From contig NW_021831848.1 of the NCBI RefSeq assembly GCF_006345805.1, forward strand, positions 1 through 43,549: a DNA stretch of 43,549 nucleotides. Direction: 5' to 3'. Made by a program: the position numbers and the translations under genes. Under the pieces are notes generated by a model that saw nothing but the letters and a program-made list of their open reading frames with translations, had not been told where the DNA came from and did not search any database. This document shows positions 1 through 43,549 of the stretch, one piece after another (position 1 is the stretch's first letter; each line of letters opens with the position of its first letter). Source of the DNA: Octopus sinensis (Eukaryota).

Positions 1-297
1 ACGCACACCAAACAAACACACATGCACACACACACACATGCACACACACATAGGCATTGATACACGGAGAAAGACAAACAGACAGACAGTGACAGGCAGA
101 CAGACAGATTATAACAGCTTCTTCTTCTTCCCTGACAAGAATTCATAACGAACTCTAACCCACAAGAGTAAACAAGAGAGACAGACACAGACAGAAACAA
201 GGAAAATACCCCTTGTATTTGAATACTATGCAAATATTCTTTTCAAAAAAAACTTTTCTTTTAATCTTTCCAAAATTTAATTGTTTTCCATACTTAG

Positions 298-331
298 AGT
301 TGAAAAAGTCTCAATGACTGAAACCGGTACT
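298..331 (+). ncRNA. Type-I hammerhead-like motif with U3-A8 core variant
   Basis: AG-TTGAAAA-AGTC tcaat GACT-GAAA-CCGG-TA|CT. Stem II AGUC/GACU, palindromic stem III ACCGGU, GUA site, stem I only 2 bp. AT-rich tail runs into (TA)n. Confidence 0.55.
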
Positions 332-384
332 GAAATGTTTTTTATAAAATTATTTTATCATTTTCTATCTTGATATTTTTTTCC

Positions 385-428
<44 letters not shown>

Positions 429-634
429 AAATAGAAAGATGAATTTTCTTGTTACAGATTATTCAAAAGTTTAACCGATACCTGGGTAGCAAAAATCACA
501 CCAGAAAAAAGCACGGTTGGAGATAAGACCATTTGGTGTTGCAACCGTGCGTTGGTGCGGATAATTGAAGTTTAATATTATTAGTGAATGGAAGAAATGG
601 AGTTGAACGAAGATTGTACAGAATTCCTTTTATT

Positions 635-714
635 ATTTTACACATGTTTCAAGGCCACAAATTCCAATTCTGATTAAATAAGGGTACCATATTGTGGCTT
701 TCTCTTCAGAAAAA
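635..714 (-). ncRNA. Type-I hammerhead ribozyme (left arm)
   Basis: Minus strand: TTTT-CTGAAGA-GAAAGCCACAA...TTGTGGCCTT-GAAA-CATGTG-TA|AAAT. Confidence 0.75.
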
Positions 715-830
715 ACAGGAATTCCGTTGACAGAACAAAAAAACCGAGGCGCAGCAACGCAATTCGTCCTCGTTCGAATTGCGTTGCTGCGCCTCTTTTT
801 TGTTTTGTTCTGTCAACGGAATTCCTGTTT

Positions 831-912
831 TTTCCTGAAGAGAAGCCACAATATGTGACCCTTTTTAATCAGAATTTGGAAAAATTTGTGGCCTTTGAAA
901 CATGTGTAGAAA
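831..912 (+). ncRNA. Type-I hammerhead ribozyme (right arm)
   Basis: TTTC-CTGAAGA(835-841)-GAAGCCACAA...TTGTGGCCTTT-GAAA(897-900)-CATGTG-TA|GAAA. Stem I UUUC/GAAA. Stem III ACAUGUGU is self-complementary with two G-U pairs. Predicted cut after 908. Confidence 0.8.
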
Positions 913-1066
913 TAATAAAAGGATTCTGTACATCTTCGTTCAACTCATTTCTTCATTCCTAATTATATAAATATATATATATATATTATATATTATATAT
1001 ATATATCTATATATATATATATATATATACAATAATACAAACATAGCACATATACATATATATATA

Positions 1067-1223
1067 GGCAGAGGCGTTGTTATGTGGTTAAGAAGCTTGC
1101 TTCCCAAAAGTGACCTATAAGAATGTTGGTGTTAGATTCAGTGCCACTGCTCTTCTACTCTAGCCCCGGACTGCCCAAATCCTTGATACTGGATTTGGTA
1201 GACGGAATGTGAAAAGAAGCACA

Positions 1224-1262
<39 letters not shown>

Positions 1263-1332
1263 CGTGCGTGCGTGTACGTGCGTGCGTGTGCGTGCATGTG
1301 CGTTGTGCGTGCGTGCGTGCGTGCGTGTGCGT

Positions 1333-1363
<31 letters not shown>

Positions 1364-1920
1364 CGTGCGAGCGTGTGCGTGCGTGCGTGTGCGTGCGTGC
1401 GTTGCGCGTGCGTGCGCGTGCGTGCGTGCGTGTGCGTGCGTACGTGTGCGTGTCTTTGTGTTTGTCACTCACCCCCGATTGACAACCAGTGTTGGTTTGT
1501 TTACGTCCGTGCATCTTGGCGGTTTTGGCAAAAGAAAGCGATAAGACTGAATACTGCGCTTTTAGAACGCAACATAAATATTAGGGGGCTGAAGGCGGCG
1601 AGCTGGCAGAATCGTTAGCACGCCGGGCGAAATGCGTAGCCGTATTTCGTCTGCCATTACGTTCTGAGTTCAAATTCCGCCGAGGTCGACTTTGCCTTGC
1701 ATCCTTTCGGGGTCGATAAATAAAGTACCAGTTACGCACTGGTGTCAATGTAATCGACTTAATCCCTTTGTATGTCCTTGTTTTTCCCCTCTATGTTTAG
1801 CCCCTTGTCGGCAATAAAGAAATAATAAATATTAGGAAGTGGATTTGTTTAAATAAAACCCTTCAAAGCCCAGCAAGGCCTCTACCCAATGACAGACACA
1901 AGTGAAAGACAATAGAGAAT
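1067..1920 (+). mobile_element. tRNA-derived SINE (family 2, internal TG microsatellite) interrupted by a family-1 SINE
   Basis: Head GGCAGAGGCG...TGTGGTTAAGAAGCTTGCTTCCC, body GGATTTGGTAGACGGAA and GACAACCAGTGTTGGTTTGTTTACGTCC, all similar to 17909-18332. Confidence 0.75.
1594..1824 (+). mobile_element. tRNA-derived SINE (family 1)
   Basis: GGCGGCGAGCTGGCAGAA...GAGTTCAAATTCC (B box)...AATAAAGAAATA, highly similar to 9034-9266. Flanking direct repeat ATAAATATTAGG at 1574-1585 and 1825-1836. Confidence 0.9.
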
Positions 1921-2343
1921 AAATGTTCTAGAGTTATTCAATCATATAATTTGTTCGCTGCGACCAAATATATAGTTTCCATAAATAGTTTTAATATTTC
2001 GCAGCAAAATAGATCAGCAGCAATCTTGTCGTCATGTATTCAGTAAAACAATCCCGTACTAAACTTACATGCAGATACATAAATATCTGACATTGTGGCT
2101 ATGTTGAAAGATCGTTATAGTTTCTAATAATAAAAAAACGAAACACTTCTTTTCAGTCCAGTATTCTTGTCATCCATTAATACCAATGTATATCTTTAGA
2201 TAAAGAAAATGTCCGAGAAATCTGTCAAACCATTACTATATTTTTGCGTGTGCGTGTGTGTTGTGTGTGTGTGTTTGGTGTGTGTATGTTCGTGTATCAT
2301 GTATGTCGTATCTATCTATCTGTCTATTCATTATTTATCTGTT

Positions 2344-2375
<32 letters not shown>

Positions 2376-2522
2376 AATATATATATATATTATATATATA
2401 TATAATAGAGAGAGAGGAGGGATTCGAAGAGAGCATCACGTTGTTTTGAAACTTTAACATCAGTCTGATAAAGCGCTTATAGTTGTCATGGGTTCAACGG
2501 AACATGTCTAGCAGGCCAACAG

Positions 2523-2559
<37 letters not shown>

Positions 2560-2611
2560 AGGGTGAGAGCGAAAGAGAGACCCATGTATGTCAGTGCGTG
2601 TGTGCGTATAT

Positions 2612-2693
<82 letters not shown>

Positions 2694-3832
2694 ATTTGCA
2701 TGCATACATATCTAGTTATGTCTTTGTTTTTTCTATAATCTGAACTATATATATATATATTTACAGATAAAGAATATACACGAATATAGGTATATTTGCC
2801 TGTGTTTCTACCGATCTATTTAAATCTATATCTATCTATGTATCTATCTCTCTATCTATCTATTATACTATCTATGTATGTATGTGTATATATATATGTA
2901 CATACATATCATACATGTATATATATATATATATGTATGTATGTATGTGTGTTTGCATGTGTGTGTATGTGTGTATATATAGATGTGTGTGTGTGGGTGC
3001 GCGCGCGTATATATATATATATACACAATATATGTATATATGGTATAAATATATATATGCATGTATATATGTGTGTGTATATATATATAGATATATATAT
3101 ATATATATATTAGTATATATATATATATATTATTATGTAGGTATGTACATATATGTATGTGTATAAATGCATATGTTTTTATATTGTTTATATTATTATA
3201 TATATAAATATATATACATGTATGTATGCATGTAGGCAGAGAGCGGGAGAAAAATATACGCGCACACACACACACACAAACACACACTCACTCACACACG
3301 CGCATGCATGCACGTACGCGCGCACACACGCAGACTGCCTCTGCCCCTGCAAAAGCCATTAGATCCCTTAGTTCAGGGGCAGCATAGGATTGGTACATAA
3401 CCAATCATGTTTTGCTAAGAACACTTAGTCTCACTTAGGGGTCACAGGGGTATGAAACGGATCATATTGCATTCCATTCTGTACATGTCTGGAGACCCCT
3501 TATTTGGGTACTTTTTTTACGGGTGGGGCGGAAATAGGGTATTAAAGGAGCTCTAAGTGGGGTCTATTAGATCTGGAATGGAAATATTAGAAAGGGAGGG
3601 GTAGGGGCAAAAATAAAACAAGAACAACAACAGAAACAACAATAGGAGCACCGACATTGACAACAATAACAACAGCTATGATAACAATAAACGACAGTAA
3701 CAAGGACAACAGCAAGAACAAGAATGTTATGGCAGACAACGAGTTGTTGATCCAACAAAAGTCTATTTACGGATTTACAGAAAAGGTCAGAATATGGCCT
3801 TTGTATATTTTTCATACATACGTGTGTTTGTG

Positions 3833-4000
<168 letters not shown>

Positions 4001-4001
4001 T

Positions 4002-4590
4002 ATGTTTCTTTATTAGCCACACAGGGCTGCACACAGACGGGACAAATTACAAGGTAGAGCTTTTCTTTTGGGGGATAAAAAAAGGGGGTTTGATTTTCGA
4101 TCAAAAGGGATCGTAAAAGGAAAGAAAGAGGAAAGCAAGAAAAGGGGGGGAATAAAAATAAAAGGATGAAGAAAAAATCAATCAATAGGGATCGTTATCA
4201 CAGAAATGTCAATATAAAGTGTAAAGGGGAAGACAGGTGAGGTTTACCCGTGGAAAGAAAAGCCTACGGAAAAGACCACGGTAACCTCGGTTAATGAAGT
4301 CACAAATAAGTAACTCTCTGTATTAAATTTTTACGGTTCATAGGATCATACTCTAGGTGGCTTCGTCATTCATACGTGCCATCCTTGCTACATTCACCCA
4401 TCTTTTTTAAAAACATTCACTAGACAAAACTTGCCTCTCTACTCTCACTTTCCTTTTCAAGTGATACTTGAAGAAGTTGATGAGAGACTGACCAGAGAGG
4501 AAAGTGTTTGTCTCCAATCCTTTCAGACGCGTCCACCAGATACATTCTTTCGCCATAGCCACAAGGATGATAAAAATAGCTCTTCCTTCC
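4002..4590 (-). mobile_element. Tx1/L1-like non-LTR retrotransposon 3' fragment
   Basis: Minus translation ...AIFIILVAMAKECIWWTRLKGLETNTFLSGQSLINFFKYHLKRKVRVER... resembles the ORF2 C-terminus of Tx1-type elements. 3' UTR ends AATAAAGAAAC directly into (TATC)n. Confidence 0.6.
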
Positions 4591-4830
4591 CAGAAAGGAG
4601 TCAGGTTTAAAAAAGGGGCCTTTTTAAATCTGTCTCCTTTCTGTACACATATTTATTTCCCGCCCAAAACCTAAACAGTTATCTCCCTTACACACATCAA
4701 TAACAATAATAACAACCAATTACCTCCCTTTACTTGTCAACTTGTAAAATCATTCACTCGTGAATTTCATTACAAACAACATGGACCAAATTTCTTAAGA
4801 AAAAATATATATTCATATAAATTAAACATT

Positions 4831-4865
4831 ATATCATGAATAGCGATTGCGAAACCAGTCGATAT
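4831..4865 (+). ncRNA. Type-I hammerhead-like motif with A3-U8 core variant
   Basis: ATATC-ATGAATA-GC gatt GC-GAAA-CCAG-TC|GATAT. Perfect 5-bp stem I, 2-bp stem II, GUC site. Tail runs into (TA)n at about 4921. Confidence 0.6.
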
Positions 4866-4945
4866 ATTAAAAATTATATTATAACTATGTAAGTGTGCGT
4901 ATTTTCCTTTTTTAATTTCTTATATATATATACTTATATATAACT

Positions 4946-4991
<46 letters not shown>

Positions 4992-5199
4992 TTTCTATTT
5001 TTGTATGCGTATATATATATTATATATATATATATATTATATATATATATATAATATATATATATATAGAGTGTGTGTGTGTGTTGTGTATGTATGTATG
5101 TATATATATATATGTTCTTTCTATATTTTGTATGCGTTTCATCCCAAAGCCTGTGGCCATGCTGGGACACCGCCAGTATCATTACCTTTCAATGATCAT

Positions 5200-5460
5200 T
5201 CCCATGTGGTTGGCTTTTGGTGAATGAGGTTTCATAAGGCGGCGTTCTTTTGAGTTTCTTGCCATTGTATTGGTTCATTTGGGATCTTGGACAGCAGAAA
5301 GTCAAGTTGCTTCTCGAACGTATCTACCACCACACCATTCAGATCTCGCAGATTTTTTAGCAAGATATTAAATGATTGTGGGCCACTGAATCCCACGCTA
5401 TTGCAGTACCTAATCTTTACTGTTGACGCGATGGGCAGGGCTTTTGGTACCGTGCCGTGG
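5200..5460 (-). mobile_element. CR1/L2-group LINE 3' fragment
   Basis: Minus translation IRYCNSVGFSGPQSFNILLKNLRDLNGVVVDTFEKQLDFLLSKIPNEP, typical of the post-RT C-terminus of CR1-group ORF2. Confidence 0.65.
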
Positions 5461-6133
5461 TAACCTCTTCGATACCAAAGTTATGCCAACACCTCCAGGA
5501 TCTTCAGTGTGTGTGTCACTACATATCTCTTCCGTCTTCTCTCCAGGGAATAGAATCGTAATTCTTTCAGTCTCTTCCAGTAGCTCTACTGTGCATGTGC
5601 GTGTGCGTGTGTGTATGTGTGTGTGTGTATGCGTGTGTGTGTATGTGTGTGTGCGTGTGATTTTTAAGTGTCTTGAAGGTGTAGATCTGATTCTGAACAG
5701 GAAAGAATGAAACTTAACTGCAACGCATCAGATAATTCATCCAGTTATTCAATTTATGATATCATATTCTACCTTATTGTATTGCATTATTAATTTCAGC
5801 TCTTTAATCACTTATGTGCGTGTGTTTGGGTGTGTACTTGTGGCGGGGTGAGCACAATAATTAGTTTTCTTCTCTGATTCACCACCTGTAGACTAAATTA
5901 TATACGCGCATTAACACATAGACACACACACACACACACCTATCTCTATATTTGCAAATATACACATATGTACACACACTCACACACAGACACATTTATA
6001 CATATATATATTATACATACATATCTATCCATATATATATATGATATATATAATATATATATATATATATGTATGTTATATATATATATACATCCATATA
6101 TATATATATACATCCATATTTATATATACATCC

Positions 6134-6168
<35 letters not shown>

Positions 6169-6940
6169 CGTGTGCGTGTGTGTGTGGTTGCATATACATA
6201 TGTGTGTATGCTTGTGCATGTATGAATGTATTCATGCATGTATAATATGTATAAGTACGTGTAAGTAGACAAGCAATCCCAAGACTTAATTCTTCGCTCA
6301 TTGATTAAAGAGAAGTGCCTAAGTTTTAATTAACCATAACTATTCAGCAAATATGAATTGAAAAGGATCGGCGATTGACGTTATTTCGATTATCCAGCTG
6401 CGTTTGCTTAAAAGGTCAAATGCCCGTATATTCACTGCTTTCATTGCAGCTTACAGAGACAGACAAGTCGTATAATATATTTTGCATACAGCTTGCACTG
6501 CAGGATATCTCCTCGCAGCTGTCGACTGAAGATCACACAATGTTTCCGATACCTTCCCACAGATTGTTCTCGCTAAGGGGGGAACAGCCAGCCAGTATTG
6601 AAGCGATCAGGATATATTTAAAGGATATACCCTGACCACAATGTAGCACGTTTTCTCCACCTATCATCCAAGCAGCCACCCAAGTGGCAGCAGAAACCAC
6701 CCAACCCATAACTAACTAGGATAATGAGCTGACGAGGCAGCTATGAATGTGATCGCTCAATCTCTAGAAATAGTAGCTGAATTCCCCTTCAAATACTCCC
6801 TATCGTTATAAGTAAGGATAGGAACCTTTGGGATAATGTTGTTCTACATTCTTTAAAAGACATGATGGTTACTGTTGGACTACCTTTCCTTATATCCTTA
6901 TATATGTGCATGTGTATGTATGTGCCCGTATGTGGGAGAA

Positions 6941-7135
6941 GGCGCGTGGCCTAGTGGTTAAGGTCTTGGGGTCATAGTTTCGATTCCCAGACGGGTGATG
7001 TGTCTGTGTTTGAGCAAAACGCTTCATTTCACATTGCTCCAGTTCAGTCAGCGGTCAGTTGATAACCTTGCAATGAACTGGCATCTCATCAAGCGGGTGT
7101 TGGATGCGAAGAATCGCATTATGACCGGTGGTATA
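6941..7135 (+). mobile_element. Degenerate tRNA-derived SINE related to 37751-38042
   Basis: GGCGCGTGGCCTAGTGGTTAAG (A box), GTTTCGATTCCC (B box), core CCTTGCAATGAACTGGCATCTCATC. Confidence 0.6.
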
Positions 7136-7211
7136 TAATAGCATCGGATAGTTTGGTTGATACATGCATATTTGTATGTATGTGTACACACACACACACA
7201 CCACACACACA

Positions 7212-7270
<59 letters not shown>

Positions 7271-7306
7271 GCGCGCTCACACACACACACACACACGCAC
7301 ATACAC

Positions 7307-7392
<86 letters not shown>

Positions 7393-7424
7393 ACACACAG
7401 ACACACACAGATATACAGGGTTAC

Positions 7425-7543
7425 CACACAGTTTCCGTGTAACAACTTCATTCACAAGGCATCGGTGGGCGTGGGATCGAACCCAAAGCCATGTGACTGC
7501 AAAGCGAGCTTCTTAACTAACCTCATAGCCAAACCTGTGCCTA
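7425..7543 (-). mobile_element. Degenerate family-2 SINE head
   Basis: Minus: AGGCACAGG...GTTAAGAAGCTCGCTT...GGGTTCGATCCC. Confidence 0.5.
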
Positions 7544-8066
7544 TATGTGCAGTATTGTTGTAAAACAACTTACAGTAAGTTTTATATTACTTCATTTTTT
7601 CCTTTCCTTTTTTGTTACAGAAATGTCGGTTTGAAGTTGTTTATAATAAATTATACTTGTTTAATGTATTGGAAAAATTTATCACAAATTGACTTCAAAT
7701 TTATATTTAATCGCTCTACGACTTCCTTTAATAAGACTTAAAGCTTACGTGGAGTAGAAGGTATGAATACGTTTTAATCAATATCTTGTGCAAAACTCAA
7801 GAAGTAATAAACTGAATTGAAAATAAATTTGTAGCTTGCTCGAAATTGAGATTTTAAAAGTCACTATGGTACCCTGTCGTTAGATTTGAATTTGTTTTTA
7901 TATATTTTATCTTATTGTCCACTAACTACTGCTGATTCGCAACGTCCTGGAAAGCTGTTAAAATATAAAGCCGTCAAACTATAACATCTGTTAAAATGTA
8001 AAAACTGTTGAAAATATAAAAAATCTGTGAAAATATAAAAACATAAAAATTAAGAACAGAAATATA

Positions 8067-8632
8067 TTGGGTCGTCCGGAAAGTTCGTGCCGATTTTTAA
8101 AGGAAAGAAAAAGGTCAATAAATACTTGCCATTACATTTTTAATCACCCAAATATGAACCATTTTGTTGCACAATGCGGCTCCATCTTACTTTTAACTTG
8201 AAAATACCCTCTTCCCAGAATTGAGGTGTTTTAATGGCAAAGAATTCATCAAGGTATCTTTTTACATCATCCAAGGAATTGAAATTTTTACAATTAACAA
8301 TATTCTGCAGATACCTGAATAAGTGGAAATCTGAAAGAGAAATATCTAGTGTATATGGAGGGTAGGGTAACACATCCCAGCCGAGCTGCAGCAATTTTTG
8401 TCTGGTTCCCAAAGCATCAAGTGCCGAAAATGAACTTTCTTATCTTCCATTTTAAAGGGTTACAAAATTAACACAGGTTATAGGAACATAAACCTTCTTC
8501 CACGAAAAGATAGCTTGAACTGTGCTCTAAATGGAGGTGTAGTCAAATCCTATTTTATGGACTCAACCATGTTCTAAAATAAGTCGAAAAGTAAGCTGCT
8601 ATAAATCGGCACGAACTTTCCGGACAACCCAA
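8067..8632 (-). mobile_element. Internally deleted mariner transposon
   Basis: ~30-bp TIRs TTGGGTCGTCCGGAAAGTTCGTGCCGATTT / AAATCGGCACGAACTTTCCGGACAACCCAA, TA duplications, and transposase C-terminus at 8140-8412 (LGWDVLPYPPYTLDISLSDFHLF = YSPDLAPSD motif). Confidence 0.93.
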
Positions 8633-9033
8633 TACAAACCATTAAAATACGAAATTTGTTAAAATATAAAACTGTTACAATATAAAACTGCTGAGAAATA
8701 AAGAAAAAGGCTAATAAAAACTTATTAAAATTTTAAAATCATAAAATACAAAAACTGGTAACGAATTATAAATTTGTTAAAATAAAGCTACAAAAACATA
8801 ATGAGTGCAAAATATATAAAAACTAAAACAACAAAAATATTCACAAATATTCTCTTCTATGAAATTTCTCATTATTTCTAGGAAAGAGAGAGTCTAACAT
8901 CAGATGTCGAGACAAGAATTTTGCCCAAAGAATCCTTATATTTTAATTTCAGCGTATTTGTAATATCGTAGTCACGTGGTTGTGTGTTTGATCAAACCAA
9001 AAATAAACTCAGCAGATAATCATAGGTAATCCA

Positions 9034-9266
9034 GGCGGCGAGCTGGCAGAACCGTTAGCACGCCGGGCGAAATGCGTTGCCGTATTTCGTCTGCCGTTAC
9101 ATTCTGAGTTCAAATTCCGCCGAAGTCGACTTTGCCTTTCATCCTTTCGGGATCGATTAAATAAGTACCAGTTACGCACTGGTGTCGATATAATCGACTT
9201 GATCCATGTGTCTGTCTTTGTTTGTCCTCTCTGTGTTTAGCCCCTTGTGGGCAGTAAAGAAATAGC
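9034..9266 (+). mobile_element. tRNA-derived SINE (family 1) with 17-bp TSD
   Basis: Full copy. TAATCATAGGTAATCCA duplicated at 9017-9033 and 9267-9283. Confidence 0.93.
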
Positions 9267-9524
9267 TAATCATAGGTAATCCAGAAACTTACAAACGGAG
9301 CGGAGCCTCATCAGAAGCAAGTGTTACTGACTCTCTTGACAACTCCTGTCGTCTGCTATCTCTCTCAGCCCTACTGGTCTAGCTTTTCCTCTGACCCAGT
9401 AAGGAACGGGCGGAAGAAGCCCCTGAATAAGTACGAAGACCACCCAAGACGGATTAAATCAGTCCTGACTAGGATCATCATCATCTCAGCTTCTCACATT
9501 GTCGAACCCCCCAGACGCGTGCCA

Positions 9525-10075
9525 TTATTTAGATCATCTGGTTGAATTATTGTTATTGCGTTTGATAGAAGAAACATCAGTCCCAGTTCAGATTTGCGAG
9601 TAATGAGTGGGCAATGCAATTGTCAACAAGCTATACAACGTCTCTCTTCTTCCGGTGAGAGGTTATCTCTCTGCTGACTTCTCTCAGCCATGTGGTAAAT
9701 ATTTCTCAAATTAACCAGACGTTCTTGCGGTTGTTTTTTTTTTATATAGGTTAGAGGAAGTGTCTTCCTACGGATATGTCTAAATTCTTTACTTTTCACG
9801 ATCATTCGTGACTTTCTTTTGTCATTTTCTGACATGTTGGAAACCCCCTCTATTATCATAACACTTTCTTTACATATTTCTTTGCTTCTGCTTATGTTCT
9901 CTGCCTTTGGTAGGGGACAAGGGTACCATTTGGAACAACTGTGTATTACAATCCGCTTTCGTCTGCATTGTAGATGTCATCAGAGCAGTAAATCTGCAAA
10001 ATATCAGCTAATAATAGGACATACGTTCAGTTATCAACTGCAAGAATGATCGGGAGTTGAAACACGCTCTGTACG
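9525..10075 (-). pseudogene. Tigger/pogo (CENP-B-like) DDE transposase remnant
   Basis: Minus, with frameshifts and stops: DDIYNADESGL (FNADETGL), SNMSENDKRKSRMIVKSK (NMSGxEKxKPLVIGKSK), LVDNCIAH, FLLSNAITIIQP. Confidence 0.8.
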
Positions 10076-10402
10076 CTTTATAAAGGACAGAACGAGATAC
10101 TTAAGTTTCTTCCAATATCAGTATTGTTGTATTCAATATTCAAATTAAATAATTGTGTGTACATACATACATACTCATACACACGTTCATATACATATTT
10201 ATGTATGTATATAATATATATATATACATGTACACACATATGTATACATATATGTGTATGTATATATATACATGTATACATACATGTATATGAATTTATA
10301 TACACATATTCATACATACATGCATGTGTGCAGATGTATATATATATACATAGAGAGAGAGAAAGATGCATTATACATATACATAATATATATATATATA
10401 TT

Positions 10403-10862
10403 ATGGCTGCGCCCTCATTATCGAGTATGGCCATTGCACGAAGCTTAACTGTTATTGGTGCTGTGATCGAATGTGACTTTTTAGCCCAGATAAAGATCTA
10501 CAATGTCTTGTACAGAATTGGCAACTAAAACCTTTACCGGCAATAGCCGGCTGTAGTTGTAACTGGGCTTCATGTACCTTTGCATGTCGTTTAAGTCCTC
10601 CTGCCGAATTACACTCTCTTCCACATGTCCGACAGATATTATTAGTATGGTGTGTTACACACCACCAGTGGCCAGGTTGTCACTCATCTGTCTCGCTTTA
10701 TGACTACAAAGATGACTCTTTAGTCCAGCTTTACTGAGGCAGGGTCTTGCGCAGACATTGCAAGTCAGCATCAAAGGAAGATCCTTGCCATCTGGAAGTG
10801 TAACAGCGATGCCCTTCCTGACATCCCTCCTTACTTTCTCATGTGCAACTCGAGATTTCTCA
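10403..10862 (-). mobile_element. RTE-clade LINE 3' fragment
   Basis: Closely similar to 41690-42145 and 22195-22577. Encodes C2H2 fingers. 3' end abuts (TA)n. Confidence 0.85.
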
Positions 10863-10884
10863 AAATCTCGATATAAATATATAT

Positions 10885-10941
<57 letters not shown>

Positions 10942-10967
10942 TTTATTTTAAGCAGCAGAAAATTCAA

Positions 10968-11017
10968 CAAAATCTGTTACTCTGAGTTTCTCGTTGCCGT
11001 TCATCAGACAGTTTTTG
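10968..11017 (-). ncRNA. Type-I hammerhead ribozyme (mirror copy)
   Basis: Exact reverse complement of 11023-11072. Confidence 0.75.
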
Positions 11018-11022
11018 CTTAG

Positions 11023-11072
11023 CAAAAACTGTCTGATGAACGGCAACGAGAAACTCAGAGTAACAGATTTTG
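11023..11072 (+). ncRNA. Type-I hammerhead ribozyme
   Basis: CAAAAACTGT-CTGATGA(11033-39)-aCG gcaa CGa-GAAA-CTCAGAG-TA|ACAGATTTTG. Stem I pairs 9/10, stem III ACUC-A-GAGU, GUA cut after 11062. Stem II is weak (A-A at the first pair). Confidence 0.75.
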
Positions 11073-11195
11073 TTGAATTTTCTGCTGCTTAAAATAAAGC
11101 ATATTACTCTACCACTGGTATTTGAGTTTACTCTTTTTTCCACCTTGTTTCACATTTATGTTTTACTCCGGTATATATATATATATATATATATA

Positions 11196-11515
11196 AATTA
11201 GTAAAAAACACCTTTTATCAATTCAAAATGAAAAATTAAATTTCCCCATCTAGAAAATTACATATAATTCTACCAAATATATACGTTTTATTTATTATTT
11301 TGCATATTACTTAATCACCGGCATATTTTTTATCTTATATTTAATATCTCTATTATATGTAATTTTCTAGATGGTGTGTAATTTAATTTTTCACTTTGAA
11401 TGATAAAGGAGGTTTTTTCTAATATATATATATTATATTTGTGAAATTTTATTTAGTATTTCTAAATTGAATTTTTCCCTGTTAGTTTGGAATAATATTC
11501 TCAAATTATACCTAC
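11196..11515. repeat. Inverted-repeat element with one-sided tail in (TA)n
   Basis: 11196-11268 pairs imperfectly with 11352-11423 (CCATCTAGAAAATTACATATAAT / ATTATATGTAATTTTCTAGATGG). No intact HHR core seen. Confidence 0.65.
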
Positions 11516-11543
11516 ACACACATATATATATATATATATTATA

Positions 11544-11586
<43 letters not shown>

Positions 11587-11619
11587 TATATATATATATG
11601 TATGTATAATTCATTCACC

Positions 11620-11671
<52 letters not shown>

Positions 11672-11853
11672 GTATATATATTGATGGGTGAATGAATTAT
11701 CCTATGTTTACCGTTAACATGGAAAATTCAATGAACCGTTACCAGGGTAGCAAAGCACGTCAGAAAAACGGTTGAAGCGACCTATCCAAAGGTAGAAAAC
11801 TCTGGGTTAATGAGCAGTAATTTGTGTGTTACAGATGAATAAATAAATAATTA

Positions 11854-11935
11854 CTTTCGACATATGTTTCGAAGACAACATGGTTTTATTCCAAAGGAAT
11901 AAACGGTGTAAGATGCAATCTTCTCATCAGGAAGG
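11854..11935 (-). ncRNA. Type-I hammerhead ribozyme (left arm)
   Basis: Minus: CCTTC-CTGATGA-GAAGAT...GTCTTC-GAAA-CATATG-TC|GAAAG. Confidence 0.85.
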
Positions 11936-12429
11936 AAAGAGTGCCTCTCTCAACAACAAGACATTATAACATTTACGATGGCTGCCTACATGATAAACAG
12001 AACGTTATTAAGTATTAAAAAAAACTGTTAGTAGATTTGACGTCAAAGGCAGATAGAAGGAGGAGAAGGGTTAAAGGGAATTGTAAACACACTTATAGAG
12101 AGATCTTACAAATGCAAACACTGGCAGAAACATACATTTTACTCATATAAGTGATTTCGCCAGTCATTATAGTTTGAACAATTAGTTTAACTTGCATTTC
12201 AATTCAATAGAGGAATTTTTCCTAAGCCTTTGAACATTCTTTTAATCAACGCTTCCCTCCCTCTCTATTTGTTCTCTACCTATTATCCTTTTAACCCTTC
12301 TCCTACTCCTATCTGCCTTTGACGTCAAATCTACTAACGGTTTTTTTTAATACTTAATAACGTTCTGTTTATCATGTAGGCAGCCATCGTAAATGTTATA
12401 ATGTCTTGTTGTTGAGAGAGGCACTCTTT

Positions 12430-12511
12430 CTTTCCTGATGAGAAGATTGCATCTTACACCGTTTATTCCTTTGGAATAAAACCATGTTGTCTTCGAAACA
12501 TATGTCGAAAG
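12430..12511 (+). ncRNA. Type-I hammerhead ribozyme, canonical core
   Basis: CTTTC-CTGATGA(12435-41)-GAAGAT...GTCTTC-GAAA(12495-98)-CATATG-TC|GAAAG. Perfect stem I, palindromic stem III ACAUAUGU, GUC cut after 12506. Confidence 0.9.
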
Positions 12512-12574
12512 TAAAGGAATTTTATTAACATCTTCGTTCAACTCTATTTATTTATTTATTCATCTATCTATCTA

Positions 12575-15500
12575 TATATATATATATATATATCACATGT
12601 ACGCACACATACTTCCACACCTATACACCCACCCACACACCCACACACCCCCACCGGCACACACACACATGCCCGTGCACACACACCAGGGACAATACTC
12701 ATATAGATACGCACACTCCTATAAACACCTAGCTGAGACGCACAGATACACGCACGTAAGCGCACACACGCACACAAGCACGCGCATGTACCTTACACCC
12801 ACACAACTCCAAACCCCCACACGCATATATTCACACACACACATACATACGTACACACACATAATACATACATAGATACATTCATACATACATACATACA
12901 CACACACGCATACGCACATACATACACACATACATACACACACATACACGTATGCACACATACATACATTCACACACATGCATACACACATACATACATA
13001 CACACACATACGTATACATACACACATACAAACACACACACATACCCACACACACACGCACGCACACATACATACACACATATACATACATACATACATA
13101 TACACACGTACACACATACATATATACATTCATACATACATACATACATACATACACACATACATACACACATACACACACAAACATACATACACACACA
13201 TACATACACACATACACATACATACACACATACAAACACATACACACATACACACACATACATATACATACGTACATACACACACATACACACATACACG
13301 AATACACATATACATACACACACACACATACACACATACATAGATACATACATACATACACACACACATACATATACATACATACACACACACATACATA
13401 TACACACATACGTACACACACGCACATACACACATACACGCATGCACACATACATATATACACATACATACACACACACATACATACGCACATACATACA
13501 CACACACACTTACATACATACATACACACACACATACATACACACACATACACACATACATACACACATACATACATAGACACATATATACATACACACA
13601 CACATACATATACATACATACATACAGACACACACATGCACACATACATATGTATACACATACATGCACACACACACACATACATACTATACACACATAC
13701 ACATACACACATACATACATACACACACGCGTACATATACATACATACATACACATACACATACACACACACACTTACACACATACACCCGTAAATACAT
13801 ACATACACACACACTTACATACACACACATACATACATACTTACACACATACACACATACAAGCATACACACACGCATACATATACATACACACACACAT
13901 ACACACATACATACATATATACACACATACATACATACATACATACATACATAGATACATACATGCACAAACATACATATACATACATACATACACACAC
14001 ACATACACACACACATAAACACACACACGCACGCACACATACATACACACATACATACACACACACGTACATACATACATACATACATACATAGACACAC
14101 ACACACTTACACACATCACATACACACACATACATACATACATACATACATACATACACACACATACACACACACATACACACACATGCATACATACATA
14201 CATACATACGCACATACATACACACACATATACACACATACACACACATACATATACACACATATCTATACATACATACATACACACACACATACACACA
14301 TACAGGCATGCACACATACATACATACACACACACACACACATACATACACTACATACATAGATACATACATACATACATACACACACGCGTACATATAC
14401 ATACATACATACACATACACATACACACACACACTTACACACATACACCCGTAAATACATACATACACACACACTTACATACACACACATACATACTTAC
14501 ACACATACACACATACAAACATACACACACGCATACATATACATACACACACACATACACACATACATACATATATACACACATACATACACACATACAT
14601 ACATAGATACATACATGCACAAACATACATATACATACATACACACACACTTACATACACACACATACATACTTACACACATACACACATACAAATATAC
14701 ACACACGCATACATATACATACACACACACATACACACATACATGCATATATACACACATACATACACACATACATACATAGATACATACATGCACAAAC
14801 ATACATATACATACATACATACACACACACATACACACACACATACACACACACACGCACGCACACATACATACATACACACATACATACACACACACGT
14901 ACATACATACATACATACATACATACACACACACACACTTACATACATACACACACATACATACATACATACATACATACATACACACACATACACACAC
15001 ACATACACACACATACATACATACATACGCACATACATGCACACACATATACACACATACACACATACATATACACACATATCTATACATACATACATAC
15101 ATACACACACATACATATACATACATATGTACACACACGCACATACACACATACACGCATGCATAAATACATACATACACACATACGTACATACATACAT
15201 ACATACATGCACACACACACTTACACACATACACACACACATACATACGTACGTACATACATACATACACACACATACATACACACACACATACATACAT
15301 ACATACACACATACACACACACACATACATACATACATACATACACACACGCATACATACACACACACATACACACATACATACATACACACACGCATAC
15401 ATATACATACATGCATACACATACACACACATACACACATACACACATACATCCACACACAATATAAAATATAAAAACACACATATAAGCCCTACATTGT

Positions 15501-15800
15501 ACACAACACGCACACATATATACATTCACTCGCACGCACGTACACACACACGCACACACACACATTTACATATATATACTATACACTCACACCACACATA
15601 CACACGTAAAAAACACACACAAACTCACATACACACCGACAGATATACATACACAATATACACCAATCCGCGCACGCACACAAACACACAACACATACAA
15701 ACGCACACATACACACACACACATACACGTACATACATACACACTCACACAAATGAACCCACACATACATGCCTACATACACACACGCACGTACAAGCAC
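12575..15800 (+). repeat. ~3-kb compound (CA)/(CATA) microsatellite with higher-order duplications
   Basis: Almost only A/C/T. Identical 60-nt lines at 13741 and 14401 (660-bp period), plus a 176-bp unit at 14474/14650. Confidence 0.9.
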
Positions 15801-16099
15801 ACACGCACAATACACTAGGTTAAGCAGTTACTCGCCACACACCCACACTCTACGCATACACACACGAACACACACATGCACACACACACAGAGACTACAA
15901 ACAACACACACACATGATACATATACCCCTTTGTTTTTTGACCTGGCTTTGACCTGGCTGGATACAAACAAGCTAGCTGTCATAAAGGAGTGCCTTGTGA
16001 CAGCTAACTTGCCATTGCTTATTATTCACCACACATACACACACAAACACACACGCACGCACAAACACACTTGTCACCCTTGCACACACGCACACACCC

Positions 16100-16393
16100 A
16101 CACACATTCCCTTTTTTTGAAACTCTCTTGCTTTTAAAAATCATGATTCGTCTACCTCTCAACTTCTGTTCTTTCAACATGTGATCTCTTGAGCACCACC
16201 AGCAAAAAAATTTTTTCCTCCGTCTTCCCTTCTTGGGATCTTTCCTTCTCCTTGTTTCCGACGAAGAGCTCCGCTCGAAACGTTAAACCCTCCTTCCCTT
16301 CTTTCCTGAGCGTCAATAATACTTTAATTGTTCCACGTCCTCGCGTTGCTGTTTTTTTCCTCCTTTTTTCTGTTTTTTCTTGTTTGGATTAAC
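16100..16393 (+). mobile_element. PLE-like terminal fragment, HHR family A (core mutated)
   Basis: HHR at 16254-16288: GTTT-CCGACGA-A-GAGC tcc GCTC-GAAA-CG-TT|AAAC (U4C). Ends TTTGGATTAAC into (TA)n. Homologous to 20040-20290 and 42350-42615. Confidence 0.75.
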
Positions 16394-16447
16394 TATATAT
16401 ATATATATTATATATATATATATATATATATTATACATACATATATA

Positions 16448-16615
16448 TACGAGGAGGTACCCAGAAGAATCCGTCCGGAATTTTGCAATGTTATTTTATT
16501 CACTCAGTTTTACATGTTTACACTTTTTCGCCTTCAAAGTATTCTCCATTTGAAGTAATGCATCGTGCCAGGCGCGTTTTCCACCATTCGAAGCAGGGCT
16601 GGAACTCTTGAGAGG
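16448..16615 (-). mobile_element. Mariner 3' terminal fragment
   Basis: TA-CGAGG terminus. Minus translation SQEFQPCFEWWKTRLARCITSNGEYFEGEK is a mariner transposase C-terminus. Confidence 0.7.
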
Positions 16616-17419
16616 TTGGACCTCTGACCAGGCTTTTCGTGGCACCTTTAAAGCCAGGAACTTTTCATCACGCCTTCATGCTTGTGTGTGTATGTACCTA
16701 TGCACGTATGTGTATATACGTAGGATGTATGTTTATGTGTGTATATTTACACACACACACGCACAAGCGTACGCATATGTGCGTAATTGCACTTCTTTTC
16801 AAGATACTGAATTGATTAGAATCAAATCTACGAAAATTTATCCGTGATTTACATCAATTTATTTTCTCGTTTTTAGTTTTACGAAGGACAAACTATAATA
16901 GCATAAAATTTACCATTTCCACCCAGTCCAAAACTATTTTGCAAATGATATTTATCAGTATAACAATCGTTTGACTTATCTCTGGAGATATTTTCCCAAT
17001 CTTTTGATATTTCTCAATTACCCAAACTGAATAAGATTTTTTTGTGTCTCATTAACACAAACTGCCACGTTATTTTACCCGTTATTCCATAAGACAACAA
17101 CTGAGTCTACATAATTTACTTTCTTCCCCCAGGACATATTATTTTTATTGATGGGTGTGTGTGTGTGTGTGTGTGTATGTGTGTGTATGTATGTGTGTGT
17201 GTGTGGTGTGTGTGTGTGTGTGTGTTGTGTGTGTGTGTGTTGTGTGTGTGTGTACTACCATTCTTGCTCGGTCAAAATCAATGACATTCTAAAATAGATA
17301 AGCTGAAACTGATTTTGAATAAATACATTATGCATTCCATATATAATAACATGCATCCCATTACAGAATTATTTCAGCACACCGTACATTGATTTCAATT
17401 TTTGGCAAAAGACAAACAA

Positions 17420-17602
17420 TTTCGGGAGAGGAGGAAAGTCGATTACATCGACCCCGGTGCTCAACTGGTACTTGTTTTATCGACCCCGGAAGGATGAAAG
17501 GCAAAGTCGACCTCGGTAGAATTTGGACTAGAACCTAAAAACGGACGAAATGCTTCTAAGCATTTTGTTCGGCGTGTCAACAATTCTTCCAACTCACCGC
17601 CT
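17420..17602 (-). mobile_element. Family-1-related SINE (degenerate)
   Basis: Minus: GGCGGTGAGTTGGAAGAATT...CCGAGGTCGACTTTGCCTTTCATCCTT...AGTACCAGTTGAGCAC. Confidence 0.75.
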
Positions 17603-17908
17603 TTCAACAGATCATAGGCTAGATTATTAGCAAAGTTCATTACAGATTTTTCGGACCATTAGAATTCGGATTATAAAAGATTCCGGACTCTGGTGGTCCG
17701 AAAACTCTTTTAATCCGCCCTAATTTACGAGCAGGGATCTCAAATGTCTGCAGCCGCCAGCATGGTTTATTAATATCTTGCACAGACCAGTACATTACGC
17801 ATTAAGCTTTATTATCTATACTAATATTTATACTAATATACAAGTACCTGTATTTCATTTAATATTCGTCTAATTTAGGGTTTGACCGCTCCTGGTTCGA
17901 AAAAATCG

Positions 17909-18332
17909 ATGTGGCTGTGTGGTAAGTAGCTATTGGTGCAGGAGTGGCTGTGGTAAGTAGCTTGCTTACCAACCACATGGTCATGAGTTCAGTTCCACTG
18001 CGTGGCAACTTGGGAAAGTGTCTTCTACTATAGCCTCGGGCCGACCAAAGCCTTGTGGGTGGACTTGGTAGACGGAAACTGGAAAAAGCCCGTCGTATAT
18101 GTATGTGTGTATGTTTGCGTGTGTGTGTTTGTCCCTCCAACATCGCTTGACAACCGATGTTGGTGTGTTTATGTCCCCGTAATTTAGCGGTTGGGCAAAA
18201 GAGACCGCTAGAATAAGTACTAGGCTTACAAAGAATAAGCTCTGGGGACAATTTGCTCGACTAAAGGTGGTGCTCCAACATGACCGCAATCAAATGACTG
18301 AAACAAATAAAAGAATAGAAGAATAAAAGAAT
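17909..18332 (+). mobile_element. tRNA-derived SINE (family 2), full length, duplicated 5' head
   Basis: GTGGCTGTG..GTAAGTAGCT occurs twice. GAGTTCAGTTCC B box, internal TG tract, (AAGAAT)n tail. Confidence 0.85.
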
Positions 18333-18609
18333 CTGGAGTGGCTTTGGAACCAAAGGTTCCGGAAAATCACTGGTACCTGTTCCCCCAAAACGGGAACAGT
18401 GTGTTGGAAATTAATTTAGCATTTTATATACATTTGATATGTGGGTTGTATTGAAAGTAAAGCAAAAGAAATCATAACTTTTTTATAAAATGACACAGAT
18501 TGTTCAAATTGCACAAATTGGTAGAGTAACTCTTCTTTTATAGTAACTCTTTTTCTTCTTCTTCTTCATTGCTGAAAAATAATGAGTTCTTGAAGAAGTG
18601 AGTGTGCAG

Positions 18610-19050
18610 GCTGTCCGACATCCATAGCTGTTGAAGGAGATAACATCGCTGACAGGAGCAGTGTGCACAGATAAACGAAGAGGTCTAAAGAAGGTGAAAC
18701 AAACATTGAAGACAAAATGACGATATGAGAGACCGTCAGTCACAACCACTGACAAATCCCCAGACGAGTAACAATCTGTGTGTTTGATACAGGAACGGTT
18801 TTAAGCCAATTAGACGGATTTTTTTTTTAATTGAGCTCTTCGTCAAGAGAAAGGTCCGCGCACGTGCTTGGACGGAGGAAGCTTTGATGAATAAAACTGG
18901 ATTGCGGTCACAATACATTACTTGAGATGGAGGAAAACTTTAGGGATCGTAGAGTGTGAGCAAAGTGGGTACCTCGACAATTGACAATCAATTTTGAGAA
19001 GAGAAGGATTGAATTTTGCTCTGATCTGCTAGAAGCACTTGAAGCCAATA
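18610..19050 (+). pseudogene. Mariner transposase N-terminal remnant
   Basis: DRSSVHR*TKRSKEGETNIEDK*RYERP (EDxxRSGRP motif) and AKWVPRQLT (WVPREL motif). Confidence 0.75.
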
Positions 19051-19171
19051 AAACACACTTTCGCATTCCTTTTGTACAACAGTCTTATAGATATTAGGTT
19101 CTATATATATAAAACTGTTGCTGGAAAACACACAGCACGCACACACACCATATATATATATATATTATAAT

Positions 19172-19213
<42 letters not shown>

Positions 19214-20039
19214 TTCATATATTATGACATACTATATATATATATATCATTCATATATTATGACATATATATATATATCATAATATATGAATTATATTTA
19301 CTATACCTTCACAATATATAAATCATTTTTTATATACTTTCACTGTATATATATGTATAATATAAGCCGCATGTACAAAAGTATACATATTTGCCAGGGT
19401 CAAGGGTAGGAATACTTGAATATTGAGAAGGATGGTGATATTTATTAACTAACGCTACTAACAGGTCTCCACTGACTCGGAATAACAGGGCCCGCAATTG
19501 CCATGCAAACTGCATTAAGAAATCACCTTGACCCCGAATTTAGAAGATATTGTCAAATAGTCACTGCTGCTTTCCAGAATGTACCAGGAATTCAAAAGGT
19601 TTGAGACAATAACCACAAAGAAAAGGAGTTGTTCCCTCAGAGATTGGATAAGAGCATAAAATGAACGAGACAAGAAACCAGCGCAAGCAGAAAGGGATTG
19701 CGGTAAGAAGTTGCGCACTCACAATTCGCAAACTGACAAGCTATAGAAAATATGCATATATGTGCGTGTGTATGTGCATCAGTGTCCCTGTGTGTGTGTA
19801 TATATATATTCATATATATATAGACACAAGAGCCACTCCTAATTCCTTCTTCCTTGACCTTAAACAATACTAAGCTCTACAACACACATAGATTAACAGC
19901 ACAACCGCGCACACACACACACAAACACGTGTTATCATTGCACACATACACACATACACGCACACGCACACGCAGACCTTCGCGCATGCACATATCCACA
20001 CTTACACACACATACCTCCTCTTGCACTCTCCTGTCTTT

Positions 20040-20290
20040 GAAAGAACTTTTCTTCACCCATTTCCTTCCGGTCATTCAAAATGTGACCGCGTATGTACCG
20101 TTGGCGATTTTTTTCCCTCTGTCTTCCCTTCGGGGGATCTTTCCTTTTCCTATGTTTCTGACGAAGAGCTCCGCTCGAAACGTAAAACCCTCCTTCTTCC
20201 TTTCCTTCCTGAGCATCCAGTAATACTATATTTGTTCCACCTCCTCGCGTTGTTGTGTTTTCTCTTGGTGTTTTTATGTTTGGATTAACT
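20040..20290 (+). mobile_element. PLE-like terminal fragment, HHR family A
   Basis: Homologous to 16100-16393. Ends TTTGGATTAAC into (TA)n. Confidence 0.78.
20154..20188 (+). ncRNA. Minimal type-I hammerhead ribozyme
   Basis: GTTT-CTGACGA-A-GAGC tcc GCTC-GAAA-CG-TA|AAAC. Stem I GUUU/AAAC, palindromic stem III ACGU, one extra A after A9. Confidence 0.8.
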
Positions 20291-20311
20291 ATATAATATA
20301 TATATATGTGT

Positions 20312-20344
<33 letters not shown>

Positions 20345-20404
20345 GTGTGTGTGTATGTATGTATATATATATGTGTGTGTGTGGTGAGAGAGAGAGAGAG
20401 AGAG

Positions 20405-20589
20405 AGTTCACGAAAAAACAAAAGACGAAGACAGGTGGTGTACAAAACAAACAGATGTATTAATATAACGCTCAGGAATAGAAAAGTCTTTTACGTTTCG
20501 AGCCTACGCTCTTCTACAGAAAGGGGCACAGAAAAAAAACAAGGAGAGAAACACGGAGAGAAAAAAAGGGAGAGAAAAAGGTTTAAAAA

Positions 20590-20592
<3 letters not shown>
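20405..20592 (-). mobile_element. PLE-like terminal fragment, HHR family B
   Basis: HHR-like motif at 20488-20523, minus: CTTT-CTGTAGA-A-GAGC gtag GCTC-GAAA-CG-TA|AAAG. Homologous to 32478-32660. Confidence 0.72.
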
Positions 20593-20633
<41 letters not shown>

Positions 20634-20637
20634 GTTG

Positions 20638-20858
20638 TACTAGCAAGTAATGTTCGTAGCCTCTTCAACATGGCTGTTCCGTTCGAGCAGAATTTACTGC
20701 GATTTATTTAACCCGAAGAGGAAATCTCCTCTAGCTGGTTAATGATAGAGCTGTGCATCGTTAAGCAGCTACAACTCTTCAGGTTAAAAAATCGCAGTAA
20801 ATTCAACTTGAACGGAACAGCCATATTGAAATGGCTACGGACATTACTTTTCACTAGT
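20638..20858. mobile_element. MITE-like foldback with ~80-bp imperfect inverted arms
   Basis: ATGGCTGTTCCGTTC...GAATTTACTGCGATTT..TTAACCCGAAGAG pairs with CTCTTCAGGTTAA..AAATCGCAGTAAATTC...GAACGGAACAGCCAT. Confidence 0.7.
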
Positions 20859-21809
20859 TATCCTTCGACTTTTTCTAGGCAAAAGGGTTTTTCTAACAAA
20901 TAATTACAGGCTATTTTTTGCAGTTTAATCTACTTCGAATTCTAAAGTTTAAAAAATGAATCATTTCAAGTTCACTCGGACTATATACATGGTCTAACCA
21001 ATAAATATCCGGATTGTTGTTATAGTAACGAAGCTAAAGCACGCAGAATAATGCCGAACTAAAGGCGGTGCTCTAGTACGGCAGCAGTCAAATGACAGAA
21101 ACAAATAAATATATATAGAAATAAACAAATAGAGAGAGAGAGAGAGAGAGAGATTTACATGAGCTGTTGTTGTTGTTGTTGTTGTTAAGCAACAAGACGG
21201 GTAAGTCTTTTTAGGTGATGGTCTAGGGCTTAGGGGCGGGAGACCCCAGACATTGGAAAAAAAAACTTTGGTCGTCTTGTTGTAGTCGAGGGCTCTTCGT
21301 TGACGCCCGACACCACCTCGAAGTCGCTGGAAATGGAGATCTCCAGGTCCAAATTCTTGGACGGCATTTACATGTGTGTGTGTGTAATGCATGTGAATCA
21401 TTTCACTGAACTCCGTTTGGATTTTCCAGTTCTCTTTAATATTCTTCGATTGTCCGAGTATAGGCAGAATCATATGATTATATAGACAATTGTGTTCATT
21501 CACAGATATGAGAATACGCAATGACATCGACAGGAGTTTCACGAGCAAGGAAACTTTGACTGGCTCAGTCACAGACTAATGTCGTAGTCAATGAATCACT
21601 TCATATATAATGTCATTGATGTGGCTTTATTCATATCAAGTCATAGAAAATGTTCAATTTTTAGCTATAATTAGCCGATCGTTTTACTGACAACTGGGAA
21701 AATTTTATAAGATTCAACAACATGGATTCATTGCTAAACGATCCGGTTAACAACACTATGCACTTACTCGAGATGTAATTAAGCAGAATCCTTTGATACA
21801 CACACACGC

Positions 21810-21865
21810 TCACATACATACATACATACATACATACATACATACATACATACATACATACAAAC

Positions 21866-21896
<31 letters not shown>

Positions 21897-22194
21897 CATA
21901 CATACGTAAGTACATTCATTCATACATACATACATACATAAATGCATACATACATAAATACATACATACATGCATGCATACATACATACATACATGCATT
22001 CATACATACATACATACATACATACATACATACATACATACATACATACATAAATGCATACATACATACATTCATACATACATACATGCATGCATACATA
22101 CATACATACATACATACATACATACATACATACATACATACATACATACATACATACATACATACATACATACATACATACATACATACATACA
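21810..22194 (+). repeat. (TACA)n microsatellite
   Basis: Long CATA array at the 3' end of the adjacent RTE fragment. Confidence 0.95.
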
Positions 22195-22577
22195 TGATGT
22201 CTGCCCCCTCGTTATCGAGTATGGCCATTGCACGAGGCTTAACTGTTAATGGTGCTGTGATCGAATGTGACTTTTTAGCCCAGATAAAGACCTACAATGT
22301 CTTGTACAGAATTGGCAACTAAAACCTTTACTGGTAATAGCCGGCTGTAGTTGTAACTGGGCTTCATGTACCTTTGCATGTCGTTTAAGTCCTCCTGCCG
22401 AATTACACTCTCTTCCACATGTCCGACAGATATGATTAGTATGGTGTGTTACACACCACCAGTGGCCAGGTTGTCACTCATCTGTCTCGCTTTATGACTA
22501 CGAAGATGACTCTTTAGTCCAGCTTTACTGAGTCAGGGTCTTTCGCAGACATTGCATGTCAGCGTCATAGGAAGACG
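22195..22577 (-). mobile_element. RTE-clade LINE 3' fragment
   Basis: Near-identical to 10403-10780. Confidence 0.85.
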
Positions 22578-22685
22578 ATTCCTATGCGTCAGGTCACATG
22601 CATACATGCATACATGCATACATACATACATACATACATGCATACATGCATGCATACACGCACGCACGCACGCACGCGCGCATAT

Positions 22686-22749
<64 letters not shown>

Positions 22750-22750
22750 A

Positions 22751-22880
22751 TATTTAACAGAAGCAACAGCGTGACACAGAGTCCGAGAGTTTCGCGCGTT
22801 GGCACTTATCAAACTAATTAGATGAGTACCAAAGCGCGAAACTTTCGGACCTTCAGTCATTCTGTTGCTTCTGCTAAATA
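22751..22880. mobile_element. Degenerate palindromic hammerhead-like element
   Basis: TATTTAACAGAAGCAACAG...AGTTTCGCGCGTTGGCACTTATC pairs with GATGAGTACCAAAGCGCGAAACT...CTGTTGCTTCTGCTAAATA. Each arm has a GATRA-stem II-GAAAC remnant. Adjacent to (TG)n. Confidence 0.65.
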
Positions 22881-22914
22881 CGCTGCTCAACAAGTATCTC
22901 TCATCAATCATATG

Positions 22915-24250
22915 TCAAGGTGTACTTAGTATAGTTTTTATTGCTGATTTCAAATAAACAATTTGTACAGTTTTCAAGATGCGAAAGTTTTTTGGCTTTA
23001 GTTCATGCCTTATATAGAAATTCCAATTAATGACGTGTATGCATGTATTACATTTACATTATGGAAACATACCTTTAAAATAAACTACATTATTCATTAC
23101 TGCATAGTTCAAATGCAATATTTCATCATCTCAAATTTATTAATCAAGTTTTGTCTAATGAAATAGATATTTCAACATCTCAAATTGTCCGGTCGTAATG
23201 GGTCTGATGAAATATTTCATCATCTCAAATTCTATATAACTATAACCGTATAACCGTTTGTATCTATTTTCTTACTTGTTTTAGTGTTAACACTGTCAAG
23301 ACAGTATAGGAATCGTCCTGAAGTGCTTTGCTATGTCTCTGGACAATTCATTGTGAAAGCTCAAAAACGTATAAGAACACCAGAGTTCAAGAATATTTAT
23401 AAGTTATGCTTTGACTGTCCTCTTGGAGATCAGGACAAGTTATGAGCACCACATTTTATCTGTTCAGCTTGCTCAAATGGATTACGTGATTGGTTCAATA
23501 AGAAGAAGTCCATGCCTTTCGCCATTCCAATGATGTAGACGGAACTGAAAGACCATTTCAATGACTGTTATTTTTGCAAAGTAAATGTCACAGGATTTTC
23601 TGTGAAGAAGAAACAGAAAATCGTGTATCCCAATTTGGATTCTGCCATGAGACATGTGCCTCTCGGTGGAAGTCTTCCAATTACAGTTCCACCAGATGAT
23701 GGTATTGAAACATCAGATGATGATGCTGACTGTCACGATAGTTCTGCCGAGGAAGATTACGTAGCTGATGATGATAACTTTGAACTTCAGAAATTTTCCC
23801 AAACTGAACTGAATGACCTTGTCAGAGACCTATCCCTCTCAAAAGATAAAGCAGAACTGTTGCCATCAAGTCTGAAGAAGTATCTGCTAGAGCACGATGC
23901 TTGTACAACTTATTTTCGGCAGAGAAATATGGTTCTACAAACGTGTTTTTCAGTCGAAGGCCCGCTTTGCTTTTGTAGTAACATCCATGGACTTTTCGAA
24001 TGTTTATCACAAAATCATGATCCTGCACAGTGGCGTTTGTTTGTTGACTCTTCAAAACGAAACTTAAAAGCTGTACTTCTCCATAATGGTAATTTGAAGC
24101 CTTCCATTCCTATTGCACACTCCCTTCATCTTCATGAATCATATGAGAATATGGAACTTTTACTTCATGCCATTGCCTATGAAAGGCACTCATCGAAAAT
24201 ATGTGGAGATTTAAAAGTCATTGGAATGTTAATGGGAATGGAAGGCTTGA
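22915..24250 (+). mobile_element. DNA transposon remnant, probably Chapaev-like (CMC superfamily); transposase pseudogene about 23290-24250
   Basis: RNRPEVLCYV, LGDQDKL*APHFICSAC, MPFAIPMM*TELKDHFNDCYFC, ELNDLVRDLSLSK, WRLFVDSSKRNLKAVLLHNGN, ICGDLKV. Contains stop codons and is truncated at the 3' end. Superfamily assignment is from memory. Confidence 0.75.
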
Positions 24251-24259
24251 TTTTGAGAT

Positions 24260-24610
24260 TCGATCTCAATTCATGGTGCAACATTTTCTTTATTTCTCAA
24301 CCACCATCATTCTCTCCAAACACAACCACCACTCTTTCTATGTAACCGACTCCTTCACCAGCACCTCTACCAATTTCAGTTGCTCTTTATAACGTTACTT
24401 CTGAAACTCACTTATATCGGACAGATCAAACGACGCTTGTCTGATCAAGTCACAAACACTTGCATGCCTTCAACATTACTCTCCTATTGCACGCTATTTC
24501 TGCTTTGTGGACTTCGCCATGAAGCATTTTTCTGCGTTTGCTGCAACTCTGTACAGCAGTTTCCCAGACTCTCGTCACCAACGCGACTTTTTATCTCAAT
24601 GAACTAATCC
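24260..24610 (+). pseudogene. Penelope-like GIY-YIG endonuclease remnant
   Basis: HSFYVTDSFTSTSTN (FTCxSxN motif) followed, after a frameshift, by TYIGQIKRRLSD (YIGxTxRxLxxR). Confidence 0.72.
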
Positions 24611-24974
24611 ACTACACTCTTTCTTTTTAATACGCACTCCATCACCCACACACCCACAAAACACGCACGCACACATTGCTAGAAACCATATCATACAGAT
24701 ATTGTGGGGATGGGTATTTCAGTTAATTATAGTTTATAACAGCGCAAAATATTGATGTAACAAAATGACCAGATCTCAGAATAGAAAACTGGTGATGCTT
24801 TGGTGTTGGTTTGGGTTGACAGAGATAAGTATTTAGATAGACTGATCGATTGATCGAATGATTGATTGACTGATCGATCGTAATAGATAGATTGATAGAC
24901 CAAATACTTATATGTGTGTGTGTATGTATGTGTGTGTGTGCATATACATATACATATATATATATACATACACA

Positions 24975-25105
24975 TACACACACATATAAATATGGTTGGC
25001 CCGAAGTTATAATAGAAGACACTTGCTGAGGGTGCCACGTTAGTGGGACTGAACCCGGAACCATGTGGTTGGGAAGCAAGCTTCTTACCACACAGTCACG
25101 CCTAT
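24975..25105 (-). mobile_element. Family-2 SINE 5' part
   Basis: Minus: GGCGTGACTGTGTGGTAAGAAGCTTGCTTCCCAACCACATGGTTCCGGGTTCAGTCCCAC. Confidence 0.8.
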
Positions 25106-25112
25106 GTATATA

Positions 25113-25485
25113 TCAGGTCATCCCATAAGTTCTGTCCGAATTTTGAATATGCTATATTTAATTTAAATTTAATCATCAATGTACTCTCCATGATTATATA
25201 AGACTTCCTTCCATCTATTTACAAGCTTTTTAATCCCATCAATGTAAAACTCTTTTGGTTTCAAAGCGAAGAACTCTGAAATGTCAGTTTCGACCTCTTC
25301 TTGGTTTGCGAAAGTTATGTCCCCCAATATTTTAATTCTATTATACTGTAAAATAATATTTAATTAGTTTAAATGTACACAAATGCATAAAAATACTTTT
25401 TAATTTTTAATAGTAAAATACTATTAAATTTCATTCAATTTTAAAAAAGGTAAAATCGTCGGACAGAACTTATGGGATGACCTGA
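25113..25485 (-). mobile_element. Internally deleted mariner (MITE-sized)
   Basis: Perfect 27-bp TIR TCAGGTCATCCCATAAGTTCTGTCCGA, TA duplications. Minus translation TFANQEEVETDISEFFALKPKEFYIDGIKKLVNRWKEVLYNHGEYIDD. Confidence 0.92.
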
Positions 25486-26011
25486 TATATCTTTCCGTCT
25501 GTCTACATAAATAAATATTTACATTTGAACCAATAACATCTCTGTTAGCATTTTGTTTTGTTATATTTTCTCACATTCACATAAACCACCTTTAACTTCT
25601 ACGCCCCCATACAATATAAACGCCATGCCTGTGATACAGAACGCATTACGTGAGTGTATGCGTAATATATAGAACATACATACATATATTTATATACATA
25701 TGTATATGTGTGTGTACAATATGTACTCCGGTGTTTGTGAGAGAAAGAATGAAAGATTGTAGGAGGAATGTAGCAGAGAAGGAGATGGGAAAAAAACAGA
25801 GAAAGTAAAAGAGAAAGAGAGAGAAACGGAAAGAAGGGCTAAAAGCAGATGAGGGCAACCAGATTACAAGATATCCGTTAGAAAGTTTAGCTGAGGTTCA
25901 TTCTATGTTCAGAGGAAAATGGAGATATCTAAAAGGGACAGGCAATATTCGAAGAAACAGGTAGATAAGCATTGTAATTAGGGGTGAAAATATTTACATA
26001 AACATTCTTAC

Positions 26012-26049
<38 letters not shown>

Positions 26050-26146
26050 TGGTGTGTGTGATGGTTCTAAGGTGTAGGTACAGGAGGTGGTCAAACTCTG
26101 TATAAGGAGTAGACACTACCAATATATATATATATATATATACATG

Positions 26147-26198
<52 letters not shown>

Positions 26199-26554
26199 TG
26201 TACATGAATATACGTATGTGTGTGTATGTATGTATCTGTCTATCTATGTAAGTCCAATGACTTAAGCCAGAATGTTATAGTTATCCACTATAAAAAAAAA
26301 TGAAAGAATATGCAAATACCACACACGCGTGCGCGCGCGCATGCACTCACATCCATTTGCAAAAACATCTGCTCATAATATCTGACAAATCTAAAGTCAT
26401 TTATAATTTTATCCATCTTAAATTTTCTTCTTTTTAACCGGAAGCCACCATAGAAAATATGAATTGAGAACAAAACACCGGAAGTTATTGCCGCAAAAAG
26501 GACACACACACACACCATACAAGCATGCATAAATATATATACACACACACACAC

Positions 26555-26707
26555 TCATATATATATATATATATATATGCATGTATGTATGTATGTATGT
26601 ATGTATGTGTGTATGAATGCATGTGTGTATGTATGTATGTGTGTATGTATGTATGCATCTGTGTAGGTATGTGTGTATGTGTGTATGTGTGTATGTATGT
26701 GTGTATG

Positions 26708-26738
<31 letters not shown>

Positions 26739-27015
26739 GTATGTATGCATGTATGTATGTATGTATGTATGCATGTATGTATGTATGTATGTATGTGTGT
26801 ATGTATGTATGCATCTGTGTAGGTATGTGTGTATGTGTGTATGTGTGTATGTATGTGTGTATGTATGTATGTATGTATGTATGTAGTATGTAAGTATGTA
26901 TGCATGTATGTATGTATGTATGTATGCATGTATGTATGTATTGTATGTATGTATGTATGTATGTGTGTATGTATGTATGCACCTGTGTATGTATGTGTGT
27001 ATGTATGTATGTATA
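26555..27015 (+). repeat. (TATG)n compound microsatellite
   Basis: TATG array with an internal duplicated block GCATCTGTGTAGGTATG. Confidence 0.9.
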
Positions 27016-27329
27016 AACTATCCATATGACAGGTTAGTGGGTCTCTGTCAAAAGTTTTCAACCTTTTAGCGGAAATCCTCATCGCTGGATAATAAATTCA
27101 TTGTAATACTCGACCTGCGCTCCTTGTGTTAAATCACTTCCTCTAACCAATACATGCAAAAGTAACTTTAAAATAGTTATTTCTGGAACCTGTTTAATTT
27201 TTCACTACTTTGTTTTGTTTTTGAATTGGAATTTTCCTCTATTATTAAATAGAATTTTCAATGCATTTTAAAGAATATTCGTATAGATAACTGGAGAGAA
27301 ATGGTGGTGGGATTCCAATGAACTTTATA

Positions 27330-27965
27330 CTAGGCTTCTTTGAATTGCTTCGAGTTCTGCTGTTAGCTTTATATTGTGTGGTGACCACAGTTGGGAGCAG
27401 TAGTCCAAGCGGCTGAGGACGAAAGTTTTCCACAGGACCATCAGTGTCTCCTTCTCTTTTGTTCTGAAAGTTCGGAGAATCCATCCAGCTAGCCGTCTGC
27501 ATTTTATCACCAAATTAGTAATATGCACTTGGAAATATGCATCATTGCTCATGTCAATGTCCAGGTCATGCACTGATTTTGACTCAGGGATTACAATTCT
27601 TCCCGGCCAGTGTATCCAGTCTGCATGTCGTTTACCTTTGTGTGCCGGTAGCGCAGGGTCTGGAACTTACCTGCATTAAACTGCATGTTGTTGTCCTCAG
27701 CCCACCTGTATATTGTATCCAACTCCTGTTGCAGATGTGCAATATTTCCAGGATTTTGTATTGTGTGGGAGACTTTTGTGCCATCTGCATAGCTAGCAAG
27801 GGTGGCCATCTTAGCAACAGAGGCATGCTGAAAGGGCCACTATGAACAGCAGTGCCCACCAAGACATGGCCCTGTGGAACACCGCTTGTTATTTGTGTTT
27901 CCTTGGAGGTGGCTCCATTGGCCACAACTGCCTGCCTTCTCTTTTAGGATGTTTTGTGCAGCACT
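27330..27965 (-). pseudogene. CR1/L2-group LINE reverse transcriptase remnant
   Basis: ITSGVPQG, SYADGTK (YADD), MQFNAGKF, AGWILRTF, SRLDYCSQLWSP, with frameshifts. Confidence 0.88.
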
Positions 27966-28084
27966 CTCCAGTTTTCTCACCTATATATATATATATACAT
28001 ACATACATACATAGCCATATATATATTCATATATAATATATTATATATATATATATACACATGCAACATACATAATATATATAT

Positions 28085-28120
<36 letters not shown>

Positions 28121-28374
28121 ACAGATTAAAAGGTGGCTTATTAGCAATTAGAACTTAAAGGCAAAATTAATAGAGGTCACAAAAGTGACGGGTGCTGACT
28201 AGCACTGCTTATGCTAAAACAAGAATTAAATTAATTTCATATCGACTAAAGCATTATATTTTTAATTTATTGTTTTCACTTTTACCGTTTTGAAAATCAG
28301 GACATGTTTCCTGCGGTTTCTTTTTTTTTTTATAAGATTGACAAAGAAAGTTGAGTTTAACCTTAGGCGATAAG

Positions 28375-28520
28375 AGTTGCTGATGAGAATTAAGGTGGTC
28401 TACACCAAAATTCGAACTATCTCTATAAGGCTGTGCTTTCCGTATTATATCCCATTTAAGGCTAAATTCGATCCCGCTTTCCTTCAGTTCTCAAATCTTG
28501 CTAGATAAGGACGTACAACT
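28375..28520 (+). ncRNA. Degenerate type-I hammerhead with long stem-III region
   Basis: AGTTG-CTGATGA(28380-86)-GAATT..GGTG/CACC..AATTC-GAA...~95 nt...GTA|CAACT. Stems I and II pair well, but the 5' side of stem III is damaged. Confidence 0.5.
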
Positions 28521-28659
28521 GGCTTTATGTGTGAGTCTAAAAGATGAAAAATGATTATTGATACGTTTTTTCATATTTATCGAACATCCTATATATATAT
28601 AAAGTTACCAGCCTGAATTATGATTGTACATTTATAAATCATGTATATATATATAATCA

Positions 28660-31654
28660 AGTCCTACCTCTGGTCGCATGCTGTAGTGCTGACAGGGAAA
28701 GTGAAGTGAGGGCAAATCGAAGTGAAGTTGATACCCCCGTCAACGATGCTATCTCTGATACCCCTTATTCTGCTTGTTCCCCAACTCCCGCCCCTCAAAC
28801 TTCACAGCTCAGCATTGTCTATACCAACTCGTGCTCCTTATTCCCAAAGTTCAGCGAACTATTTACACTGGCCATACGTGACTCCCCTGATGTGATAGCT
28901 ATCACCGAGACTTGGCTGACTCCAGCAGTAAAGGACTCAGAAATCCACCTACAGGGCTACGTCCTTTTCAGATGTGACAGAGAAAAAAGGCGAGGTGGAG
29001 GTGTTGCTGTGTATGTCAAATCTGAGCACAAACCGTCCAGCGGTATTCTACCCCTAATGCTCAACCTACAACAAAAATTCGATGCCGTCTATTGCAAGCT
29101 GAGCCTATCCGAGTTTTGCCTGCCCGTGTTGCTGTCTACAGGCCGCCTCTGCCGACCCCCAGGACGATGCTCATTTACTCGAAGCGATAAGATTCGTTTC
29201 AGCTTCGAATGACTGTTTGGTACTAGGAGACTTCAACGCTCCCACGATCGATTGGCCCGCATCAATTGTACAACATCTTCCCGGTTCGGCCAGGCCCTTC
29301 TTGACGTGGCTGAAGATTGTTTTCTATCGCAACATGTTGAATATCCGACAAGGCATCGGTCTGGGCAGCAGCCATCTATGCTGGATCTGGTATTCTCCCC
29401 GCTATCCAAGATCAGTGTCAGACGTATCTGTGTGCGCCCCTCTTGCCAAGAGTGATCATGCGGTCCTGAAGTTCGTCATGCACACAACTTTTTCTACGCC
29501 CACGACTACTTCGCTGCCACGTAGAGTCTTCTCTGCAATTAATCTTGAAATTCTAACCGAGGCTTCCGCGCTTCTGGACTGGCGATCCCTGATGACGTTG
29601 TCCTCAGTTGACGAACTATGGTCATCCCTCAAAGCATATGTAATCTGGTTGACTGACCAGGCAGTTCCCGTTGGGCTTCCCAGAAGAAGAAACACAAGCC
29701 CTGGGTGACGAAGAAGGTTAAACGAGAACGTCGACTCAGAGATATTGCTTGGCTGAATTCAAAAATCTGGATTCGACTGCAGCTTTGAGGTGTACACAAC
29801 TCAACGAGACCGAGCCGTGAAAATTGAAAAGGAAGAACGCTTCAGTTATGAATACAAAATCGCGGCAAATGCCAGTAGCAATCCAAAACCTTCTTTGCCC
29901 ATGTCCAGCGGAATTCCCGCTTGAACAACCAGATTGCAACGTTGGTAGACTCAACAGGCGTATCGATTGAGGACCCTTATCAACAGAGTCAATTATTTGC
30001 CGAGGCTTTTTCAACTATTTTCAAACAAGATGATGGTCGTGAACCCCCTCCATTTGATAGATCGGTACCTCCAATGCCTAGATTGGTCATCACGCGGGAC
30101 GAAGTCAAACGTGTTATTCAAGGCCTCGATGTCAACAAGGATCACGGCCCTGACGGCATACACCCACGGGTTATCAAAGCGTTGGCTCTGGTCATCTGCG
30201 AGCCCTTAACACGTCTATTCAATATGTCATTGGCGACGGGTGTTATACCCGCGGACTGGAAAACAGCGATAATCTGCCCAATTTTCAAGAAAGGGAGCCG
30301 CGAACACCCGCTTAACTACCGACCGGTTTCCCTTACATCAATAATCAGCAAGATGTTCGAAACCATCCTTAAGAAAAGTATGATGCTCCACCTCCAAAAC
30401 ACAGCCTCTATCTCTGATTCCCAACAACACGCTTCGTGCCGAAGAGATCATGCTTGACCACTTACTGGTAATGGAAGAATTAGTGACGCGCATCCTCCTC
30501 GATGATAGTGATGCTGTTGACATCGTTTTATTGGACTTTGCCAAAGCTTTTGACTCGGTAAACCACCGCCTATTACTTGTCAAGCTTCAAGCATATAGTT
30601 TCCATCCGGATATTGTACGTTGGGTTGTGCCTTCCTCTCAGATCGCTCCTTCCAAGTCCAAGTTAATGGTTCGCGGTCCGACGTCTCCAGTGCGAGCAGT
30701 GGCGTGCCTCAAGGTTCAGTGCTTGGGCCCTTATTGTTCTTAGTCTTCATAAATGACTTGCCCGACGACCTCACGCAACACACCCTTCTATTTGCCGACG
30801 ATATCAAACTGGTCGCTCCTCGCGGTGATATAGAGGATCTTCGTCGATGCCTCCACCAAATTTGGAAGTGGTCTAACGAATGGGACCTGTGTCTGAACGT
30901 GTCAAAGTGCTGTCATCTGCCTGTTGGCTCTCCTCCTGCAACTCAACTTGATTTCGAGCCGGGTCGTCTGCTGCTGGAGAGGACCGATCAGGAAAGGACC
31001 TGGGTATCTTGGTGGATTCCTCCTTTTCGCCTTCGGCCCAGTGCGTCCATGCTGCCAACAAAGCACGCGGAATTCTGTTCTTGATTCGACGGTCTTTCGG
31101 AATGCTCACAGCAGCCATATTCCTACCACTCTATGTCACGCTGGTGAGACCCATATTGGAGTACGGGATTCAAGCCTCTTCTCCTTATCTCCTCAAAGAC
31201 ACACAGCATCTTGAAAGAGTCCAGAAGCTGGCTACCCGCATGGTTCATGGTCTCAAAAATTTGTCCTATGAAGAAAGGCTGAGGACGCTCGACCTTTATT
31301 CTCTTGAAAAACGCCGCCGCCATGGTGATCTCATTCTCGCCCACAACATCATAAGCGGAAAGTGTAACCTCTCGAAAGAGCTGTTCTTCACTCCTGCTCC
31401 AGAGCGTCGGCTGCGGGGTCATTCCGAAAAGCTCTACCTGCGACGATTTCATCTCAATCGAAGGAGAGGAGCTTTCTCCGTCCGGGTTGCGGATCCGTGG
31501 AACAAGCTGCCAGACGTGATGGTGAAGATGCCGACGACCGCTTTGTTCAAAGCCTCCCTTGACCTCAAGTGGCCTGAACTCTTTACATGAACACCACCCT
31601 GTACTTAACTCCATGTCCCCCTACATGGCCTTGCTATTTGCTTTTGAGCCAAAT

Positions 31655-31667
<13 letters not shown>
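28660..31667 (+). mobile_element. CR1-group LINE, near-complete ORF2 (APE endonuclease + RT), frameshifted
   Basis: YTNSCSL, IAITETWL, GGGVAVYV, LGDFN, SDH, GPDGI, NYRPVSLTS, LDFAKAFDSV, GVPQGSVLGPLLF, FADD, stop at 31590, (TAAC)3 tail. Embedded in (TA)n. Confidence 0.93.
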
Positions 31668-31686
<19 letters not shown>

Positions 31687-31789
31687 ATATTATATTATAT
31701 AGATATATATATATATATTATATATATATATATATATCTTATATATAATATATATATATCTTATATACATATATATATTATATATATTA

Positions 31790-31944
31790 TACGACGGATT
31801 TCTTTCAGTTTCCGTCTACCAGATCCACTCACAAGCAAGGGTTTGGTCGGCCCAAACTATAGTGAAGACACTTGCCAATGTGCACGCAGTGAGACTGAAC
31901 TCGAAAACTACGTGATTGGTAAGCAGCTATTTACCACACACAGC

Positions 31945-31947
<3 letters not shown>
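31790..31947 (-). mobile_element. Family-2 SINE 5' part
   Basis: Minus: GTGGCTGTGTGGTAAATAGCTGCTTACCAATCAC...GAGTGGATCTGGTAGACGGAAACTGAAAGAA. Confidence 0.78.
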
Positions 31948-32022
<75 letters not shown>

Positions 32023-32267
32023 ATTCAGTTGAATTAGCTACTTAAGTTGAGACACCAACCGCGTTAGGTCGGAATAATATACACACAACAGTATTATGTA
32101 AATATCCACTTTGGTACAGAAGTACCGACAGAATGGTATTCTTGTAGTGCATGGAGATAATTAGACCCACCTGAGTATATAATCCACTCTTGAACTATTC
32201 AGACATGTACATTGTATTAAATATACAGCCCATAATATACTTCAGAATTTGCAAAGGGTAAATTAAT

Positions 32268-32306
<39 letters not shown>

Positions 32307-32426
32307 TTTGTGTGTGTGTGTGTGTGTTGTGTGTGTGTGTGTATGTGTGTGTGTGTGTTGTGTGTGTGTGCGTGCGTGCGTGTGTGTGTGTGTGTGTGTT
32401 GTGTGTGGTGGTGTGTGCGTGCGTGC

Positions 32427-32477
<51 letters not shown>

Positions 32478-32480
<3 letters not shown>

Positions 32481-32660
32481 ATGAAATTTATAGGAAAACA
32501 AAAGACGAAGACAAGTGTATGAACAACAATCCAGTGTATTAGTTTGACGTTCGGGTAAAATGAAAAAAGTATTTTTACGTTTCGAGCCTGCGCTCTTCCA
32601 CAGAAAGGAATAAGAGAAAATAAACAGAGTGAGAATGAAAAAACTTGAAGATTTCGGTGT
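32478..32660 (-). mobile_element. PLE-like terminal fragment, HHR family B
   Basis: HHR-like motif at 32572-32607, minus: CTTT-CTGTGGA-A-GAGC gcag GCTC-GAAA-CG-TA|AAAA. 3' end abuts (CA)n. Confidence 0.72.
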
Positions 32661-32889
32661 GTGCGTGTGTGTATATATACACGCGCACGCGCGCGGAACA
32701 TTTACGGCATTAGATATCAATCACAGGCCTCTGACAGCCTGCAAAGGTAAGGCCGTGGACACTGCTCCTTCCTCCAAATTCCTTCCTCAGGACACTGTTC
32801 CTGCCTCATCAAATAGTTCTGATGCGCCACACAATATTTTACATTTCCTTGCGTTTATTATCCTACATTACTCAACCAACATTGCACCA

Positions 32890-33720
32890 CATTAATCCCC
32901 TTACATTGATCGCTCTTCTTAAAACTACTTTAATCATACTACATTAATCATCCAGCATTGATCACCGACATGAATCACCCTACATTAATCATTCTTCATT
33001 AATCATCCTACATATTAATCACGCTCATTACCCTTCAGTAGTCATCCTTCATTATCCTATATTAATCACACAGCCATACATTAATCACACTACAGTAATC
33101 ACACAACATTAATCATCCTACATTAGTTACCCTACATTAATCGCCCTACATTAATCACACAACATTAATCATCCTACATTAATCATCCTACATTAGTTAC
33201 CCTACATATATCACCCTACATTAATCACACGACATTAATCATCCTACATTAATCATCCTACATTAGTTACCCTACATTAATCGCCCTACATTAATCACAC
33301 AACATTATTCATCCTACATTAATCATCCTACATTAGTTACCCTACATTAATCACACTACATTAATCACACAACATTAATCATCCTACATTAATCATCCTA
33401 CATTAGTTACCCTACATTAATCACACTACATTAATCACACAACATTAATCATCCTACATTAATCATCCTACATTAGTTACCCTACATATATCACCCTACA
33501 TTAATCACACGACATTAATCATCCTACATTAATCATCCTACATTAGTTACCCTACATTAATCGCCTTACATTAATCATCGTACGTCATCCTTCTTTAATC
33601 GCCTTTCAATACCCTACATTACGTCACATTAGCTACTCTTCAATGTCCCACGTTAATCACTCTTTTTCACGATTCATTAATCACACTTCATTAATCACCC
33701 TCATTACCCTCCGTTAATTT
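32890..33720 (+). repeat. 14-bp minisatellite CATTAATCATCCTA with 70-bp and 280-bp higher-order structure
   Basis: Five-monomer unit repeated. The variant CATATATCACCCTA recurs at 33205 and 33485. Confidence 0.9.
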
Positions 33721-35164
33721 CCCTACATTACCGTTATCACTTTCCATTTCACCACCCGAAAACAAAACGTTCTCAAGTGATGAAACTCCTTTACATAACA
33801 GTTAAAATAACCACCAGATATTTGTTTACATCATATGGCTATTTTGTCGTTATACTTACTGCTTTTATATGAATATCTATTCATTAATCTTTATTGATAT
33901 ACGGGTATCTATTCATTATGTTACATAAGACCCGCCACGTACCCGACCTGTAATAATGAGATTATATTGTAATTTATTGAATATGCAGATCATGAATTGT
34001 GTTCACCCTTAACTGCTGTTTACTGAATTCAGAATCTGGCTCATAGTTTGACTCCGCCCTTAGCGATATCACATGCCAAACAGCTAAATAATTCATAAAT
34101 CATAGACTCCGCCCTTTATCGGGTATAGTTAGTGTAATTTAATTAAAATCTACCTCTTCTTGTTCAGTATAACTCCACCCTTCATGCAGAGATGCATTTT
34201 TATTTTATTTTTTTGTATAATCCATCTAAAATGTACGGTTAATAGAGAAGACGGCGTGTATATTATGATGACATCATTTCAGGGTGCCGCAATACTGCCA
34301 TAGAACCACGGCCACTACAGCTACCACGGTATTACAACTACAACCACCACAGCATTGCAACTACTCTTGTGTGATCGCTTGAACTACGAGGAATAGCAGT
34401 GAAATACTTCTGAATTACACTTTGCCGTTTTAAACAATGAAGGATGCGCTAGGTAATGCATTCTAAGGAGTTCCTAGGAATGCTTTTGGTTGTAGTTCTT
34501 TTTCGATCAAGATAGGTTTGGGGGTAAACAACAAGAACAATATTATAGTACTTCGCCTCTTCTCAGCGATCTTCCAGTAACAGTAGCAAAGTGCTTCAAA
34601 TTATGTTCTAATGTCTTAAAATGGCGAGGAAAACGCGTTGGATAATGTGGTTCTAGACAAGAAAAAATACAAGCTTTGCATCAGAAATCTGCTTCACGTC
34701 AGCAAAATTCCCTAAAATTACATCAACAACACCATCACCCTCTACACCACCACCAGCAACAATAACAACACTAACACTACGACCAACTGCATCAGCTACT
34801 CCAACAACAACAACAAAAACACCAACAGTACCACCAACAAAATAAGACCTCTTCCTTGAAGCTGCTGGACTTTACTGCAAGACTGTCCATAGGGGACGGC
34901 CTGGATATATAGCTGACCCATTCAGGATCTTTCTTGCGAAAATTTCTAATTAAAGAAACGGATCCCCGTCTCTGACAATCAATGCATGCCATTCAACAGA
35001 TTCGTCCGCGCAACATGTATGTATGGAAAACTGTTCCCTAAATATACAAATTCATGGTCTTGTGCCCTCAACTCCTTACAAACTTTAGACCAGGCGGAGA
35101 CCTTCCTTGTCCCGTCTAACCACAGCCAATTTCTTCCGGAAAAGAAAAAAGCAGAGCGAAAGCA

Positions 35165-35198
35165 GAACGAAAGAAAGAAAGAAAGAAAGAAAGAAGGA

Positions 35199-35265
<67 letters not shown>

Positions 35266-35302
35266 GAGAAAGAAAGGAAGAAAGGAAGGAAGGAAGGAAA
35301 GA

Positions 35303-35333
<31 letters not shown>

Positions 35334-35381
35334 AAAGAAAGAAAGAAAGAAAATAAAGAAAGGAAGGAAGGAAAGAAAGAA

Positions 35382-35413
<32 letters not shown>

Positions 35414-35483
35414 GAGAAAGAAGAAAGAAAGGAAGGAAGGAAAGAAAGCAAGAAAGAAAGAAAGGAAGGAAGGAAGGAAGGAA

Positions 35484-35520
<37 letters not shown>

Positions 35521-35527
35521 GAATGAA

Positions 35528-35558
<31 letters not shown>

Positions 35559-35614
35559 GAAGGAATGAAAAGAAAGGAAGGAAGGAAGGAAGGAAGGAAG
35601 GAAGGAAAGAAAAA

Positions 35615-35653
<39 letters not shown>

Positions 35654-35697
35654 AAAGAAAGAAAGAAAATAAAGAAAGGAAGGAAGGAAAGAAAGAA

Positions 35698-35729
<32 letters not shown>

Positions 35730-35730
35730 A

Positions 35731-35768
<38 letters not shown>

Positions 35769-35805
35769 AGGAATGAAAAGAAAGAAAGAAAGAAAGAAAG
35801 AAAGA
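35165..35805 (+). repeat. (GAAA)/(GGAA) polypurine microsatellite
   Basis: ~640 bp purine tract with an internal duplicated block. Confidence 0.95.
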
Positions 35806-35972
35806 ATCGACCCCAGTACAGAAATACTACTCCAGTAACAGAAATAGATCTCGAAAGAATAAAAAGGCAAGTTGACCTCGGCAGGTTCTCAATTCAGTGA
35901 GCAGAAAGACAATATTGATTATTGCAAGACAATCTATCCGACAATCTCATGACTCAACTAAACTGGCCGCCT
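35806..35972 (-). mobile_element. Degenerate family-1-related SINE
   Basis: ATCGACCCCAGT...AAAGGCAAGTTGACCTCGGCAG...GCCGCCTT matches the reverse complement of family 1. Confidence 0.55.
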
Positions 35973-36490
35973 TTATAAATGTATTTATACAAATATATAT
36001 ATTTGCAAAATTATAAATGTGAATTTTAGAGTTGCTATTTTAAAACTGTTGATAGCAAGAGAATTCTTGCCGACATTGGAGAGAAGGGCGCAGTAAATTT
36101 ATTCTAGAATTAGTTTAAGTAATGTTAATTTTTTGTGGGGTTGTTATTTTAAAAGTGATTTTAAAGAAAGCCACAGAATATTTACAAATGGAGTGACAAT
36201 GGCGTAGTGTGGGTTTTGGCTCCCCTGCGTGGAAGCCAAATTGGTGGCACCCTTCTTTAAATGTAACATACTTTCAACACACGTATATGAAATGGTTGCC
36301 TTGTGCGGGTTACGCACCCAACACTCCACCACTTTAAAGAGACTCAATAATAGGATTGCAGCCAGTCGTCATACACTAAAAAGTAAGGCTTGGTAACATG
36401 TGCTATGCATTTGCTAATTGTTCTAGGTACCTATGTAGTCGCCAGTAGACATACACTCACACTCTCGGTCCCTTTACTCTTGCTCTTGAA

Positions 36491-36742
36491 CAATGGTTCT
36501 CAACTATTTTCGCTTGTGAACCCCTTTGATTCCAGTTTTGCCCTGCTGGATGCCATTCAGTGTTTTAAAAATTCCTGTTAGATTTTTATAATTAAATATT
36601 ATTAGAAATTGTATTTTAAAAAATTCCTAAAATATTTTGTTTATTTCAGAAGTATGAGTCATTTATTGCACAACAAAATCTTTAACAACAAAATCTTATC
36701 TGGACCCTCGAGCCACATATGGACCCCGCTTGAGAACTACTG
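36491..36742. mobile_element. hAT (Charlie-like) non-autonomous element
   Basis: Termini CAATGGTTCTCAA / TTGAGAACTACTG. 8-bp TSD not preserved. Confidence 0.6.
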
Positions 36743-36982
36743 ATGCAAAGAGAGAGAGGAAGTAAGTAGACAGACAGACAAATGGCAGCACCTACAGCAG
36801 TCAGGTCCTCATTTTCAGTCGAATAAACTGGAGCGACATGAATTGAAGTGCATTGTTCAAAGACACAACAGGTCATCCAGTCTAGGAACTGAACCTACTT
36901 TCTAACGATCATGACATGAACACCCTAACTACTTGACCACAAGCCATCAGTCACTTATTGTAGAATCAAATTTATTATAGAA

Positions 36983-37321
36983 CTAGCAGTATCGCCCGGC
37001 GTTGCTCAGGTTTGTTTCGACCCTTTAGAATTGAAATTTTTAAAAAGTAAAAATGTTGCATTATGTAGCTTGTTATTCTCTTTAAGTGAACATTTTTCTG
37101 GTTGAAATACACCGAAAAAAATCATTAAAAATAGGGATTTTCATGGCAAAAAAGCACCTTTTTGATGTAAATAATTTTTGGTGTTAACATGGTCCGATTT
37201 GAATTTTTTCTTCTACGGAATTTTGGTCAACTTGCTCCGCAGGGTCTCGGAAGAGATAGTGTTAGTTGAAGGCTACCAAACCTGCCACACACAGACAACT
37301 TCAGCTTTATATAGAGAGAGA
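36983..37321 (-). mobile_element. Non-autonomous Helitron
   Basis: Minus: A|TC 5' end, subterminal GC hairpin CCTGAGCAACGCCGGG, CTAG|T 3' end, no TSD. Confidence 0.75.
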
Positions 37322-37750
37322 TTAGTTTTGGCAAGGACTTCAAATTTCGCCTCACGGTTTAATCAACGAGTTGAATAAGGAGCTGAGCGAAACTTGGAGT
37401 TCTTGTCACAACTAAGTGCATAATATATAGGTGTGTGTGTATGTGCGTGAGTGTGTGCCTGTGTGTATATGTGTGTGTGCATTCACGTGATATACGCATA
37501 CATCATGTATATAAGCATACATGTACTGTTTGTAGGTGCACTATGGTCGAATGTTTAAGAAGATCGCTTCGCAACCAGTTTCAACCCCACTGTCTTACAT
37601 CGTCGGCAAGTGTCATTCCCAATACTTTCGAGTCGACTCTCATACATTGCGAGTGAAAATGGATCGACGGAAAGTGTGCGGAAAATGTCCAATGGATTTT
37701 GTAACTCAAAGGTACAACCTTGCCACTCACTGTCTGTCAGATATATGTGT

Positions 37751-38042
37751 GCAGAGGCACATGGTTAGAGCAGCGGACTCGCGGTCGAGGGATCGCGGGT
37801 TCGAATCTCAGACCGGGCGATGTATGTGTTTATGAGCGAAACACCTAAGCTCCACGCGGCTCCGGTAGAAGGTAATGGCGAACCTCTGCTGACTCTTTCG
37901 CCACAACTTTCTCTCGCTCTTTCCTCCTGCATCTTGCAGCTCACCTGCGACGGACCGGCGTCCCGTCCAGGTGGGGAACCTACACGCCAAAGAAACCGGG
38001 AAACCAGCCCTAATGAGCCAGGCGTGGCTTGAGAAGGAAAAA
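37751..38042 (+). mobile_element. tRNA-derived SINE (family 3) with 13-bp TSD
   Basis: TGGTTAGAGC A box, GGTTCGAATCT B box, core CCTGCGACGGACCGGCGTCCCGTCCAGG. CAGATATATGTGT at 37738-37750 and 38043-38055. Confidence 0.88.
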
Positions 38043-39208
38043 CAGATATATGTGTCTGTAAGTTGCTCTTCTACTTACACGCTAATTCAATGAACAGGAA
38101 ATTCTGGTGATTGACCGAATCGTCGAAACTGGCGCAGAACCATCTGCATTTATATGTTAGAGTCATCAAAATATAGACATAACAGGTAAAACAATAATAA
38201 ACCATATAACTAGGTCTAGTTCCCCAATTTAGGGGCCGGCCTTCGCAGTGTGTGTCCACACTAGGTATTTTTATACAAGGGAATGGTAGTATGTTGAATT
38301 TCGTCATAAAATCGGAAATGAGGGTTTAGTTAAGAAATAAACGAAAGTCTCTTGAAGAATAAACATATTCTAACCATTGTGGGAATGTTTTCACCCAATA
38401 TGATGTTTATATTTGTGTGTATGTATATGTATAGGAATACATGTGTGTATGTGTATACGTTGATAAGTTGTATATACATAAATATATACACACATTGAGA
38501 TGTATATACACACACATTGAGATGTGTGTGCGTGTGTTTATGTAAAGTAAATATTCATTAAGTTATGTATGTGCATTTAAGTTTATATATGTGTGTGTCT
38601 GTGCACATATAAATGATACTTATACATAGGTACGCTTGTGCACACACACACACACGCACACGTGTGTGTGTGAGTGCGTATTGGCATATGTATGAGTTTG
38701 TGCAAAGATTTTGCGCTTGCGCTTGACACATTCAGACTATCATATGTGCATATCTGCTTCCTGTCACATTTAACATTATGCGTGACACGACGTACAGACT
38801 GCATAACCTTCAGACATGATGACACTCTATAAGACGATGAGAGATTGTACATAATACTGCGTGTGTAATGTGTGTGCATGTGTGTTCACACACGCATGCG
38901 TGTTCACGTTGAAATTCGAACGAACACTTACGACCATAACTATAAACGCGCATACATCTAGGCAAGTACGCACATGTATACATACACGAATATACGTTTG
39001 GCACCATATTTATGGACTCACGTGCACAAATGCATAGGCATACACATGTACATATACGTATGCATTTATGCATTTGTACATACATTCATACATATACATA
39101 TGTGTGCGTGCGTATATATACGATCTGTTGCTAAAACGGTGGTAACCTAAGAATAAATATAATGCCTAGTTCTTTTACTAGTTTTGTGTGTATGTGCGTG
39201 CATGTATA

Positions 39209-39250
<42 letters not shown>

Positions 39251-39582
39251 GTGTGCATGTGTGTGTGTGTGTGTGTGTGTGTGCATGTGTGTGTGTGTGT
39301 GTATGTGTGTGTGCGTGTGTGACTAAACTTTGTTTTATCTCGGCATCTTGAAACCTGTAGTTGATGGGCTATGAAGACACTGAAATTGATTAGCTTGGTC
39401 TCAAGCCCAAAACAAGCGTTCTCGGCGACCCGGTGCCAAAGATATTTTTGGCGCCCATCTTAGTATATACGATAGATGAGAGAAAACGTTGCACTGTAAA
39501 ATTTGTTTCAACACACGAATTCACATCAAGAATCTTGCAAACCAAATACGAAAAACGAAGTATACACATACCGCATATATAT

Positions 39583-39655
<73 letters not shown>

Positions 39656-40689
39656 TAGAAGGTTTGGAGATGATGTACAGGTATTTTATATTAGAAGAAA
39701 TGAGGTACTCAGAATTCGGATGGTTTTATATTTACAGATATTTATTTGTATAATACATGTTTTTATACATAATATATCATATGTCATTTATCATATAATA
39801 GCGCTTTCGTCCATTCTAGTGGAATGGATGGACGGATGGATGGATTTAGAAAATTTGTTTCATTTATCTTTGAAATCTTCAAAATGTATGGAAGAAGCAT
39901 ATCGTAGATGTGCTTATATGTTTATTAAGAAGTAGAAATGTGAGAAAAAGAGGAAAAAAAGAAAAGCAAAAGCGGGCACTGACAGAGGGGTCAGTTTGGA
40001 TAGTGGTGAAGTATTGTCTGAAAACAAATCCGTTAAGTTCCATATTTATATAAAGGCAGAAAGCAAATTAGACGGGTAATGAGTTTGAATATGAGGTAAA
40101 AGTAAGGAAGTAACTTATATCAAAGTGTATGTAGTGTATAATTTCTAAATTACGAATGTGCAAATGAATATCAAGAGCAGCGGATTAAATTAAAAGGAAT
40201 TAATTTTCAAATGGGTGAAGTTAAAAGACAGAGTTGCAACTGTGAATTATGTTTTGTTAAAGTAATGAAAAGTTGCAAAGTTATGATGTTATGAAGTAAT
40301 ACAGAAGGAATAGGATATTTTAGAGAAAATATTATCTGAAACTTTAAGTTGACTATTGACTAACTGGAATAAAGAAAGATTATGAAAAATAATTATAATG
40401 AATTGTGTTTGGTAAGCTGGAAATAAGGATATTATTAACTTGGTATAGCTAAACGTAATATATTTTGAGAAGCCTAATTAGATGAAATGATTATATAATT
40501 GTACAATATAATAATATTATTCATTTAAATTTAATCCTAAGCTCTCGGTATTTTTCGGCACGTTCTTAATTTTAGAAATTTTTAACTGTTTAAACTTTGA
40601 TGTCTGTTACTTTTATCTAAATATTTCCTCGTTAAATTCAACCCCAATTACCAATCTATAATACCTGAGTCGGATTTAACATCGTCTTA

Positions 40690-40925
40690 AAAACACTGTA
40701 GAGATTACTATGATTGCTCTTCTGAATGCTGTGTATAAAATTAGTAAATTCTGTGGCTTGCTGCATATTGGAAAAATCAGACAAACATTAGTGGATCGTT
40801 TGAGAGGATTCTATCTCTTCATAATAAAGCTGTCGGCGGGCGGCATGACATCAAATTCGCAACTTGAAAATAAAAGGTTAATTCTCTATTGCAATTTCGA
40901 AGTTAGGAACCTAACGGCTCAACTC
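40690..40925 (+). pseudogene. Penelope-like GIY-YIG endonuclease remnant
   Basis: YDCSS then NAVYKISKFCGLLHIGKIRQTLVDRL (NxxYxIxCxxCxxxYIGxT..R), with a degenerate KLGT..PNGLN C-terminus at about 40900-40923. Confidence 0.65.
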
Positions 40926-41132
40926 TACTCTTCAAGAGAATAGTCCTATAGGTACAAATTGACACAAAAAACATACTTTGGGGCTTACATGTGTCTCGAC
41001 CGGCAAGAATAATGTGTCAACCGCTATCTACACATTCAAATTCTGAATTCCAACGTCATGCACAGCGTTTATGCGAAAAGACTGGTAAAACAAGCCACAG
41101 CAATACACCTGATATGAGTGAAGAAATTAAAT

Positions 41133-41220
41133 AATTAAAAACGAATGTAAAAATACATTACGAAGGATTATTGTTTATAATATATCCTTCGTAATGTATT
41201 TTTACATTCCTTTTTTAATT
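41133..41220. repeat. Inverted repeat at the end of the PLE remnant
   Basis: Perfect 26-bp stem 41143-41168 / 41184-41209, next to (TA)n. Confidence 0.8.
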
Positions 41221-41291
41221 TTATTATAATAATATATATATATATATAATATCATACATACATGTTCTTTTATTCTTTTACTTGTTTCATA

Positions 41292-42144
41292 CCATCTTAC
41301 TTGTATCGATACCACCTTCAACAACTGGAACGTTTCCATCAGATGTGCCTCAGACGGATCCATGGCATTAAGTGGAAGGACCGCATCAGTGATCTTGAAA
41401 TATTGGAAGGCTCTCGGTGTGAAAGTATAGAAGCTCTTGTGTTAAAGCAAATGCTCAGATGGAGTGGTCATCTGGTCAGAATGAAAGATTCAAGGATGCC
41501 TAAACAACTCTTTTATGGAGAGTTAGCTAAAGGAGAACGACCTCCACATAAACCAAAAAAGAGGTATAAGGACTTGCTGAAGGCTTCCTTAAGAGATGCT
41601 TGCATCTCTCCTGACACATGAGAAGGCATAGCTATTGATCGTAGCAGGTGGAGAAGGATTGTGCATGAGGGGACAGCCACTATTGAGAAATCTCGAGTTG
41701 CACATGAGAACGTAAGGAGGGATGTCAGGAAGGGCATCACTGTTACACTTCCAGAAGGGAAGGGTCTTCCTTTGGTTCTGACATACAATGTCTGTGCAAG
41801 ACCCTGCCTCAGTAAAGCTGGACTCATGAGTCATCTTCGTAGTCATGAAACGAGACAGATGAGTGACAACCTGGCCACTGGTGGTGTGTAACACACCATA
41901 CTAATCATATCTGTTGGGCATGTGGAAGAGAGTGTAATTCGGCAGGAGGACTTAAACGACATGCAAAGGTACATGAAGCCCAGTTACAACTACAGCCAGC
42001 TATTACCAGTAAAGGTTTTGGTTGCCAATTTTGTACAAGACATTGTAGATCTTTAGCTGGGCTAAAATTCCCACATTCGATCACAGCACCAGTAACAGTT
42101 AAGCTTCGTGCAATGGCCATACTCGATAACGAGGGGGCAGCATG

Positions 42145-42145
<1 letters not shown>
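41292..42145 (+). mobile_element. RTE-clade LINE 3' portion
   Basis: LERFHQMCLRRIHGIKWKDRISD...LRWSGHLVRMKDSRMPKQLFYGEL...PKKRYKD, then C2H2 fingers. 3' end abuts (TA)n. Confidence 0.9.
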
Positions 42146-42209
<64 letters not shown>

Positions 42210-42349
42210 ATATATATATATATATACACACATACACACACACGCATATACATATTATACATATATACATATACACATACATATACATATATATATATGT
42301 ATATATATGCATAAACGTATATATGTATATATATATATATACTATATAT

Positions 42350-42615
42350 AAATTTTAATCCAAACGGGAAAACAAAAAAACAACAACAATGGAACAATTA
42401 CAGTATTATTATAATAGGCGCTCAGAAATGGAAGCAGGAAGGTATGACGTTCGAGCGGAGCTCTTCGTCGGAAACATAAAGAAGGAAGAGAGAGGAAAGA
42501 AAGATCCCAAAGCGGGCAACAGGAGATAGAGAAAAAAAAACGACTGGTGTTTACGAGTTACACATGGTGAAAGGCGGAAGTTTACGATAACAAGAGCAAA
42601 GTAGGTTTTTAAAGC
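42350..42615 (-). mobile_element. PLE-like terminal fragment, HHR family A (degenerate)
   Basis: 42442-42475 minus: GTTT-CCGACGA-A-GAGC tcc GCTC-GAA-CG-TC|ATAC. 3' end TTTGGATTAA into (TA)n. Confidence 0.7.
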
Positions 42616-43549
42616 CAAAAGAGTGGAGACAAGGTTGGTAACGCAACAGATGTGTGTGTATGTGTGTGTGTGCGTGTGCGTGTATGTATGTGTGTGTGTG
42701 AGGCGAGATAAAAAAACAAAAAATATATGTATGAGTTAGTGTGTGCGTCTGTGTGTAGGCGTGTGAGGTAGGGCGAGACAGTGGTAGGCATAGCAGACAG
42801 TGGTCAGTAGTAAGAAAAAGAAGGAAGGAGGAAGGGAGGGAGGGGAAGGGGTGGGGCGTATGTAGCGTGCCAGCGTGTTGTGAGTAGTAGTGGTGTTGTT
42901 CCAGTGTCGTGGTAGTATTAATGGCGAGTAGATTGAATGTGTGTAAGAGTAATGTATATATTTAAGCAATGTGTGTATATGTGTGCGCGTGTGTGTAACA
43001 AAAAGGGGGGGTTAAGGAAAAAGGACTCCAGCTGAGGGAAGATGGAAGAGTGGTCCCGCGGAGACGGGCGTGGGAAAACCCAACGACAAAGCGACGGTCC
43101 ACAACAGAACGAGCGGGAGGTCTCGTCGGGTCCAAGAGCGAGGTGCATGCGGCGCGTATGCGTGCGCGAACCGGCGCAAGCGCGTGGTGCCGCGCCTGCG
43201 AGTATGCGCGTAAGTATGTATGTGTGTGGATGTGTGAGTGGTCTGTGTGTATGTCTGGGTGTCAGTGTGTCCGATGAATGTATGTGAGTATGTGTGTATA
43301 TATGTGTGTGCATAGATGTATGTCCGTGTGTGTGTGTGTGTGTGTATGTGTATGAGTGTGTATGTATGTACGTGTGGGTGTGTGGAAGTGTGTGTATGTG
43401 CATTGTGTGCGCGTACATACAGTGTGTGAGTGAGTGTGTGTGTGTGTATGTATGTGTGAGTGTGTATGTGTGTGTGTGTAGGATGCATGTATGTGTATGG
43501 GTGTATGTATGTGTGTGTGTATGTATGTATGTGTACGTGCGTGTGTGTG

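What the first reader, a model, noticed from the sequence alone, without database searches (positions are those of the whole stretch)
11681..12565. Large inverted-repeat element with two canonical dimer-type hammerheads
This is the best-preserved HHR in the window: CUGAUGA, GAAA, GUC, perfect stem I, and the 8-nt palindrome ACAUAUGU as stem III. It has an unusually long stem II containing an internal hairpin TTTATTCC-tt-tGGAATAAA. It shares tail motifs with 422-962 although the stem II sequences differ (GAAGCCACAA versus GAAGATTGC), so structure is conserved over sequence between two subfamilies. One arm has lost about 30 nt relative to the other.
Basis: partly seen in the sequence, partly recalled or inferred. 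Interest (0 to 1): 0.8.

Follow-up and report, generated by a model that had tools for sequence, protein, structure and literature searches.

The report
Inverted Penelope retrotransposon fragment with hammerheads
This is the broken, head-to-head doubled 3' end of a very common Penelope-like retrotransposon sitting in a TA repeat; each half carries a hammerhead-ribozyme motif predicted to cut only as a pair, and the family differs from its known relatives by an extra-long ribozyme stem and a missing zinc-linker motif.

Summary
The sequence claims are largely right; the framing is not. 11681-12565 is a 5'-truncated, inverted insertion of a Hydra-clade Penelope-like element (PLE) in a (TA)n tract. 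12083-12154 encodes the last 23 residues of the RT/GIY-YIG ORF, and a sister subfamily has a whole 2.86-kb copy with a 775-aa ORF. Both arms carry the pLTR type I hammerhead (C17 at 12506 and 11859). The left arm has a stem I mismatch and a 33-nt deletion. The motif occurs 7,218 times in the genome. Stem II covaries across subfamilies, and loop 3 stays self-complementary (UG 1,490 versus CA 40), which supports a dimer-type ribozyme. The two hammerheads here lie on opposite strands and cannot be each other's partner. Inverted PLE copies with such motifs are published. New in detail: a conserved 51-57-nt stem II region; loss of the Hydra CxCX5C linker while (TA)n insertion persists; one tailed plus one tail-less end in 75 of 79 scored inverted insertions; and excess near-perfect palindromes in two subfamilies. 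These point to two reverse-transcription starts on one RNA (inferred). Cleavage is untested.

The parts
11522..11681 (.). (TA)n microsatellite, left flank and likely target
   Evidence: TRF period 2, 83 copies
11683..11832 (-). 150-nt tail of the left arm, ending at the family's 'long' 3' end; in the whole copy L064 the equivalent end lies about 50 nt before the ORF start codon
   Evidence: alignment to natural copies L006 and L031; L064 long end 2658, ATG 2710
11833..12079 (-). left arm: pLTR part, 5'-truncated at 12079, with a 33-nt deletion between 11851 and 11850
11854..11935 (-). left type I hammerhead (C3 11930, C17 11859); stem I has a C-A mismatch
12079..12081 (.). head-to-head junction of the two 5'-truncated arms, 0-1 unmatched base
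12083..12154 (+). last 23 codons and stop of the PLE RT/GIY-YIG ORF, including the CxH motif
   Evidence: translation; tblastn to P0003 residues 752-775, 75% identity, E 6e-8
12155..12285 (+). 3' untranslated part present in the right arm only (rest of the 206-nt unique spacer)
12286..12514 (+). right arm, part shared with the left arm (229 nt, 97.8%)
12430..12511 (+). right type I hammerhead: 5-bp stem I, CUGAUGA core, 53-nt stem II region, GAAA, 8-nt palindromic stem III, predicted cleavage after C12506
12515..12565 (+). rest of the right arm to the family's 'short' (tail-less) 3' end
   Evidence: same end point in many copies
12566..12594 (.). (TCTA)/(TA)n right flank

Best explanation
The element is a non-coding, 5'-truncated, head-to-head double copy of the 3' end of a Hydra-clade Penelope-like retrotransposon, likely made when the element's protein cut a (TA)n tract and likely started reverse transcription twice, once at each broken end. 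Shown: family identity, the ORF remnant, the two fixed 3' ends (short, about 60 nt past the cleavage site; long, 150 nt further), the (TA)n flanks, covariation of the hammerhead. Inferred: one DNA end was primed at the long site and the other at the short site of the same RNA or source copy; both cDNAs stopped early (12079 and 12081) and were joined head to head. Inferred: the hammerhead is under selection in the source elements, where two same-strand pLTR copies 2.86 kb apart could pair through loop 3 and cleave; most RNA that was reverse transcribed was uncleaved. In this copy the two motifs face opposite ways and a read-through RNA is predicted to form a 229-bp duplex that buries them, so this locus is likely inert as a ribozyme. 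Odds: Hydra-type PLE fragment 0.95; dimer-type cleavage by the family motif 0.7; two starts on one RNA 0.5.
For: ORF remnant and upstream GIY-YIG coding sequence in longer copies. Whole natural copy L064 of a sister subfamily: pLTR-ORF-pLTR+tail, 775 aa, hammerhead spacing 2,863 nt; RIRW, DKT, YRDD, CxxC and CxH motifs, colinear with 13 homologues at 28-39% identity; model pLDDT 84.8, telomerase RT chains fill 8 of the top 10 fold matches. Same inverted layout with arms from under 100 nt to over 3 kb. One long + one short end: 35 of 35 scorable subfamily A insertions (scored by eye), 26 of 30 in D, 14 of 14 in C. Both arms share a variant seen in 2 of 96 distinct copies, namely these two arms. 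Spacer of 25 nt or less in 9 of 26 D and 9 of 14 C pairs against 1.65 and 1.48 expected. 61 of 64 classifiable 3' ends are followed by (TA)n/(TCTA)n against 858 of 8,490 background windows. Stem II covariation. Loop-3 centre UG 1,490 versus CA 40 of 7,218. Of the first 100 of 2,619 D matches, 83 run through the hammerhead and 1 starts exactly at the cleavage site (by eye). Published: inverted 5'-truncated copies, tail at one end, (TA)n targets (PMC8557442); two RT start sites and uncleaved template in vitro (PMC11167929).
Against: No intact ORF of the window's own subfamily was found among the loci held (longest open frames 644-670 aa); the whole copy is about 60% identical in protein. The Hydra CxCX5C linker is absent, and RWK reads RWL. 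End-pairing has exceptions: one clear short/short pair and one doubtful one in D, one long/long pair in B (L116). Palindrome excess is absent in the window's own subfamily (2 of 31, 2.36 expected) and this copy is asymmetric. The active monomer and dimer folds are not the minimum-energy folds (dimer -38.4 versus cofold MFE -44.6 kcal/mol). In subfamily A, 4 of 17 long arms that reach past the short site start within 6 nt of the cleavage site (1 exactly), so some cleaved templates are not excluded. Loop-3 counts are copies, not independent events. No target-site duplication can be read in TA repeats.
Confidence: 0.85

Rival explanations
1. Same element, different route: the first cDNA snaps back on itself, is copied into a hairpin, and the endonuclease resolves the hairpin at the AT-rich short site, which leaves a tail on one arm only.
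For: Near-perfect palindromes in D and C; one-sided tail; PMC8557442 attributes the tail to EN-mediated resolution.
Against: In this copy the longer arm lacks the tail and the shorter arm has it, so neither arm can be a fold-back copy of the other; the same holds for many A copies. PMC11167929 maps RT starts to the two tail borders in another PLE.
Confidence: 0.2
2. An autonomous or retrozyme-like element of fixed structure with a functional hammerhead on each strand (ambisense rolling-circle RNA).
For: Hammerhead motif on both strands; high copy number; animal non-LTR retrozymes derive from PLE pLTRs (bioRxiv 10.64898/2026.07.22.740005).
Against: Junctions differ from copy to copy and arms run into the ORF; no head-to-tail array here; arms pair with each other and bury both motifs; left motif is degraded.
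Confidence: 0.03
3. A fold-back DNA transposon or MITE with long terminal inverted repeats.
For: 229-nt inverted repeat, TA flanks, no long ORF.
Against: The repeat is internal to unequal ends, is the 3' end of an RT-encoding element and shows 5' truncation.
Confidence: 0.01
4. The locus is kept by the host as a hairpin RNA (small-RNA or editing substrate).
For: Predicted 229-bp duplex.
Against: Five arm differences and a deletion fit neutral decay; thousands of similar copies exist; nothing singles this one out.
Confidence: 0.05

Closest known systems
Hydra clade of Penelope-like elements (Craig et al. 2021, PMC8557442), e.g. Penelope-13_HM and Hydra-1_Obim
   Same: Under 3 kb, single RT + C-terminal GIY-YIG ORF, DKT, CxxC/CxH, no CCHH, pLTR hammerhead, (TA)n insertions; Penelope-13_HM has a 5'-truncated inverted copy with the hammerhead on both strands.
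   Different: No CxCX5C linker; stem II region 51-57 nt against at most about 24 nt in the 26 Hydra rows of File S2; tail about 150 nt against 30-40. Hydra-1_Obim keeps the linker and has a different short hammerhead, so it is another family.
Metazoan PLE hammerheads (Cervera and de la Pena 2014, PMC4209133; Rfam RF00163)
   Same: Type I, full core, G10.1-C11.1, short helix I, palindromic helix III, predicted dimer; opposite-strand pairs 100-700 bp apart were noted in Schistosoma.
   Different: Helix II of 10-12 bp plus internal loop and distal hairpin instead of 6-8 bp; scores below the Rfam gathering threshold. A 53-nt stem II region has one precedent in the tables seen, PLE-X1_sMoe, marked as deviating.
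Poseidon of Anolis (PAc; Frangieh et al. 2024, PMC11167929)
   Same: Two fixed 3' ends bracketing a tail, AT-rich targets, uncleaved RNA as the main template.
   Different: Different PLE clade; in PAc the ORF starts inside the hammerhead, here about 330 nt downstream of the core; the tail is longer here.
Non-LTR retrozymes (PMC7229834; bioRxiv 10.64898/2026.07.22.740005)
   Same: Non-coding PLE-derived sequence with a type I hammerhead.
   Different: Retrozymes are head-to-tail tandems with same-strand motifs; this is head-to-head with variable truncation.

Membership tests
Hydra-clade PLE | short unit (<3 kb), single ORF with RT and C-terminal GIY-YIG | tested here: met
   L064: 2,863-nt unit, 775-aa ORF; TERT/RT fold matches; GIY-YIG Pfam hit is weak (E 0.02; 4 of 62 aligned proteins at E<=0.01). 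Whole copy is from a sister subfamily.
Hydra-clade PLE | DKT in place of DKG | tested here: met
   SDKTG in P0003 and L065
Hydra-clade PLE | RWK motif | tested here: inconclusive
   RIRWL; R-W aligned with homologues, K replaced; homologues also vary here
Hydra-clade PLE | no CCHH in EN; CxxC and CxH around conserved E and N | tested here: met
   CxH is also in the window remnant
Hydra-clade PLE | CxCX5C linker before the EN | tested here: not met
   0 of 36 distinct EN readings (33 readable in frame) from subfamilies A, B, C, D, F; present in 61 of 61 homologues whose EN start was found, of 87
Hydra-clade PLE | insertion into (TA)n | tested here: met
   61 of 64 classifiable ends among 70 anchors, background 10%
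Hydra-clade PLE | hammerhead in the pLTR; tandem or inverted layout; tail at one end | tested here: met
Hydra-clade PLE | monophyly with reference Hydra RTs | not tested
   reference proteins were seen only as cut text in the paper's supplement; no tree built. Filed as a Hydra-type variant, not a canonical member, because the linker test failed.
Type I hammerhead (RF00163) | conserved core C3-A9, G12-A14, A15.1-U16.1, H17 and three helices | tested here: met
Type I hammerhead (RF00163) | Rfam gathering score 34 | tested here: not met
   18.8 bits, with 49 positions of long stem II skipped
Dimer-type hammerhead | short, self-complementary helix III kept under change | tested here: met
   UA, CG and UG centres; CA 40 of 7,218; the pattern allowed only these four centres
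Type I hammerhead (RF00163) | self-cleavage after H17 | not testable with these tools
   needs an assay; genomic 5' ends show no clear pile-up
Non-LTR retrozyme | head-to-tail tandem units, each with a same-strand hammerhead | tested here: not met
   head-to-head, no tandem array at the locus

The most novel reading that the evidence does not exclude
This lineage shows how Penelope-like elements make inverted insertions: two reverse transcriptases prime the two ends of one (TA)n break at two obligatory, different sites on a single RNA and often run off the same broken 5' end; (TA)n targeting needs no zinc linker; and the conserved 53-nt stem II is a protein-binding arm that holds the hammerhead uncleaved until after copying.
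Probability: 0.3. Interest if true: 0.65.

Novelty: new variant of a known kind. Interest (0 to 1): 0.4.

Why it matters
The locus itself is an ordinary fossil. The family is useful: how PLEs form inverted copies and one-sided tails, what directs them to microsatellites and what their hammerheads do are named as open in PMC8557442. Thousands of young copies give countable rules (one tailed plus one tail-less end; symmetric truncation), a natural linker-less variant that still lands in (TA)n and so tests the linker-targeting idea, a whole ORF for in vitro work, and a long-stem-II hammerhead class of over 7,000 copies that falls below the Rfam threshold.

Tried and rejected
Rfam on the whole window and on 11690-12570 listed no hammerhead. 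Pfam found nothing for P0003; PDB sequence search gave only chance hits. Sequencing runs: no RNA holder listed; four runs guessed to be RNA were laid as contigs on L017 and cannot show ends, strand or level, so expression and cleavage remain open. Homodimer prediction for P0003 residues 1-480: no verdict. One search was a faulty script (reference held TA repeat and an inverted arm) and was replaced. Within-pair versus between-pair arm divergence (part 3) was spoiled by truncated arms and not used. A fixed 5' end at 12081, suggested, proved to be only this copy's breakpoint. Cleavage-defined 5' ends: weak hint in A, not borne out in D. Assembly artefact rejected: arms differ, ends and flanks differ, pattern recurs genome-wide. 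Earlier scan notes: none. Lunse et al. 2017 and Pyatkov et al. 2004 were not held; they may already describe long-stem variants or the end rule.

Full report
Observation. The window is G000:C8319 of a 2.72-Gb, microsatellite-rich animal genome; a cephalopod host is my inference from these traits and from the only species-named homologue. The inverted repeat is real: 11851-12079 (-) and 12286-12514 (+), 229 nt, five differences. The right hammerhead is as described, with C17 at 12506; Rfam RF00163 matches it weakly, 18.8 bits, E 0.025, only on a short stretch. The left one has a C-A mismatch in stem I and a 33-nt deletion starting 9 nt after C17. The left arm goes on into a 150-nt tail; the right arm stops without it but starts 206 nt further upstream.

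What it is. A search with 12390-12560 gave 2,197 candidates in the genome, 40 scored, at 95-98% identity for full-length matches. In longer copies the sequence upstream of 12081 continues into a GIY-YIG coding region, and 12083-12154 is the last 23 codons of that ORF. A protein search (27,057 candidates, 136 scored) led to L064, a natural whole copy of a sister subfamily: pLTR, 775-aa ORF, pLTR and tail, 2,863 nt from hammerhead to hammerhead. Its protein has 87 homologues at E<=1e-20, aligns over its length with DKT, YRDD, CxxC and CxH and folds like telomerase RT. These are the marks of the Hydra clade in PMC8557442 (section 11 read; passages; supplement parts 2 and 3 and search hits). That paper describes inverted 5'-truncated copies, a tail often at one end only, and lists Penelope-13_HM with the hammerhead on both strands. 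The finding is therefore a truncated inverted PLE insertion. I found no intact ORF of the window's own subfamily among the loci held.

The hammerhead. A core-and-loop pattern matches 7,218 times, reversed control 0. Among 137 distinct motifs in held loci the stem II region is 51-57 nt, 84 of them 53 nt. In 12 representatives of about seven subfamilies, 7 of 12 stem II pairs change on both sides, 88.6% of cells pair, 0 of 500 shuffles reach the covariation score and slid controls fall to 35-53% (related sequences can beat shuffles, and the structure was drawn from these sequences). The distal hairpin is weaker: 85% paired, one two-sided change. Loop 3 has UG in 1,490 and CA in 40 matches, leaving 5,688 UA or CG; UG and CA are equally easy mutations on double-stranded DNA, but only UG pairs in a dimer, so selection on the RNA of source elements is the simplest reading; the counts are copies, not events. 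The active dimer fold costs -19.2 kcal/mol per copy against -13.3 for the monomer, but neither is the minimum. The 26 Hydra rows of File S2 have at most about 24 nt in this region; one spike-moss PLE has 53. PMC4209133 (parts 1-2 of 4) reports low dimer activity for metazoan PLE hammerheads and opposite-strand pairs; PMC6765202 (passages) reviews the dimer model. At this locus the two motifs are on opposite strands and a read-through RNA is predicted to bury 80-81 of 81 motif nucleotides in the arm duplex, so they cannot serve as each other's partner.

How it likely arose. Copies end at two fixed places, short and long. I examined 70 of the 105 exact matches to a 24-mer; after merging three duplicates, 35 of 67 insertions were inverted with both outer ends scorable, and all 35 had one long and one short end (by eye); the other 32 were single-armed, complex or unscorable. 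In subfamily D 26 of 30 fetched pairs were mixed, 3 scored short/short (one continues into the tail by eye), 1 had a cut tail, none long/long; in C 14 of 14. One long/long pair was seen in B. Unpaired D arms were 6 long, 5 short, 1 unclear, so chance would give about half mixed. Both arms of the window copy share a base found in no other of 96 distinct copies, which points to one template or later conversion. In D and C the two arms often break at nearly the same template position (spacer <=25 nt in 9 of 26 and 9 of 14; 1.65 and 1.48 expected), but not in A (2 of 31). PMC11167929 (parts 1-2 of 4) shows for another PLE that both strands are cut at AT-rich sites, that reverse transcription starts at two internal sites bounding the tail and that uncleaved RNA is the main template. 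I infer priming of both break ends, one at each site, on one RNA, followed by head-to-head joining. Fold-back synthesis is the main rival, but cannot explain this copy, whose longer arm lacks the tail. Of the first 100 of 2,619 D matches 17 were truncated within about 55 nt of the anchor and 1 began exactly at the cleavage site (by eye; the pattern's first letter undercounts truncations); in A, 4 of 17 long arms reaching past the short site began at 821-830 on an axis where the cleaved product starts at 825. Cleaved RNA is thus at most a minor template.

Departure from Hydra. The CxCX5C linker is missing in all 36 EN readings from five subfamilies (33 readable in frame) and present in 61 of 61 homologues whose EN start was found, of 87, yet 61 of 64 classifiable ends are followed by (TA)n or (TCTA)n against 10% background. 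PMC8557442 links the linker to (TA)n targeting while noting that Chlamys elements target repeats without it; this family is a counter-example inside the Hydra type.

Novelty. Searches found no paper on this family, on a linker-less Hydra element or on a counted end rule; two key papers were not held and Repbase or Dfam could not be searched, so the family may be catalogued under another name. Also seen: bioRxiv 10.64898/2026.07.22.740005 (part 1 of 5; supplements closed), PMC7229834, PMC6962438 and PMC6431247 (passages). 'Twin priming' as a term is recalled from L1 work. Verdict: real feature, known kind of element, new variant; interest 0.4.

Noticed in passing
window 11609-11627 (+): A 19-nt fragment of the same family's long end lies in the same (TA)n tract facing the element; it makes the 11613-11693 hairpin and looks like a second, tiny insertion.
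   Followed up: partly
window 422-962: Inverted insertion of subfamily C: long end on the left arm, short end on the right, near-perfect palindrome with an 8-nt spacer; 1,544 candidates in the genome.
   Followed up: yes
window 16258 and 20158 (+): Two near-identical minimal hammerhead motifs (4-bp stem II, almost no helix III) of another repeat family.
   Followed up: no
window 28407-28595 (-): Remnant of a different GIY-YIG endonuclease, 37-40% identical to Hydra-type proteins, with one stop; next to a CUGAUGA on the + strand near 28383.
   Followed up: partly
window 10967-11073: Perfect 107-nt palindrome containing CUGAUGA on both strands; may be the junction of another inverted PLE.
   Followed up: no
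L075 about 1350-1435: A further hammerhead-like motif with a very long stem II from an unrelated family, upstream of the family copy.
   Followed up: no
L061, L062, L064, L116: Subfamily B, with near-identical long ORFs, has a CCGAAGA core (U4C) and GUA cleavage triplet, and in some copies G-U at the base of stem II.
   Followed up: partly
L031 about 2970-4870: A PIF1-like helicase (Helitron-like, label recalled) segment is inserted inside a family copy.
   Followed up: no
L058, L065, L068, L114: Subfamily A proteins carry an expanding Asn-rich tract where other Hydra proteins have the cysteine linker.
   Followed up: partly
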